Source of the DNA: an uncultured cyanobacterium
GTDB lineage: Bacteria > Cyanobacteriota > Cyanobacteriia > Cyanobacteriales > CAWUOF01
Reading direction: 5' to 3'
Assembly (NCBI GenBank): GCA_963744145.1
Contig: CAVUSO010000001.1
Location: 3,744,001 to 3,808,000 of the forward strand
Length of the DNA stretch: 64,000 nucleotides
Shown one piece after another: positions 1 through 64,000 of this stretch. The translations under genes and the position numbers were made by a program. The notes beneath the pieces were generated by a model. It was given only the letters and a program-made list of their open reading frames with translations, was not told where the DNA came from and did no database searches. Positions within the stretch are counted from its first letter, which is position 1. Each line of letters opens with the position of its first letter.

Positions 1-41
1 AGCTTTTCTAAAGTCTGTTTTAGATCAAGGTGAATAAAATT

Positions 42-76
42 GAGACCCCTGGTGTTTAACTACATAGGGGGTCTTA
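42..76. terminator. Stem-loop, possible terminator of the upstream gene
   Basis: gagacccct...agggggtctt imperfect inverted repeat. Confidence 0.4.
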
Positions 77-104
77 AAGTAGTGACCTGTAATGTTTGGT
101 GAGG

Positions 105-2600
105 ATGAAAGAGAAAGAAAGTACAGAATTGGCGAAAAGATATTTAGCTGAAGGAAATTTGAACGCAGCACTCGCTGTGATCCAAGGAGTGATCAAACTA
201 AACCCGAATTTGGCTGATAATTATCAAATCATTGGAGAAATTCACAAGCAACTAGGGAATTTAACAGCAGCAATATTAGCTTATTCTCAAGCTTTAGAAA
301 TTCAGCCAGATGCGATCGAAGCTCATGTTTACCTTGGTCAATTGTACAGTCAGCAAGGATTGTTAGAGAAAGCTGTCTTTCACTACCAACAAGCTTTGAA
401 CCAAAAACCGGAATGGTCAGAGTTGCATTACAACTTAGGTAATGTTTTCTATCGTTTGGGAGATTTACCCAGTGCATTAAACAATTACCAACAAGCGATC
501 GGATATAACCCAAGTTATGTTGATGCTTACTACAATATGGGAGTTATTTTTGATGAATCAGGTCAGCTAGAACTAGCGATTCATAGTTATCAAACAGCGA
601 TCGGGTTACAACCAGATTACGCTCTAGCCTATAGTAATATGGGAGCAGCTTTAGTTAAATTAGGTAATTTTGCAGAAGCCATTAAAATCTATCAAAAAGC
701 ACTTCAGATTCAACCTAATTGGGCAACTTTACATAATAATCTTGGTCAAGTATTTATAGCACAAGAAAAAGTAGATCAAGCTACTGCTTCCTATCTTCGC
801 GCTATTCAGTTACAACCTGATTTTGGGTTAGCTCATTATAACTTGGGTAAAGTCTTACAATACCAAGATTTACACGCTGCTGCTTTTACCTGTTTCGAGC
901 GAGTAATTGAACTTGATTCTCATCATATTGCGGCTTATAGTGACTGTGGATTTTCTTTAATCGCGCAGTCAAAAATTACGGAGGCAATCAATTATTTTCA
1001 GAAAGCTATTGGTTTACAAAATAATTTTGTTGAGAGTTTTTGCAATTGGGTTAACCAGCAATTACCACAGGATGATTTAGATAGAGCGAGAACTGCTTGT
1101 GTTCATTTTCTCAAAGCTTTACAGGGAGAAATAGCTGGGGATCAGGTTGACGATTATTTGGCGCAAATTCACCTTTATTTAGGAAATGTATTATTAGGTT
1201 ATGGTAGGTATAAAGATGCCAAATATTATTATCAATATGTGTTGAAAATTCAACCAAATAATTCGGATGCTTATGAGAAATTTGGCAGTTGCATTTATCA
1301 ACAGCAGCAATTGAAAAATATCGAAAATGTTAAAGGTGTTTATGCTTCGGTTTTAGATTGGATTGGGGCTGTTAATTTAAGCGATCGCGATTATCTACAG
1401 GTGAATTTAGAACCAGGTTTAGAAGCAAGTGATATCAGTCGGCACACTGTGCAATCTCCCACTTCTAAACAACCCTGTGAAGGACTAAATTGTAGACCTT
1501 GTTTACAGAGAATCTTGAATTGGTTTGCACCTATTAATATGGGCAAAAGAATTTATAGGTTTAACTCTAAAAAATCTATTTATGTGCAACCACAAACTAC
1601 TTTTGTAGCGGTAATTCCAGCCGGACGTACTTGGATTGCACCCTATCAAAATTCTGCCCAGGTTTGCAATGCGATCGCCACTATTACTCCCGATCATTAT
1701 TTATTAGCAGATTTGTCTCGCGACTATCCAGGGAATCTACCGGGATGTTATGGATATAACCCGCTCCAACATAAAATTTTTACCACTTTAGAATTACCAC
1801 CTTTACAACAAATTGATGGCACAGTAGCAGTATTTTCTGGGCTATCAGGAAACGTTTATTTTCACTGGATGGTAGATATTTTACCCCGGATTGAAATTAT
1901 GCGAAAAGCGGGGTTAAATTTTGATAAAATTGATTGGTTTTTGATTAACAGTTGTCAAGAAAAATTTCAGCGAGAGACATTGAGGATTTTGGGAATTCCA
2001 GCAGAAAAAATTTTAGCAAGCGATCATTATCCTCACCTGCAAGCTAAACAATTAATTGTGCCATCATTTCCAGGATATTTAGGTTGGTTATCTAATTGGG
2101 CACTACATTTTTTGAGACGGGAATTTCTACCAGAGTCATTTTTAGAAAAATTAAACTATCCAGAGCGAATTTATATCAGTCGGGGAAAAGCTAGATATCG
2201 GAGAGTTTTGAATGAAGAAGATGTAATGCTAGTATTAAGGAAATTTGGTTTTGTTTCAATTTTATTAGAATCAATGTCTTTTGAGGAACAAGTTACTTTA
2301 TTTGCTCGGGCTAAGATCATAGTTGCACCCCATGGGAGCGGGCTAACAAATATGATATTTTGCTCTCCGGGTACACAGATAATTGAACTATTTTCTCCTC
2401 ACTATATTAGACATTATTTCTGGCTGATTAGTCAGCAACTTCAACTAGAACATTACTACTTGATGGGAGATAAATTTGAGGGAGATTATCTGAGAAACTT
2501 AATGTATCAAAGTCCGCTGACTGAAGATATTATGGTAAATATTGATGCTTTGTCAAAAATGATGCAAATATCAGTCGGAGCATCTAGCGAAAAAACATGA
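105..2600 (+). CDS. TPR-repeat protein with C-terminal glycosyltransferase family 61 (DUF563)-like domain
   Basis: Many TPRs (HYNLGNVF, YSNMGAAL); C-terminal NVYFHWMVDILPR, RIYISR, APHGSGLTN motifs; ATG at 105. Confidence 0.85.
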   Translation: MKEKESTELAKRYLAEGNLNAALAVIQGVIKLNPNLADNYQIIGEIHKQLGNLTAAILAYSQALEIQPDAIEAHVYLGQLYSQQGLLEKAVFHYQQALNQKPEWSELHYNLGNVFYRLGDLPSALNNYQQAIGYNPSYVDAYYNMGVIFDESGQLELAIHSYQTAIGLQPDYALAYSNMGAALVKLGNFAEAIKIYQKALQIQPNWATLHNNLGQVFIAQEKVDQATASYLRAIQLQPDFGLAHYNLGKVLQYQDLHAAAFTCFERVIELDSHHIAAYSDCGFSLIAQSKITEAINYFQKAIGLQNNFVESFCNWVNQQLPQDDLDRARTACVHFLKALQGEIAGDQVDDYLAQIHLYLGNVLLGYGRYKDAKYYYQYVLKIQPNNSDAYEKFGSCIYQQQQLKNIENVKGVYASVLDWIGAVNLSDRDYLQVNLEPGLEASDISRHTVQSPTSKQPCEGLNCRPCLQRILNWFAPINMGKRIYRFNSKKSIYVQPQTTFVAVIPAGRTWIAPYQNSAQVCNAIATITPDHYLLADLSRDYPGNLPGCYGYNPLQHKIFTTLELPPLQQIDGTVAVFSGLSGNVYFHWMVDILPRIEIMRKAGLNFDKIDWFLINSCQEKFQRETLRILGIPAEKILASDHYPHLQAKQLIVPSFPGYLGWLSNWALHFLRREFLPESFLEKLNYPERIYISRGKARYRRVLNEEDVMLVLRKFGFVSILLESMSFEEQVTLFARAKIIVAPHGSGLTNMIFCSPGTQIIELFSPHYIRHYFWLISQQLQLEHYYLMGDKFEGDYLRNLMYQSPLTEDIMVNIDALSKMMQISVGASSEKT

Positions 2601-2707
2601 TTCAGTCGATGACAATAGTTTTTCCTGTCCCGCGAAGATTACTACTTGACAGTAACTCAGTTTGAGTGCTATTTTTGAAGAAATTAATAGATAACCGCCT
2701 AGTATAC

Positions 2708-4375
2708 ATGAAAGAAAAGATCGAAACAACAGCGGCTCAATTAAACCAGCAAGCAGAAAATTGTTTAGTTCAAGGAAAATTAGCAGAGGCGATCGATTGT
2801 TGTCAACAAGCCTTAAAAATAGAACCAAATTTTGTGCTAGCTTATAAAAATTTAGGAAATGCCTTACAAGCGATCGGCAATTTAGAGTCAGCGCAGGAAT
2901 GCTATGAAAAAGCTCTCTTAATTGACCCAAATTTTGCTGAAGTCTATGCTAATATTGGCAGTATATATGCCCAGCAGCACCAGTGGCAGCAAGCAATATT
3001 ATTTTATCAAAAAGCGTTAACATTAAAACCTAGATTTGCGGGATTTTATCGGAATTTAGCCAAAGCATGGCAGCAGTTAGGTAAGGAGGAAGAAGCGGTT
3101 AGCTGTTGGTATGAAGCTCTAAGGTTAGAACCTACCAAAGTAGCAGCAGAAGAACATTTAAACTTGGGTCATACTTTGTTAAAATATGGTCAAGTTACTC
3201 AAGGGATAGAGTGCTATCAGCGGAGTGTACAAATGAAACCTGAATTAGCAAGTATAGTTAATCAAAAGATGCCAAATATACTGCAACAACAGGACAAATT
3301 AGCCCAGCCAAATAGGGGGATAAAAATAGGGATAAATCCAGGAGATTTGGAAAATTATCAAGTTCTGGCTCAAGCTTATTCTCAGCGAGGAAATTGGGAG
3401 AAGGTGATTTTATCCTGTCAGCAGTTTCTCCAATTAAAACCTGATGCTCAGATGTATAAGCTATTGGGAAATGCTTGGCAAGCTACTGGAAAGATTGAAG
3501 AATCTATAACAGCTTATCAGGAAGCGATCAGGTTGCAGCCAAATTTGGCTGAAGCTCACGCTAATTTAGGAAGTTTGTATGCTCAAATACACCAGTGGCA
3601 ACCAGCGTTAGTAAATTATCAAAATGCCATTAAAATTAACCCAAATGTTGCTGAATTTCATCGCAATTTAGCTAAGATTTGGGAGATGGTAAAGGAGCCA
3701 TTAAAGGCTGTAGAATGTTGGCATCAGGCATTAAGTTTAGAGCCAGAATTGGCAACAGTTGAAGAACATTTCACACTAGGAAATCGTTTAGTTAGTTTTG
3801 GCAAACTCGCGGAGGCTGAAAAATGTTATCAGCGAGTCGTAGAATCTGATCCAAAAAATCTGCCAGCTTGGTATAATTTGGGTGAAATATGGCAGAATAA
3901 TAAGTGGTGGTCAAAAGCAATTTTTGCCTATAAAAAGGTCTTAGAAATCGATCCAGAAAATCTAGATGCGCTGTTAATACTTGGATTAATTTTGGGAGAA
4001 TTAGAACAATGGAATGAATCAATTTCTTGCTATCGACGTATTCTTGATCTAAATCCCTCTTGGGCAAGAGCTTATCATTCTTGGGGCTATACTCTTAGTA
4101 AAAAAGGTAATTTTTATGAAGCTGTCAACTATTATCAAAAAGCGATTGAATTAAATCCCCAAAATGCCTGGTTTTATCATAATTTAGGTGATGCACTCAG
4201 ATCCCTGTGGCGTAATGATGAAGCTATATTAGCATATCAGCGTGCGATTGAGTTAAACCCAAACTATTCTTGGTCGCACAGAAATTTAGGAGATATCTTA
4301 GCAGCTCAAGGTAAAACCGCTCTAGCTACTGCTTGTTATCGTCGTGCGATTAAACTAAAACCTAGAATCTCCTAA
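2708..4375 (+). CDS. All-TPR protein
   Basis: Continuous TPR motifs (AYKNLGNAL, FAEVYANIGSIY); ATG at 2708 chosen over upstream GTG 2666. Confidence 0.85.
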   Translation: MKEKIETTAAQLNQQAENCLVQGKLAEAIDCCQQALKIEPNFVLAYKNLGNALQAIGNLESAQECYEKALLIDPNFAEVYANIGSIYAQQHQWQQAILFYQKALTLKPRFAGFYRNLAKAWQQLGKEEEAVSCWYEALRLEPTKVAAEEHLNLGHTLLKYGQVTQGIECYQRSVQMKPELASIVNQKMPNILQQQDKLAQPNRGIKIGINPGDLENYQVLAQAYSQRGNWEKVILSCQQFLQLKPDAQMYKLLGNAWQATGKIEESITAYQEAIRLQPNLAEAHANLGSLYAQIHQWQPALVNYQNAIKINPNVAEFHRNLAKIWEMVKEPLKAVECWHQALSLEPELATVEEHFTLGNRLVSFGKLAEAEKCYQRVVESDPKNLPAWYNLGEIWQNNKWWSKAIFAYKKVLEIDPENLDALLILGLILGELEQWNESISCYRRILDLNPSWARAYHSWGYTLSKKGNFYEAVNYYQKAIELNPQNAWFYHNLGDALRSLWRNDEAILAYQRAIELNPNYSWSHRNLGDILAAQGKTALATACYRRAIKLKPRIS

Positions 4376-4407
4376 TTTTTGAGACCTAAACACAATGCTG
4401 CAAAAAT

Positions 4408-6627
4408 TCAGAAAATCCTTGGTTGAAGTTGCAACGCACGACGGTAATATAGACTTGCTTCTTCAATCTGACCTTGTTCTGCTAGAAGATCTCCTAAGTG
4501 TTTGTGTGACCAAGAGTAGTCGGGATTAAGTTCAATCGCAAGTCGGTAAGCAGCGATCGCCTCATCCCATTTCTGCTCTTGCTCTAAAGCTTTTCCTAAC
4601 TCCAAGTAGATTTCAAAGTTATCTGGGTGAAATTGAAGAGCAGTTTGGTAAGCAGCGATCGCCTCACCATAGCGATTTTGTTGAACTAACGCCTTACCTA
4701 GCTGCCAATGAATTTGAGCATCATCGGGCTTAAATTCTAGTGCTTGATCGTCAATTTGGATATCATCAGAATTGGATTTTATCGATATTTTAGTGGTTTT
4801 TTTAGCAGACTGATTTTGCCTGGAGCTGATCAGTTTTGTAATTCCGTTCCATCCCGCCAGTAAAAGTGGGTTAAATTCAAGGAGTCTGTTCCTTATATTT
4901 GGGAAGAAAACAACAATATGGAATACCAGTAAAGGGATAAATAATGCTTCGCGAACAGACAAAAGAACTAGCAATGCTAAGGGTAACCAGGCTTCATAGA
5001 AATCGTGGGCTGGGATATATTTTTGCACAGCAGGAGCAGGATCGAAGCTAGGTGAAGAGGTGAGGTTAATATTAACACCTCTTAAAACAACATAAATGAT
5101 AAAAAATCCATTCAACAAGGGAGCAAATTGAGAGATGACAAATACTAGGAGACTCAACATCACAATTTCGCCGGGAAAGATGACGAAAGATAGCCACGAT
5201 CGCGCTGACTCTACACCAATCTTCGTTACGAGTGTATTTACACCAGCAACTAAATCATTTTCCCAATCCCATATTTGATGTAAAACAATACCTCTAATTC
5301 CAACTAAAAACGCCCATAGGGTAGCGACTATGGCTAAAGAAACGCTTTCTGACTGAGAAAAATTTCCTAATTGGGAAAATACGGTAGCAACAAATAAGGT
5401 GGGTACTGCATGGACAGCAGCAGCATCTGCAATCACTCCCCAGAGTCCCCGTTCCTTCAATCTGATGGGAGGAGCAGAATAAACAGTCAGCAACGTATAG
5501 ATCCCAGCTAGTAAGAGTGCACAACGGATACTAAAGTCAATAAAAAGCCAGGGAACTAGCCCTGCAAATGCCAAACTTGTACAAACTAAAATCCGCTCTA
5601 AAACTGAAAGAGAAGCCATTTGATTTGGCTTGCTTGCTCTTTTGTCTATTTCAATATCAAAAATGTCATTAGTAACATGACCATAGGCAGCAACGAAAAA
5701 CATGGAGATCAAGAGAGCCAATAGTGTTACTATTGCTGTTTGGGGTGGAGTAGCTTGTAGCAGGATTGTGGCATAGGCAATAGCTAACAGTGGAGGAATC
5801 TTGTATAACCACCAGTTAGCTCCGCGAACCAGCTGGAAAAAAGAGGAAAACAATCCGACTGATTTAACTTCATCTATTGTTTTTGTTTCCAGGGGATGTT
5901 TCTGTTTTTTAGAACGAGCCACGATCGCCTTTCTTTTCCCTCCTTGATTCAAGGAGGGATATTCAAGGATCTCTACTTGCTCAAAGTGTTTTTTAAAGAG
6001 GTTGACCATATATTCTACTTGTGGTCCTAGCAAATTTAGATGCTGTTTTCCAGACTTTTCATCTTTCCAACTCCAAATTATGCCTTCAAGCTGAAGAAAT
6101 CCACTATATCCATCAATATATTTGGTGGTGTACGGAAATTTTACTTCCCCCTCATATATCATGAGAGGATCACAGAGTGGCAAAAAGCAAATACCTCTTG
6201 TAGATGTCCAATTCGCAAAATTTTCAATGACGATTTCTAACTCTGATAATGAATCTACATAACAATAAGCCCACCACATACAGGATACTAAATCCCATTT
6301 TCCTTCCCAATGTAGACGCTGATCTCTATAATCACCTTGAACAAATACAGCATTTGGATTTGCTTGCTTGGCAACATTAAGCATAGCCGGCGAAATGTCT
6401 AGTCCTGTTCGTTCTATATGGGGTAATAGGCTCAAAAAATATCCAGTCCCACAGGCAACATCTAACCACTTCGCACCTGCACCGATCTCATCTAGAAGTT
6501 TACCAATAGTTTCCTGTTCAAAATCAGAATTTTTCCTAAATTCAAATTCCGGATCGAGAAGGAATCTATGGTTATACTCTTGGGCATAATTTTCGTCATA
6601 AATTTGCAGAACATCCTTTTTGTCCAT
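4408..6627 (-). CDS. Fusion of class I SAM methyltransferase, UbiA-family prenyltransferase and TPR
   Basis: WLDVACGTG SAM motif; NDIFDIEID and HQIWDWEND Asp-rich UbiA motifs within multiple TM helices; C-terminal TPRs. Confidence 0.8.
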   Translation of the reverse strand: MDKKDVLQIYDENYAQEYNHRFLLDPEFEFRKNSDFEQETIGKLLDEIGAGAKWLDVACGTGYFLSLLPHIERTGLDISPAMLNVAKQANPNAVFVQGDYRDQRLHWEGKWDLVSCMWWAYCYVDSLSELEIVIENFANWTSTRGICFLPLCDPLMIYEGEVKFPYTTKYIDGYSGFLQLEGIIWSWKDEKSGKQHLNLLGPQVEYMVNLFKKHFEQVEILEYPSLNQGGKRKAIVARSKKQKHPLETKTIDEVKSVGLFSSFFQLVRGANWWLYKIPPLLAIAYATILLQATPPQTAIVTLLALLISMFFVAAYGHVTNDIFDIEIDKRASKPNQMASLSVLERILVCTSLAFAGLVPWLFIDFSIRCALLLAGIYTLLTVYSAPPIRLKERGLWGVIADAAAVHAVPTLFVATVFSQLGNFSQSESVSLAIVATLWAFLVGIRGIVLHQIWDWENDLVAGVNTLVTKIGVESARSWLSFVIFPGEIVMLSLLVFVISQFAPLLNGFFIIYVVLRGVNINLTSSPSFDPAPAVQKYIPAHDFYEAWLPLALLVLLSVREALFIPLLVFHIVVFFPNIRNRLLEFNPLLLAGWNGITKLISSRQNQSAKKTTKISIKSNSDDIQIDDQALEFKPDDAQIHWQLGKALVQQNRYGEAIAAYQTALQFHPDNFEIYLELGKALEQEQKWDEAIAAYRLAIELNPDYSWSHKHLGDLLAEQGQIEEASLYYRRALQLQPRIF

Positions 6628-6825
6628 AGGTTTCTCCCAAATAGCAGTATTTTATCAAAAATTTACCATTTGGCGATCGCTTATGGACTCTAAACCTTAA
6701 TCAGAAGTTGAGATTGTAAATCAGTTGCGATCGGGTATGAGCTTGTGGTATAGGTAGGGCAATATACTCCAAAACTCTCACTAAAACTAGGGGCCATCAA
6801 ATTATAGTTTCCACTTAATCATAAT

Positions 6826-8055
6826 ATGAAAGACCAAGAAGAAAAATTAATTGCTCACTATCAAAAAGCTTTAATTATTAAATATGACAATCCTCAGATC
6901 CACGACCAACTAGCAAAGATCTATCACTGGCAATTAAAATATGAGCGAGCATCCTATCATTATCTAAAATCTCTCAGATTTGCTCCCAATAACTTGAAGA
7001 ATTACTTTAATTTAAAGGTTGCTCTACTAGGATTAACTTGGGCTAAGGAGAAAATTGATTTTGATTTACTAGAGGAAGGGATTATCCTGATCCGTCAGAT
7101 CATTAAGAACAATCCAAATTTTTATGTTGCTTATGTTGTCTTAGGTATTTTATTAAATTTACAAGGTAAAAATAAAGAAGCAATTGATTCCTACCAACTA
7201 TCTAGCTATCAAAAAATCCTGCTATCCCATCCTCAAATAGTTGAAAAGCATTGGGATATCCAACACAAACTTCAACCAAGTTTTATGATTCCCGGATTTT
7301 TCAAGTGCGGGACAACCTCTCTTTATTCCTATCTAAGCACTCATCCTCAAGTTATTCCTGCGGTTGATAAAGAACTTTGGTTTTTCTGTAATTTTTTCGA
7401 GCAAGATATCGATTACTATCTCGCTCATTTTCCGGCAATCTCTAATGACCTAGGTTATATTACTGGAGAAGCAACTCCTATATATATTAATTTTCCTAGG
7501 ATCGGTAAAAATATATTTTCTCTGTTTCCCAAAATGAAGTTTATAGTTCTCTTAAGAAACCCAATTGATCGAGCTATTTCTTCCTATTATCATCAATATC
7601 CGAGAAAATATGAATGTAAGCTAACACAGAGTAGCATAACCAAAACTCTAGAAAAAGCTCCTAATTTAATTAATAAATGGTTCAATAATTCCTTACTATT
7701 TCAGCCAACATTATTCCTAAAAAATCACCCAGAATACTTTATGAACGATGTCCTATTACCTCATTTGCTATTTAGTTTATATATCTATTATCTCAAACAA
7801 TGGATAAATATTTTTCCAAGAGAGCAGATTTTAATTCTGAAAAGTGAGAATCTGTTCAATAATCCGTCAGCGACGATGAAACAAGTTTACAGTTTTCTGA
7901 ACTTATCAGATTACCATATACCTGAATATCACAATTATAATCCTAACTCCTATCCTCCAATTTCTGACAACATACGCAGTCAGTTATTAGAATTTTTCCG
8001 TCTTTATAACCAGCAACTTGAAGAATATTTGGATATGCAATTTAACTGGAGATAA
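6826..8055 (+). CDS. TPR + sulfotransferase
   Basis: GFFKCGTTSL (5'-PSB loop), GEATPIY, LLRNPIDRAISSY. Confidence 0.85.
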   Translation: MKDQEEKLIAHYQKALIIKYDNPQIHDQLAKIYHWQLKYERASYHYLKSLRFAPNNLKNYFNLKVALLGLTWAKEKIDFDLLEEGIILIRQIIKNNPNFYVAYVVLGILLNLQGKNKEAIDSYQLSSYQKILLSHPQIVEKHWDIQHKLQPSFMIPGFFKCGTTSLYSYLSTHPQVIPAVDKELWFFCNFFEQDIDYYLAHFPAISNDLGYITGEATPIYINFPRIGKNIFSLFPKMKFIVLLRNPIDRAISSYYHQYPRKYECKLTQSSITKTLEKAPNLINKWFNNSLLFQPTLFLKNHPEYFMNDVLLPHLLFSLYIYYLKQWINIFPREQILILKSENLFNNPSATMKQVYSFLNLSDYHIPEYHNYNPNSYPPISDNIRSQLLEFFRLYNQQLEEYLDMQFNWR

Positions 8056-8156
8056 TTGGATTGGTAATAACTTGAACATTTACCCATCACCTGATTATAA
8101 AAACTGTCCGGACTATGGTAAAATATCATCTATGACCTATAACACCAGAAAATCTT

Positions 8157-8405
8157 ATGAAAAAGCTCGGAAAAAATAGTCAAATTTCCTTAACAAACAA
8201 CCAGATCCTCTCTCCCCAATCTCAAAGTTGGATACTAACAGCACAACAACTTCAAGATGAACTTACACAGACTCAAGCCGAGTTGAGAAAGTCTAAAGAG
8301 CAACTGCAACAAAAAACAGCCGAATTGGACAAACTTAAAGCTCAACAACGTTACACAAGACTAACTGAGATCATTCGGGAGCGATTATTTAGCACCTCAA
8401 AATAA
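8157..8405 (+). CDS. Small coiled-coil protein
   Basis: 82-aa ATG ORF in operon context; similar to the tail of the 10716-13022 protein. Confidence 0.6.
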   Translation: MKKLGKNSQISLTNNQILSPQSQSWILTAQQLQDELTQTQAELRKSKEQLQQKTAELDKLKAQQRYTRLTEIIRERLFSTSK

Positions 8406-8467
8406 GAATCACAAATCTAATAAATTGCCTCAATTTTCTTATTCAAATCAGCGAAATTATCCACCAT

Positions 8468-10708
8468 ATGAATCAACTAGCATTACTCAACGAAATCTCT
8501 AAAAATAATTTTACAGCGCCCTTTATTGCCGATTTTCTGAAAAAATTACCTCAATCAAATGAGTCATTAGGAATTCTGGTTACTTCTGAATATGAAGGGA
8601 TTTCTAAAAACGGTGGAATTGGCACTTACTACGCGACCTTGAGCCAAAAATTAGCAGCAGCAGGTGCATATATTATATTAATTCTCTGTCAAACTCAAGC
8701 AAAATTTCACGGAGAATCGAATATTCCCCATATCCGTCACATATTTTCTACTAACGAAACCGAGGAAGTTTTAAAACTACAGCCACTTCATCGAGCAATT
8801 TTATCCCAGTTTAAATCGGACTGGATAGAATCAGAAAGCTATAAAATTCTCTTTTTGATCCAAGCGATCGCCGCTCATTTTACTAAGTCTATAATTTATA
8901 TAGAATTTCCCGATTTATCTGGACTGGGATATTGCACAATTCAAGCAAAACGTTCAGGTTTGTTAGGAAAAAATTGTCTCACAGCCGTAACAATACACAG
9001 TGGTCAAGAGTGGTTAAATGAAGCAAATGAGAAATATATTATTGAGAACGGACAATGGTTTAGAAATGTTTATAATTATGAACAGTATTCTTTTGAGAAT
9101 GCCGACTTAGCATTTTTCCCATCTGCTTTTATAGAAACAAAAGTCAAAAGTTATGGCTGGAAAACTTCCCATGCACTTCATTTACCCTACTGTGTTCCAA
9201 TTCTCCCTCTCCTCGACAAAAATCGATCCATCTTAACCAAACTTTCCCTAAACCTCAAGCGAGAACAGATCCCAATAGTCTTTTTTGGTCGGTTAGAAGA
9301 AAGAAAAGGACTCCTGACTTTTATTACCGCTATTGGGCAACTAGAAAAGAAAATTAGCCAGTCAATTCACCTGATATTTTTAGGTAAAATTGTGCCACTT
9401 CATAATACCAAAAATCAGCCGCAGAATAGTCAGGAATATATTCAGCAAGAATTGGGAAACAAATTTTCTTACACAATATTATCAGACTTGTTTAGCCAAG
9501 AAGCCACTACTCTAGTCCAGGAACTAGCACCAGCGATTGTTTGTCTGACCAGTTATCAAGACAACTTTCCCAATAGTGCGTTGGAAATGGGACAGTTACC
9601 CGTGAGTTTAGTAGTTGCAAATACGGGGGGATTTCGGGAAACCTTAAAGATGATTGAGCGATCGCAAGGTGTGAGATGGTTTGAACCTGGAAACTCCCAA
9701 TCTCTAGCAGAGGAAATTGCCAACGCGATTGGGAATTATCCTGAAAACCCACCTCTCCCTCAATTGGCGTTTTTAGAACAACTTAATCAATGCTTATTAA
9801 ATCAGCGGCTAGACTATATAAAACTAGCATTTTTTCAAACATCTTCCAGTCACAGTTTTTTATTAGGAATGACATCTTACCAAGAGCAAGTTTTTCTCCA
9901 TGATTATGGCCAAAATGAGTATTCTGGTCAAGGTGAAATCATCGATTTAGGTTGTTGGCTGGGTTCGGCTACAATTTCGATCGCCAAAGGATTAGAAAAA
10001 AATCTGCAAGTAACTGCCAAGAACAAACGGATTCATGCCTATGATCTATTCATTTGGGAACCATCTTATATGGATAGGTGTGTCAAAGGGACTACTCTAG
10101 AAGGCAAATACAAACAAGGAGATAGTTTTTTGGATGAGTTTTTGCACAGAAGTCATCCCTGGAGTCAATTGATTGAAGTTTACCCAGGAGATGTGTTAAA
10201 AATTGGCTGGTCAAAACGCCCAATCGAATACTTATTTATTGATGCTATGAAAACTTGGGAACTAACAAAAAGTATTTTCCTAAATTTTTATCCCCATCTA
10301 ATTCCCATGACTTCCCTAATCCACTATAATGATTTTGCCCATTTTTACACAGCCTGGATTCATCTATTGATTTACAAACTGAGACCCTACTTCAAACACC
10401 ATTGTAATCTCGACCAAGCCGCTGTATTTCAATATGTCAATCCCGTCCCATTTGACACATTACAAATCTACCATGACACTTCTTTTAAGATATTTTCCCA
10501 TGCAGATATTGAGCAAGCTTTTGAATACTCATCAGCCATCGTCACCGAGACATTTCGTCCTAATATTGCGGCTGCAAAAGTAATGGCTTTTTTTCATTGG
10601 GGAGATTTAATACAAGCTAAACAAGAACTAAGTAAAGCCATGGATAATTTTGGTAATATTGACCAAATTAATAACGTAGCAAAAATATTATCTGGGATAT
10701 TTGATTGA
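8468..10708 (+). CDS. GT4-like glycosyltransferase with C-terminal SAM methyltransferase-like domain
   Basis: NGGIGTYY, FFGRLEERKG, DNFPNSALE; C-terminal IIDLGCWLGSAT and LFIDAMK. Confidence 0.8.
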   Translation: MNQLALLNEISKNNFTAPFIADFLKKLPQSNESLGILVTSEYEGISKNGGIGTYYATLSQKLAAAGAYIILILCQTQAKFHGESNIPHIRHIFSTNETEEVLKLQPLHRAILSQFKSDWIESESYKILFLIQAIAAHFTKSIIYIEFPDLSGLGYCTIQAKRSGLLGKNCLTAVTIHSGQEWLNEANEKYIIENGQWFRNVYNYEQYSFENADLAFFPSAFIETKVKSYGWKTSHALHLPYCVPILPLLDKNRSILTKLSLNLKREQIPIVFFGRLEERKGLLTFITAIGQLEKKISQSIHLIFLGKIVPLHNTKNQPQNSQEYIQQELGNKFSYTILSDLFSQEATTLVQELAPAIVCLTSYQDNFPNSALEMGQLPVSLVVANTGGFRETLKMIERSQGVRWFEPGNSQSLAEEIANAIGNYPENPPLPQLAFLEQLNQCLLNQRLDYIKLAFFQTSSSHSFLLGMTSYQEQVFLHDYGQNEYSGQGEIIDLGCWLGSATISIAKGLEKNLQVTAKNKRIHAYDLFIWEPSYMDRCVKGTTLEGKYKQGDSFLDEFLHRSHPWSQLIEVYPGDVLKIGWSKRPIEYLFIDAMKTWELTKSIFLNFYPHLIPMTSLIHYNDFAHFYTAWIHLLIYKLRPYFKHHCNLDQAAVFQYVNPVPFDTLQIYHDTSFKIFSHADIEQAFEYSSAIVTETFRPNIAAAKVMAFFHWGDLIQAKQELSKAMDNFGNIDQINNVAKILSGIFD

Positions 10709-10715
10709 TATTTTT

Positions 10716-13022
10716 ATGAAAATGCCAGCCGAAAATTTAATCTCCTATATTCTCTCTCCTGAGAATTCAGAATTGCGTTTTCTTCCCGATTTTTTAGAGG
10801 GTTTTGATCTCACTCATCAAAAAGTCGCCGTCCTTGCCAGTAACGAATTTGAGGGATTTTCTAAAAACGGTGGTATCGGCACTTATTATACCACATTGAG
10901 CCAAAAATTAGCAGCAGCAGGTTGGTATGTTATCCTCTTACTTTGTCAGAACCAGGATAACTTTCAAGGGAAAGCACAACTACCAAATCTCCATCACATT
11001 TTTTCTACTAGCGAAGTTGAAAAAGTCCTCAATCTTCAACCCATCCACCAAGCAATTTTATCAAAATGCCAAGCCGACTGGCTGATGAAATGGTTTGATT
11101 ATGAAAATTTCTGCTATTTGTTCTTTACTCAAGCCATTGTTGCTACTTTTCCTGAAGCAGTTATTTATCTTGAATTTCCGACAATTTGGGGTTATGGTTA
11201 TCGCACAATTCAAGCCAAAAAATCAGGTATTTTAGGTAATAGTTGTCTGATTGGTGTTACCGATCACGGTGGGTTTGAATGGTTGCGGGAAGTCAATAGT
11301 AAATATATAATAGATAACCCTAAATGGTTTTGGCGGGCTTATCACTACGAACAATATTCTTATGATCATGCTGATTTAGCCTACTTTCCTTCTTACTTTT
11401 TGAAATCAAAAGTAGAAAGCTATGGCTGGAAAACTTCTCATGCTATTCATCTACCTTCTTTTATCCCTTCCTTAGATTTGCCAACAGCAGAAAAAAAACC
11501 AGCAATCAGAATGTCAGTTCCGATTGATGCCAAATTAATCCCACTGGTATTTTTTGGTCGGTTACAGGAGAGAAAAGGACTCTGTACATTTGTAGAAGCC
11601 CTCGAGCAGCTTAACCCCGACATAGCTGAGAAAATTTACATTCTTTTTCTGGGTAGAATTATTCAATTAGAGTCAACTCAGTTGCAAGGTTTGGATAGTC
11701 AGCAATATATTGATAGCAGTTTGTCAGGTAAATTTTCTTACCAGATTTTGTCGGATTTATCCAGCCGAGAAGCCATCGATTTAGTCAGTCAACTCTCGGC
11801 TCCAATTGTCTGTCTTTGCAGCTTACAAGAAAACTTTCCCTATACGGCTTTAGAGATGGGACAGTTAGCCGTGAGTTTAGTAGTTTCTAATACGGGAGGA
11901 TTTCAAGAAACCTTAAATTTAATTGCCAGAACCGATGGGGTACACTGGTTTGAGCCAGAAGACAAATACTCTCTGGTTGATGCTATCAAGGAAGCGATCT
12001 TAGCTTATCCTGAAACGCCAGTCGTTCCTGAGCGCAATTGCTTAGAACAAGTGAATCAAAAATTACTTAACCAAAGGCTTGAATATATGAGTAAAGCATT
12101 TATCCAATCCGCACCAAAAGACACCCAAAATCCCTTGATCACGATTGGTGTGACTTGTTTTATCGATCCGAAAAAATTTTTACATTGCCTCGAAAGTCTA
12201 GCCGTTCAAACTTATCAAAATTTAGAAGTTATTATTCTGTCTGAAACATCCGCTAGTGAATCTATCCAAGCAGCGATCGCTCTGGCGAAGGAGCAATTTC
12301 CGATCTATCAGTTTATCGAACTCAATCTTACTAAAAGTTTAGGAGCGGCTTATAATCAGTTAGTAGCAATGGCAAAGGGAAAATATTTTTTGCAATTTAC
12401 CTCCGATCACATCGCCCTACCTGTGATGGTGGAAAAATTAGTGACAGCAGCTTGTGCATCTGATCCTGTAGCGGTGGTATGTCCAGACATGAAATTAGAC
12501 CAAGACTTGACAGTAATCAACTTGACTGATGGTTCTTTACTCCAGATCTTGGAATTTAATCAAACCCAGGATTTGTGCGCTCTATTTGCCCTGGATTGGT
12601 TGCGAGAGTTTCCCTATTGTGAGGTCAGAGATTTACTAGCTTTAAATTGGCAGATTTTAGCCGCTGCGATCGCCACTGGTCAAGAGATTGCCTACTATCC
12701 CTATCCCCTGTATCTCTCCGACCCCTATTCAGCTTTCGCGATTAACCCGACAAAATTCCCCAAAGAGCGGTATTATTTGCGTCAATACTTATCTCAAATC
12801 GAGGCTGCTCGATGGACTCAACGCCAACTTAATCTTCTCCTCACTTGTGTGGAGCAACTTTGGCAATCGGAGCAAGATAAAAAGCGCTACCAAGCTTTAG
12901 CATCTCAATCCCAAGCTTGGATACAAACAGCACTAGAAACCCAAGACGAACTTGACTTACTCCAAGTGGAACTGCAACAGACACAAGCAGTATTAAAATC
13001 TATTGAAAAGAGTCAGGTTTGA
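10716..13022 (+). CDS. GT4-like glycosyltransferase with C-terminal degenerate GT2-like domain and coiled tail
   Basis: Paralog of the previous N-domain (NGGIGTYY, FFGRLQERKG, ENFPYTALE); CLESLAVQTYQNLEVII. Confidence 0.8.
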   Translation: MKMPAENLISYILSPENSELRFLPDFLEGFDLTHQKVAVLASNEFEGFSKNGGIGTYYTTLSQKLAAAGWYVILLLCQNQDNFQGKAQLPNLHHIFSTSEVEKVLNLQPIHQAILSKCQADWLMKWFDYENFCYLFFTQAIVATFPEAVIYLEFPTIWGYGYRTIQAKKSGILGNSCLIGVTDHGGFEWLREVNSKYIIDNPKWFWRAYHYEQYSYDHADLAYFPSYFLKSKVESYGWKTSHAIHLPSFIPSLDLPTAEKKPAIRMSVPIDAKLIPLVFFGRLQERKGLCTFVEALEQLNPDIAEKIYILFLGRIIQLESTQLQGLDSQQYIDSSLSGKFSYQILSDLSSREAIDLVSQLSAPIVCLCSLQENFPYTALEMGQLAVSLVVSNTGGFQETLNLIARTDGVHWFEPEDKYSLVDAIKEAILAYPETPVVPERNCLEQVNQKLLNQRLEYMSKAFIQSAPKDTQNPLITIGVTCFIDPKKFLHCLESLAVQTYQNLEVIILSETSASESIQAAIALAKEQFPIYQFIELNLTKSLGAAYNQLVAMAKGKYFLQFTSDHIALPVMVEKLVTAACASDPVAVVCPDMKLDQDLTVINLTDGSLLQILEFNQTQDLCALFALDWLREFPYCEVRDLLALNWQILAAAIATGQEIAYYPYPLYLSDPYSAFAINPTKFPKERYYLRQYLSQIEAARWTQRQLNLLLTCVEQLWQSEQDKKRYQALASQSQAWIQTALETQDELDLLQVELQQTQAVLKSIEKSQV

Positions 13023-13072
13023 CATACCCTACTAAACTTATAATTAAGCTACGTCTCGTTAAGAAATAACCT

Positions 13073-13678
13073 ATGACCTACACCCCATCCAAACTACTTA
13101 GTTTCAGCGAGTTTATCGCCCAATACGGGGATAATACAAAGTATGAACTCATGGACGGAGAACTCAGAGAGATGGAACCTACTGGTCCTCATGAAGCGGT
13201 GGCAGGGAGTATTGCTGGTAGAATTTATGTGGAAATTTTTCGTACTAATTGCAATTGGTTGGTGCCAAAAACTTGTTTGATCAAGCCCATATACGCTGAA
13301 GCTACAGCACTACGTCCTGACGTAATTGTTTTAGATCAAACCGAACTTGGTAATGAAACTCTTTGGCAAAAAGAACCAGTGATTTGTAAAGGTAATACCA
13401 TTAAGCTTGTGGCTGAAGTGGTCAGCACTAATTGGCAAGATGATTATGCCAGAAAAGTGGAAGAATACGCTTTTTTGAATATCCCAGAATATTGGATTGT
13501 GGACTTTCGGGGCTTGGGTGGTTGGCAATTTATCGGCAATCCCAAGCAACCTACTTTCACCATCTGTCAGTTAGTTAATGGGGTGTACCAACAGCAACAA
13601 TATCGCTTGGGAGAACCGATTTCTTCTTTCCTGTTTCCAAATTTACAATTGCGACTCGACGATATTATGCCAACCTGA
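13073..13678 (+). CDS. Uma2 family endonuclease (DUF820)
   Basis: YELMDGEL, RPDVIV, LVAEVVSTNWQDDY, IPEYWIVD. Confidence 0.9.
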   Translation: MTYTPSKLLSFSEFIAQYGDNTKYELMDGELREMEPTGPHEAVAGSIAGRIYVEIFRTNCNWLVPKTCLIKPIYAEATALRPDVIVLDQTELGNETLWQKEPVICKGNTIKLVAEVVSTNWQDDYARKVEEYAFLNIPEYWIVDFRGLGGWQFIGNPKQPTFTICQLVNGVYQQQQYRLGEPISSFLFPNLQLRLDDIMPT

Positions 13679-13784
13679 AACTCATCCACAATTAAATTAG
13701 CAGTCTAGACTTGCAAATATTACTGTAAAGTCAGAATACGTACTATAGTATTGGTTAAGTTTATTTGAGTCTTAGGTTAAATTT

Positions 13785-15269
13785 ATGCGTCGATTCTGCC
13801 TGGGGTTAATTTGTTTGCTCCTTTTATGTAGTTGTACCTTACTTGCCCCTCCTTTCTCTTTGAATAAAACCCTAACCATTGCAACTGACCCAGTTTTTCC
13901 TCCCTTTGAGTTTGAGTCATCAGATGGAAAAGTTCAGGGATTCGATCTTGACTTGATCCAAGCGATCGCGAGGGAAGCTAATTTTCAATTTAAGATTGCA
14001 AATTTACCATTTGAGGGGCTAATTCCAGCTTTACAAGCAGGAAAAATTGATCTTGCCATTAGTAATATAGCGATTACTTCTGAACGACAAAAAACTGTTG
14101 ATTTTTCCCAGCCTTATTTTCCCTCTAGATTAGCTATGGCTGTGGCTAGTAATAATAACAGTATTACTAATATAGACGATCTCAAAAATCAAAAAGTTGC
14201 TGTGGCACTTGGCACAGTAGGTGCGGTTTTTGCTAAACAGATACCTGGGGCGATTATTACTACATTTGATTCATTTTATCTGACTATCCAAGCACTACTT
14301 AATGGTAATGTAGCCGCGACAATCCATGATGATCCTGTACTTCGTTATGCGATCAAACGTGCGAATATCCAAGAGATAAAAGTAATTGATAAACCACTAA
14401 ATAAAGGCTATTATTATGGAATTGCCACTCCCAAAAATTCAATCTATTTAGCGAAAATTAATCAAGCTCTGAATGAAATTATTGAAAATGGCATTTATAC
14501 TGAGCTCTATCATAAATGGTTTGATGGTGAACCGCCAAAACTACCGATTGACGCGATCGCTAAGTCCAGCAATTTAACTCCAGAAATTTCGCCTCTTCAA
14601 ATTATTCTCCCTGCTTTACCACTCCTATTTCAAGGAGTTTTAGTCACGCTTTTCCTCACCATTAGTTCCATTATTATCGGTACAATTAGTGGTTCGCTGA
14701 TTGGAATACTTCGTCTATCCCCGTATGGGTTTTTAAGTTTTATTGCCCGGAGCTACATAGATTTTTTTCGGGGGACACCTTTATTAGTCCAAATTTTTAT
14801 GATTTACTTTGGCTTACCTGCATTAGCCCAAAGTTTTGATTTACCAATTACTTTAGCAAGATTACCATCAGCAATTATGGCACTTAGTCTGAATTGCGCT
14901 GCTTATATTGCCGAAATTGTCCGGGGTGGGATTCAATCAATCGATCGAGGACAAACCGAAGCAGCAAAATCTTTAGGTTTAAATCCAGTCCAGACTGTAT
15001 ATCATATCATCTTTCCTCAAGCATTTCGACGAATGCTCCCACCTTTAGGAAATCAATTTATTACAGTCCTAAAAGATACTAGCTTAGTTGCAGTGATTGG
15101 ATTTGAGGAATTATTTCGACATGGACAATTGATTGTTGCTGATAACTATCGCTCTTTTGAAATTTATACAACGGTAGCCTTAATTTATTTATGCTTGACG
15201 ATTGTAGCTTCCCAAGTATTTAGCTTTTGGGAAAAATTGATGAACCCGATTAAAAAATTAGATCAATAA
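13785..15269 (+). CDS. Amino-acid ABC transporter, fused substrate-binding and permease domains (BgtB-like)
   Basis: FPPFEF...GFDLDL SBP_bac_3 region; FRGTPLLVQ and AYIAEIVRGGIQSIDRGQTEAA EAA loop. Confidence 0.9.
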   Translation: MRRFCLGLICLLLLCSCTLLAPPFSLNKTLTIATDPVFPPFEFESSDGKVQGFDLDLIQAIAREANFQFKIANLPFEGLIPALQAGKIDLAISNIAITSERQKTVDFSQPYFPSRLAMAVASNNNSITNIDDLKNQKVAVALGTVGAVFAKQIPGAIITTFDSFYLTIQALLNGNVAATIHDDPVLRYAIKRANIQEIKVIDKPLNKGYYYGIATPKNSIYLAKINQALNEIIENGIYTELYHKWFDGEPPKLPIDAIAKSSNLTPEISPLQIILPALPLLFQGVLVTLFLTISSIIIGTISGSLIGILRLSPYGFLSFIARSYIDFFRGTPLLVQIFMIYFGLPALAQSFDLPITLARLPSAIMALSLNCAAYIAEIVRGGIQSIDRGQTEAAKSLGLNPVQTVYHIIFPQAFRRMLPPLGNQFITVLKDTSLVAVIGFEELFRHGQLIVADNYRSFEIYTTVALIYLCLTIVASQVFSFWEKLMNPIKKLDQ

Positions 15270-15356
15270 AGGTAGGAACATTTTTCCAGGATTATTTAGC
15301 AAAAAAACTCGCTAAGATGAGCTAAAATAATTAAACCTAAAAGAGACCAGGTAGCT

Positions 15357-16466
15357 ATGAAAGTAAAAGCAGCAGTTGCCCATAGTGCTAAACAACCCTT
15401 AACCATAGAAATGGTAGATTTAGCAGGACCAAAAGCAGGTGAAGTTTTAGTAGAAATTAAAGCGACAGGAGTATGTCATACCGATGCTTATACTCTGTCT
15501 GGAGCTGATCCAGAAGGACTATTTCCAGTAATTTTAGGACATGAAGGTGCAGGAATAGTAGTAGAAGTTGGAGCAGAAGTAAAAACTCTGCAAGTCGGAG
15601 ACCATGTAATTCCTCTATATATACCAGAGTGTCGTCAATGTAAATTCTGTCTTTCTGGTAAAACCAATTTATGTCAAGCAATTCGCGAAACCCAAGGAAG
15701 GGGAGTAATGCCCGATGGCACTAGCCGTTTTAGTTTAAATGGCAAAATGCTATATCATTATATGGGAACTTCTACTTTCGCTAATTATACAGTAGTGCCA
15801 GAAATTGCCTTAGCCAAGATTGCCAAAGCAGCACCTTTTGAAAAAGTTTGTCTAATTGGGTGTGGTGTAACTACAGGAATTGGTGCTGTTATTAATACAG
15901 CCAAAGTCCAAGCTGGGGATAATGTGGTAGTATTTGGTTTAGGTGGAGTGGGTTTAAATGTAATTCAAGGTGCCCGATTAGTTGGTGCTAATATGATTAT
16001 TGGGGTAGATATTAACTTAGAAAAAAAAGCGATCGCCGAGAAATTTGGGATGACACATTTCGTTAATCCCCAGGAAATCCAAGGTGATCTAGTTCCCTAT
16101 TTAGTAAACCTAACCGATGGTGGTGCAGATTTTGCTTTTGAATCAATTGGTAATGTCAAAGTCATGCGTCAAGCTTTAGAGTGTTGTCATAAAGGTTGGG
16201 GAACTTGTATCATAATTGGTGTAGCAGGTGCTGGGGAAGAGATTGCTACTCGTCCCTTCCAATTAGTAACTGGACGTACTTGGAAAGGAAGTGCTTTTGG
16301 AGGTGCAAAAGGAAGGAGAGATGTGCCGAAAATTGTTGATTGGTATCTCAATGGTAAGATTATCCTAGACGAGCTAGTTAGTGAAATTATCCCGATTGAT
16401 GAGATTAACCAAGCTTTCGATTTAATGGGTAGAGGTAAGACCATCCGTAGTGTAATTACATTTTGA
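15357..16466 (+). CDS. frmA: S-(hydroxymethyl)glutathione dehydrogenase / class III alcohol dehydrogenase
   Basis: [47 protein letters not shown]. Confidence 0.95.
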
Positions 16467-16523
16467 GTTAGCTTACCATTGATATATACTAACTTATATA
16501 TTCCTTATTTACTATTAGCAAAG

Positions 16524-16868
16524 ATGAAAATTTTGTTGAAATTGTCCTTGCTTACAAGTCTCCTGCTGGTTTCCGAAAATGCTTTCAGCCAACCAGAATT
16601 TCTACCGAACGATCCCAAACGTCCAGTTGATAAAATTAGTCACGATCTCAATATAGAGTCGCGACAGTTCGTCCAATGTTTTGAAAATGTTCACCCAGCA
16701 GAACCAGGTACAAGACCAACATCTGAGCGGGTACATAGTAACAAGATGGTGTTACTAAGCTGTCTACAAAAAGCAAACCCGGATATCACGAACAATAAGT
16801 TGGATGAGGTGATGGACAGATACCGACCAGGAGGTCATGAAGCACAAGAACCGATAGACCATCTGTAG
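16524..16868 (+). CDS. Hypothetical secreted protein with two Cys
   Basis: Signal-peptide-like MKILLKLSLLTSLLLVSENAFS from ATG 16524. Confidence 0.6.
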   Translation: MKILLKLSLLTSLLLVSENAFSQPEFLPNDPKRPVDKISHDLNIESRQFVQCFENVHPAEPGTRPTSERVHSNKMVLLSCLQKANPDITNNKLDEVMDRYRPGGHEAQEPIDHL

Positions 16869-17236
16869 TCATAATTACAAGAATTGGTGTAATTTGCTCA
16901 GGTAGATAGCCTGATCGCTAAACAAGAGAATCAATTTCTTAAGAATTTCTGTTATTTTCAGGACAAAAAGTCACCAAGTGCAACTTTTCGGCTTTTTAGC
17001 AAGGTTTTCGCCTCATTAATGGGACATTGTCCATCTTGACGAGAAGGTAAAGTTAAGCAAAACTAACTCTATGCTGATATTACACTTCAGCATAAAATAA
17101 GTTTTGTTACGTTTTATATCACAATAAATTTATTGGCCAGCATCTAAGCCAGTCGATAAAGAACTTTCGACCTCGTGATCAGGGACATTGACCTGATCGC
17201 TATCTAGTTAGGATTAGCCAACTTTCAAAGAAAAGC

Positions 17237-17446
17237 ATGGAAACCCTAGAGTTTGTGATTTATCCAGATGGCAGAGTACAGGAAAAAGTAACTGGTATTT
17301 CCGGTGCTTCCTGTGCTGAAGTGACAGCTGCAATTGAAGCCCAGCTTGGTCAAGTGCTGAGTCAGGAAATAACATCCGAATTTTTTGCCGCAGAAATTAA
17401 CCCCTCTGTGGCTACAGTTACCCAAGCAACTTGGAGCGAGTGGTAA
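17237..17446 (+). CDS. DUF2997 domain protein
   Basis: METLEFVIYPDGRVQEKVTGI..SCAEVTAAIEAQLG; conserved upstream of ycf35. Confidence 0.85.
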   Translation: METLEFVIYPDGRVQEKVTGISGASCAEVTAAIEAQLGQVLSQEITSEFFAAEINPSVATVTQATWSEW

Positions 17447-17486
17447 ATTTTGTCCATTTAGTGTAAACAGTTCTCCAAAGGTCACT

Positions 17487-17873
17487 ATGTCTCATTTCAG
17501 CAACATCAAAACCCAAATTCGTAACTTGTCTTCCTTAGAAGCTGCTTTGACAGATTTAGGAATTAACTGGAAATCTGGTCCTCACCCAGTCCGGGGTTAT
17601 CGCGGTCAAACTCAAACCGCAGAAGTAGTCATTGAACAAGAAAATGGCTATGATATCGGCTTTAGTTGGAATGGTCAAGAATACGAATTCGTTTCTGATT
17701 TACAATACTGGCAGCAAAATGGCTCGGTAGACCGCTTTCTGAATCGGATCACCCAAAGCTATGCCTATCATACAGTGGTCAATGAAACCACTAAACAAGG
17801 ATTCCAAGTTGCTGAACAACAAAAAAATGAAGATGGTTCTATTCGTTTAGTTCTACAACGTTGGAGCGCATAA
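17487..17873 (+). CDS. ycf35: Ycf35 / DUF1257 protein
   Basis: MSHFSNIKTQIR...VRGYRGQT...DLQYWQQ...GSIRLVLQRW; ATG 17487. Confidence 0.85.
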   Translation: MSHFSNIKTQIRNLSSLEAALTDLGINWKSGPHPVRGYRGQTQTAEVVIEQENGYDIGFSWNGQEYEFVSDLQYWQQNGSVDRFLNRITQSYAYHTVVNETTKQGFQVAEQQKNEDGSIRLVLQRWSA

Positions 17874-18337
17874 TGTCTGATGTTCCTGGATCTGTAACTA
17901 ATCAGGAGCAGAATCCAGAGCGATCGCCCAAGCAACCCACGGGTTTAGAACCTGAACTCGGAGGGATCTGGAGAAATTCCCCTGATCGTTCTGGGTTGGA
18001 ACCGGAATTAGGTGGTGCGTTCCGTCAAAAGGGTGTCTATGTGGATGAACTAACTTGCATTGGTTGTAAGCATTGTTCCCACGTAGCCCGTAATACTTTT
18101 TACATTGAACCAGACTATGGTCGTTCGCGGGTGGTTCGTCAAGATGGCGATCGGGAAGATCTAATTCAAGAAGCGATCGACACTTGTCCAGTGGATTGTA
18201 TTCATTGGGTAGATTACACTGAACTTAAACATCTTGAACAAGAGCGTAAACACCAAGTAATTCCTGTAGTCGGTTTTCCGATTAGCGCAGAAATGGCTCA
18301 CCGTCGGATTCAGAAAGCAAAATATCAGCACCAGTAA
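17873..18337 (+). CDS. Ferredoxin (4Fe-4S/3Fe-4S type)
   Basis: CIGCKHC and AIDTCPVDCIHW; TAATG overlap with the ycf35 stop. Confidence 0.9.
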   Translation: MSDVPGSVTNQEQNPERSPKQPTGLEPELGGIWRNSPDRSGLEPELGGAFRQKGVYVDELTCIGCKHCSHVARNTFYIEPDYGRSRVVRQDGDREDLIQEAIDTCPVDCIHWVDYTELKHLEQERKHQVIPVVGFPISAEMAHRRIQKAKYQHQ

Positions 18338-18363
18338 TGGGAGTAAATTATTTTCTTTCTTGG

Positions 18364-18394
18364 AAAAAAAGGGCTGGATTGAACAGCCCTTTTT
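18364..18394. terminator. Bidirectional intrinsic terminator
   Basis: aaaaaaagggctg-gattgaa-cagcccttttt between convergent genes. Confidence 0.8.
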
Positions 18395-18400
18395 AATTAG

Positions 18401-19084
18401 TTAGTTTGATAAAATCGAAAGTAGCCATAATTGGAGCTGAACATCCCAACCGGAAAGAATCGCGATCGCTGTTAATGATACCATGACCCCTCCAATGCGT
18501 TGTAACATCACTGTATGGGAGCGAAGATTAAGAATTTGTTGGCTAAAAAAACGACTTCCATAAGCGATCGCTAACATTGGTAATGCAGCTCCAATCCCAT
18601 AAATGATCAAGAGGATAAATGCGGAGATCATTGCTTGATTAGATGCAGCTAAAACGAGAATACTAGCTAAAATTGGTCCAGCACAAGGAGTCCAAACTAA
18701 ACCTAATTGAGTACCTAAGCAGAATTCACCCATTAGTCCGATCGGAATAATTTTTTCTAGTCGATGATCGATTTGAATATAACTAAAGAGACGATAGCTC
18801 AATTTCGGAAAAATTGACAGTATTCCCAGACACAACAGTAAGACGATCGCAAATTTATGTAAGCTACTCGACAATCCAATAAACCAACTAGCTGTTATTC
18901 CTAATAGACTACCTGTGACTGCAAAACCTGTAATTAATCCACTCACTAAAGCGATCGGTCCCCAGGGATGAGAATTGAGGGAACGACCAATGATAATGGG
19001 TAAAATTGGTAAAATACAAGGGGAAAAAACTGTCAAAATTCCGGCTAATAGGGCTAACCAAACTGATATATTAGAAATGTTCAT
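18401..19084 (-). CDS. CcdA/DsbD-family transmembrane thiol-disulfide transporter
   Basis: SPCILPILP and WTPCAGPIL motifs; multiple TM helices. Confidence 0.9.
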   Translation of the reverse strand: MNISNISVWLALLAGILTVFSPCILPILPIIIGRSLNSHPWGPIALVSGLITGFAVTGSLLGITASWFIGLSSSLHKFAIVLLLCLGILSIFPKLSYRLFSYIQIDHRLEKIIPIGLMGEFCLGTQLGLVWTPCAGPILASILVLAASNQAMISAFILLIIYGIGAALPMLAIAYGSRFFSQQILNLRSHTVMLQRIGGVMVSLTAIAILSGWDVQLQLWLLSILSN

Positions 19085-19085
19085 C

Positions 19086-19709
19086 TTAACCTAAAAATTT
19101 GCGAATCATCTGTTCAGTTTCTGCATAAGCGTGTTCCCCAATATGATCGTAACGTAAAATCCCTTGACGATCGGCCAAAAATAGATGGGGCCAATACTGA
19201 TTATTGTAAGCATTCCAGGTTTTATATCCATTATCAACAGGAACGGGATAAGTAATTTGATGTTGCGCTAAAGCATTTTTGATATTATTCAAATCTCGTT
19301 CATAACCAAATTCTGGTGTATGTACACCAATTACCTTAAGTCCGTGAGGTGCATAGTCACGATACCAACGGGTAATATAAGGGAGGGTATGTTGACAATT
19401 GATACAAGCAAAAGTCCAAAATTGTAATAAAACCACATTACCTTTAAGACTCGCGATCGTCAAAGGATCAGAATTGAGCCAATCGGTAATTCCTACCAAT
19501 TCCGGTAATTTTTCTCCAGCAGCATCAGGAGGAGGAGCTGGTGAATTATCTGATTTAGCGATCGGAGTAGTTCCAGAAGAAGTAGGAGCATTAACTATTG
19601 ATTTATTTGAGTCTTTCTGGTGAGAGTTAATTCCGATCGCTGTAGCACCAGCAATTCCTAAACCGAAATAAATCATTAGTTTTCTTCTCGTCCATAAAGA
19701 TGTATTCAT
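19086..19709 (-). CDS. Thioredoxin-like redoxin (DipZ C-terminal type) with possible Tat signal
   Basis: FWTFACINC, GVHTPEF, HIGE; N-terminal TRRKL followed by a hydrophobic stretch. Confidence 0.85.
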   Translation of the reverse strand: MNTSLWTRRKLMIYFGLGIAGATAIGINSHQKDSNKSIVNAPTSSGTTPIAKSDNSPAPPPDAAGEKLPELVGITDWLNSDPLTIASLKGNVVLLQFWTFACINCQHTLPYITRWYRDYAPHGLKVIGVHTPEFGYERDLNNIKNALAQHQITYPVPVDNGYKTWNAYNNQYWPHLFLADRQGILRYDHIGEHAYAETEQMIRKFLG

Positions 19710-19736
19710 GAGTTGATTCTCCCTTAATAAAAAAAG

Positions 19737-21215
19737 TTAAATTTGTCGAGGTAAAGTAATACTAAATACACTACCTACACCAAGCTGAGATGATACCATC
19801 ACATTACCTCCCATTGCTTCAACTAAAGTTTTGACGATCGCTAATCCTAAACCATAACCTCCCTGAGAACGAGAACGAGCTTCATCAACCCGGTAAAATC
19901 GCTCGAAAATCCGGGATTGATCTTGTAACGGAATTCCGATCCCGCGATCGCATACTTGAATTTTTGCTTTGGTATGATTTTGGTCTAATTTCAGGATAAT
20001 TGACTGATCAGATTCTGAATATTTAATAGCATTATCCATCAGATTAATCAATACTTGTTTTAAGCGATCGCGATCGGCAATTGCGACAATTTTATTGTTG
20101 GCTTCTATGATTATTGTTCGGTTACTAAATCTTTCTGCCATTCCGCCTAATTCCATCAGCAAATCATTCAGAATTATTGGTTCACTATAGAAATGAATAT
20201 AGCCACTATCAGCTCGTGCTAATTCCAATAAATCTTGAAGTAGACGAATAGTTCGCTCTGCTTCTGATGCGGCAGTTTCTAAAGCTTCTATTTGATAGTT
20301 ATTCAAATTATTGCTACGGCGCAATAGACTTTGTAAATAACCAGAAACTACGGTTAATGGTGTGCGGAGCTCATGGGAAACATTACTAACAAATTGACGT
20401 TGATTTTCCCAAGAATCAGACAGTCGCGATAACATCATATTAAAAGTTTGGGCTAATTCTTTAACCTCCTTTGGTGCATGACTTAATTGTAATTTCGCTT
20501 CCCTTAATTCTTCAGCGGAGATAGTTCCAGCAAGGTGACTCATATCCTGTAAAGGTTGGAGAGATTTTTGAATTCTTAAAGTAATTGCTCCCATCATCAC
20601 TACGATCACTAAAATACAAACAATAGTTAAACCTTCAAGAGCTGCAATTAACTGATGCTGTTCATCAGTAACATCTTGAGACATATAAACTTTGCCTAGC
20701 AATTTACCTTTGATAATTAGGGAACTTTGACATAAAATTAGATAGTGATTACTAACTTGATATACTTGGGGACTGATCGGCATTTCAGCAAGGGACATTA
20801 ATTCGGCTGTAGCAATACTTGAATTATTAAAATCGAGAGATTCAGCTAATAATTTGCCATTGAGATCCTTTACCCATATTAATAAACCAGGAACAGAAAC
20901 ATTATTAATAGTTTTTTGTAACCCAGTTTCTAGAGATAACATTTCACTATAAAGTTCAACATCATGAGGAAAACGATTAGCAATATATTCGACACTTTGA
21001 GTATGAGTGACAATCAGAATTTGTTGCATTTTCCAGCTTGTCCAGATTGCTACACTTCCTAAGCTGAGGATAGATAAAGCTACTACCTCGATCGTGAGAC
21101 GGAACTGAAGAGAAGATAAATCTAGATATCTAGTTTGAAATTGATGGATTCTTTGCCAAAGTCTACTAATTAGTTCCATTGGTAATATATAGTCTGAATT
21201 TAGCTGAAAAATCAA
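19737..21215 (-). CDS. Sensor histidine kinase (HAMP-HisKA-HATPase)
   Basis: SHELRTPL, NLMDNAIKY, DRGIGI, GYGLGLAI; start codon uncertain. Confidence 0.92.
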   Translation of the reverse strand: MIFQLNSDYILPMELISRLWQRIHQFQTRYLDLSSLQFRLTIEVVALSILSLGSVAIWTSWKMQQILIVTHTQSVEYIANRFPHDVELYSEMLSLETGLQKTINNVSVPGLLIWVKDLNGKLLAESLDFNNSSIATAELMSLAEMPISPQVYQVSNHYLILCQSSLIIKGKLLGKVYMSQDVTDEQHQLIAALEGLTIVCILVIVVMMGAITLRIQKSLQPLQDMSHLAGTISAEELREAKLQLSHAPKEVKELAQTFNMMLSRLSDSWENQRQFVSNVSHELRTPLTVVSGYLQSLLRRSNNLNNYQIEALETAASEAERTIRLLQDLLELARADSGYIHFYSEPIILNDLLMELGGMAERFSNRTIIIEANNKIVAIADRDRLKQVLINLMDNAIKYSESDQSIILKLDQNHTKAKIQVCDRGIGIPLQDQSRIFERFYRVDEARSRSQGGYGLGLAIVKTLVEAMGGNVMVSSQLGVGSVFSITLPRQI

Positions 21216-21230
21216 CTAAATTCAGCTTGA

Positions 21231-21962
21231 TTAAGGTTGTTGAGGAATAGATGGTGCTTGGATAGTGCAAGGGAGTTGATCACATTTTTGTTCAGAAAGT
21301 TTGTCAAGATAAGGTTCTTGCCAACTTAAAGGTATTTCTAATAGGGACTTTGCGCCGGTCATTCCCACTCCGAAAAATATTAGTAGTGCCAGGGAATTAA
21401 GAATAATATGAACATTGCGCCATCGGTTGGTTTTATCTTGGTATATTTCTGGTAAAATTGCTAAGGAAAAAATCATAAGTAATGCGACAATAATACCATA
21501 GTAATAGTGGGAAAAATACCATTCTTCGGTGTTACGATAAACCCCATCTTGACAACCTAGTCCAATTAAAGATATTCCTGCTAAACTAGCAAATATCCAA
21601 CGCCACAAACGTTTTTTTGCTCGATAGAGAAGAACAAAACATGCGATCGCTACTATAAATGTTAGCTCAATGAATAGCACTTGAAATAATTTTTTTTCCC
21701 AAAGATGTTGAGCAAAAACATTACTAAAGATATCATTGGCTAAAGCTACTAAGACAATCCCAACTACAGAGCTGGTTAACCAACGACCAATCTGTACATG
21801 TTCAGGTCCAGCAGGAGGGATTTTACTTTTACCTTCAGTTAGGGTTTGTAAACGACGTTCACGAACTTGTAAAGCACGATTAGCTACAATCCCAATTAGC
21901 GGAAAAACCACACTAACTGCAATTACCGGATGGATGAGTAAAATAATATCTTTAAGTTCCAT
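21231..21962 (-). CDS. DUF4079-like membrane protein
   Basis: Several TM helices with conserved His (LIHP, EHVQIG, SHYYYG, VHIILN). Confidence 0.7.
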   Translation of the reverse strand: MELKDIILLIHPVIAVSVVFPLIGIVANRALQVRERRLQTLTEGKSKIPPAGPEHVQIGRWLTSSVVGIVLVALANDIFSNVFAQHLWEKKLFQVLFIELTFIVAIACFVLLYRAKKRLWRWIFASLAGISLIGLGCQDGVYRNTEEWYFSHYYYGIIVALLMIFSLAILPEIYQDKTNRWRNVHIILNSLALLIFFGVGMTGAKSLLEIPLSWQEPYLDKLSEQKCDQLPCTIQAPSIPQQP

Positions 21963-21998
21963 AAAAAACCTCGTTCAAAAAATCTGTTGGGTGTTTAA

Positions 21999-22135
21999 TA
22001 CCAATTTAATGTAAAGTTGCACAGCTCTCGATCCCCCTCGCATCCCCCTTAAAAAGGGGGACTTTCAATTCTTACTCCCCCTTTTTAAGGGGGTTGGGGG
22101 GATCGGATTATATGCAACTTCATCAAAAATTGGTA
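21999..22135. mobile_element. MITE with TACCAATT termini carrying a CCCCCTTAAAAAGGGGG-type internal palindrome
   Basis: taccaatttaatgtaaagttgc ... gcaacttcatcaaaaattggta; TAA on both flanks. Confidence 0.7.
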
Positions 22136-22190
22136 TAAGGTGTTAAGTTGGAGGAGATTCCTGCTCCCTGACACCTAATCACTATTAAAA

Positions 22191-22568
22191 CTATTTCACT
22201 TCCGATGGGTCAAATTGGTCGATTCTTCCTTTTTTAACAGCAACAACAACATCGTAAGTTGTACAATAAGAAAAGGTAACATTATTTTCTTTGTTATATA
22301 GATTGACTACATGCCCAGCACCCCCAGGTTGAATACCAATCGGCTCTAAGTCTCCAAAAAAGAAACGACGTAGTTGATCTCCACCACCAAACACACCTTT
22401 ATTTTTGGTAATTAGATCAATTTTTTGTTGATCAGTTAAACCTGTAGCATCTTTCATTTCGTGAGCAGATGCTTGGACAAGTTGAGGATTAATTAATTTG
22501 AAAGGAGCATCCCAAACTGTCACTAAACCAGTTAAAGCGATCGCGGCTAATACAGAGCTGAGTTTCAT
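22191..22568 (-). CDS. Hypothetical exported protein
   Basis: Signal-peptide-like N-terminus; first gene divergent from the response regulator. Confidence 0.7.
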   Translation of the reverse strand: MKLSSVLAAIALTGLVTVWDAPFKLINPQLVQASAHEMKDATGLTDQQKIDLITKNKGVFGGGDQLRRFFFGDLEPIGIQPGGAGHVVNLYNKENNVTFSYCTTYDVVVAVKKGRIDQFDPSEVK

Positions 22569-22638
22569 ATTCTAGGTCCTGTGTAATAGGGAGGAAGTTT
22601 TTTCCTGTGCTTGACTATCCCTATAATTTCACCCAGAC

Positions 22639-22730
22639 TTGAACCTGATCTGAAATCAACCTAGAAATTACCTAAGTTTAGCCTGGTAAAAATATCAGGT
22701 TTAACTCAGCGTTTTCTCAGATAAGATCAG
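22639..22730. promoter_or_regulatory. Putative OmpR-type tandem binding arrays in a divergent promoter
   Basis: CT(G/A)(A/G) at 22650, 22661, 22672, 22683 and TCAG at 22695, 22706, 22717, 22727 (10-11 bp spacing). Confidence 0.45.
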
Positions 22731-22770
22731 AGCGGGTATATATTTGTCCTAGATTTTCTGGACTATCCGC

Positions 22771-23448
22771 ATGACAGCACATATTCTTTTGATTGAGGAT
22801 GAAGTAAAATTGGCCCGATTTGTCGAGCTAGAATTACTCAGTGAAGGTTATCGATTGAGTATCGCTCATGATGGGATCGCTGGGTTGACTTTAGCACGAG
22901 AGTTATCCCCCGAATTAGTGATTTTGGACTGGATGTTACCTGGGTTATCTGGGGTAGAAGTATGTCGTCGTCTCCGAGCTACTGGTGATAAAGTCCCCAT
23001 AATTCTATTAACAGCAAAAGATGAAGTAAGCGATCGCGTGACTGGATTAGATGCTGGAGCTGATGATTATGTGGTCAAACCCTTCAGTATCGAAGAACTT
23101 TTAGCGAGAATTCGCGCTCATCTCCGTCGTACCCAAGAACCCAATTTAGATCTATTATCTTTTGCTGACTTAACCCTGAATCGTCGAACTCGGGAAGTTT
23201 TTCGAGGTGAACGGGCGATCGAGTTAACCGCAAAAGAATTTGAATTACTCGATTATTTAATGACCAATTCCCGACAAGTATTGACAAAAAACCAAATTTT
23301 AGAGCGGGTTTGGGGTTATGATTTTATGGGAGATACAAATAGCGTCGAAGTATATATTCGTTACTTGCGCCTAAAATTAGAAGAAAATCACGAAAAACGC
23401 TTAATTCATACGATGCGAGGTGTGGGTTATGTGATCAAAGAGCAATAA
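22771..23448 (+). CDS. OmpR-family response regulator
   Basis: LLIEDE, ILDWMLPG, GADDYVVKPF, VEVYIRYLR, HTMRGVGY. Confidence 0.95.
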   Translation: MTAHILLIEDEVKLARFVELELLSEGYRLSIAHDGIAGLTLARELSPELVILDWMLPGLSGVEVCRRLRATGDKVPIILLTAKDEVSDRVTGLDAGADDYVVKPFSIEELLARIRAHLRRTQEPNLDLLSFADLTLNRRTREVFRGERAIELTAKEFELLDYLMTNSRQVLTKNQILERVWGYDFMGDTNSVEVYIRYLRLKLEENHEKRLIHTMRGVGYVIKEQ

Positions 23449-23503
23449 TAATTTTTCAGGAAGGTTACAAAATTGGTAGTGCCAAAGATGTAGTGAAAAA
23501 TTT

Positions 23504-24249
23504 TTAAACAGATAAAGACATATTATAGTGATGAATGAAATACCAGATCGGTGCGATCTGGTTTTCCAGTTTTTTTGAAAAAGAAAGACTTTCTCTAACT
23601 AATCGAGAAATTCTTTGACGCATCGTGTTATTAAAACGTTCAATATGATTAGTTTTTCCCGTTTCTTTACCAACAGGTTTATGACGTTTTTGGGGACAAA
23701 TTTTCCCATAAGCTGCCCAAAAATCAGGATAACAAACAGCACATTGACGATAAACTGGTGGCAAAGATTGCCACAATTTTTTTGCGCCTTCTTCACTCCG
23801 ATCACCAATATGAACACCAACAATTTCGCGAGGGTCTTTATCTAATGCCAACCAAATCCACTGTTTATTATTTTTATTTTGAACAAATGACCAAGCTTCA
23901 TCACATTCAATCGTTAATTTCCCCCTTTTTTTTCCGGAAGTACGGGCGTATTGCAATACGCATCTACACCTGTTGAGGAATTTTTGCATATTTGTCATTA
24001 ACGTATTTTTGTAACCAAGTTTCTGACACCCCAACAGCACGAGCAATTCCAGAAGAGCGGAATTTTTTCTAGCAAAAGTCGATCAATTAATTCTTTAATT
24101 TCAGTAGAAATTACCTTCTTAGTGGGATTTTCAATAAACTGTCTTTTACAGTTTTGGCACTGGTATTTCTGCTTTTTATTATGAATTCTACCATTTTTGA
24201 CCACATGGCTAGAACCACAATTAGGACAACTAGGTTTTTCGTTTGACAT
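23504..24249 (-). pseudogene. IS1 transposase insAB, disrupted
   Basis: InsA Zn-finger CPNCGS..CQNC; InsB CDEAWSFV, TNHIERFNNTMRQR; apparent extra base near 24055 and a palindrome with a stop in the restored InsA frame near 23940-23967. Confidence 0.85.
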
Positions 24250-24292
24250 CCTGTAATAAACCGAGAAAATTAATTAGATTATTTTCAGATTA

Positions 24293-24536
24293 TACCAATT
24301 CACCATGAAGATACATTGATGTATATTGATCTGTGGGTGAGGGTGGGTTTTGATGATTAGTAGGTAAATGTCAAACATCTCGGTGAACCCACCCCTACAG
24401 AAATCCGCAAATTGAGGATAAAACTGGTAGGGGCAGGTTCACCAGTCAATTTTGCCACCAACAGATCACCATTATAAACCTGCCCTGGCCTAACAGATCA
24501 ACCTCAGATTAAGTGCAATTTCATAGTTAATTGGTA
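24293..24536. mobile_element. MITE with TACCAATT termini containing two GTAGGGG/CCCCTAC REP-like hairpins
   Basis: taccaatt...aattggta with TTA on both flanks; internal gggtgggtt..aacccacccctac and gtaggggcaggtt..aacctgccc. Confidence 0.75.
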
Positions 24537-24685
24537 TTAGCAGATTTTTCTCCAAATTAGGATGAGGAAATTCTATCTACTTAATCTAAATTAATAATAA
24601 TTATTAATAGGAAGATTCATAATTAAGTAATAACAAGTAAATTTGAACAGGAAAATTTGCTCATCACTACATCTTTGGCACTACC

Positions 24686-24971
24686 GGCTTCTGGCAGTTC
24701 ATCAGACAAGACCATCAAACTGTGGAATCTCGAGACGGGAAAGGAAATCCGCACCCTCACTGGGCATACTAACGATGTCGTGAGCGTGAGGTTTAGCCCC
24801 GATGACCAGACTTTGGCTTCTGGCAGTTCAGACAATACCATCAAACTGTGGACTTGGGATTTTGATAAACTAATGGCATCAGGTTGCAAGTGGATCAGTT
24901 ATTATCTTATAACAAATCCTAAAGCGACAGAAGAAGATAAACAGATGTGTTCTGATTACCTGAAGCAATAA
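24686..24971 (+). pseudogene. 3' remnant of a WD40-repeat protein gene
   Basis: ASGSSSDKTIKLWNLETGKEIRTLTGH...ASGSSDNTIKLW; begins exactly at the IS1 end. Confidence 0.85.
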
Positions 24972-25003
24972 ATTCCTTTTAAAATCAGGTTATGTATCTT
25001 TAA

Positions 25004-25339
25004 ATGAATCCTAACAACCATGATAAACTCAATTATACAATAGATCGGTATGAACAAATATTATTTAAGGGATACACAGAGCTAGAAATAGAAGAAATTA
25101 AAAGCCTCATGGTAAAATGGGATCAAGCTACCTATCCCACTTTAGCCAATAGTATTGTTGATCATGCTGATAGACACGGATTTGCTGATAATTATTTAAA
25201 ATATTTAAGAAAAGCAGATAATTTTAGCAAAAAAGGGGCACGAAAGAAACTCTTACCTGATGGAGCATCTCGATGGAATAAAGGCACTGAATTTATCATA
25301 GAAAGAAATGGAAAGATAATATCTTACGGAGAAAACTAA
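25004..25339 (+). CDS. Hypothetical protein resembling a polymorphic-toxin nuclease tip
   Basis: 111 aa; W..ATY..SIVDHADRHG...YLRKADNF pattern. Confidence 0.55.
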   Translation: MNPNNHDKLNYTIDRYEQILFKGYTELEIEEIKSLMVKWDQATYPTLANSIVDHADRHGFADNYLKYLRKADNFSKKGARKKLLPDGASRWNKGTEFIIERNGKIISYGEN

Positions 25340-25344
25340 AAAGT

Positions 25345-25752
25345 ATGAAGGAATTAGAACTAACCAATAAATCGGAACAAGTGAAAACCGCCAAAGAATA
25401 TATCGAGCAAGTTTTACAACAATTGCTAACTGATTTTCAAGCAACTAAAATAGAAAGAGATGAACTAGCATTATGGGAAGAATCACAAGAGTTTACAATA
25501 CTAGGTGTGATCGAAATTTTCACCACCGATATTCGCGGATACACCTATCAAGTCATCGCTAGTAATAATTTAGACAATAACCAAAAAATTTTAGATAATT
25601 TAGACGGATTAAAAATATTTGATATCCCCTATTTTGCTCAGTGGTACTTTTCTTCTGAATTGAATTATCCACAAATAAAACGCTATGTGGGAACATTGAA
25701 TTATTTGCGCTTATTAATGATCGAATATCTAGCGCGAATGCTGAATTTTTAG
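25345..25752 (+). CDS. Hypothetical acidic protein (candidate immunity protein)
   Basis: 135 aa, 5 bp after the previous ORF. Confidence 0.55.
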   Translation: MKELELTNKSEQVKTAKEYIEQVLQQLLTDFQATKIERDELALWEESQEFTILGVIEIFTTDIRGYTYQVIASNNLDNNQKILDNLDGLKIFDIPYFAQWYFSSELNYPQIKRYVGTLNYLRLLMIEYLARMLNF

Positions 25753-25917
25753 CTTATGATGCGATTACCATATAACCTGTTGTAGGGTATCAATAAAATC
25801 CGTTGTAATGGGTAGAAATTAGCTTCGGGCGATCGCTGTGGATATTACTGCGATCGCGCTCAACCAAATATACCCCAATGTGTTGAAATTATTTGCTGGC
25901 GATCGCCATATCATTAC

Positions 25918-26118
25918 CTAGGAAATTTCTAATTCTACTTTTTTTAAATCAGCAAAAGTAACTCTACTTTTAACTTTTAAAATTTCAATACCTACAACCT
26001 GATTTTGGTCATTAAAATCTAAGATAATCCCAGGCTTTACTTCTTCAGAGTCAACAATTTTTGAGTCATAGAGCCGTAGATAAAGAGCATCTGATTGTTC
26101 ATCAAAATGTATTTTCAT
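25918..26118 (-). CDS. DUF2283 domain protein
   Basis: MKIHFDEQSDALYLRL...EEVKPGIILDF...VVGIEIL; ATG 26118. Confidence 0.85.
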   Translation of the reverse strand: MKIHFDEQSDALYLRLYDSKIVDSEEVKPGIILDFNDQNQVVGIEILKVKSRVTFADLKKVELEIS

Positions 26119-26277
26119 AGTCAGGATAACTCGAAAAGATTTATGCATGCGATCGCATTATAGCTTAATAGGAGTAATCTTGGCAAGTATATTGCTATAC
26201 TAGAAGCATCGAAACATCCTATCGTTGTATCTGTCGCACTCCTATCGTCAGTTTCAACTTATTCCCTATACCCTTTT

Positions 26278-26619
26278 ATGGTAACAATTGAAATCAGACA
26301 ACTCGATATTCCCGCTGGACAACAATTATTGTTGCACGATATTAGCTGGCAAAAATTTGAAGCCATTCTTGAAGAATTTGGCGATCGCCGCTCTACCAGA
26401 TTAGCATATTTTCAAGGAACACTGGAGATGGCAATGCCATTACCAGAACATGAGGTTGATCAAGAACTCATTGGTGATATGGTGAAAATTTTGCTAGAGG
26501 AACTAGAAATTGATTGTGAATGTTTTGGTTCAACTACCTTTAAGGAAAAAACCAAAAAAATTGGAGTAGAAGCAGATCAATGTTTTTATATATTCCGGCG
26601 ATCGCTAGTGCTAAAATAA
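26278..26619 (+). pseudogene. Truncated Uma2 family gene
   Basis: LHDISWQKFE...RLAYFQGTLE..PLPEHE...FGSTTF...ADQCFYI, then ends near a HIP1 site; C-terminal half missing. Confidence 0.75.
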
Positions 26620-26635
26620 GAAAAAAGAGATAATT

Positions 26636-26979
26636 ATGTCTGAACAGAATTTAATTGATCAGCATCCCCTCAAGGAAGCGATCGCAGATATATTGCGCGA
26701 GATTGAACAAACACCAGAAGAATATTGGCCAAATTTACTTCAGATGATAACACTATTTCGAGAAACTGTGACCATGAAAACTCGATTATCGAATGATCCA
26801 GGGAAAACAGTGGAGCAGAAAATATCAATAGATGAAAGAATCCAAAAAACCAAGGAGCAATTGAATTACTGCGATCGTGGGAAGAGGAGGGAGATGAACA
26901 GGAGCAAACCGAAACTTGGGAATACCTACGTCAAGCACTCGATGAAGACCGTCTTTCTAATCGTCCCTTTTTCCCATGA
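26636..26979 (+). pseudogene. Antitoxin-like protein, frameshifted in an A6 run
   Basis: Adding one A at 26844-26849 gives NQGAIELLRSWEEEGDEQEQTETWEYLRQALDEDRLSNRPFFP*. Confidence 0.6.
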
Positions 26980-26991
26980 CTAATTGTAACT

Positions 26992-28212
26992 ATGCTACCC
27001 ACAGATTTGCTCATGCACCGTCAAAATGGAGAAGCGATCGCACCTAAACGTCTCCAGCTCGATCGTCAAAATTTAGCTTTAGCTCATGATATCATCACTT
27101 GTTTTCAAAATAGTATCGGTGCTACCCAAGCAGAACTAGATCGTCAACTCCTTGAACTTGAAGGAGAAAGTACCGATTATCGGGTCAAACGGGGATTTGC
27201 ACATTTACTCAAAAGTGAATCTTTCAGTACATTTGAAGTCATCAGTCCCCTTGAACCCCAAATATTACGTCAGCGAGTTTTTACTGAAGCTGCTCCCCAT
27301 ATACCCAGTGTTCAATCAACCCAGAATACCCTTAATCAACTAGCAATCCAATTAAGTGAAGAATTAAATCGAGAAGTTCTCCCCATCGAAATCAAAGCTG
27401 GATTATATGCTGATCTCACCGAAAATAAAATCCTCACCCAATTTGAAGCACCTCCAACTGAAGCATTAATCCATCGCTATAATTTATCACAAGTACAAGG
27501 AATATTCTATCGAGCTAGTCAAATTAAAATCAATGCACATCGGAATGTTCCTGGTCAATATAAACTATTATTTCGTTATTTAAAACTATTTCAACTTATG
27601 GCATATATAGAAGGAGATGCTGATTGTGGATTTACTATTACGATTGATGGACCAACCAGTTTATTTAAACCTAGCACTCGTTATGGTTTAGCTATAGCTA
27701 AATTACTACCTGCATTATTGCACGTTACCAAATGGAGTCTCCACGCAACTTTACAACAACGGGACACCTATAGTGGGAATTGGAAAACTGGTCGTTTTAG
27801 TATTGACTCTGAATGTGGATTAGTTAGTCATTATCCACCGGGAAAACCCTATGATAGTATGTTAGAAGCATCATTTGCCGATCGCTGGGAAACTTTAAAA
27901 ACCGCATGGATCTTAGAACGAGAAGTTGATTTAATTCCCATCCCAGGAAGTGTCATGATTCCCGATTTTCGACTGGTACATCCTAATGGACGTATTTTTC
28001 TGTTAGAAATAGTCGGGTATTGGCGACCCGAGTATTTGCAGAAAAAATTTGCTCAAGTTAGAAAAGCTGAATGTGACAATTTAATTTTAGCAATTTCTGA
28101 AAGACTCAACCTAGAAAAAGCTGGAATCAACCTGAAAGACATTCCCGCTAAATTAATTTGGTTTAAGGATAAACTCTTACCGAAAGATGTCTTAGCAGCA
28201 ATAGAAAATTAA
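26992..28212 (+). CDS. DUF790 family protein (predicted PD-(D/E)XK nuclease)
   Basis: MLPTDLL, RYNLSQVQG, IDGPTSLF, YDSMLE, IPDF...LEIVGYWRPEYL. Confidence 0.9.
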   Translation: MLPTDLLMHRQNGEAIAPKRLQLDRQNLALAHDIITCFQNSIGATQAELDRQLLELEGESTDYRVKRGFAHLLKSESFSTFEVISPLEPQILRQRVFTEAAPHIPSVQSTQNTLNQLAIQLSEELNREVLPIEIKAGLYADLTENKILTQFEAPPTEALIHRYNLSQVQGIFYRASQIKINAHRNVPGQYKLLFRYLKLFQLMAYIEGDADCGFTITIDGPTSLFKPSTRYGLAIAKLLPALLHVTKWSLHATLQQRDTYSGNWKTGRFSIDSECGLVSHYPPGKPYDSMLEASFADRWETLKTAWILEREVDLIPIPGSVMIPDFRLVHPNGRIFLLEIVGYWRPEYLQKKFAQVRKAECDNLILAISERLNLEKAGINLKDIPAKLIWFKDKLLPKDVLAAIEN

Positions 28213-28332
28213 TTTAAAAAAGTGATCTCAACTAGAGCTAGATCGTCTAAGATTACTAGGTTCTAAATATGACTACCAAAAATGAGCAAATAGACGCAAA
28301 TATTCAACAACTTTTTAAACATTATCTTAGAT

Positions 28333-31300
28333 TTACGCTCTTAATAAAAGTGCAGCTAAATAAATTTTGATACTGCTAGGTTTCGTTGTTTCATGCAGAA
28401 TTAGATTTAAGTTATTTGTATCTTGCACTAATTCAATCACAAATTTTTCATCATCTAAATTTGACTTATCTCCGTCAGTATAATCTTTTAAAAGTTTCTG
28501 GACTAGTTTGCTTTCTTTCCAAGAATTGAGTTTTTTAATCGTCCCCTTAACTATCCCTCGATCTAAACCATCTGGAAATACAGACATATTGACCCGACGT
28601 TGGATTTTGCTAATTCGTTCCGAGGTAATGTTAATATTTTCTAATGTTTCTGGTTGGGCTAATTCTGCACTACGTTGTTGTTTTAATTTCACCAGTTCTT
28701 GGTAAATTGATTGCAATTCTGTTAGTAAATATTTGATGGAAAATATATTGCTAGTAACTGGAGTTTTGAAACTGGTCGCGATCGCAATTCCATAACCATC
28801 TTTTTCTCCTGTTTGGTTATTCCAATATAGGGTTTGCTGTTGGTTGGTAATTGGTTCACCATTAGGACCGAAATATTTTACAGTTAATGCTACTAATCCA
28901 GTTGGTTCCTGGGGTTCTCCGGTCCGACGACCCACGGTGATGGGGTTTGCTTGGTAGTTTTCACCTAATTTTTTTACCAATTCGCTTAGTTCTTCACTAT
29001 GTAAAATCTCATTTTGAGTATAAAGATCACGATGGGTTTCTTGTTTTTGATAAGCGTCTTCTTGTAAATTACCTTGTTCTATTTTTCTAGCTTTGACTAA
29101 GCTTTGGATAAAATCTACATACCCTGGTAAAATTTCCTCATCGAATAGAGTATCACCATAGATAGAAGCACCTAAATTATTAATGCTAGCAATAGTCGGA
29201 ATCTTGGCTTTTAGGTTAATATCTGTTTTAGTATCCTGGGGAACTAATGCTCCGACTAATTTTTTATGCAAATTTGCTAGTCGAGATGCTTGTCTTAATA
29301 GTTGACTTTCGCTGTTAGCATAATAAATATAAATATGTTCAGTTTGATGCTGTTTAGGTCGGTCAATTCGTCCAATTCTTTGCTCTAAAGTCATGGGATT
29401 CCAAGGTAAGTCAATATTAATTAAGTAGTCTGCATCCTGGAGATTTTGTCCGACTGATAAGGTTTCTGAACCAATTAAGACGTTAATTTCTGCTTCGGGT
29501 TTGGGACGTTCTGTCGGATTTTTACAACTAGCACTGGGTGCAAATAGTCTAAAGATGTTTTGACGATTTGCAGTTGTAGGATTGCTTTTAGGTGGTAGAA
29601 TCTGACCAGGATTGACTTTTTCTGGTTGATCTGCATTGTTGGGATAATAGAGTTTTGTTGATCCGATTAGCATCCCCATTCCTTTAGCTGCGATCGCACG
29701 ATCACGAGTCATATAACGATAATAATCTATGACTGTATCGCTGAATGTGGAAATGAGTAGTACCTTATGACCAAGATTAACTAATTCGCGGACTTTTTTA
29801 GTTACCTGTTGTCTTTTGTGGTCAATGATAAACTCTTCCCTCAGCAGAATTTGAATTTCTTTTAGTTGTTGTAAGTCACTTTCACAATCAGCTAACATTC
29901 GATCGTAAATTTCTTGAGCTTGGTGAGGATTATTCTGTAAAGCATTGGTAGTTATTTCGATCGAACGTTTGAGCTGTTGACGTTTTTGTTGGTTGTCTGC
30001 TTCGTTTTCTTCTTCCTCTTCTTCTTCATAGTCTTCATCCCAGCTTTCCCGATCGTCATCATCTAAGAATTTTTCTGAGGGATCTTTTTGATCTGATTCA
30101 AATTTGTAATGGATGAGTAAAAATTCTTTGAGTCCATCAGCGTCAGGAGAAACTAATTCTAAACGGGATTGCATTTGTTGAATCCGATATCCGAAATTTT
30201 TAATAGTTCGACTGAGAGCATACATACTAGATTCAGCTCTTTGGAGGAAAAAACGACGTTGGTTAGCTAGTAAACTGCGTTGTTCTACATTACTGGTTAA
30301 ATAACGAATAGGATCAGCAAAGGGAATATAAAGATTAGTTTCAAATTGGGTGAAAATTTGGTCTAATGCTTCCTCCGTACTGGGTTCAAATTGGACTGGT
30401 AACCATTCTGCAATTCGTTTAGCATATAGGTTTAAATCTGGGGTTGCTTCTCGGAGCATTTGTCTGGTTCGTTGGAGAAATAGTTCTTTGTAGGTACGAC
30501 GAAATAGTTCTGTATTATCGGTAAAGTTTTCTACCCCAATTTCTCGATTTTGAAACCATTGGGTTACTTCTGGGGGAAATTTTAACTGGTTAAACCCTTG
30601 GGGACGACTTAAGAATGGAGTGAGAATGTTATAAATATCTTCTCGACGGTTATTCCAAGGAGTAGCAGTTAACAGAAGAAAATAACGCTGTCGCTTAGAT
30701 TCGCGATCGCTTGTTTGGATCTGTAAGCAAGTCTTATGGATGCGGTTTTGATAGTTGCGAATACCTTCATGAGCTTCATCAATAATTACTAAATCTGGTC
30801 CACCATAACGATTGAAGTCTGCTAAAAAGTTACTTCCTTTACGACTCATGAGGTTTTTATTATATAGTTCATAGTCTTTGGGTTGAAATCCTAATTCAGC
30901 TAATTCTCTTTCCCAGTTGGAGTGCAGTTTTTTAGCAGCAATAATTGCTATTTTGGTTTGACCATTTTGTTGACGATATAATCTTGCAACAGTAGCAGCT
31001 AAACGAGTTTTTCCTAAACCTACAGCATCAGCACAAACCGCGACACCAAAATCCTCCATCACTCTGAGACAATGTTGCGCTCCAGATTTTTGATGTTCAA
31101 ATAAGACGCTTTGATTTAATAGTTCATCCAGTAAATTACTACGTTCTACTCGGAACTGTTGGGGACGTTGTTGTGCTAACCAGTAAAGAAAATCATTCGG
31201 TGTACCATTATTACCAGCTAAAATCATTTCTACTGCTGATTTAAAACCTTCAATTTCTGCAAAATCAGGAATTTCTTCCGACTGGGTAACTATGGGTGGT

Positions 31301-32586
31301 TTTTGGATGGAGGTATGATAAACTCCACTAGGGGTTTTAGTTTTTAACTCACCGAGGGGAATCGGTGGATGATGGGGATGTACTGCAATTTGACCAATAA
31401 TCTGTTCGGGTTTTTGACTATCAATTGTGACTGTCACCAGTTCATTATCAATAACTTCTATAGTTTCTACTTGATCTAGGTTTTGACCAGTTATTTTGAT
31501 CGTAGTAGTTTCCCCTGGTGGGAATTCATCCGGTGTAATAGAATCAAATACTGGTGCTTTTAATTGACTGCGACGTTCTTTTTCTGTTAATACCTGTTGT
31601 AAAAATTCTTGACTAAGTTCAAAGGTTAAATTGTGATCTTGCCATTCTGTATCAAATTGATTAATAGTATCTAAGATTGATTCTTTATCTAAATCATCCC
31701 AGGAATAAAGGAAAGTGACACTTTCAGCATTGCGGGAATGAGCTGCACGGGTGAAGTTATCAGAACCATCATGTTGGATATGATTTTCTAGTTTGTCGCT
31801 GAGAATACCAGTTTTTTTATGATAGATGGCTTTTCCTGTATCCATCTTAATGAGTTTAAGTTCTAAGAATTCCAGTCTGACTAATTCTGCTAGGATTTCT
31901 GTACTGTTAAACTCTCCATCTTTTAAACCTTGGAGAAATTCTTTTAAGCTCCGTTGAATAAATTGGGCGCGATAATGAGGATCATATAATTTTTCTAATT
32001 CTTCAATATCCGCTATTTTTGTAAAACCTTGCCAATCCATTAATAAACGAATTTTTCCTTCAGTTTGAATGATTGACGCTAGGGGTTCTTCATATAATTT
32101 GAGAACACCACTATCAAAATAAGCTGTGGAACGGCGATAAATTTTAGTACGTTCTAATATTTTGCGGAAAAATGTATTATATTTATCTATTTCTTTAGGT
32201 AAATTAAATCGACGTTGGAAACTTTTTATTTCTAAAAAACTACCTGCTAATAAGGTTTTGTCTTTGGTAGAACTTTCTTTATGTAGAAATTTTTCTATAG
32301 TGGGTAATTTGCTGTTGCGGAGCAAAGTAGCACTAGGGATATCTCCTTCTTTAATGGGGATATATTGAAATAATTTGCCAGTTCTTGGATCAATCCGCAG
32401 CAGTTTATATGTTGCTTGTTGGTTACCAATTCCTAAGAATTTAACAACATTATGGAGTAAATTGTCAGCATCACGATGTTTGAAAACTAGCCAATATTGA
32501 TTATCAACACCTTTAATGGCGCTACCTTCTAGTAGGTAATAAGGGCGTTGTTTACGAACTAAATCTTGGATAAAGTTTTCTAGCAT
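28333..32586 (-). CDS. PLD-nuclease domain + Ig/IPT-like insert + SNF2-type helicase
   Basis: YRRSTAYFDSG and YHKKTGILSD..GSDNFT (PLD-like); ADAVGLGKT, IIDEAH, LTATPWNN, GQNLQ..DLPWNPMTLEQRIGRIDR (helicase motifs I-VI). Confidence 0.88.
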   Translation of the reverse strand: MLENFIQDLVRKQRPYYLLEGSAIKGVDNQYWLVFKHRDADNLLHNVVKFLGIGNQQATYKLLRIDPRTGKLFQYIPIKEGDIPSATLLRNSKLPTIEKFLHKESSTKDKTLLAGSFLEIKSFQRRFNLPKEIDKYNTFFRKILERTKIYRRSTAYFDSGVLKLYEEPLASIIQTEGKIRLLMDWQGFTKIADIEELEKLYDPHYRAQFIQRSLKEFLQGLKDGEFNSTEILAELVRLEFLELKLIKMDTGKAIYHKKTGILSDKLENHIQHDGSDNFTRAAHSRNAESVTFLYSWDDLDKESILDTINQFDTEWQDHNLTFELSQEFLQQVLTEKERRSQLKAPVFDSITPDEFPPGETTTIKITGQNLDQVETIEVIDNELVTVTIDSQKPEQIIGQIAVHPHHPPIPLGELKTKTPSGVYHTSIQKPPIVTQSEEIPDFAEIEGFKSAVEMILAGNNGTPNDFLYWLAQQRPQQFRVERSNLLDELLNQSVLFEHQKSGAQHCLRVMEDFGVAVCADAVGLGKTRLAATVARLYRQQNGQTKIAIIAAKKLHSNWERELAELGFQPKDYELYNKNLMSRKGSNFLADFNRYGGPDLVIIDEAHEGIRNYQNRIHKTCLQIQTSDRESKRQRYFLLLTATPWNNRREDIYNILTPFLSRPQGFNQLKFPPEVTQWFQNREIGVENFTDNTELFRRTYKELFLQRTRQMLREATPDLNLYAKRIAEWLPVQFEPSTEEALDQIFTQFETNLYIPFADPIRYLTSNVEQRSLLANQRRFFLQRAESSMYALSRTIKNFGYRIQQMQSRLELVSPDADGLKEFLLIHYKFESDQKDPSEKFLDDDDRESWDEDYEEEEEEENEADNQQKRQQLKRSIEITTNALQNNPHQAQEIYDRMLADCESDLQQLKEIQILLREEFIIDHKRQQVTKKVRELVNLGHKVLLISTFSDTVIDYYRYMTRDRAIAAKGMGMLIGSTKLYYPNNADQPEKVNPGQILPPKSNPTTANRQNIFRLFAPSASCKNPTERPKPEAEINVLIGSETLSVGQNLQDADYLINIDLPWNPMTLEQRIGRIDRPKQHQTEHIYIYYANSESQLLRQASRLANLHKKLVGALVPQDTKTDINLKAKIPTIASINNLGASIYGDTLFDEEILPGYVDFIQSLVKARKIEQGNLQEDAYQKQETHRDLYTQNEILHSEELSELVKKLGENYQANPITVGRRTGEPQEPTGLVALTVKYFGPNGEPITNQQQTLYWNNQTGEKDGYGIAIATSFKTPVTSNIFSIKYLLTELQSIYQELVKLKQQRSAELAQPETLENINITSERISKIQRRVNMSVFPDGLDRGIVKGTIKKLNSWKESKLVQKLLKDYTDGDKSNLDDEKFVIELVQDTNNLNLILHETTKPSSIKIYLAALLLRA

Positions 32587-32607
32587 GATTAGCTTATTTA
32601 TTTGAGA

Positions 32608-32682
32608 TTAATCATCTTGAGGATTTATCAATTCAATTTCAAAAAATAACTCGACCTTATTGCCAAACTTACCTATAATCAT
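32608..32682 (-). pseudogene. Short N-terminal remnant, probably of a clan AA aspartyl protease
   Basis: MIIGKFGNKVELFFEIELINPQDD* overlapping the upstream stop (ATGA). Confidence 0.45.
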
Positions 32683-33002
32683 ATTCGTCCGCAGGTTCCT
32701 GTTTGATTAAGCCTAAATATGGTTAGCTTAACATCTTGATTAGGATATTGATAGCGAATTTTTTTTAGTAACTCTTCTAGCTTAGGGTCAATCAAATAGT
32801 TTTCACTATCTGGTTCAATCGCAATAAACCAATCTTTATACTGTGCCATTAATTCGGAGCGAACTCGTTCAAAAATTTTTCGACAACGTTTACCAAGTTC
32901 GGTTCTTTTAGCTTTGCGTCTTGCTAGTTCTTCTGCTGGAATAGTGGATTCGGGAAATATTCTTCCTCGATGGACTTGGGGCTTACTGTATAGTTGGGTC
33001 AT
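32679..33002 (-). CDS. Conserved cyanobacterial small protein (DUF5678-like)
   Basis: RGRIFPE...WFIAIEPDS..Y.ID...FRLNQTGTCGRI. Confidence 0.65.
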   Translation of the reverse strand: MTQLYSKPQVHRGRIFPESTIPAEELARRKAKRTELGKRCRKIFERVRSELMAQYKDWFIAIEPDSENYLIDPKLEELLKKIRYQYPNQDVKLTIFRLNQTGTCGRI

Positions 33003-33016
33003 ATCAATACTAGCGG

Positions 33017-33145
33017 TTAAGGAATAGTTTGGCGGGTAGCATCAAAAAAACGCAAGGCAGCATCAGGATTATTTTGGGTAAGGTAGTTAAAGATGTCGTC
33101 TAAATCCTGGTTGGCTTTGGGGGTAATAAAAATGCGTCTGGTCAT
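33017..33145 (-). pseudogene. Truncated ParE/RelE toxin
   Basis: MTRRIFITPKANQDLDDIFNYLTQNNPDAALRFFDATRQTIP* (42 aa), 2 bp after ParD. Confidence 0.8.
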
Positions 33146-33147
33146 GT

Positions 33148-33399
33148 TTAAGATTGGGGCAGTTTTTGGCTTAATTCGGTGCGTTTATTTTGCCACCAAT
33201 CGTCAGTTATTTCAATGGGATTGCCACTGTCTAAACCTGCAATTAACATTTCTTCTAGACGCTGTTGAGCATGGTGTTTTTGGTCTTCTAAAATTAGGTG
33301 GTAGATGTATTCTTCGGTGTTGCTGTAACCACCTCGCGTAACTTGTTGGTGAATGAATTGGTGTAAGGATTCGGGTAAGGAAATTTGGAATTGAGTCAT
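33148..33399 (-). CDS. ParD-family (RHH) antitoxin
   Basis: ISLPESLHQFI..QV..GGYSN.EEYI..LI..DQ...L...GLDSG. Confidence 0.85.
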   Translation of the reverse strand: MTQFQISLPESLHQFIHQQVTRGGYSNTEEYIYHLILEDQKHHAQQRLEEMLIAGLDSGNPIEITDDWWQNKRTELSQKLPQS

Positions 33400-33608
33400 A
33401 CTAGCTAGGGTTTTATACAGATGGGGTTAATTCAATTGTACATCTCGTTTTTGTTGGATTGAAAAATCAACACACCAACAGGTTGATCATCAATGGTTTT
33501 AGGCCAAGAAACGTTAGCCATAAGGTCGTTGGTTAAGTTGGTTATAGCACAATACAGTTCAGTTATACCAATTTCATAAATTAGCACTACAGAAGATTGT
33601 CCGGATTT

Positions 33609-33870
33609 GTAGGGGCAAAGCATTTCGGCAGATCCGCGATCGGCTTAACGAAAAAAATTCTGACCGAAATGCTTTGCCCAAGTATTTCGGCAGTAAAGCG
33701 CGATCGGCTTAACGAAGAAAATTCTGACCGAAATGCTTTGCCCAAGTATTTCGGCAGTAAAGCGCGATCGGCTTAACGAAAAAAATTCTGACCGAAATGC
33801 TTTGCCCAAGTATTTCGGCAGTAAAGCGCGATCGGCTTAACGAAGAAAATTCTGACCGAAATGCTTTGCC
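33609..33870. repeat. Four tandem copies of a 64-bp REP-like hairpin unit
   Basis: tgaccgaaatgctttgcc recurs at 33661, 33725, 33789, 33853; first unit starts gtaggggcaaagcatttcgg. Confidence 0.95.
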
Positions 33871-33880
33871 GATCGCGTCC

Positions 33881-34013
33881 TAATACGGTTCGTTTAAGGA
33901 TATTTTGGGAGATATCGACGAAAAAGGGTGAAGCATTCGGGTATAATATTACCCGTTTGAACGTTCAATTATCGCCCGAATGCTTCACCCCTACAATTAA
34001 CCGAACCGTATTG
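33881..34013. mobile_element. 133-bp MITE (AATACGGTTC termini), copy 1
   Basis: taatacggttcgtttaa...ttaaccgaaccgtattg; 10-bp flanks gatcgcgtcc / gatcgcatcc. Confidence 0.8.
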
Positions 34014-34062
34014 GATCGCATCCTTTTCACTGGCTGATATTGAAAGTTTTTTATTGAATGGA

Positions 34063-37000
34063 TCACTCTGGAATAGCTTCATCAATTAACTGCATTAATT
34101 TTATCGTCTCTTTGAGTGCAACAACTATACGCTGATAATGTTGGATATCTTCAGGGGTAAGAGTGCGTCCTTTACGATCCTTCAGCCATTTTTGACAAAC
34201 TTGATAACCCCCGACATAAAAGTTCCATACTTCTTCAGGTACTCCAGTAAATTTGTCTCCTTTTTTGTTAATTTTGACGCTGTTTTGCTCATATTTTGGA
34301 TGTCCTGGGTCAACTACGCGATCGCCCCCAGTTTCGATAAAATTGGTAATCAGTGTGTCAAGTTTAGGAGATTTCATTAAGTGTAGAGCAACTAGTTCTT
34401 CACCATAGGTGGAAAGCTGACAAAATAGTTTATTGTTGCTGGTAAGAGGAACACGAGGAAAGTCTATTTTTAGAAATTCGGCATAGCGAGTACGATAGGT
34501 TGGAGAATGAAAAACAGCATAGATATAGTAAAAAATTGCTTCTGCTGTGGGTAAATAGCCTAGCTTGTTAGTTATTGCTATGAGAAATTCTTCAGAGAAG
34601 TTAGAGCGGCGTTGTTCTTGTAATTCTTGAGGTTTATCTATATCGGGATAAATATAAAGAGGAATTGTAAAACCACGTTCACGAGTTTTATTTGAAACAT
34701 AACAATCATCTGCAACGTAATTTGTCACTAACGTATGTTGCCATGAATCGCTAATAACTTGTCTACAAATATGAAAACCAATATTAGTTTCTATTTCCAT
34801 ATGACGCATCACTTCTTTTCTTGGATATTCTGCAATATCTTCATGATGATAATATGATCTAGAATCAAATGGACGATAAGAAGATTTAATAAGATAATCT
34901 ATCCATTCAGTACGAGAACTTAGTTCTTTTCTCTTTTGACTTAATTTCCAATCGCGGGTATCTTCCAATCCATATTTTTCTCGTATAACTTCATCCGAGA
35001 TATTTGTATCTCTAAATTCCTCAATTCTTTTAAAAAGAGAAGTATAGTCAAAATCGTAGGCAAAATGATCACGATGAGTTTTAATTCCTGTTGCATTGAC
35101 TGGCATTAAATTAGTTATTTTCCATCCTTTTGAATACTCTGGTAAAAGCTCATTGTTTTGAGGAATAAAAAGAGAAAAAGGTTTTTGTGGTAAAAGGTTT
35201 GTCCAGTCTGTAGATGTAGGTAAAACATTATGGTTTAGTAGCCACTCATATTTAGAGCCTCTTGTACCGTATAAATGCGCGTGGTTGATTTCAGATGCTA
35301 TTGGATTTTCATCCTTTACCATAATACAAACCGCTACACCCTGCTGAATATCAAATACATTCTCATCCTTTGCTCTATCTAATGCTGTTTCTTTTTTCTT
35401 AGAATTTCCATGTAAATCAAGTACATGAATGCAGTTAAAACTTTTGGCTAAACTCTGTCGCATTCCCCGAAATGTAGGATTATCTAGATAACCGTGATTG
35501 GTTACAAAAGAAAGGATTCCTTTACCTGTTTTATCAATACGCCACTGTGAAAAGCGAATAAACTTAACATAGTCATCTAATAAAAGCTTAGGATTCTGCT
35601 CTTTTATCTCATCTTTAGGATAATAGCTATTTCGCACTAAATTTGTAGCCCATTCACTATTGTTTGCTGAATTTACCGAATAAGGAGGATTACCAATTAC
35701 TACCATTACAGGTATATCTAACTTTACACTTACTGCTGCGTCAGATTCCTCAGCAATAAATTCCTTAAATAATGTTTCCGATCGCCGTTTGGCATCATCT
35801 AGTGTATTAGTTAAATAAACGCCCAACCTTTGACCACTATCAAACAGATATCCTGTCTCTTCCAAAAATAATCCTAATTTAAGATGAGCGATCGCATAGG
35901 GAGCCATCAACAACTCAAACCCAAAAATCCTCGGTAATAACCTCTCCTTCACATATCCAGACCAAGACTTATCCTCTAAACCTTCAGTCAGAGCATCTGA
36001 TGACTCTTGAAAACGTTGATAAATTAATTGACAAATCCATAATAAAAACGTCCCTGTCCCACAAGCAGGATCAAGAATCATCACCTCTGGATCTGCTAAA
36101 CCCAAAGGTTTATTAAACTTCTCCTTGACTAAAATATCTACAGAACGAACCATATAAGAAACAACTGGTTCCGGTGTATAATAAACCCCCCGACGTTCTC
36201 GCATCTGTGGTTTATATGCTGCTAGAAAATCTTCATAGAACCGAATCACAATATCTTCCCGGTTCATTTTCATCTCAAAATCTGACAAAATTGCATCCAT
36301 CTTAGCAACACGGAGAATTCTAAAAATCTCCGCGATCGCACCAATCAAATCATCCCCCAATTCCTCAGCTTTACGTTCCGAGACATCCTTAAACAACTTC
36401 CGCAAAAAAGGGTTAGTTTCTGGTAACTGTTCCCAAGCTTTTTCTCGATTAAAATGAGTAGGTTTACTAATCCGTCCTTCTCGTTTATCCTTGACATAAC
36501 TAAATACCCTAGCTGTAAATAAAGCATAGGCAATAGTTTGGGCATAAATATCAGCAAAACTGTAATCTTTCTCATTATCTGCACTTAACTTTAAAGCAGG
36601 TAATAATTCCCTTTGAAAACTCTTAAGTAAATGGTGCAAATATCCATCTTCTTGCTCTTGTTTATAGACAACAGGAATAACTTGCTCAATATTACGAGCT
36701 GCTTTTGCTAACAATTGTGCTAATTCCTGAGCAGTTTTAATTGGTTCGTAAAATACCCACTCGACCAAAGGAACAGAAGTTAACCCCATCGTCGCGATCG
36801 GTAACTCATCTTGTCTAAGACGGTTTAAACGTGCTACCAATTGGGCATCATTTCTAGCAAAAGTTTGAATTTGCTTTGCTCGTAATCCTCCCTCACTAGG
36901 AAGAATTAAAGGTACTGTTCCAGTCACTGCTTGATTTGGTAACAGCAAATATATTACTGGTTGATCTTCTAAGATCCGATTTGTCCAATGTCCATATATT

Positions 37001-37263
37001 TCCTGTTGCTGTTCTTTTGCGCTCAAAAAACTTTTAGCTTCTGTGGGTGTTAAATCAGCAAGTTCATCATAAAAACCCACTGCAATTGGACAAGTTTCTC
37101 TAGCTTCATCTGCATTAGATCCTGGACGCAAATACCAAAACCTTGACCCGACCGGATCACGTTCTTTCACTGCATATCCCAACAGTTGTCGTAATGCTTC
37201 AATATAGCTATTTTCATCCTGATTTTGCATTACAGTTTGCAACTGTTCCTGAGTGAAAGCCAT
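34063..37263 (-). CDS. N6-adenine DNA methyltransferase with type ISP/IIG-like specificity C-terminus
   Basis: GVYYTPEPVV, LDPACGTGTF, GNPPY, YRPFD, YYIYAVFHSPTYRTRYAEFLKIDFPRVP. Confidence 0.92.
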   Translation of the reverse strand: MAFTQEQLQTVMQNQDENSYIEALRQLLGYAVKERDPVGSRFWYLRPGSNADEARETCPIAVGFYDELADLTPTEAKSFLSAKEQQQEIYGHWTNRILEDQPVIYLLLPNQAVTGTVPLILPSEGGLRAKQIQTFARNDAQLVARLNRLRQDELPIATMGLTSVPLVEWVFYEPIKTAQELAQLLAKAARNIEQVIPVVYKQEQEDGYLHHLLKSFQRELLPALKLSADNEKDYSFADIYAQTIAYALFTARVFSYVKDKREGRISKPTHFNREKAWEQLPETNPFLRKLFKDVSERKAEELGDDLIGAIAEIFRILRVAKMDAILSDFEMKMNREDIVIRFYEDFLAAYKPQMRERRGVYYTPEPVVSYMVRSVDILVKEKFNKPLGLADPEVMILDPACGTGTFLLWICQLIYQRFQESSDALTEGLEDKSWSGYVKERLLPRIFGFELLMAPYAIAHLKLGLFLEETGYLFDSGQRLGVYLTNTLDDAKRRSETLFKEFIAEESDAAVSVKLDIPVMVVIGNPPYSVNSANNSEWATNLVRNSYYPKDEIKEQNPKLLLDDYVKFIRFSQWRIDKTGKGILSFVTNHGYLDNPTFRGMRQSLAKSFNCIHVLDLHGNSKKKETALDRAKDENVFDIQQGVAVCIMVKDENPIASEINHAHLYGTRGSKYEWLLNHNVLPTSTDWTNLLPQKPFSLFIPQNNELLPEYSKGWKITNLMPVNATGIKTHRDHFAYDFDYTSLFKRIEEFRDTNISDEVIREKYGLEDTRDWKLSQKRKELSSRTEWIDYLIKSSYRPFDSRSYYHHEDIAEYPRKEVMRHMEIETNIGFHICRQVISDSWQHTLVTNYVADDCYVSNKTRERGFTIPLYIYPDIDKPQELQEQRRSNFSEEFLIAITNKLGYLPTAEAIFYYIYAVFHSPTYRTRYAEFLKIDFPRVPLTSNNKLFCQLSTYGEELVALHLMKSPKLDTLITNFIETGGDRVVDPGHPKYEQNSVKINKKGDKFTGVPEEVWNFYVGGYQVCQKWLKDRKGRTLTPEDIQHYQRIVVALKETIKLMQLIDEAIPE

Positions 37264-37365
37264 TTCTACCTCTGATCAATAAACTATATTCGGTGATTTT
37301 AACTAGCTTTAATGCCAAGCGCGATCGGTATATTTGGGGCTCAGTTTCCTAACTGAGTCATAAAG

Positions 37366-37503
37366 CAATACGGTTCAGTTAAGAATTTTTTTTTGGAGAT
37401 CTCGGCGAAGAACCGGGCGAAGCATTCGGATCTAAAATTAACTGGTTTAAGTGATAAATTATCGCCCGAATGCTTCGCCCCTACAATTAACTGAACTATA
37501 TTG
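37366..37503. mobile_element. 138-bp MITE (AATACGGTTC termini), copy 2
   Basis: caatacggttcagttaa...ttaactgaactatattg; shares the aattatcgcccgaatgcttc.cccctacaattaac core with copy 1. Confidence 0.8.
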
Positions 37504-37639
37504 TGTCATAGATGGTTAGTCCTGGCTAACAGTCTGTCCCACAACCAAAAAAAGATATCCCTAGTCTGAAGATGCAGTTTTCCACTCCGATCCTGATAAG
37601 CTGATACCTAAAATCCAATTGCTTAAAGCTCTACATTTT

Positions 37640-38269
37640 ATGGAATGGCACATAACCGATGCCCAAAGTCTGGCAATTATCGATAGTGAAATTGGCGAAC
37701 ACGCATTTTCACCAGCAGAATATGAACTGGTGCGTCGAGTTATATATACTACTGCTGATTATGAATTCAAATCTCTCATTCGCTTTTCTGAGCAAGCACT
37801 ACAAGCTGGAGCCGCAGCTTTAGCCGCAAGGACTACTATTGTAGTTGATGTACCAATGGTTCAAGTTGGGATTGCCCCTAATATCCAAATCTCCTTTGCT
37901 AATCCTGTATATTGCAGCATGGAAGCACTGACTAGACCTCAAAAAGAAAAAAGTCGGGCTGCTTGGGGGATTGAAACTCTAGCGAAACGCTATCCAGAAG
38001 GGATTTTTGTGGTAGGTCAAAACCATACTGCATTAACAGCTTTAGTCGATTTAATCGAAGCTGACGAAATTAGACCAGCACTCGTCATTGGTACACCATC
38101 AGGTTTTGTCGATGTAGATGTGGCTAAAACTCGGTTGGCGGACTCCTTGGTTCCCCATATTCGGATCGAAGGTCGCAAAGGTAGTCCGGTGGTAGCAGTA
38201 GCGATCGTCAATGGTTTGGTAGACTTAGCATGGCAAGCATACGGACAAGAACGCACTGGTATCGGTTAG
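37640..38269 (+). CDS. cobH: Precorrin-8X methylmutase (CobH/CbiC family)
   Basis: VRRVIYTTAD, VVDVPMVQVGI, LVIGTPSGFV, GRKGSPVVAVAIVNGL. Confidence 0.85.
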   Translation: MEWHITDAQSLAIIDSEIGEHAFSPAEYELVRRVIYTTADYEFKSLIRFSEQALQAGAAALAARTTIVVDVPMVQVGIAPNIQISFANPVYCSMEALTRPQKEKSRAAWGIETLAKRYPEGIFVVGQNHTALTALVDLIEADEIRPALVIGTPSGFVDVDVAKTRLADSLVPHIRIEGRKGSPVVAVAIVNGLVDLAWQAYGQERTGIG

Positions 38270-38270
38270 T

Positions 38271-38966
38271 TTAGCGCACTTTTTTTTTCCGCATCGGTTT
38301 TCTTTTTTGTTCACCTTGAGCAGATTGCAACTCACGACTGACTTGGATAAACACATTTCTCGCTAAATAAGGATAGTCACTGATCCAGAGATTACGACTG
38401 GGAATATAAATATCTGATATTTTGGCAAAACGACCTAAATCAGGCTGATTTGACATCACGATCATTTGGGCAATTTGTCCGGGAGCAACTAACTGGTGTT
38501 CACGACGTAAAGGTACTTGAAACTCACTGGAAAATCCGGTTTTATCTCCGATTTCTAAATTGAGTTTTCGTTCTCGATTTTCGACAATTACTAATTCTCC
38601 TTCAGTGTTCACGGTTTCTTCTGTACTAATGAGTTCTTCGGTAATAAAAGCATCTAAAATCTTTCCTTGCCAAAAACCGCTATAAGGATATTGGCGATAT
38701 TTAGCATTGCGACGACTCGCTAAGTAAACTGGACCCCACAGCCAATAGAGAGCCACAATCAGTTCTAATAAAAATCTGATTGGTCCAGTTTCGTCACTTT
38801 GGAATATAAATAAACCTCCAAAATAAAGCACGATGACGCTAACGATCGAAATTAGTAACCGATATAAGAAATCAGCAAATTTACCCCAGCAATATATGTA
38901 TTGTGGACCGGTCGCAAATCTGGGGATAAGTTCTTCAAATTTTTTCCGATTTAAGGGAATTAGCAT
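38271..38966 (-). CDS. Conserved cyanobacterial membrane protein
   Basis: MLIPLNRKKFEELIP, YWLWGPV, LVIVENRERK, WISDYPYL; two TM helices. Confidence 0.75.
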   Translation of the reverse strand: MLIPLNRKKFEELIPRFATGPQYIYCWGKFADFLYRLLISIVSVIVLYFGGLFIFQSDETGPIRFLLELIVALYWLWGPVYLASRRNAKYRQYPYSGFWQGKILDAFITEELISTEETVNTEGELVIVENRERKLNLEIGDKTGFSSEFQVPLRREHQLVAPGQIAQMIVMSNQPDLGRFAKISDIYIPSRNLWISDYPYLARNVFIQVSRELQSAQGEQKRKPMRKKKVR

Positions 38967-39029
38967 AAGATGTTTTATTTGTCAAGTTCCTAGATGAGGA
39001 TTGGTCATCACCATCTAGTAATTAATCAA

Positions 39030-39857
39030 CTACAGGATTTTTTCTAATCCATAAATGAAAGTTTTGAGTTCAAGCACTTTACGAATCGCTAATAGCACTC
39101 CTGGCATATAGCAAGAACGATCGGAGGTATCATGTCGCAAAGTATAAATTTCTCCAGGTGCCCCAAAAATCACTTCTTGGTGGGCAATCAACCCAGGTAA
39201 GCGCACACTATGAATCCGAATGCCATCATCTGCTAAACTACCTCTAGCACCAGGGAGTTTTTCTGTTTCTGCTACCAACGGTAGATTATAGGTTTTACCG
39301 ATTTCTGCCAACAGTTGGGCAGTTTTGATTGCTGTCCCGCTAGGAGCATCTGCTTTTTGATTGTGGTGGAGTTCAATAATTTCCACATGGTCAAAGTAGC
39401 GCGAGGCTTGGATGGCTGCTTGTTGCAACAAAACCATACCAATGGAAAAATTAGGAATTAGCAAGCAACCAGTGCTAGCTTTATCCGCAAATTCAGCCAG
39501 TTCTTCAATTTGTGCTTGGCTCAGTCCAGTAGTACCAATTACTGGTCTAATCCCGTAAGCGATCGCTGCACGTACATTATTGTATACCGATTCAGGATGA
39601 GTAAAATCAACCATGACACTTAGCTGCTTTGCTTGAGCTGCAAAGGCTAAGGTTGATTCTAATTCATTAGTAACGGGAATTTCTAATTGGCCACATCCTA
39701 CTAATTCGCCAATATCTTGACCAAGATGTTCTGGATTACGATCTATTGCTCCTACCAGAGTCAGATCCGTAGCTCCAGCTACAGCCTTAACTACCTCGCG
39801 GCCCATTTTGCCGACAGCACCATTAACAATTACGGGAATGGGAAGATTTTGGATCAT
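39030..39857 (-). CDS. dapB: 4-hydroxy-tetrahydrodipicolinate reductase
   Basis: [33 protein letters not shown]. Confidence 0.97.
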
Positions 39858-40065
39858 CGCTCACTACGTGCTTGCTCCTCTGGCCGATTTTTGGCAAGCG
39901 AGAAAACACGCCCTCCTAACTAATTTTAATTTTTGGGATAAATTGGACGAGAAGCTAGGGTTTTACCTAGAACTCATGATTAATTAACCCTACTTTACCA
40001 TCAGTGTTACCTCACCAATATTGTTGTGATTAAGATCAGAAGTTTTAGAATAGTGATCAACTCCA

Positions 40066-42594
40066 GTGATGTTTAAGTTAACTGACAAAATACCTTTGCT
40101 AGTTGCTACTCGGCATCGTTTACGCCGAGCTAAATGGCACCTATGGCAATCAGTAATTCTGATTAGTACGATCGCGACTACGATAGTTTTAGGATTACGC
40201 GCTACAGGTGCGATCGAATTACTGGAATTGAAGACGTTTGACCTGATGATGTGTTGGCGTAGCGATCTTCCGACCGATGATCGATTACTAATTGTGGCGA
40301 TCGATGAAGATGACCTCAAATTTCAACAGGAATGGCCCTTATCCGATCTACGGTTGGCCACTCTCCTGGAAAAATTACAACGATATCAACCAACAGTTAT
40401 CGGTGTGGATCTATATCGCAATTTGCCCAAACCTCCTGGTTATGAAAAACTAGTTGTTCAATTACAAAAACCTAATGTAATTACGATTCGTAATGTTTAC
40501 GATACTAAAGGAGTTCCTCAACCTCCTAGTGCCCCTCCTCATCAGGTGGGATTTAATGATTTACTGCTTGATGCTGATGGGCCAGTACGGCGGAATTTAT
40601 TGTTTGCTTCCTCCAAGTTGTATTCTTTTTCGCTCCGATTATCCCTCACCTATTTGCAAACTTTAGGCATTGAACCTCAGCCTAGTCCAATTGATCCTCA
40701 GTATATGCAAATTGGCCAAGCTGTTTTTATCCCATTAACAAGTCATTCTGGAGGCTATATTAATGTCGATCAGCGTGGCTACCAAATTTTACTCAATTAC
40801 CGCAACCGGAACCAGGTGGCTCGACAAGTTTCTCTGACTGATGTGTTTCGCGATCGCATTGATCCCAATTTCATCAAAAACAAAATTGTTTTAATTGGGA
40901 CTAGCGCCCCAAGTCTGAAAGACCTATTTTTTACCCCCTATTCTGGGAGTGAAAAAGATAATGATAAAATGCCTGGGATCTTGCTCCATGCCCAGATGAC
41001 CAGTCAAATTGTGAGTGCGGCTTTGGGTGAAACTCGCTTATTTTGGTTCTGGCCCGAATGGGGACAATTATTATGGATTGGGTTCTGGACTTTTGCTGGT
41101 GGTTTCCTAGTTTGGAAAACTAAACTTCCCCTCAATTTAGCTTTAGGTGGAGGAGTGCTTTTCCTGACCTTAGCAGGAATTACCGTGACCTGTTTTCTGG
41201 AAAACGGATGGCTCCCTGTGATTGCACCCACAATTGGCTTGGCGATCGCAATTACTAGCGTTTTAGTCTATAAATTGCGCTACGATACCTATCATGATCC
41301 CCTGACTGGTTTGCCTAATCGAGCTTTATTTATTGACTACTTGGAAAAAATTATTCAAGTAGCTAAAGGTCAAGAAGATTATTTATGTGCAGTGCTATTA
41401 ATCGATTTAGATAATTTCAAAGTCATTAATAATAGTTGTGGTCATGAGATTAGTGATCAATTATTGCTCCTCCTATCTCAACGATTAAATAAATGTCTAA
41501 AAATTCCCCATATCTTAGCCCGATTTGGTGGAGATGAGTTTGTAGTTCTGGTGGAAAATGTCCCTGATATTGAGGAAGTGAAAAAAGTAGCTGAACTGAT
41601 TCAGCAAGAATTATGTCTGCCGTTTAAAATTAGTGGACAAGAGTTATTTACTAGCGCCACGATTGGGATTGCGATCGGTGAGAGTGAAAAAATTTCTGCC
41701 AATGAGCAGCTAGATTTGTTGCAAAATGCTCATACTGCTCTAGATCGGGCGAAAATACTGAGTAAATCAAGTTATCAGATTTTTGAACAATCAATGCAGC
41801 TCAATATTGTCGCACGATTGCAGTTGGAAAGTGATTTGCGTAGAGGGTTAGAAGCAGAGGAGTTTCTGGTATATTATCAGCCGTTAGTTTGTTTAAAAAC
41901 CGGGAAAATTAAGGGTTTTGAAGCTCTAGTTCGTTGGCAACATCCCCACCGAGGTCTGGTGTTTCCGGGGGAGTTTATTCCCGTTACTGAAGAAACTGGA
42001 TTGATTATTCCTTTGGGTGCATGGGTGTTAGCCGCAGCTTGTCGGCAAATGAAGATCTGGCACGATTTATTCCCTTCACCTAAACCCTTAATCATTAGTG
42101 TAAATTTGTCGGGAAAACAGTTTACTCAAGAGAATTTAATTTCAGAAATTAAACAAATTTTAATCAAAACAGGTTTTAATCCACGCTGTTTGAAATTAGA
42201 AATTACGGAAAGTGTGGTCATGGATGATGTGGAAAAAGCGATCGCAATGTTAGCAGAATTGCGTGCATTGGATGTACAGTTAGGCATGGATGATTTTGGG
42301 ACAGGTTATTCTTCTTTAAGTTATTTGCATCGCTTTCCCACTGATATGTTAAAGATTGACCGCTCATTTGTGAATCGGATGGGTGATGAAGGAGAAAATC
42401 TGGCAATTGTGCGGACAATCGTTGCTTTAGCACATAATTTGGGGATGCAAGTAATTGCTGAGGGAGTGGAAACCGCGTCCCAATTGGCCCAGTTGCGATC
42501 GCTTGGCTGTGAGTATGGACAAGGATATTTTTTCTCTAAACCTGTAGATAGCAAAACTGCTGAAGCCTTGCTAATTAAAGATCCCCAATGGTAA
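40066..42594 (+). CDS. CHASE2-GGDEF-EAL diguanylate cyclase/phosphodiesterase
   Basis: CHASE2 (IVAIDE, IGVDLYR, KIVLIG), RFGGDEF, FEALVRW, DDFGTGYSSL. Confidence 0.93.
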   Translation: MMFKLTDKIPLLVATRHRLRRAKWHLWQSVILISTIATTIVLGLRATGAIELLELKTFDLMMCWRSDLPTDDRLLIVAIDEDDLKFQQEWPLSDLRLATLLEKLQRYQPTVIGVDLYRNLPKPPGYEKLVVQLQKPNVITIRNVYDTKGVPQPPSAPPHQVGFNDLLLDADGPVRRNLLFASSKLYSFSLRLSLTYLQTLGIEPQPSPIDPQYMQIGQAVFIPLTSHSGGYINVDQRGYQILLNYRNRNQVARQVSLTDVFRDRIDPNFIKNKIVLIGTSAPSLKDLFFTPYSGSEKDNDKMPGILLHAQMTSQIVSAALGETRLFWFWPEWGQLLWIGFWTFAGGFLVWKTKLPLNLALGGGVLFLTLAGITVTCFLENGWLPVIAPTIGLAIAITSVLVYKLRYDTYHDPLTGLPNRALFIDYLEKIIQVAKGQEDYLCAVLLIDLDNFKVINNSCGHEISDQLLLLLSQRLNKCLKIPHILARFGGDEFVVLVENVPDIEEVKKVAELIQQELCLPFKISGQELFTSATIGIAIGESEKISANEQLDLLQNAHTALDRAKILSKSSYQIFEQSMQLNIVARLQLESDLRRGLEAEEFLVYYQPLVCLKTGKIKGFEALVRWQHPHRGLVFPGEFIPVTEETGLIIPLGAWVLAAACRQMKIWHDLFPSPKPLIISVNLSGKQFTQENLISEIKQILIKTGFNPRCLKLEITESVVMDDVEKAIAMLAELRALDVQLGMDDFGTGYSSLSYLHRFPTDMLKIDRSFVNRMGDEGENLAIVRTIVALAHNLGMQVIAEGVETASQLAQLRSLGCEYGQGYFFSKPVDSKTAEALLIKDPQW

Positions 42595-42727
42595 ATTATC
42601 CCCTATCCTGATGACAGGCAAGATGCCTGTCCCACCAGAAATGATCATTTTTTAAATTAATGGTCAACTACTGGTTTTACAATTATAAATGGTAATTAAA
42701 AATAATGTTAGATTTTTAGGTAATCCT

Positions 42728-43855
42728 GTGACTGTGACCGCCCAAGTTAGTTCCCCTCTGACAGCGCGATCGCGCCGTGCTGTGTTTCCCTTTACTGCTA
42801 TCGTTGGGCAGGAAGAAATGAAACTTGCCTTACTTTTAAATGTCATTGACCCCAAAATTGGTGGGGTGATGATTATGGGCGATCGCGGTACTGGTAAATC
42901 TACTACAATCCGAGCCCTGGCTGATTTGCTTCCAGAAATTGAAGTAGTAGCTGATGACCCTTTTCAGAGCGATCCCTATGATCCAGAATTAATGAGTGAT
43001 AGTGTACGCGATCGGGTGCTTACACAAGAAAATCTGCCAATTGTCAAGAAAAAAGTGCAGATGGTCGATTTACCCTTGGGTGCTACAGAAGACCGCGTAT
43101 GTGGCACGATCGATATTGAAAAAGCTTTATCAGAAGGTGTCAAAGCATTTGAACCGGGTTTACTCGCTAAAGCTAATCGGGGAATTTTATATGTAGATGA
43201 AGTCAATCTCCTAGACGATCATCTAGTTGATGTGTTATTAGATTCAGCCGCAAGTGGTTGGAATACAGTAGAAAGAGAAGGTATTTCCATCCGACATCCA
43301 GCTAGATTTGTGTTAGTCGGTTCCGGAAACCCTGAAGAAGGAGAATTACGTCCTCAATTACTCGATCGATTTGGGATGCACGCAGAAATTCGTACCGTTA
43401 AAGATCCGATTCTGCGAGTGCAAATTGTCGAAGAAAGATCAGCTTTTGATCAAAATCCCCAGGTCTTTTTAGAAAAACTCCAAACACAACAGGAAGAATT
43501 ACAAAAACGCATTGTCGCAGCGCAAAAACTTCTCCCCTCAGTGGAAATTGATTATGATTTACGAGTAAAAATTTCCCAAGTTTGTGCTGAATTAGATGTG
43601 GATGGTTTACGAGGAGATTTAGTTACTAATCGAGCAGCTAAAGCTTTAGCCGCATTTGAAGGTAGCCAAATAGTTACTGTCGATCTCATTCGTCGTGTTG
43701 TGACTCTTTGTTTACGTCATCGTCTTCGCAAAGATCCTTTAGAATCAATTGATTCTGGCTATAAAGTTCAAAAGGTTTTTTGTCGAGTATTCGAGTTAGA
43801 AGCTCCTGAAACTGAATCAACATCAGCAAATGGAATAAGTACCAGAACCCGTTAA
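42728..43855 (+). CDS. chlI: Magnesium chelatase subunit I
   Basis: FPFTAIVGQEEMK, GDRGTGKST, LYVDEVNLLDDH; start approximate. Confidence 0.97.
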   Translation: MTVTAQVSSPLTARSRRAVFPFTAIVGQEEMKLALLLNVIDPKIGGVMIMGDRGTGKSTTIRALADLLPEIEVVADDPFQSDPYDPELMSDSVRDRVLTQENLPIVKKKVQMVDLPLGATEDRVCGTIDIEKALSEGVKAFEPGLLAKANRGILYVDEVNLLDDHLVDVLLDSAASGWNTVEREGISIRHPARFVLVGSGNPEEGELRPQLLDRFGMHAEIRTVKDPILRVQIVEERSAFDQNPQVFLEKLQTQQEELQKRIVAAQKLLPSVEIDYDLRVKISQVCAELDVDGLRGDLVTNRAAKALAAFEGSQIVTVDLIRRVVTLCLRHRLRKDPLESIDSGYKVQKVFCRVFELEAPETESTSANGISTRTR

Positions 43856-43865
43856 GTCCATATTA

Positions 43866-43911
43866 GGTAAGTAGTAGCGCTTCAGCGCCGCTTTCAGCGC
43901 AACTACATACC
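43866..43911. terminator. Hairpin after chlI
   Basis: ggtaagtagtagcgct...agcgcaactacatacc imperfect inverted repeat. Confidence 0.45.
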
Positions 43912-44135
43912 CGGACTCCGATTCAGTAATAGATTATAAGTAGAAATATTGAGGACATTAATCCGGTAATTGTATTTCCGCAAAAATGTGATAAACTATA
44001 TTCTACAGCTACTCCTTTTCTGGCGTTGAGTCCACCCGATCGAGGTCAATTGACATTGTCGTAATTCGGCGAATAACCGCTCATCAGGGTCAGGAACTCA
44101 GGGCTATAAAATTGAATCAAATCAACAAAAGCAAG

Positions 44136-44468
44136 ATGGAAAATAATTCACTACAAGAACAAATAACAGCGTTAAGAGAACGAGTTAGCCAGGATGAGAC
44201 AGAATTTGGGAAAAGAACGAATATCTTGCTTGATGAAATCCTCGCACTTCAGGAAGAATTTTCGGCTATTACTAATAAGTTAGATTCTCTCTTCGAGAGC
44301 CAACGGCAATTGACGGCTACTGTTACCAACTTATCCGGATTTATGCTGGAATTAGCACAACGCGATCGGGAATTAGCAGAACGTAGTGCCGAAGATCGAG
44401 CCGAGATTAGACGCATCTGGGAATATTTACAACTACAACAAAGAAACCAAGGCAACGGACAAGGTTAA
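44136..44468 (+). CDS. Small coiled-coil hypothetical protein
   Basis: Heptad pattern ending AEDRAEIRRIWEYLQ. Confidence 0.65.
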   Translation: MENNSLQEQITALRERVSQDETEFGKRTNILLDEILALQEEFSAITNKLDSLFESQRQLTATVTNLSGFMLELAQRDRELAERSAEDRAEIRRIWEYLQLQQRNQGNGQG

Positions 44469-44512
44469 CAAAACTAATCAACCGGATTAAATCGCGCTTA
44501 TCGTTTGCGAAT

Positions 44513-44674
44513 GCAATTAGAATAAGAATTATCTGAGCTAGTCAGTAAATGGGATGGTGAGAAAGATGACCGCAGTAGCAACAAAACCAACAAGAAAGAA
44601 ATTTACTGTAGAGGAATATTACAAGCTAAGTGAGTTGGGGATGGTAAGACAGAATTAATTGATGGGGATATTAT
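44513..44674 (+). repeat. Degenerate duplicate of the upstream region and 5' end of the Uma2 gene (matches 45703-45877)
   Basis: gcaattagaat.agaattatctgagctagtcagtaaatgggat.gtgagaaagatgacc... repeated 1190 bp downstream. Confidence 0.9.
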
Positions 44675-44729
44675 TTATAGAGCCCATTTGACATCTTATG
44701 AGGTTTTGAATTAAGGTGCAATCATATAT

Positions 44730-44766
44730 AAAAAAGTCCCGATCTAGTATTAGATCGGGACTTTTT
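44730..44766. terminator. Strong bidirectional intrinsic terminator
   Basis: aaaaaagtcccgatcta-gtat-tagatcgggacttttt. Confidence 0.85.
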
Positions 44767-44779
44767 CGTTTGTAATAAA

Positions 44780-45211
44780 CTAAACGTTTGTTGGTTGTTT
44801 AGCTTCTTTTTGCCAGCGGCTATAAGCCTCTTTATCTCCACCAAAAGAATCTAGTGAAATTTGACGTGGGGGCAATGGGTGAAGAGGTGAGTCGATAGGT
44901 GAATATTGACAATAGCAAATTACGATCATGTCGTAGCCCATTCCGACTGGGATATCTGGGGTATAAGTTTCGACACGGGTGACTTCCCAATCGCTCTTTC
45001 GATAGTGAGTCTTGGCACCTGGTGCTGTCGGATCAACCGCGTCAGGGACTTGGATAAATGCTGGGGGACGATATCCAGGTTCGGGTAACTCGCTATCTGA
45101 GCAATCGTAATGTTCAGCCAATGTACTCGTCAATGAACCAGTGTGAGCATATTTTCTATCTAATCCACCTGGCTGCCGTTTATCGGCACGAAAAACAATC
45201 CACTTACGCAT
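44780..45211 (-). CDS. Hypothetical protein
   Basis: MRKWIVFRA...DWEVTRVETY...IVICYCQYSPI; ATG 45211 just after the upstream stop. Confidence 0.65.
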   Translation of the reverse strand: MRKWIVFRADKRQPGGLDRKYAHTGSLTSTLAEHYDCSDSELPEPGYRPPAFIQVPDAVDPTAPGAKTHYRKSDWEVTRVETYTPDIPVGMGYDMIVICYCQYSPIDSPLHPLPPRQISLDSFGGDKEAYSRWQKEAKQPTNV

Positions 45212-45215
45212 AATT

Positions 45216-45416
45216 TTACTCCTCATTATCATAATAGGACTTGGGAAATTCAGTTTTACCCTCAAAAACACAATCTACAGATAGGATCGGGGTTTCTGTT
45301 TCTTCTATCTCAACCAATCTCCAACCGTATTTATCAGACATTTCTTCGCAGCATTCTTTATCTGCTGCTGCATGACGAGATTTATTTGTTTCCTCGTCGT
45401 ATCTGGGGTTTGGCAT
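45216..45416 (-). CDS. Small acidic hypothetical protein
   Basis: 66-aa ATG ORF, 4 bp from the next gene. Confidence 0.6.
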   Translation of the reverse strand: MPNPRYDEETNKSRHAAADKECCEEMSDKYGWRLVEIEETETPILSVDCVFEGKTEFPKSYYDNEE

Positions 45417-45434
45417 TTTTTCTAGTAGTTTTGG

Positions 45435-45629
45435 CTAACGAATCAAACAGATCAACACTTTCCTTTTTTGCTGGTCCACAGCTTGACGAGTAATACCGAT
45501 CATCTTGGCAATAGCTGTAGATGTCGGGGCTTCATTAAAGCCCTTTAAAAAGTCCCCCATTCTACTGCGTTGCATTAAGGAATCTAAACAGTAGTATATC
45601 CCCAGAATGATTTTTTGCTGTTGTGACAA
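45435..45629 (-). pseudogene. Possible HTH fragment
   Basis: TAIAKMIGITRQAVDQ helix-turn-helix-like stretch; no convincing start. Confidence 0.35.
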
Positions 45630-45755
45630 ATCGTCCCATATTCTATATAGGTATCACCAGAGCAAGCCAGTAAAGCGATTACCTACGGTATACTGCGTGA
45701 ACGCAATTAGAATGAGAATTATCTGAGCTAGTCAGTAAATGGGATAGTGAGAAAG

Positions 45756-46310
45756 ATGACCACAGTAGCAACGAAACCAACAAGAAAGAAGTTTACTGTA
45801 GAGGAATATTACAAGCTGGGTGAAGTCGGGATAATTGGACCGGATGAGCGAACCGAGCTAATTGATGGGGATATTATGCTTATGGCACCAATGGGTCGTC
45901 GTCATAGAGGGTACATAATTCGGCTGCATAGAATATTTTCTAAACTTTTAAACGACCGTGCTTTAGTCATAGACCAAATCCCGGTCAGATTAAAGGTCGG
46001 ATTACAACCGGAACCCGATCTATCAATTTTGAAACCTTGTGGTGATGATTACATAAAATCAGATATTCAAATCCAAGACATTTATTTACTAATTGAAATA
46101 TCGGATACCACTATTGACTATGACCGCAATGTGAAGTCAGTCCTCTATGCGAGAGCTGGGATTATTGAACTTTGGATCGTAGATATCGAAGGGGCGTATT
46201 GCAATACGCCCGTACTAGAGGTTTATCGCAATCCTGGTCCGAACGGTTATGAAAGTATCCAGCAATTTAGACGCGGTGAAAGTATCTCACCTCTTTCATT
46301 TCCAGACTAG
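45756..46310 (+). CDS. Uma2 family endonuclease (in-frame palindrome insert; C-terminus probably frameshifted)
   Basis: FTVEEYYKL, RTELIDG, PEPDL, LLIEISDTT, YARAGI.ELWIVD; out-of-frame VISVDAIF follows the stop. Confidence 0.85.
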   Translation: MTTVATKPTRKKFTVEEYYKLGEVGIIGPDERTELIDGDIMLMAPMGRRHRGYIIRLHRIFSKLLNDRALVIDQIPVRLKVGLQPEPDLSILKPCGDDYIKSDIQIQDIYLLIEISDTTIDYDRNVKSVLYARAGIIELWIVDIEGAYCNTPVLEVYRNPGPNGYESIQQFRRGESISPLSFPD

Positions 46311-46390
46311 CGTGATTAGTGTCGATGCGATTTTTGAGGACTACTACATATCTAAGAAATAATATATTTTTCCTCTCTAACTGAACTGTA

Positions 46391-47398
46391 TTAGACTATA
46401 GCTTTGGCATCGAGTAGTTGCCATACTTGTTGTAACAAATCATCTAAACCAATTCGAGTAACTGCGGAAATTTGGAATATTGGTAAATGACTAATATTGC
46501 TTAAATGACCTAAAAAGGTTTTAAACTCTTCTAAATCACGATCGATCGCGTCAATCTTATTAATAGCAATAATTTGAGGACGTTCTGCTAAACCACGTCC
46601 GTAAGCAATTAACTCTTGTTGGATAATCTGATAGTTAGCTAAAGGATCAGGATCAGTAGCGTCTATTAGATGTAATAACAAACGAGTCCGTTCAATATGA
46701 CGTAAAAAATCATGTCCTAATCCAGTTCCCAAATGGGCCCCGGCAATTAATCCGGGAATATCTGCAAAAACTGTACCATCTCCAGTGGGTTTACGGACTA
46801 CTCCTAAATTAGGAATTAAAGTGGTAAAAGGATAGTCGGCAATTTTCGGTCGCGCTGCGGATAATGCTGAAATTAGGGTAGACTTACCCGCATTAGGTAA
46901 ACCAATAATTCCCACTTCTGCTAACAGTTTTAGTTCTAGACGGAGTAAACGTTTTTCTCCTGCTAATCCTGGTAAAGCATATTCAGGAGCGCGGTTAGAA
47001 TTACTCAGAAAATGTTTATTACCAAGTCCCCCTTTACCACCTTGAGCCACACAAAGAATCTGATTAGGCTCCACTAAATCTCCCAGCACTTCTTCGGTTT
47101 CGGCATCGTAAACCACTGTACCACAAGGAACCTGAATCAGGCGATCGCTACCATTAGCACCGGTACGATTATTAGGACCACCGCGATCGCCATTTTCAGC
47201 TTGAAACCTGTGAGCATATTGAAAATCTAACAAAGTTTGAAGATTTTCTACTGTCTGTAAAATTACCGATCCCCCTTTACCACCATTACCACCAGATGGA
47301 CCTCCCGCAGGGACATATTTTTCTCTCCGAAAGGCAATAATTCCATCACCACCTTTACCAGCTTCAACTTCTATTTCGACTTGATCAATAAATTGCAT
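46391..47398 (-). CDS. obgE: GTPase Obg/CgtA
   Basis: [40 protein letters not shown]. Confidence 0.97.
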
Positions 47399-47404
47399 AG
47401 ATCC

Positions 47405-47445
47405 TTAGAGGGTTAGGGATGAGGGATCAGTAGTTAGGGGTCATT
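47405..47445. repeat. Short degenerate heptamer tandem repeat (STRR-like)
   Basis: ttagagg gttaggg atgaggg atcagta gttaggg. Confidence 0.4.
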
Positions 47446-47462
47446 AATGAACCAGCTAATTA

Positions 47463-48206
47463 CTAACAATAGGCTGATATATCTTCATGACAATCATCCG
47501 CTAAATAGGATAAAGCCCGAAAGCGAAGATAAACCAATTGTTCGTAGAGTGGGTTGAGTTTACAAAGAGGAGGAATCCGGACAATTTTGTGACCAAAGAG
47601 CTTAATATCACGCTCAAATGGGCACTGGGGTGGAATCATTTTACAGAGAAATCTTGCTAGTCTGGGATCATGAATATCTAAGTGGTCAAGCCAATCCCGG
47701 ACTGGATGTAAAACATCAAAATGAGCAGGATGTTCTGAAGAGGAATGAAAAAGATTCATAGAGTTTGTGGTAATTGAATTTACTCCCGAATCTGATTGAG
47801 ATGATTGGGGATCAATTTCGGGAGTTTTTTCTTGGTAAAGAGTTTGTCGTAAGATCTCCAATGCTTCTACTTTCTGTCCCAAAGCTGCATAGAATTGATG
47901 CAGGATGTCATCTTCCGGAGCAGAGTAGACCCCATCAGCTAAAGCTACCATTACAGCGGTGCGTAAGAAGTTTTCTGCGATCGCCGCATCTTTTCCTAAA
48001 ACCGCTGCTAATTCTGACGGTGAAATTGGTTGTACTGCTAAGGAGAAATCAACTGCTTGAGCTGTTAGTTGACTTTCCGTAATACAAGCAATTAGTTGTT
48101 GTTCCTGTGGATCGAAATTACCATCTGCCCAAGCGATCGTTAACAATCCACGGAGCCAGACTGACATCTCTTCGTCCTTGTAGGGAAATTTCACCACGCT
48201 AGTCAT
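47463..48206 (-). CDS. TerB-like + 'Mo-dependent nitrogenase C-terminal' domain protein
   Basis: WLRGLLTIAWADG, IPPQCPFERDI, IPPLCKLNPLYEQLVYLRFRALSYLAD; ATG 48206. Confidence 0.85.
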   Translation of the reverse strand: MTSVVKFPYKDEEMSVWLRGLLTIAWADGNFDPQEQQLIACITESQLTAQAVDFSLAVQPISPSELAAVLGKDAAIAENFLRTAVMVALADGVYSAPEDDILHQFYAALGQKVEALEILRQTLYQEKTPEIDPQSSQSDSGVNSITTNSMNLFHSSSEHPAHFDVLHPVRDWLDHLDIHDPRLARFLCKMIPPQCPFERDIKLFGHKIVRIPPLCKLNPLYEQLVYLRFRALSYLADDCHEDISAYC

Positions 48207-48354
48207 GGAAATTAAACCTATTGAGTGGATGTACTCGCCTCTTGATCGTAACTGGAACTCTGTCAAAAAAAAACTGTGATATAGATTACAAAGAACCACC
48301 GATATAGGAAAATACATTAGCAAGCAACAAAATTTCCGATTTCTTTAGTTTCTT

Positions 48355-49428
48355 TTACAATCGCTGACATACAATCCAGCGTAATTCTATCGGTGTTTTA
48401 CCGTTTTCGAGGGGAAATAAACGTTTACCAGTTGCCCACTCACCAATCGGTGCTGATGGTGGCCATGACCCGATTGGTAAATGTTTTTCTTCGTATTCCC
48501 ACATTGATTCATCTGAAATTAGTTGGAGTGGTAATTTTGCCATTGCCATTGCTAATTCGTTTCTAGTTAAGAAAAAAGAATCAATTGTATATGCCAGTTC
48601 CCTCGCTGTTTGGTCTGGTTGATATTCTGCTTGAGTCAGAAAAGCATTAAATAACAAAATTCCCCCAGGACAAAGCAGATCAGAAATTTTCGCCATCAAT
48701 AGACGCACTTGACTAACTTCTCGAAAATGAGGCACAACCGAGGCTAAAATTGCTAGTTGATAATAGGTTGGTCTCAGCATTACTTCCGGTGCAAAAAAGT
48801 CTCCTATTTTAACAGTTATCGGTAAATTTTCTGTTTTTGCAACGGTTTGTAATTGTTCAACAAAAGCTGGAGATAAATCTAAAGCATCTACTGGATAACC
48901 GAGCCGAGCTAAGGGGATCGCATTCCGACCAGTACCAGCCCCTATTTCTAAAATTCGTGCATTCTCAGGGTGAGAAATAGTTTGAGCCACTGCCATGACC
49001 TTAGCATCAGGATTAGTGCCGAACATCGATGCTGGATAAATTTCGGCTAAATAATCACATCTTTCGGCGATCGTAATGATCTGGGTCGTAATTTGGCAAG
49101 TCATCCCTTTACCTGGGGGTTGAGCTGACTCATACCGAAATATTACTTTGGCATAAGGTGATGTGGCAAAACCTTCTGCTAATTTTTGGGCTAATACCTG
49201 ACGCAATTGTTCTAGTTCTGTAGGTAAAAAGGGTTTTCCTAATGTAACAAACAGTAACTTTAGCCGCTCAGTGTAATGGTCTAATAATGTGGGAACACAA
49301 GGAAACGCAATTTCACCACGAGTATAAACCCAGGAATTCAGACCGGTGAGAACGGCTTGCTTTAATTGGTCAGGATCAGTTATGGTGGTTAGGCAGTCAC
49401 GCTGGAACTGGATATTTGGGGAGGACAT
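48355..49428 (-). CDS. Class I SAM-dependent methyltransferase with N-terminal extension
   Basis: ILEIGAGTGRNAIPLAR, VDALDLS. Confidence 0.85.
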   Translation of the reverse strand: MSSPNIQFQRDCLTTITDPDQLKQAVLTGLNSWVYTRGEIAFPCVPTLLDHYTERLKLLFVTLGKPFLPTELEQLRQVLAQKLAEGFATSPYAKVIFRYESAQPPGKGMTCQITTQIITIAERCDYLAEIYPASMFGTNPDAKVMAVAQTISHPENARILEIGAGTGRNAIPLARLGYPVDALDLSPAFVEQLQTVAKTENLPITVKIGDFFAPEVMLRPTYYQLAILASVVPHFREVSQVRLLMAKISDLLCPGGILLFNAFLTQAEYQPDQTARELAYTIDSFFLTRNELAMAMAKLPLQLISDESMWEYEEKHLPIGSWPPSAPIGEWATGKRLFPLENGKTPIELRWIVCQRL

Positions 49429-49468
49429 AAAATTTTGGTTTGCCCATCAACAATCTACACAGCAAGAA

Positions 49469-49506
49469 GCGGATGCCCGCGTTTCTGGACTGAAATGGGT
49501 ATCCGC
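49469..49506 (-). terminator. Hairpin downstream of ycf65
   Basis: gcggatgccc...gggtatccgc. Confidence 0.5.
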
Positions 49507-49533
49507 GTAGGCAAATTTCTCTGAATATATCCT

Positions 49534-49833
49534 TCAGCTACTACCAGTAAAAGTGACTTCCGGAAATTTTGATTGAGCCTCTGCTAAAGGACGACGACGA
49601 CCTTCTTCTTGCCAATAGTTAATGACTTCTGTAGCCTTGTTGAGCAATGCTACCCGATCTGCGTCGGCAATCCAATGTTTAGCTTCTAGCTCATTTTTTA
49701 GCTGTTCCCAGGCATCATTCCTAGGCCAGAAAAAGTAAGATGTCAAAGGGCTAGTTCCTTTGCCTACTACTTGATCAACCGCAAGCGCTACGTTCTCTTC
49801 TAGCCAGAGAACCTTTAAAATAAACTTTGACAA
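49534..49833 (-). CDS. ycf65: 30S ribosomal protein PSRP-3 (Ycf65)
   Basis: [38 protein letters not shown]. Confidence 0.93.
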
Positions 49834-49955
49834 TCAAACCTCCAGGAAAAACCCAGGCTGTCTTATAAAAACTCTACAACCTTTCTATATTACAGCACTT
49901 TTGGCAAAAATAGTTAAAATATTTACAAAAATATTTTTGCCAAAGGTGGGACAGA

Positions 49956-50783
49956 TTGAATCAGGAACTTAACTCGGACTTAAAGTCGCCCCTGGCGATG
50001 GTAGTTTTTGATATTGATGGAGTATTGCGAGATGTGTGTGGGTCCTATCGTCGTGCGATCGCTGATACCGTAGAGCATTTTACCGAAGGTGCTTATCGTC
50101 CGAGCCTGTTAGATATAGATAAACTCAAGGGAGAAGGGATTTGGAATAATGACTGGGAAGCTTCTCAAGAGTTAATTAATCGTTATTTTGAACAACAGGG
50201 ACAGGGGCGATCGCAACTAAATCTGAATTACGATATCATGGTCAGTTTTTTCCAATCTCGCTACCGGGGTACAGACCCAGATAATTGGAATGGTTACATT
50301 TGCAATGAACCCTTACTGGTCCATCCTACCTATTTAGAACAACTAAATGCAGCAGGAATTTTCTGGGGCTTTTTTAGTGGAGCGACCCGTGGTTCAGCTA
50401 CTTATGTTTTAGAAAAACGTCTGGGTTTAAAATCCCCTGTACTAATCGCAATGGAAGATGCTCCCGGTAAACCTGATCCGACAGGATTGCTAAAAGTAGT
50501 TCATCAATTGGAACAGCAGCATTCTTTCCCACCCTTAGCACCAGTTATTTATGTCGGGGATACGGTTGGTGATATCTATACCTTAGAAAAAGCCAAGCAA
50601 ATTCAGCCAGAAAGAACCTGGATCGCGATCGGGATTCAACCACCCCATGTGCAAGAAACGCTTCCACGTAGTGCGGCTTACACTGCTATGCTCCAGGAAG
50701 CTGGTGCAGTGGTAGTTTTTAGTAATGTTCAACAGTTAACCCCAGCACAGATCAGTAATTTTCTATCAGAGCAGAAGCGATAA
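49956..50783 (+). CDS. HAD-superfamily hydrolase (TIGR01548-like)
   Basis: [29 protein letters not shown]; start uncertain. Confidence 0.85.
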
Positions 50784-51866
50784 TTGGTTTGGTGGTGGAT
50801 TATATCCTAGATGTTGCCAAGCCGCAGCAGCTGCAACTCGACCTCTAGGAGTGCGCTGCATAAAGCCAATTTGCATCAAATATGGTTCATAGACTTCTTC
50901 AATAGTTTGGGGATCTTCTCCTGTTGCAGCAGCGATCGTCTCTAGTCCTACTGGTCCACCTTGGAAATTTTCGATCATCACGCTTAATAACCGGCGATCT
51001 GTCCAATCCAAACCACAGGGGTCTACTTGATAAAGTTCTAACGCAGTCACCGCGACTTCCGCAGTAATGGGCCAGGTATGCGCGACTTCAGCATAGTCCC
51101 GGACTCGTTTCAGGAGACGATTGGCAATCCTTGGAGTACCACGGGACCGACGTGCGATTTCTTCAGCACCAGCTTGGTCGATCGCTGTATTGAGAATAGT
51201 AGCACTGCGCTGAATAATTTGGGCCAGTTCGGCGACTTCGTAAAAGCGGAGACGATGAATTAGCCCAAAGCGATCGCGCAGAGGAGAAGTCAGAGCGCCG
51301 ACGCGAGTTGTCGCCCCAATCAAAGTAAAACGGGGTAGGGTGAGACTGCGAGTCCGAGCGCTGTTACCCTTACCGATCGTAATATCCAGCCGAAAATCCT
51401 CCATCGCTGGATAGAGAATTTCCTCGGTCATTTTGGAAAGACGATGGATTTCATCAATAAATAAAATATCTCCTGGTTGCAAATTCACCAGTAACCCGAC
51501 AATATCCCTTGGTCGCTCCAGAGCGGGAGCTGTGGTAATCTTACAGCCCACCTGCATTTCCGTGGCCAAAATTAAGGCCATGGTCGTCTTACCCAATCCT
51601 GGTGGACCATAAAGTAAGAGGTGATCGCAAGTTTCGCCCCGGGATTTGGCCGCTTTCATGGCAATGTCCAATAGATGTTTGAGGTCTTGTTGGCCAATAT
51701 AGTCAGATAAGCGTTGAGGTCTAATGGTTTCTTCTGGAACTAAGATCGTCGATTCTGACTCAAGGGCTTGAGGTGTTAATAAAGATGGAGATTCAGGAGG
51801 TGGAGGAGATTGGGGCGATCGCCCATCAGCTCCTGATAAGTTTTTGTTCGAGGAGATAATGGCCAT
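50766..51866 (-). CDS. ruvB: Holliday junction branch migration helicase RuvB
   Basis: [43 protein letters not shown]. Confidence 0.97.
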
Positions 51867-52089
51867 AATTTCCGAGCTAAAAACCAGGAAGCTGTTTAAA
51901 TTTAATTGACAATTAGGGATTTTTTATAGAATCTTTATCTTAACAACCCCTAGGGTTGAGGTTCGCGATTAGGTTCTATCTAGTTGAGATCCGTGCAAGT
52001 AGTTCAATCATCAGTTAGCATGACAGATCAGACGGGGTAAATTTTCCCCTTGGTGTGCAGGTTGTGAACGAGGAAGTGAGACCAGGTAA

Positions 52090-52938
52090 ATGAAAGGAGT
52101 GGTAAATAAAGTTGGCCGAGTTACACAAACTTTGCCATTCAATCCCCAACTTTGGGTAAAGTTAAATTTGCTCAAAAGCTTAGTCCAGCGAGATCTAGAA
52201 GCTCGCTACAAAGGTTCAGTTTTAGGTAATTGGTGGCCATTGTTAACCCAATTGTCCCAATTATTGATTTACACCTATGTTTTTTCGATCGTCATGAAGG
52301 TGAAATTAAACTTGCCTGGACTACCAACCAATGATAATATCACCTTTGGCTTGTGGTTATTTGCTGGGTTACTACCATGGACGGCTTTTCTGGGTGGATT
52401 TATCCCAGCTTCATCGGCAGTGTTAGGTCAACCCAATTTAGTCAAAAAGGTAGTTTTTCCCTTAGCATTGTTACCTTTGGTGCCAGTTATTTCGGCGTTT
52501 ATTGAAAGCACATTAGGATTAATTGTGCTGATCGTTTTAATCGGATTTTCTGCCCATACGATTCATACCACCTTGTGGTTGTTACCTTTAGTGTGGATTC
52601 CCCAGTTTTTATTAACTGCTGGATTAGGTTACTTAAGTGCTGGTTTGACGGTATTTTTGCGAGATATTCCCCAAAGTTTGGGAGTGCTGACGAGTTTCTG
52701 GTTTTATTTGACACCAATAGTTTATCCAGCAAATATTATTCCTGAAGAATGGCGTGATTGGATCTTTTGGTTAAATCCACTAGCTCCGATCGTTGAAGCT
52801 TATCGGGATTTAATTTTAAAAGGACATATGGAACACTGGGCAGAACTGGGAACTGCTACTTTAATCTCTATTTCCATCTTTAGTTTCGGCTTCTGGGCTT
52901 ATAAGCGGTTACGTCCAGCATTTGCTGATGTTCTTTAG
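52090..52938 (+). CDS. wzm: Polysaccharide ABC exporter permease
   Basis: RDLEARYKGSVLG, NLVKKVVFP, FYLTPIVYP, LNPL, FADVL. Confidence 0.9.
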   Translation: MKGVVNKVGRVTQTLPFNPQLWVKLNLLKSLVQRDLEARYKGSVLGNWWPLLTQLSQLLIYTYVFSIVMKVKLNLPGLPTNDNITFGLWLFAGLLPWTAFLGGFIPASSAVLGQPNLVKKVVFPLALLPLVPVISAFIESTLGLIVLIVLIGFSAHTIHTTLWLLPLVWIPQFLLTAGLGYLSAGLTVFLRDIPQSLGVLTSFWFYLTPIVYPANIIPEEWRDWIFWLNPLAPIVEAYRDLILKGHMEHWAELGTATLISISIFSFGFWAYKRLRPAFADVL

Positions 52939-52993
52939 TAACTGGTTAAAAGCTCCAATCGCGGTAGGTTAATTTTTTCATAGTAGCAGATCG

Positions 52994-54394
52994 ATGATAG
53001 AAATAGCAATTTCCCTGAACAATGTCTCTAAGTGTTTTAAGCGTTATTTACATCCAGTAGAACGGTTAAAAGAACTTTTACTACCAGGTCGAGCGAAAGT
53101 AGAAGAATTTTGGTCTCTTCGTGATATTAGTTTAGAAGTTCCTCGCGGTCATAGTCTGGGAATTGTAGGACGTAATGGCTCTGGGAAAAGCACTCTTTTG
53201 CAAATTATTGTTGGCACCCTGACACCGACTACGGGTACAGTAACGGTCAAGGGTAGAATTTCGGCTTTACTAGAACTTGGTTGTGGTTTTAATCCGGAAT
53301 TTACTGGTCGTCAAAATGTGTTTTTAAATGGTCAATTAATTGGATTAACTCAACGTGATATAGAAGATAGATTTGATGACATTGCAGCTTTTGCTGATAT
53401 TGGTGATTTTCTTGATCAACCAGTAAAAACCTATTCGAGTGGGATGTTTGTTCGGTTAGCTTTTGCTGTTGCTGTGAGTGTTGATCCGGATATTTTGGTA
53501 GTAGATGAAGCTTTAGCTGTTGGTGATGCTGCTTTTCAAAGGAAATGTTTTGCGCGGATTCAACAAATTCAAGAAAATGGAGGAACAATTTTGTTTGTTT
53601 CCCATGCAGCATCGACGATAGTAGAACTTTGTAATGCAGCAGTTTTATTGGATAAGGGAGAATTGTTACTTTCCCATAATCCTAAGTTTGTGGTTGATAA
53701 ATATCACAAATTACTTTATTCTCCTGCGGATCAAACTCAGTCCGTCAGGGAAACAATTCGCAGTTTAAATAATGCGGTAGTTCATGATGTTAGTCATCAT
53801 CAAAGTCTGAGTTGGTTAGAAAGTTACTCTAATGGTTCATCGAATGGGGATACTTTAACTTTGGAGGAGTTTTATGACCCTAATTTTTTACCAGTACATA
53901 CAACTACTTATGTATCGCGAGGAGCGAAAATTAACAATCCCTACATTACTACAGTAAGTGGGAAAAAAGTTAATCATCTGATTGGACGCAGACATTATAT
54001 TTATACTTACTCAGTGACTTTTTCTAAGACTGCTTATCAAATTCGCTTTGGGATGTTGATTAAAACGATTAGTGGTTTAGAATTGGGAGGTGCTTCTTAT
54101 TCTTTTCCCGATCATACCCTTAAATATGCAGAACCTGGTACAACTGTAATTATCAAATTTCAGTTTAAGTGTATTCTCCATCCAGGAGTATACTTTTTGA
54201 ATGCGGGAGTGTCAGGGATTGTTGATGATCACTTTACCTATCTCGATCGCTGTATTGATGTAGCAATGTTTAGAGTCCAACCGGATAGTAGTTCTTTGAA
54301 GAGTGGAACGGTGGATTTATTGATTGAACCGAGTATGATTGTGAAAGAGGATTACTTCTCTGTTGAACAAAAACAAGAAATTGAATTAATTTGA
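52994..54394 (+). CDS. wzt: Polysaccharide ABC exporter ATPase with Wzt_C domain
   Basis: GRNGSGKST, YSSGMFVRLAF, VDEALAVGD, C-terminal LHPGVYFLNAG. Confidence 0.92.
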   Translation: MIEIAISLNNVSKCFKRYLHPVERLKELLLPGRAKVEEFWSLRDISLEVPRGHSLGIVGRNGSGKSTLLQIIVGTLTPTTGTVTVKGRISALLELGCGFNPEFTGRQNVFLNGQLIGLTQRDIEDRFDDIAAFADIGDFLDQPVKTYSSGMFVRLAFAVAVSVDPDILVVDEALAVGDAAFQRKCFARIQQIQENGGTILFVSHAASTIVELCNAAVLLDKGELLLSHNPKFVVDKYHKLLYSPADQTQSVRETIRSLNNAVVHDVSHHQSLSWLESYSNGSSNGDTLTLEEFYDPNFLPVHTTTYVSRGAKINNPYITTVSGKKVNHLIGRRHYIYTYSVTFSKTAYQIRFGMLIKTISGLELGGASYSFPDHTLKYAEPGTTVIIKFQFKCILHPGVYFLNAGVSGIVDDHFTYLDRCIDVAMFRVQPDSSSLKSGTVDLLIEPSMIVKEDYFSVEQKQEIELI

Positions 54395-54414
54395 ATTGTG
54401 GTCGAGCTGGAAAC

Positions 54415-55263
54415 ATGGATATTGAACAACAACGTCGTGAGATTATTGAAAAATTTGGTGAATGGACTAACCATAATATTCGTCTTCCTGGAGATGTTTA
54501 TACGATCGATCCAGCAAAAATGACGGGAGCTGAAGTTAAGGTAAAGCGATATTTGCAAATTATTGCTGATATTACGAGTAAACCTTTTTCGAGTTTACGG
54601 GTGTTAGATTTAGCTTGTTTAGAGGGATTGTATGGAATTGAGTTAGCACTCCAAGGTGCTAGGGTGGTAGGAATTGAAGGAAGAGAAGCTAATTTGGAAA
54701 AAGCTCGCTTTGCAAAAAAAGTTATGGGTTTAAACAGGTTGGAGCTGTGTCAGGATGATGTCCGAAATTTGAGTGTTCAGAAATATGGTAAATTTGATGT
54801 GGTGTTATGTTTGGGAATATTTTATCATTTAGATGTGCCAGATGTGTTACAGTTTATGGAGAATATTGCTGATGTTTGTGAATATTTGGCGATCGTTGAT
54901 ACTCACGTTAGTCGATCAGCGGAAGTTTCTTATGTTTATCAAGGTAAAAAATATACGGGTCGATCGCATCGAGAACATAGTGATTCCGCTACCCCACAGG
55001 AAAAAATTGATTCTTTATGGTCTTCTTTGGATAATCCCCAGAGTTTTTGGTTAACTCGTGCTTCTTTATATAATTTAATGTCAAATGTTGGGTTTACTTC
55101 AGTTTATGAATGTTATAATCCCCCAGTGATGAAATATGAAATGATGCGATCGCGAAAGGAAGCAGATCGGGCAACTTTTGTGGGAATCAAAGGACAAAAA
55201 ACCACCATCCTGTCATCTGCTGCAATTAATCAAATTCCGACCGATGAATGGACGGAGTTATAA
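54415..55263 (+). CDS. Class I SAM methyltransferase
   Basis: VLDLACLEG, FDVVLCLGIFYHL. Confidence 0.85.
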   Translation: MDIEQQRREIIEKFGEWTNHNIRLPGDVYTIDPAKMTGAEVKVKRYLQIIADITSKPFSSLRVLDLACLEGLYGIELALQGARVVGIEGREANLEKARFAKKVMGLNRLELCQDDVRNLSVQKYGKFDVVLCLGIFYHLDVPDVLQFMENIADVCEYLAIVDTHVSRSAEVSYVYQGKKYTGRSHREHSDSATPQEKIDSLWSSLDNPQSFWLTRASLYNLMSNVGFTSVYECYNPPVMKYEMMRSRKEADRATFVGIKGQKTTILSSAAINQIPTDEWTEL

Positions 55264-55290
55264 TCTTGTTCGATCTATATAGTTAAACCC

Positions 55291-56310
55291 ATGTCATTGA
55301 CTCTCATTATCACCGGAATGCACCGTTCAGGGACTTCTTTGTTAGCTTCATTTTTACAAAATGCAGGGATAAATTTAGGTCAGAATTTATTAGCTGGAGG
55401 TATTTTTAATCGGAGGGGGTACTTTGAAGATGTAGATTTTCTTGAGTTTCAACGTAGAGCTTTGCAAAATTGCTGTCATCCTGACGAACCCGGATGGAGT
55501 GATTGGGGATGGACAGAAAGTGAATTTTTAGATCGGAGTAAATTATTAACACTACAGTCAGATGCACAAAATTTAATCACTAACCGCGATCGCAATGCTC
55601 CGGTTTGGGGATGGAAAGATCCAAGAACTTCCCTCCTGCTTGATTTTTGGCACAATTTACTTCCTACAGCACAATATTTATTGGTCTACCGTTTTCCCTG
55701 GGACGTATTAGACTCAGTTTTACGAACTAATGATCCAATTTTTGTCACCCATCCTGATTATCCTCTGAAAATCTGGGCTTTTTATAATCGGCACTTATTA
55801 AAATTTTATCACAAACATCCACAGCAATGTATTCTGTTTAACATTAATAGTTTTATTGCCAATCCCCTGACCTTGGTTGAACTGTTAAAAAATAAATTGG
55901 GTCTTCAGGTTAACCCTAATCTGGAACAAAATAATTGGGAGAAAATTTATGATCAGGGGCTGTTTAATCAGTTAGAATGGAATCATCCCCTGATTTTACT
56001 CTTACAACGTCTGGCTCCCCAATATCTCTCCCTATTGACAGAGTTAGATCAAGCTGCGGATTTACCAAGTAAATTCTTATGTCCTGCTGGGACTGGAGAA
56101 GAGCTGGGAGAAAATTTACTATTGACGCTTTATCGTGAAAGTTGCATCTCGAAACTACGCAGTCATCATCTTGAGGAGGAAAAGGAAAAAATTCAGACTG
56201 AACAAAATTTAAAAATTGCCGAATTGCAAACCAAGATTGAAACCATGCAAAAGTCTAAATTTTGGCAACTTCAAGCAAATATATCTAAGTTGTTAGGTGT
56301 GAGAAATTAA
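55291..56310 (+). CDS. Sulfotransferase-family protein with coiled tail
   Basis: ITGMHRSGTS, GYFED, WGWKDPRT. Confidence 0.85.
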   Translation: MSLTLIITGMHRSGTSLLASFLQNAGINLGQNLLAGGIFNRRGYFEDVDFLEFQRRALQNCCHPDEPGWSDWGWTESEFLDRSKLLTLQSDAQNLITNRDRNAPVWGWKDPRTSLLLDFWHNLLPTAQYLLVYRFPWDVLDSVLRTNDPIFVTHPDYPLKIWAFYNRHLLKFYHKHPQQCILFNINSFIANPLTLVELLKNKLGLQVNPNLEQNNWEKIYDQGLFNQLEWNHPLILLLQRLAPQYLSLLTELDQAADLPSKFLCPAGTGEELGENLLLTLYRESCISKLRSHHLEEEKEKIQTEQNLKIAELQTKIETMQKSKFWQLQANISKLLGVRN

Positions 56311-56366
56311 GCTGTTGACACCTAACACCAATACCCAATCAATAGGAACAGTAAAACCATCAGAAA

Positions 56367-57890
56367 ATGTCTAGGATCATTGAAACCAAAAAATCAGATA
56401 TAGTTTTATCGGTCGTAATTCCTTGTTTTAATCATGGAGAATTTATTTTAGAAGCGATCGCAAGTGTCGAAAACTGTCTCGATCCAGTTTATGAAATCAT
56501 TATCATTAATGATGGCTCAACCGAACCATTAACTGAGAAAGTTTTGGATTATTTGAAAGCCAAAAATTATGGCATTTTAGACCAAAAAAACCAAGGGTTA
56601 GCACAAGCGAGAAACGCAGGAATTGAAATTGCTAAAGGGAGATATATATTAACCCTAGATTCTGACAATAAAATTCGAGCTGACTATATTACTAAAAGCA
56701 TCGCAATTCTGGATGAAAATCCAGCTATAGGTGTAGTTTATGGGAATGCTGAATTTTTTGGTGATAAAACCGGTATTTCCCAAGTTCCCGATTTTGATCT
56801 CAATCGCATCGCGATCGGTAACTATATTGATGCTTGTGCAGTTTTTCGGAAAGTAGTCTGGAAAGATTGTGGTGGGTACGATTCCAAGATTCCGGAAAAA
56901 TTTGGCTATGAAGATTGGGACTTTTGGCTCTCTACGGTTGAACAAGGGTGGCAATTTTATCATATCGATGAAGTTTTATTTGACTATCGAGTCCGGGCTC
57001 ATTCCATGGTGAGTCGTTGTAATATTCCGGAAAATCGTCGTCGATTAATGCAATATATATGTACCAAACATTTGGGGATATATCATACCAATTTTGCCAA
57101 TGTGATTGCTGAAAAAGATGCCAAGTTTTTAGAAGAAGAACAAAAAGTTCAAGATTTGCAAAACGAATTGGATCAATTACAAGAGCAAGTACAAGAACAT
57201 CCAAAAATCCTAGATAAAGCTCACAATTTATTGCAAGAAAAACAAGAACAATTAGAACAATATCAAGCCCATGCTCGAAATTTGGAAGCACTACTCCATC
57301 CGACCAAGGTGCAGTTAGAAAATACTCAGGCTGAATTAACTAATTGCCATACCCAATTAGCTCATACCCAGCATGAATTAACTCATACCCAAACTCAATT
57401 AACTCATACTCAGAATGAATTAACTAATACTCAGAATGAATTAACTCATACCCAAACTCAATTAACTCATACCCAGCATGAATTAAATCATACCCGGACT
57501 CAATTAACTAATACTCAGAATGAATTAACTTATACCCAGACTCAATTAACTAATACTCAGAATGAATTAACTAATTACCAAACTCATGCTCACAATTTAG
57601 AAATAGCAAGACAGGTACTGCAAACTCAGTTAGAAGAAATCCAAGGTAATTTAGGGCAATGTGAAGATTATAATCAACATCTCCAAACAGAATTAAACTC
57701 TAGTCAACAGCAAAAACAGGAGACAGAAATCCATTTAAAAAACTGCCAACTTCAGGTAGAAATGTACCACAATCAATTAGAGAGCATAGCAGCGACCTTA
57801 AGCGCAATTGAAAGTAGTAAATTTTCTAAATTACGTCGGGGTTGGTTCAAAATAAAAAAGTGTTTAGGTTTAATTAGGAAAGACACGTAG
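56367..57890 (+). CDS. GT2 glycosyltransferase with long coiled coil
   Basis: SVVIPCFN, NDGST, LDSDN, GYEDWDFW; heptad repeats. Confidence 0.9.
   Translation: MSRIIETKKSDIVLSVVIPCFNHGEFILEAIASVENCLDPVYEIIIINDGSTEPLTEKVLDYLKAKNYGILDQKNQGLAQARNAGIEIAKGRYILTLDSDNKIRADYITKSIAILDENPAIGVVYGNAEFFGDKTGISQVPDFDLNRIAIGNYIDACAVFRKVVWKDCGGYDSKIPEKFGYEDWDFWLSTVEQGWQFYHIDEVLFDYRVRAHSMVSRCNIPENRRRLMQYICTKHLGIYHTNFANVIAEKDAKFLEEEQKVQDLQNELDQLQEQVQEHPKILDKAHNLLQEKQEQLEQYQAHARNLEALLHPTKVQLENTQAELTNCHTQLAHTQHELTHTQTQLTHTQNELTNTQNELTHTQTQLTHTQHELNHTRTQLTNTQNELTYTQTQLTNTQNELTNYQTHAHNLEIARQVLQTQLEEIQGNLGQCEDYNQHLQTELNSSQQQKQETEIHLKNCQLQVEMYHNQLESIAATLSAIESSKFSKLRRGWFKIKKCLGLIRKDT
57315..57587 (+). repeat. 13 x 21-bp intragenic tandem repeat (heptads LTHTQTQ / LTNTQNE)
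   Basis: ttaactcatacccaaactcaa / ttaactaatactcagaatgaa units. Confidence 0.9.
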
Positions 57891-57930
57891 TTATTGTATA
57901 ATAGAGCAAATTTATGAAGGTAGAAATCTC

Positions 57931-59805
57931 ATGCTAAGATATTTTCGGGCAAGTTACCTATTAACCCGGGCCCAGCAAGTCTATGCTGCTTTCAAAGCAA
58001 GGGGACTTCGCTATGTATTAGCTAAAATTTTTAAAAAGATTTATCTCAAATTAGAAGTTGAACCCGTACCCTTCGTACCCTTAGTAGAAACAACAGCAAT
58101 CACAGCTCATTATTCTATTGATGAAGCTTATCAGATCTGGTTACATCATAATTCTCCGCGATCGGCTGAATTTCGCCAAATGTCAAAAACACTAGCTGTT
58201 TTTACTTATCAGCCATTAATTAGTATAATTATGCCCGTTTATAATCCACCAGAACGTTTTTTACGAGAAGCGATTACATCGGTGCGTAATCAAGTCTATC
58301 CTCACTGGGAACTCTGTATAGCAGATGATTGTTCTACCTTACCTCATGTAGAAACCGTCTTAAAGGAATTTGCCGAACTTGATCCCCGAATTAAGCTAAT
58401 TTTTAGAACTGAAAATGGGCACATTTCTCAAGCATCAAATTCAGCATTAGCGATCGCAACAGGTGAATTTATTGCTTTATTAGACCATGATGATTTATTA
58501 ACTTTAGATGCTTTATATGAAATCGTGCTATTGCTAAATCAACACCGTGAAGCGGATTTTATTTATTCAGACGAAGATAAGATTAATGAGGAAAATACCC
58601 TCAGCTCTCCCTTTTTTAAGCCCGATTGGTGTCCCGATTCTTTTCTGTCGCGGATGTATACTTGTCATTTGGGAGTTTATCGTCGATCGCTAGTGGATGA
58701 AATTGGTGGTTTCCGGGTTGGTTGGGAAGGGAGTCAAGATTATGATTTAGTTTTAAGATTAACAGAAAAGACTGACAAAATTTTCCATATTCCCAAAATA
58801 TTATACCATTGGCGCATACATCCCCAGTCAACTTCAGAAAATTTAGGTAATAAAAATTATACTACTAATGCTGCGGTAAGAGCTCTACAAGAAGCACTGA
58901 TTAGAAGAGGTGAACCGGGAAAAATTGAGATGGTTGATTGTGGATATACAGTCATTCGCTACGAACTGAAAGAATTTAGTCTGGTCACAATTATCATTCC
59001 TACTAGAAACTTAGGTAAAATATTAAATGGTTGTTTAACCTCAATTTTTGAAAAAACTACCTATCCCAATTATGAAATTCTCTTAATTGATAATGGTAGC
59101 GATGAACCAGAAACTTTAGAAATAATTAATAAATGGAGTATTAAAGAACCTGACCGATTTCGATGTGAAAAATTAGATATTCCTTTTAATTTTTCCATCA
59201 TTAATAATTATGCAGTTAGCCAAGCAAAAGGTAAATATGTACTCTTATTAAATAATGACACAGAAGTAATTACACCAGACTGGATGACTGCGATGGTTGA
59301 ACAAGCACAACGACCATCGATTGGTGCTGTAGGTGCTTTGCTTTTATATCCAGATAATACGATTCAACACGCTGGTGTCATCGTCGGATTGGGAGGAGTT
59401 GCAGGACATAGTCACAAATATTTTCCCGCTGAATCCCTTGGTTATTATAATCAACTCCAAACCATCAATAATTATTCAGCAGTGACCGCAGCTTGTTTAA
59501 TGTGTAGAACGGAGGTATTTAGGGAAGTAGGTGGATTTGAAGAAGAATTGCAGGTAGCATTTAATGATGTGGATTTTTGTTTAAAGCTGACTCAAAAAGG
59601 ATATCGAAATGTTTGTCTTCCCCATGTGAAATTATATCATTTTGAATCAAAGAGTCGCGGTTATGAAGACACTCCAGAAAAAGTAGCTCGCTTTGCTAAA
59701 GAAATTGAATATATGAAAGATAAATGGAATACGGTATTCTTTAATGATCCTTGTTATAGTATTAACCTAACTCAAGACTATGAAGATTATCGGATTAAGA
59801 TTTAA
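57931..59805 (+). CDS. Double-domain GT2 glycosyltransferase
   Basis: SIIMPVYN, LDHDD, YSDEDK, GSQDYD, LLNNDTE, AFNDVDFCL, HFESKSRG. Confidence 0.93.
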   Translation: MLRYFRASYLLTRAQQVYAAFKARGLRYVLAKIFKKIYLKLEVEPVPFVPLVETTAITAHYSIDEAYQIWLHHNSPRSAEFRQMSKTLAVFTYQPLISIIMPVYNPPERFLREAITSVRNQVYPHWELCIADDCSTLPHVETVLKEFAELDPRIKLIFRTENGHISQASNSALAIATGEFIALLDHDDLLTLDALYEIVLLLNQHREADFIYSDEDKINEENTLSSPFFKPDWCPDSFLSRMYTCHLGVYRRSLVDEIGGFRVGWEGSQDYDLVLRLTEKTDKIFHIPKILYHWRIHPQSTSENLGNKNYTTNAAVRALQEALIRRGEPGKIEMVDCGYTVIRYELKEFSLVTIIIPTRNLGKILNGCLTSIFEKTTYPNYEILLIDNGSDEPETLEIINKWSIKEPDRFRCEKLDIPFNFSIINNYAVSQAKGKYVLLLNNDTEVITPDWMTAMVEQAQRPSIGAVGALLLYPDNTIQHAGVIVGLGGVAGHSHKYFPAESLGYYNQLQTINNYSAVTAACLMCRTEVFREVGGFEEELQVAFNDVDFCLKLTQKGYRNVCLPHVKLYHFESKSRGYEDTPEKVARFAKEIEYMKDKWNTVFFNDPCYSINLTQDYEDYRIKI

Positions 59806-59847
59806 TCCAGTTAAAGTTAGTTGATCGCAGGGAACATAAGTCAAAAA

Positions 59848-60594
59848 ATGAAATTAGATTTTTTAATCATTGGTGTACAAAAGGGAGGAACTACTTCTCT
59901 TTATCACTACCTCAGTCAACATCCCCAAATTATCCCAGCAAGTCAAAAAGAAGTTCATTTTTTTGACTTAAATTTTAGTAAAGGACTAGAATGGTATCAG
60001 AGTCAATTAAATCAAACCGGAGAGCAGTCAAATTTTCTCTTTGGAGAAGCAAGTCCTTACTATATCTTTCACCCCCTTGTTCCTCAACGAGTATATCAGT
60101 TGTTTCCCCAGGTGAAATTAATTTTGCTATTGCGAAATCCAGTCGCAAGAACCTTGTCTCATTACTATCATGAAGTTAGACTAGGATGGGAAAAATTATC
60201 CCTGACCGACGCGATCGCGCAAGAACCAGAAAGATTAGCTCAAGAAAGAGAGAAAATTCTGACTAATCCAGATTATTATAGTTTTAACCATCAACATTAT
60301 AGCTACTTATCTCGGAGCCGGTACATAGAACAAATTCAACATTGGCGATCGGATTTTCCCCCAGAACAATTTTTGCTGATCAAAAGTGAAGAATTAGATC
60401 AGCAACGGGACTCAATTCTCAGTCAAGTTTGGCAATTTTTAGAAATACCGGAACTAAAAATCACCCAGAGCGATCGCTATAACGTGGGAGAGTACCCACT
60501 CATTCCAGCATCAATCAAACAACAGTTAACAGAATATTTTCAGCCTTATAACCGTCAACTTGCGGAATATTTAGAGCGAGATTTTGGATGGTAA
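59848..60594 (+). CDS. Sulfotransferase
   Basis: IIGVQKGGTTSL, GEASPYY, LLRNPVARTLSHY. Confidence 0.9.
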   Translation: MKLDFLIIGVQKGGTTSLYHYLSQHPQIIPASQKEVHFFDLNFSKGLEWYQSQLNQTGEQSNFLFGEASPYYIFHPLVPQRVYQLFPQVKLILLLRNPVARTLSHYYHEVRLGWEKLSLTDAIAQEPERLAQEREKILTNPDYYSFNHQHYSYLSRSRYIEQIQHWRSDFPPEQFLLIKSEELDQQRDSILSQVWQFLEIPELKITQSDRYNVGEYPLIPASIKQQLTEYFQPYNRQLAEYLERDFGW

Positions 60595-60653
60595 TTTTTA
60601 CCATCCAGTTATATACTGCAAACAACAGTTTGAATTTTTCCCATACCCATTCC

Positions 60654-61928
60654 ATGAAAGTCTTATTCCTCCACCCTAACTTTCCAGCACAATTTCGTCA
60701 TGTAGCAGCAATTTTGGGCAGAGATCCAAACAACCAGGTGGTCTTTGGTGTCAAACACGAAAATCCGGAGTGGCAAATACCAGGAGTTCGGAGAGTATTA
60801 TTTAATCCTAACCGTGATCCTCATCAGAACACCCATCACTATGTCCGTAATTTTGAAAGTGCTGTAATCTATGGACAAGCAGTAGTGAGAATGGCAGAAC
60901 AGCTAAAAGCTGAAGGATTTGTCCCGGATTTAATTTACGGACATTCCGGTTGGGGACCGACAATGTTTATGAAAGATAGTTATCCCAACACACCATTACT
61001 ATGTTATTTTGAATGGTTTTATCAAGCGTTCGGGTCTGACGCGGACTTTGATCCCACAGAACCCTTGACCATGGATGACGTGGCCCGGATTCGCATGAAA
61101 AACGCACCTATTTTAATTGACCTATATACCTGCGATTGGGGTTTATCTCCCACCTATTGGCAACAAGCTCAGTTTCCCAAAGAATTTCAAAGCAAAATTT
61201 CTGTTCTCCATGATGGAGTAGATACAGATTTTTTTAAGCCCAAACCAGGAGCAAAATTAGTCTTACCAAATTTGGATTTATCAGGTGTTGATGAAATCGT
61301 TACTTATGTAGCCCGCGGAATGGAACCTTATCGAGGGTTTCCCGAATTTATCGAATCGATCGCTTATTTGCTCGAACGAAGAGCTAATTGTCATGTCGTA
61401 ATTGTGGCTACAGATCGGGTCTGCTATGGCAAATCTTTACCTAATGGTAAAACTTATAAGCAATTAATGTTAGAAAAAGTCCCCTTAGATCCGTCGCGGG
61501 TACATTTTGTGGGTTCTTTACCATACATTCTTTATCTGCAAGTGATCCAAGCGTCATCAGTTCATGTATATTTAACTCGACCTTTTGTTTTGTCTTGGTC
61601 GATGATTGAGTCAATGTCCACTGGATGCTTGGTGATTGGATCAAACACTGAACCTGTCAGCGAAGTTATTAAAGATGGTGAGAATGGATTGCTAGTGGAT
61701 TTCTTTGCTCCTAAACAAATTGCCGATCGGATTGAAGAAGTGCTTGATCATCCCAACCGGATGGCCCAAATCCGCGATCGCGCTCGTCAAACCGTTTTAG
61801 AGCGTTATTCTCACCAGGTAGTTTTACCTAAACATATTCAGTTAATGAATGAAGTTGCCAATCGTTCTTTACCACCCAAGGTAGATCTTAACTTACCACT
61901 AAAACCAGCCCTCAATTTTATTTTCTAA
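60654..61928 (+). CDS. GT4 glycosyltransferase
   Basis: LFLHPNFPAQF, GHSGWG, RGMEPYRGF, PFVLSWSMIE. Confidence 0.92.
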   Translation: MKVLFLHPNFPAQFRHVAAILGRDPNNQVVFGVKHENPEWQIPGVRRVLFNPNRDPHQNTHHYVRNFESAVIYGQAVVRMAEQLKAEGFVPDLIYGHSGWGPTMFMKDSYPNTPLLCYFEWFYQAFGSDADFDPTEPLTMDDVARIRMKNAPILIDLYTCDWGLSPTYWQQAQFPKEFQSKISVLHDGVDTDFFKPKPGAKLVLPNLDLSGVDEIVTYVARGMEPYRGFPEFIESIAYLLERRANCHVVIVATDRVCYGKSLPNGKTYKQLMLEKVPLDPSRVHFVGSLPYILYLQVIQASSVHVYLTRPFVLSWSMIESMSTGCLVIGSNTEPVSEVIKDGENGLLVDFFAPKQIADRIEEVLDHPNRMAQIRDRARQTVLERYSHQVVLPKHIQLMNEVANRSLPPKVDLNLPLKPALNFIF

Positions 61929-61935
61929 TCGGCTT

Positions 61936-62643
61936 ATGGATACTAAAGACGGGATTGATTACGAAGGTGCTTGGGATAATTATGCCCAAATCTGGCAACA
62001 GCAACATCCTGAATTACGCTATATCGGGGATGAATGGATTGGAAAAATGGCTGGAGCTGCTAATTCTCTGGCAGAATATGAAGCATTGATTGACCGTTTG
62101 TTTATCCAACCTTATATTAGTGCTGAAGATACAGTCCTGGAAATTGGGATAGGTGGTGGAAGGACAGCCGCTTTATTGCTGCAACGATGTCACAATTTAA
62201 TTTGTGCTGATATTGCGACCCAAATGCTGGAAGCTACTCGTCAACGTTTGGGAGAAGAAAGGGTAAGCTATGTAAAATTAAATGGGCTAACACTGGAACA
62301 GATTCCATCTCAATCAGTAGATGTCTGTTTTTGTTATGATACCATGGTGCATCTTGAACCAAGGGATATTTTTAACTATTTAACCTTGATTCCTCGGTTG
62401 ATGCGCGGTCGGGGGATTTGCATTTTTCATCATACCAATATTTTGAGTACCTGGGGTTGGCGCAAGTTCCTGAGCGAATGGGATCAAAATTTATTGGGAA
62501 AGCGTTCGGGAACAGCGTTTAGCGTGATGACTGATGGAATTATGGAAAAATTTCTCTCTTATCTTGATTATGAGGTGATCCTTAAAGACACCCAAAATGT
62601 TCCCCGTGATTGTGTTTGGATCTGTAAAGCTCCAGGATTATAG
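61936..62643 (+). CDS. Class I SAM methyltransferase
   Basis: VLEIGIGGGR, YDTMVHL. Confidence 0.85.
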   Translation: MDTKDGIDYEGAWDNYAQIWQQQHPELRYIGDEWIGKMAGAANSLAEYEALIDRLFIQPYISAEDTVLEIGIGGGRTAALLLQRCHNLICADIATQMLEATRQRLGEERVSYVKLNGLTLEQIPSQSVDVCFCYDTMVHLEPRDIFNYLTLIPRLMRGRGICIFHHTNILSTWGWRKFLSEWDQNLLGKRSGTAFSVMTDGIMEKFLSYLDYEVILKDTQNVPRDCVWICKAPGL

Positions 62644-62695
62644 GTTGGAGTTTTTTGCCCGCTGTTAATTATCCATTTTATCAAATTTGACGCCC

Positions 62696-64000
62696 ATGGT
62701 AACGGTTTCTGACAATATCGCGATCGCACTTTCAAATTTGCGCTCTGGAAAGCGCATAGAAGCTAAAGAAATTTATCAGCAAATCCTCCAACAAATTCCC
62801 AATCATCCAGATGCACTGCGTGGGTTAGGGATGATTGCTGGAGAAGAGGAAAATCAGTTAGCTGAAGCTTATCTGAAATCTGGGAAAATTGACCTAGCGA
62901 TCGCGACTGTACATCGCACTCTGCAATTATATCCAGATTATGCTGTTGCTTATAAAACTTTAGGCAATATTTACCTCAAGCAAGGTCAAGAAAATTTGGC
63001 TTTAGATGCTTATCAAAAGTCAGTAGAACTTGATCCTAATTTTGCTGAAGGATTGGCAAATATTGGTAGTGTTTATTATAAAAAGGGGCAATTAGATCAA
63101 GCGATTAATTATTATCAAAAAGCCATAAATATTAATCCGAATATCGCTGGTTTTTACTCGAATATGGCTAAGGTATTAGAAGAACAAGGTCGTCATTATG
63201 AATCTTTAACTTTTCAAGAGATGGCTCGTCAAATTCCGATTAATGCTAGTTTGGCGATCGCAGAACAAACTCAAAAGCCCAACTTTAATCAGCCGGGGGA
63301 ATTTAGGTTAAAATCTGATCCGGTCTCAATTGAAGTAGCTGAGAAATATCTAGCACAAGGTAATTTAATTGCTGCACTTAGTACAATTGAACAAGTCATT
63401 GCGATCGCTCCTTATGATGGGATTGCTTATAAAGTTTTGGGCAATATTTATCTCCATCAGGGTCAAAACTCAGACGCAATAAATGCTTATACAAAAGCCA
63501 TCCAACTCAAGCCAGATTTTGCTGAAGCTTATGGAAATATCGGGAATATTCATTATCGGAATCAAAATTGGGAAGAAGCAAAAAAATACTATCAAAAAGC
63601 GATCGAAATCAAACCAGATATAGCTGGATTTTATTGGAATTTAGGCAAAGTATTACAACGACAAGAAAAATTTGAAGAAGCCATCTTTAATCAACACAAA
63701 GCACTCCAATTACAGCCAGATTTAGTGTCGGCGGAAAATCATTATAATATAGGGAGTGTTTTTTTACATCAAGGTAAACTTGAGGAAGCATTGCAATGTT
63801 ATCAACGAGCAGCCGAATTAAACCCTACTATTCCAGAACCACCTTATCGAATCGGTGTTGTCTTACACCGACAAGGAAAATTTGATGAAGGAATTAGATA
63901 TTTTCACAAAGCGCTGGAAATAGATCCTGATTATATTCCTGCTTATCAAAGCTTATGTGATTTTAATTTGGGCAGAGATAAGTTTGTTGAAGCTAGAGCA
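62696..64000 (+). CDS. TPR-repeat protein (partial, runs off the window; absent from the ORF track)
   Basis: MVTVSDNIAIAL...IYQQILQQIPNHPDAL; AYKTLGNIY, FAEAYGNIG repeats. Confidence 0.85.
   Translation, partial: MVTVSDNIAIALSNLRSGKRIEAKEIYQQILQQIPNHPDALRGLGMIAGEEENQLAEAYLKSGKIDLAIATVHRTLQLYPDYAVAYKTLGNIYLKQGQENLALDAYQKSVELDPNFAEGLANIGSVYYKKGQLDQAINYYQKAININPNIAGFYSNMAKVLEEQGRHYESLTFQEMARQIPINASLAIAEQTQKPNFNQPGEFRLKSDPVSIEVAEKYLAQGNLIAALSTIEQVIAIAPYDGIAYKVLGNIYLHQGQNSDAINAYTKAIQLKPDFAEAYGNIGNIHYRNQNWEEAKKYYQKAIEIKPDIAGFYWNLGKVLQRQEKFEEAIFNQHKALQLQPDLVSAENHYNIGSVFLHQGKLEEALQCYQRAAELNPTIPEPPYRIGVVLHRQGKFDEGIRYFHKALEIDPDYIPAYQSLCDFNLGRDKFVEARA

Follow-up and report, generated by a model that had tools for sequence, protein, structure and literature searches.

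The locus lies in a window of 64,000 nucleotides (the whole stretch of DNA that was analysed) from an uncultured cyanobacterium, and consists of two large genes, here named MS and R (Table 1). Both open reading frames are intact and co-oriented, with 1476 bp between them. The gap is occupied by a ParD-like gene, a ParE fragment, a small passenger ORF, a 64-bp tandem repeat and REP-like elements. A scan of the locus for promoters and terminators gave site counts not above those of shuffled sequences. The repeats flanking MS were considered as a dedicated excision system; this was rejected because they are common REP-like elements, with about 100-300 related places in the genome. A link to the adjoining DUF790/Bax1-like gene was also rejected: the gene lies on the opposite strand, is present in many relatives without the MS-R pair and is not among the recurring families of 60 related loci. 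No DrmA/B, BREX or DUF499 genes were detected in the ORF list of 20-46 kb, and none recurred in the 60 related loci.

Table 1. Features of the MS-R locus (positions in the window; residues are those of the encoded proteins)
Feature	Position	Strand	Remark
R subunit, 1417 aa	28333..32586	-	N-domain, PLD nuclease, Ig-like domain, SNF2 helicase, C-terminal region
R residues 1096-1417	28336..29301	-	conserved C-terminal region
R residues 495-1095	29302..31104	-	SNF2/RapA-like motor
R residues 345-430	31297..31554	-	IPT/TIG Ig-like insert
R residues 125-335	31582..32214	-	single PLD half-domain, PbeA type
R PLD motif HKKTGILSD...GSDN	31756-31821	-	residues 256-277
R residues 1-125	32212..32586	-	conserved N-terminal domain
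107-aa ORF	32679..33002	-	passenger; without a match in Pfam, PADLOC or NCBIfam
ParE toxin remnant, 42 aa	33017..33145	-	truncated
ParD-like antitoxin, 83 aa	33148..33399	-	
REP-like element	33555..33870	.	three tandem copies at 64-bp spacing
REP/MITE-like palindromic element	33875..34019	.	between MS and R genes; some 100-290 related places genome-wide
Early stop of MS	34051..34065	-	TGA, then three codons and TAA; MS ends AIPE*
MS subunit, 1066 aa	34063..37263	-	gamma-class N6-adenine methyltransferase with type ISP/DrdV-like target recognition domain
MS residues 655-1066	34066..35301	-	target recognition domain
MS residues 336-650	35314..36258	-	methyltransferase domain
MS motif IV NPPY	35680-35691	-	
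MS motif I DPACGTG	36052-36072	-	
MS residues 171-335	36259..36753	-	helical connector, common to stand-alone IIG/IIL enzymes and type ISP
MS residues 1-170	36754..37263	-	PD-(D/E)xK endonuclease-like fold without catalytic residues; predicted docking site for R
REP/MITE-like element	37360..37510	.	upstream of MS; XRE-HTH gene often there in relatives

The R protein combines a nuclease and a motor. Its PLD half-domain was matched by the PADLOC PbeA model (residues 125-330, E 5e-35) and weakly by Pfam PLDc_2 (E 0.035); H256, K258, D264, G274, S275, N277 and E288 were present in 120/120 homologues. The Ig-like insert was recognized by Pfam TIG (residues 345-403, E 1e-4, just over the cut-off). 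The motor has an intact Walker A (GLGKT), DEAH and motif VI (EQRIGRIDR) and matches Pfam SNF2-rel_dom and Helicase_C; all PLD and motor residues checked were kept in 119-120 of 120 homologues. In a PDB sequence search the motor was best matched by RapA and SNF2, with neither LlaBIII nor LlaGI among the 13 matches at E<=1. The N-domain had no PDB sequence match, and its best Atlas score (0.81) was below the lead threshold. The C-terminal region was modelled at pLDDT 62; its best Foldseek match was RapA (E 0.54), and a wide search returned only helical bundles (Z<=6.3).

The methylase-reader and its N-terminal domain

The MS protein matches Pfam N6_Mtase and Type_ISP_C (residues 719-1059, E 1e-87), and its residues 330-1027 matched LlaBIII (E 9e-50), LlaGI (E 1e-46) and DrdV (E 3e-42) in a PDB sequence search. 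The methylase catalytic residues are conserved among homologues. The connector was recovered by hhalign at 99.8% and superposed on LlaBIII with a VIA Z of 7.7 (rmsd 3.8, 119 aligned). The hypervariable part of the recognition domain spans residues 655-875, and in some relatives this domain is a separate S gene, giving natural three-gene (M, S, R) forms. A C-terminal [WF]P[ILV]x motif is found in 83/92 full-length homologues and is absent from the MS studied here, which is four residues short. The early stop was read from the assembly, and the reads of one DNA run, which may stem from the source sample, do not span the site; judged from sequence, the methylase of this copy may be impaired by lack of the four conserved residues. 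The gene content had been described correctly by an earlier sequence-only reading, which reported two large co-oriented genes with MITE and toxin-antitoxin debris between them, a gamma-class m6A methyltransferase with a type ISP-like C-terminus, a 1417-aa protein joining a PLD nuclease, an Ig-like insert and a complete SNF2 helicase, and no DrmA/B or BREX genes. The 170-residue N-terminal domain of nuclease fold and the early stop of the methylase were overlooked in that reading.

The fold of this N-terminal domain was assigned from a structure model (pLDDT 89), which superposed moderately on the DrdV nuclease domain (7lvv_C; VIA Z 7.6, rmsd 3.1, 119 aligned; Foldseek E 0.011); the domain also models on the nuclease domains of BpuSI and HsdR. 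No support for the fold came from sequence comparison (hhalign against active IIG nucleases, E 0.25). The catalytic residues are missing. PD[FYL] was found in 0/120 MS homologues; the E[AV]K pattern gave 18 matches among the 120, all in a helix near residue 75, off the catalytic strand, and DrdV residues D64, E79 and K81 have no counterpart in MS. PDF...EAK was kept in 20/20 stand-alone relatives inspected. Loss of the nuclease coincides with the MS lineage that travels with R, in a quick version of the tree calculated without bootstrap from 44 selected rows.

These results bear on the possibility that MS works alone as a conventional type IIG/IIL enzyme and that R, unrelated to it, only happens to lie beside it in a defence island. 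MS does score 710 bits on the PADLOC model REase_MTase_IIG PDLC03610, and its homologues carry the database name 'type ISP restriction/modification enzyme'. However, residues 1-170 alone matched no PADLOC model (in a genuinely stand-alone relative the match begins at residue 6), the PD-ExK residues are missing in 120/120 homologues, and R was present in all nine sampled genomes with the MS N-terminus. This explanation is largely refuted.

Linkage, distribution and divergence of the pair

MS and R form one unit. In a sample comprising 401 cyanobacterial genomes, nine have a full MS N-terminus, and R was found in each of the nine. Of the 38 loci with at least 3.5 kb of flank, 36 have MS upstream of R in the same orientation (46/60 over all loci), and the gap is 10-11 bp in four loci (L004, L005, L009 and L041). 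The two are separate genes in every related locus that has both, and no conserved third gene was found in 60 loci by family recurrence. R is patchily distributed (12/401 cyanobacterial genomes); three of the 12 R-positive genomes had no full MS N-terminus, and the R matches in those three are partial. An XRE-HTH gene was located within 700 bp upstream in 15/36 loci. Controllers of restriction-modification systems are placed likewise. Neighbours across related loci include GmrSD, EVE, SIR2 and toxin-antitoxin genes.

A sister clade of the motor in Firmicutes is likewise paired with a methylase in the same gene order, and the N-terminal alignment of that methylase has no PD-ExK-like motif. When the profile of the MS N-terminus was set against that of these partner methylases, the alignment was colinear (E 0.023, probability 2%), which is a hint only. 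In a distant clade of about 1400-aa PLD-SNF2 proteins (A7), no NPPY methylase was seen at three loci, two of them without upstream flank and one ending downstream. Among viral contigs no close member of the R family was found in 35 loci (best 30% over 495-1165).

MS has evolved as a mosaic. Among 22 intact pairs, the pairwise identity of MS residues 1-170 tracks that of R (Spearman 0.75-0.90), a co-divergence that would be expected from co-inheritance alone, with kin among the pairs being dependent. The correlation with R is -0.02 to 0.07 for MS residues 336-650 and 0.08-0.23 for residues 655-875. Recognition regions only 29-36% identical (about 33%) were found beside motors that are 98-99% identical.

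Could R act on its own? As an autonomous type IV-like (SauUSI-like) nuclease it would read modified or foreign DNA through a domain of its own (N-terminal, Ig or C-terminal), with MS as a co-mobilised guard or helper. A PLD-SF2 layout akin to that of SauUSI, in the part of the literature available on that enzyme, the three regions of R without assignment, and one locus (L017) with a full-length R and no MS within 10 kb are consistent with such a role. It is nonetheless improbable, as the extra domains of R are not hypervariable (mean identity 58-64%, vs 35% for the MS recognition region) and the nuclease was lost in the MS lineage accompanying R.

The genomic setting also brings to mind a selfish addiction module, in which post-segregational killing would stabilise plasmids or islands and defence would be secondary. 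At least six plasmids carry the module, and ParA, integrases and toxin-antitoxin arrays adjoin it; but many copies are chromosomal, and the quick turnover of recognition regions between nearly identical copies would fit an arms race better than addiction. Such a role, although compatible with a restriction-modification function, has a very low probability.

Proposed mode of action

The nuclease loss in MS, the two-way co-occurrence, the co-divergence and the turnover of recognition domains support a two-subunit ATP-dependent system of the restriction-modification kind, as the sequence-only reading had proposed, with the methylase predicted to read the site and its partner to cut. We consider it likely (probability roughly 0.6) that MS and R are a conserved two-gene module of this type. 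Its targets are likely to be phages and plasmids.

Like DrdV and the type ISP enzymes, MS would bind a short asymmetric site and methylate a single adenine on one of the strands. Where the site is unmethylated, R would be loaded via the dead nuclease domain of MS. Two R subunits would dimerise, forming one PLD active site from two half-sites; R would then move along DNA using ATP and cut on meeting a second complex, best head-to-head. A single exchange in the central part of the MS gene would alter both the marking of the host and the specificity of cutting. A complex prediction for MS 1-335 with R 1-130 and R 1095-1417 scored 0.00, which is evidence neither way. 

It has also to be considered that MS senses unmethylated sites and that R, in the manner of BREX or DISARM exclusion or of abortive defence, blocks or degrades incoming DNA or kills the cell without site-to-site translocation and collision. 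The R motor is of the RapA/DrmD/BrxHII kind. In the available parts of the respective reports, cleavage by MtsD, the best-studied PLD-SF2 analogue, was not reconstituted in vitro, and BREX restriction was described without demonstrated cleavage; nor was binding of MtsD to MtsA-C detectable, and both MtsD results count against the mode of action proposed above. Against the exclusion or abortive reading, the PLD active site is invariant (120/120), and no partners of the ATPase, PglZ or YprA type recurred in the 60 loci. This mechanism appears unlikely, less so than an autonomous R.

More tentatively, the two-subunit system could represent a distinct subtype of ATP-dependent restriction-modification, in which the nuclease domain of a DrdV-like enzyme came to serve as the adaptor on which a dimeric PLD-SNF2 motor docks. 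Its forms would comprise two genes (MS + R) or three (M + S + R), the S gene being exchangeable, and a motor of the chromatin-remodeller type would serve site-to-site communication. Such a subtype would mean that type I/ISP logic was re-invented from unrelated parts.

Comparison with known systems

The locus fits an unnamed architecture, 'nuclease-less IIG methylase + PLD-SNF2', which appears in the available portions of PMC6098607 and PMC9881135 as a two-gene arrangement with another recognition-domain family and without experiments there. The claim that the system is undescribed holds only in part. The pair orf34/orf33 of the L. lactis plasmid pLd8, in which orf34 has a TaqI_C reader (PMC6098607, in part), is of this kind, and further loci are given in Table 3 of PMC9881135 (in part). 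As in the pLd8-type pair, a methylase-reader without nuclease is followed by a PLD-SNF2 protein, and the motors are homologous (28.7% over 495-1167, E 9e-50). The pairs differ in the reader (Type_ISP_C/DrdV-type here, TaqI_C/Eco57I-type there and also at L063), in the PLD domain, which is PbeA-like here while the pLd8 helicase gives no PbeA match, and in the additional N-domain, Ig insert and natural M + S split found here. New relative to the published pairs are the ISP/DrdV-type reader, the PbeA-type PLD, the Ig insert and the three-gene (M, S, R) forms. The literature searched contains neither experiments on the pair nor any variant with an ISP-type reader; a name or a motif may exist outside it, in REBASE, in DefenseFinder, in supplements or in most of the subscription papers.

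Pairs of nuclease-less IIG-like methylases and PLD-SNF2 proteins are widespread, and annotation treats them as one-gene enzymes of type IIG or type ISP. The variant described here may be an overlooked barrier to transformation and phage infection in Nostoc, Cylindrospermopsis, Pseudanabaena and Synechocystis PCC 6714. It lends itself best to dissection: solved structures exist for relatives of its reader (DrdV, LlaBIII), its natural alleles are nearly alike outside the recognition region, and it has two genes. With it, the standing question of how a SNF2 motor-nuclease on a separate chain is licensed by a methylase-reader becomes directly testable.

MS has the domain order of the type IIL/IIG enzyme DrdV (PDB 7lo5), i.e., nuclease fold, helical connector, methylase and recognition domain, with a homologous methylase-reader; unlike DrdV, it has no PD-ExK residues, and DrdV has no motor partner. 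The type ISP enzymes LlaBIII and LlaGI share the methylase-reader and connector, and one-strand marking with motor-licensed cutting is predicted in common. However, they are single chains with an Mrr-like PD-(D/E)xK nuclease, whereas two or three chains with a SNF2/RapA-like motor and a PLD nuclease are found here. The designation split type ISP is not borne out: by sequence search the motor is closest to RapA and SNF2, the nuclease is of the PLD kind, and the methylase has the build of DrdV-type IIL enzymes, its nuclease having decayed.

The predicted division of labour is that of type III systems (Mod + Res), in which a methylase reads and marks one strand and a separate helicase-nuclease cuts. 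Mod is a beta-class methylase, and the type III nuclease is a C-terminal PD-(D/E)xK domain. Mod and Res belong to other protein families than the gamma-class reader and the N-terminal PLD protein described here. R resembles PbeA of the CxC ABC-ATPase/Pbe system only in the PLD; in contrast to that system, no CxC ATPase or DndE family recurred in 60 loci, and dndC lies about 720 kb away. For BREX, one weak PglZ match was found in the genome, about 950 kb away, and no large ATPase family recurred in the 60 loci. Class I DISARM and ARMADA likewise have a RapA-like helicase next to a large adenine methylase, but their YprA/DrmA, DUF1998 and separate DrmC are not linked here: no YprA/DrmA or DUF1998 recurred in 60 loci, the nearest DUF1998 is about 350 kb off, and R scored 75.6 bits on DrmD against a 610-bit cut-off. 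The methylases and single genes of class I DISARM are dispensable according to the available part of its description, which counts against the proposed mode of action.

MANTIS (Gao_RL/BR type 2, MtsA-D) also has a PLD-SF2 effector downstream of a specificity-setting adenine methylase, and the available part of its description reports a dimeric effector and a preference for inverted sites, in line with the proposed action of R. The methylase family is another one, and R scored 116 against the 1100-bit cut-off of NF042964. MANTIS needs a DUF499 AAA+ ATPase and MtsB (DUF3780). The ATPase is not linked to the pair, the four DUF499 genes of this genome being each more than 1.8 Mb away; as to MtsB, family recurrence in the 60 loci gave no conserved third gene. 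Unlike in MANTIS, BREX and DISARM, two genes would suffice here.

The motor-nuclease and its locus

On inspection, the two open reading frames fit their description in the sequence-only reading. From its N- to its C-terminus, the 1417-aa motor-nuclease (R) has an N-domain, a half-domain of PLD type with PbeA as its closest match (E 5e-35), an insert of IPT/TIG type, a motor resembling SNF2/RapA and a C-terminal region. Among the best 120 of 293 R homologues, the PLD residues H256, K258, D264, G274, S275, N277 and E288 and, in the motor, the Walker A lysine, motif II DE and motif VI are invariant; four further checked positions show one deviation each. Both PLD and motor motifs are lost in the divergent representative P0127. 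Two related SNF2 motors (P0135, P0139) carry an HxxxH peptidase-like motif at the N-terminus in place of PLD, and in relatives of the P0164 type the PLD is preceded by an N-terminal extension of their own.

R and the methylase-reader (MS) are single copies (one match each in the genome) on a 7.6-Mb cyanobacterial chromosome (G000:C1) with HIP1 at about 1 per kb. Their neighbours are a DUF790 gene on one side and a CbiC/cobH gene on the other, with IS and toxin-antitoxin (TA) remnants around. The DUF790 gene, with an archaeal Bax1 match below cut-off (E 6e-51), was considered for a link to the pair and rejected as unrelated. IS1-like transposase pieces, a WD40 fragment, DUF2283 and a truncated Uma2 gene form mobile debris beside the locus. 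DUF1998, DUF499, PglZ and DndC are encoded in the same genome, all at least 350 kb from the pair, and may act in trans. With dndC, a pair of DUF1998 genes and four of DUF499, this genome has many other defence loci based on modification. This copy of MS ends in AIPE*, while [WF]P[ILV]x ends 83 of 92 full-length homologues; the deviating end may be a genuine nonsense mutation or an error in the assembly, and no sequencing read spans it. A REP-like element occupies the controller-gene position upstream. Even with an active family, this particular copy may be impaired.

Coordinates of the pair and of related features
Feature	Sequence	Position	Strand
Methylase-reader (MS)	window	34063-37263	-
Motor-nuclease (R)	window	28333-32586	-
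DUF790 gene	window	26992-28212	
Mobile debris	window	23504-26983	
dndC	G000:C1	4504585	
DUF1998 genes (two)	G000:C1	3418430, 4601742	
DUF499 genes (four)	G000:C1	1942851, 6656992, 6879234, 7161645	
SIR2-like gene and 1056-aa gene	L100	8167-12227	
Multi-subunit locus L099	G197:C132	1-20000	

The methylase-reader and its linkage to the motor

MS (1066 aa) combines gamma-class adenine methylase motifs I and IV with a Type_ISP_C domain, and its residues 330-1027 match LlaBIII, LlaGI and DrdV. NPP[YF] is present in all 116 homologues long enough to include the motif. Matches to the connector region only (MS 171-335), found in 56 of 401 cyanobacterial genomes, come from stand-alone IIG/IIL enzymes, and E...PDF...EAK is kept in each of the 20 inspected; PD[FYL] occurs in none of 120 N-termini of R-linked MS proteins. 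In a model of residues 1-335 (pLDDT 89), residues 4-166 superimpose on the endonuclease domain of DrdV (Z 7.6, rmsd 3.1, 119 aligned), followed by BpuSI (Z 6.3) and HsdR (Z 6.0), and residues 167-332 on LlaBIII (Z 7.7). The Z values are of moderate size, but every top-ranking match is a restriction-enzyme domain in the place where one would expect it. Sequence-profile comparison did not confirm the nuclease relationship of the N-terminus. In a quick tree built from 44 regions spanning connector and methylase, a single branch (SH-aLRT 99) divides the R-linked and the stand-alone proteins. Based on the motif loss, the fold matches and this split, the most suitable reading of MS is a DrdV-like enzyme that has retained its predicted nuclease domain in decayed form. 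PADLOC would still label it a one-gene type IIG system, wrongly. A stand-alone IIG enzyme with R as a bystander is a very improbable explanation.

The pairing recurs in both directions, from R loci and in a reverse profile over the 401 genomes. MS lies upstream of R on the same strand in 46 of 60 GTDB loci, and in 36 of the 38 whose upstream DNA extends 3.5 kb or more; of the other two, L017 has a full R but lacks MS within 10 kb, and L060 has a truncated R. In four loci the genes lie 10-11 bp apart. The MS 1-335 profile gives full-length matches in nine genomes, all among the 12 that are R-positive (eight with both genes on one contig, one across a contig break); the remaining three hold only partial R matches. 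The explanation of R as an autonomous type IV-like enzyme is improbable. No recurrent third enzyme accompanies the pair in the 60 loci. The only genes that recur beside it are one for an XRE-HTH protein upstream (15 of 36 loci) and small TA-type or defence genes between or after MS and R. Close family members come from cyanobacteria, and three loci labelled otherwise (59-69% identity) are probably mis-binned.

Mosaic evolution, split forms and inserted genes

Pairwise identity was compared region by region in 22 intact pairs, in which kin are not independent. Identity in MS 1-170 and 876-1066 tracks all parts of R (Spearman 0.63-0.90), which co-inheritance is sufficient to explain; in the methylase (336-650) and hypervariable (655-875) regions it does not (-0.02 to 0.07 and 0.08-0.23). 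Where motors are 98-99% identical, MS N-termini are 93-99% identical and recognition regions 29-36%. The informative part is the exchanged middle of MS, which, we infer, is the pattern expected of a specificity module under invader pressure. An addiction module is a quite improbable reading of the pair. Four loci (L007, L011, L020, L043) have, at about residues 370-520, a distinct methylase segment that contains an insert, and form a separate tree branch, which suggests recombination with another IIG lineage.

In seven of 60 loci (L021, L024, L027, L035, L037, L040, L046) MS comes as two separate genes with a clean break near residue 653: a methylase gene (M) and a specificity gene (S) that has a start codon of its own. 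TA genes lie between them in most cases, and in L015 the interruption falls at a comparable position. As open frames of 620-660 aa also occur in some stand-alone relatives, such splitting may not be peculiar to this system. The 19-kb stretch of L099 carries one M, two S genes, R and a full MS, with more than 15 small TA-type genes in the spaces between them. The two S genes share identical first residues, and the locus resembles a reservoir of specificity subunits for exchange. In L008, L045 and L099, R is followed directly by a second MS start, which hints at tandem arrays or small circles.

Tightly packed PIN, DUF2281, DUF5615, HEPN-MNT and DUF4926/DUF6883 genes repeatedly gather in the MS-R gap and at the split point (L011, L016, L021, L024, L027, L030, L035, L046), with no evident shared recombination site at the junctions. 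In L100, a SIR2-like gene and a 1056-aa gene without Pfam family lie between MS and R. An IrrE/M78 peptidase-family gene and an approximately 210-aa gene without Pfam family recur upstream of R on the opposite strand in Pseudanabaena-like loci (L027, L028, L031, L034, L037, L046, L057). Five loci (L005, L006, L007, L009, L047) have an RNase III-like gene downstream of R, often with GmrSD and EVE, and ybaK plus an HTH gene ahead of MS.

Predicted working and relation to known systems

With its anatomy, conservation, nuclease loss, linkage and mosaicism observed, the pair is a real, conserved module of predicted defence type. From sequence and models, we consider it a restriction-modification-type system with a probability of roughly 0.6; the collision detail is less sure. 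MS would methylate one strand of an asymmetric site and load R via its dead nuclease domain; two R would dimerise to form one PLD site, and R would move by ATP and cut upon meeting a second complex. Exclusion without collision is an unlikely alternative, the least so of those weighed.

The nearest non-cyanobacterial motor relatives are Firmicutes PLD-SNF2 proteins (1130-1180 aa), with a large methylase directly ahead in 4/4 plasmid regions and 4/4 contigs inspected. A Nostoc plasmid (L063) carries a TaqI_C methylase and PLD-SNF2 pair in the ybaK-HTH context of some MS-R loci; because of this common context, variants with TaqI_C and with the Type_ISP_C/DrdV-type recognition domain (ISP-reader) may replace each other at one site. 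Two more distant plasmid matches have other gene contexts. In the parts available, PMC6098607 describes pLd8 orf34/orf33, without experiments, as a IIG methylase lacking a restriction domain plus a PLD-SNF2 protein, and PMC9881135 lists similar loci. Searches of the literature, outside REBASE, DefenseFinder and supplements, found neither an experiment on the pair nor any reference to the ISP-reader variant; the sources included PMC12839542, PMC12707154, PMC10853773, PMC13069673 and YprA/ARMADA, DrdV and class I DISARM preprints. As far as these sources go, the closest mechanism with experimental tests is MANTIS, which requires two more proteins.

The sequence-only reading had proposed a split type ISP-like methyltransferase and a candidate undescribed system. 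A split type ISP enzyme does not hold: with a SNF2/RapA-like motor, a PLD nuclease and a DrdV-like MS, the pair is not a type ISP member, nor does it belong to IIL, DISARM, BREX or MANTIS, although its predicted working is like that of type III/ISP restriction. 'Undescribed' stands in part, in that the ISP-reader variant went unmentioned in the literature found, whereas an unnamed methylase and PLD-SNF2 pair had already been noted in the portions seen of PMC6098607 and PMC9881135. The MS-R pair is a variant of that unnamed pair, and the ISP-reader is among its new parts.
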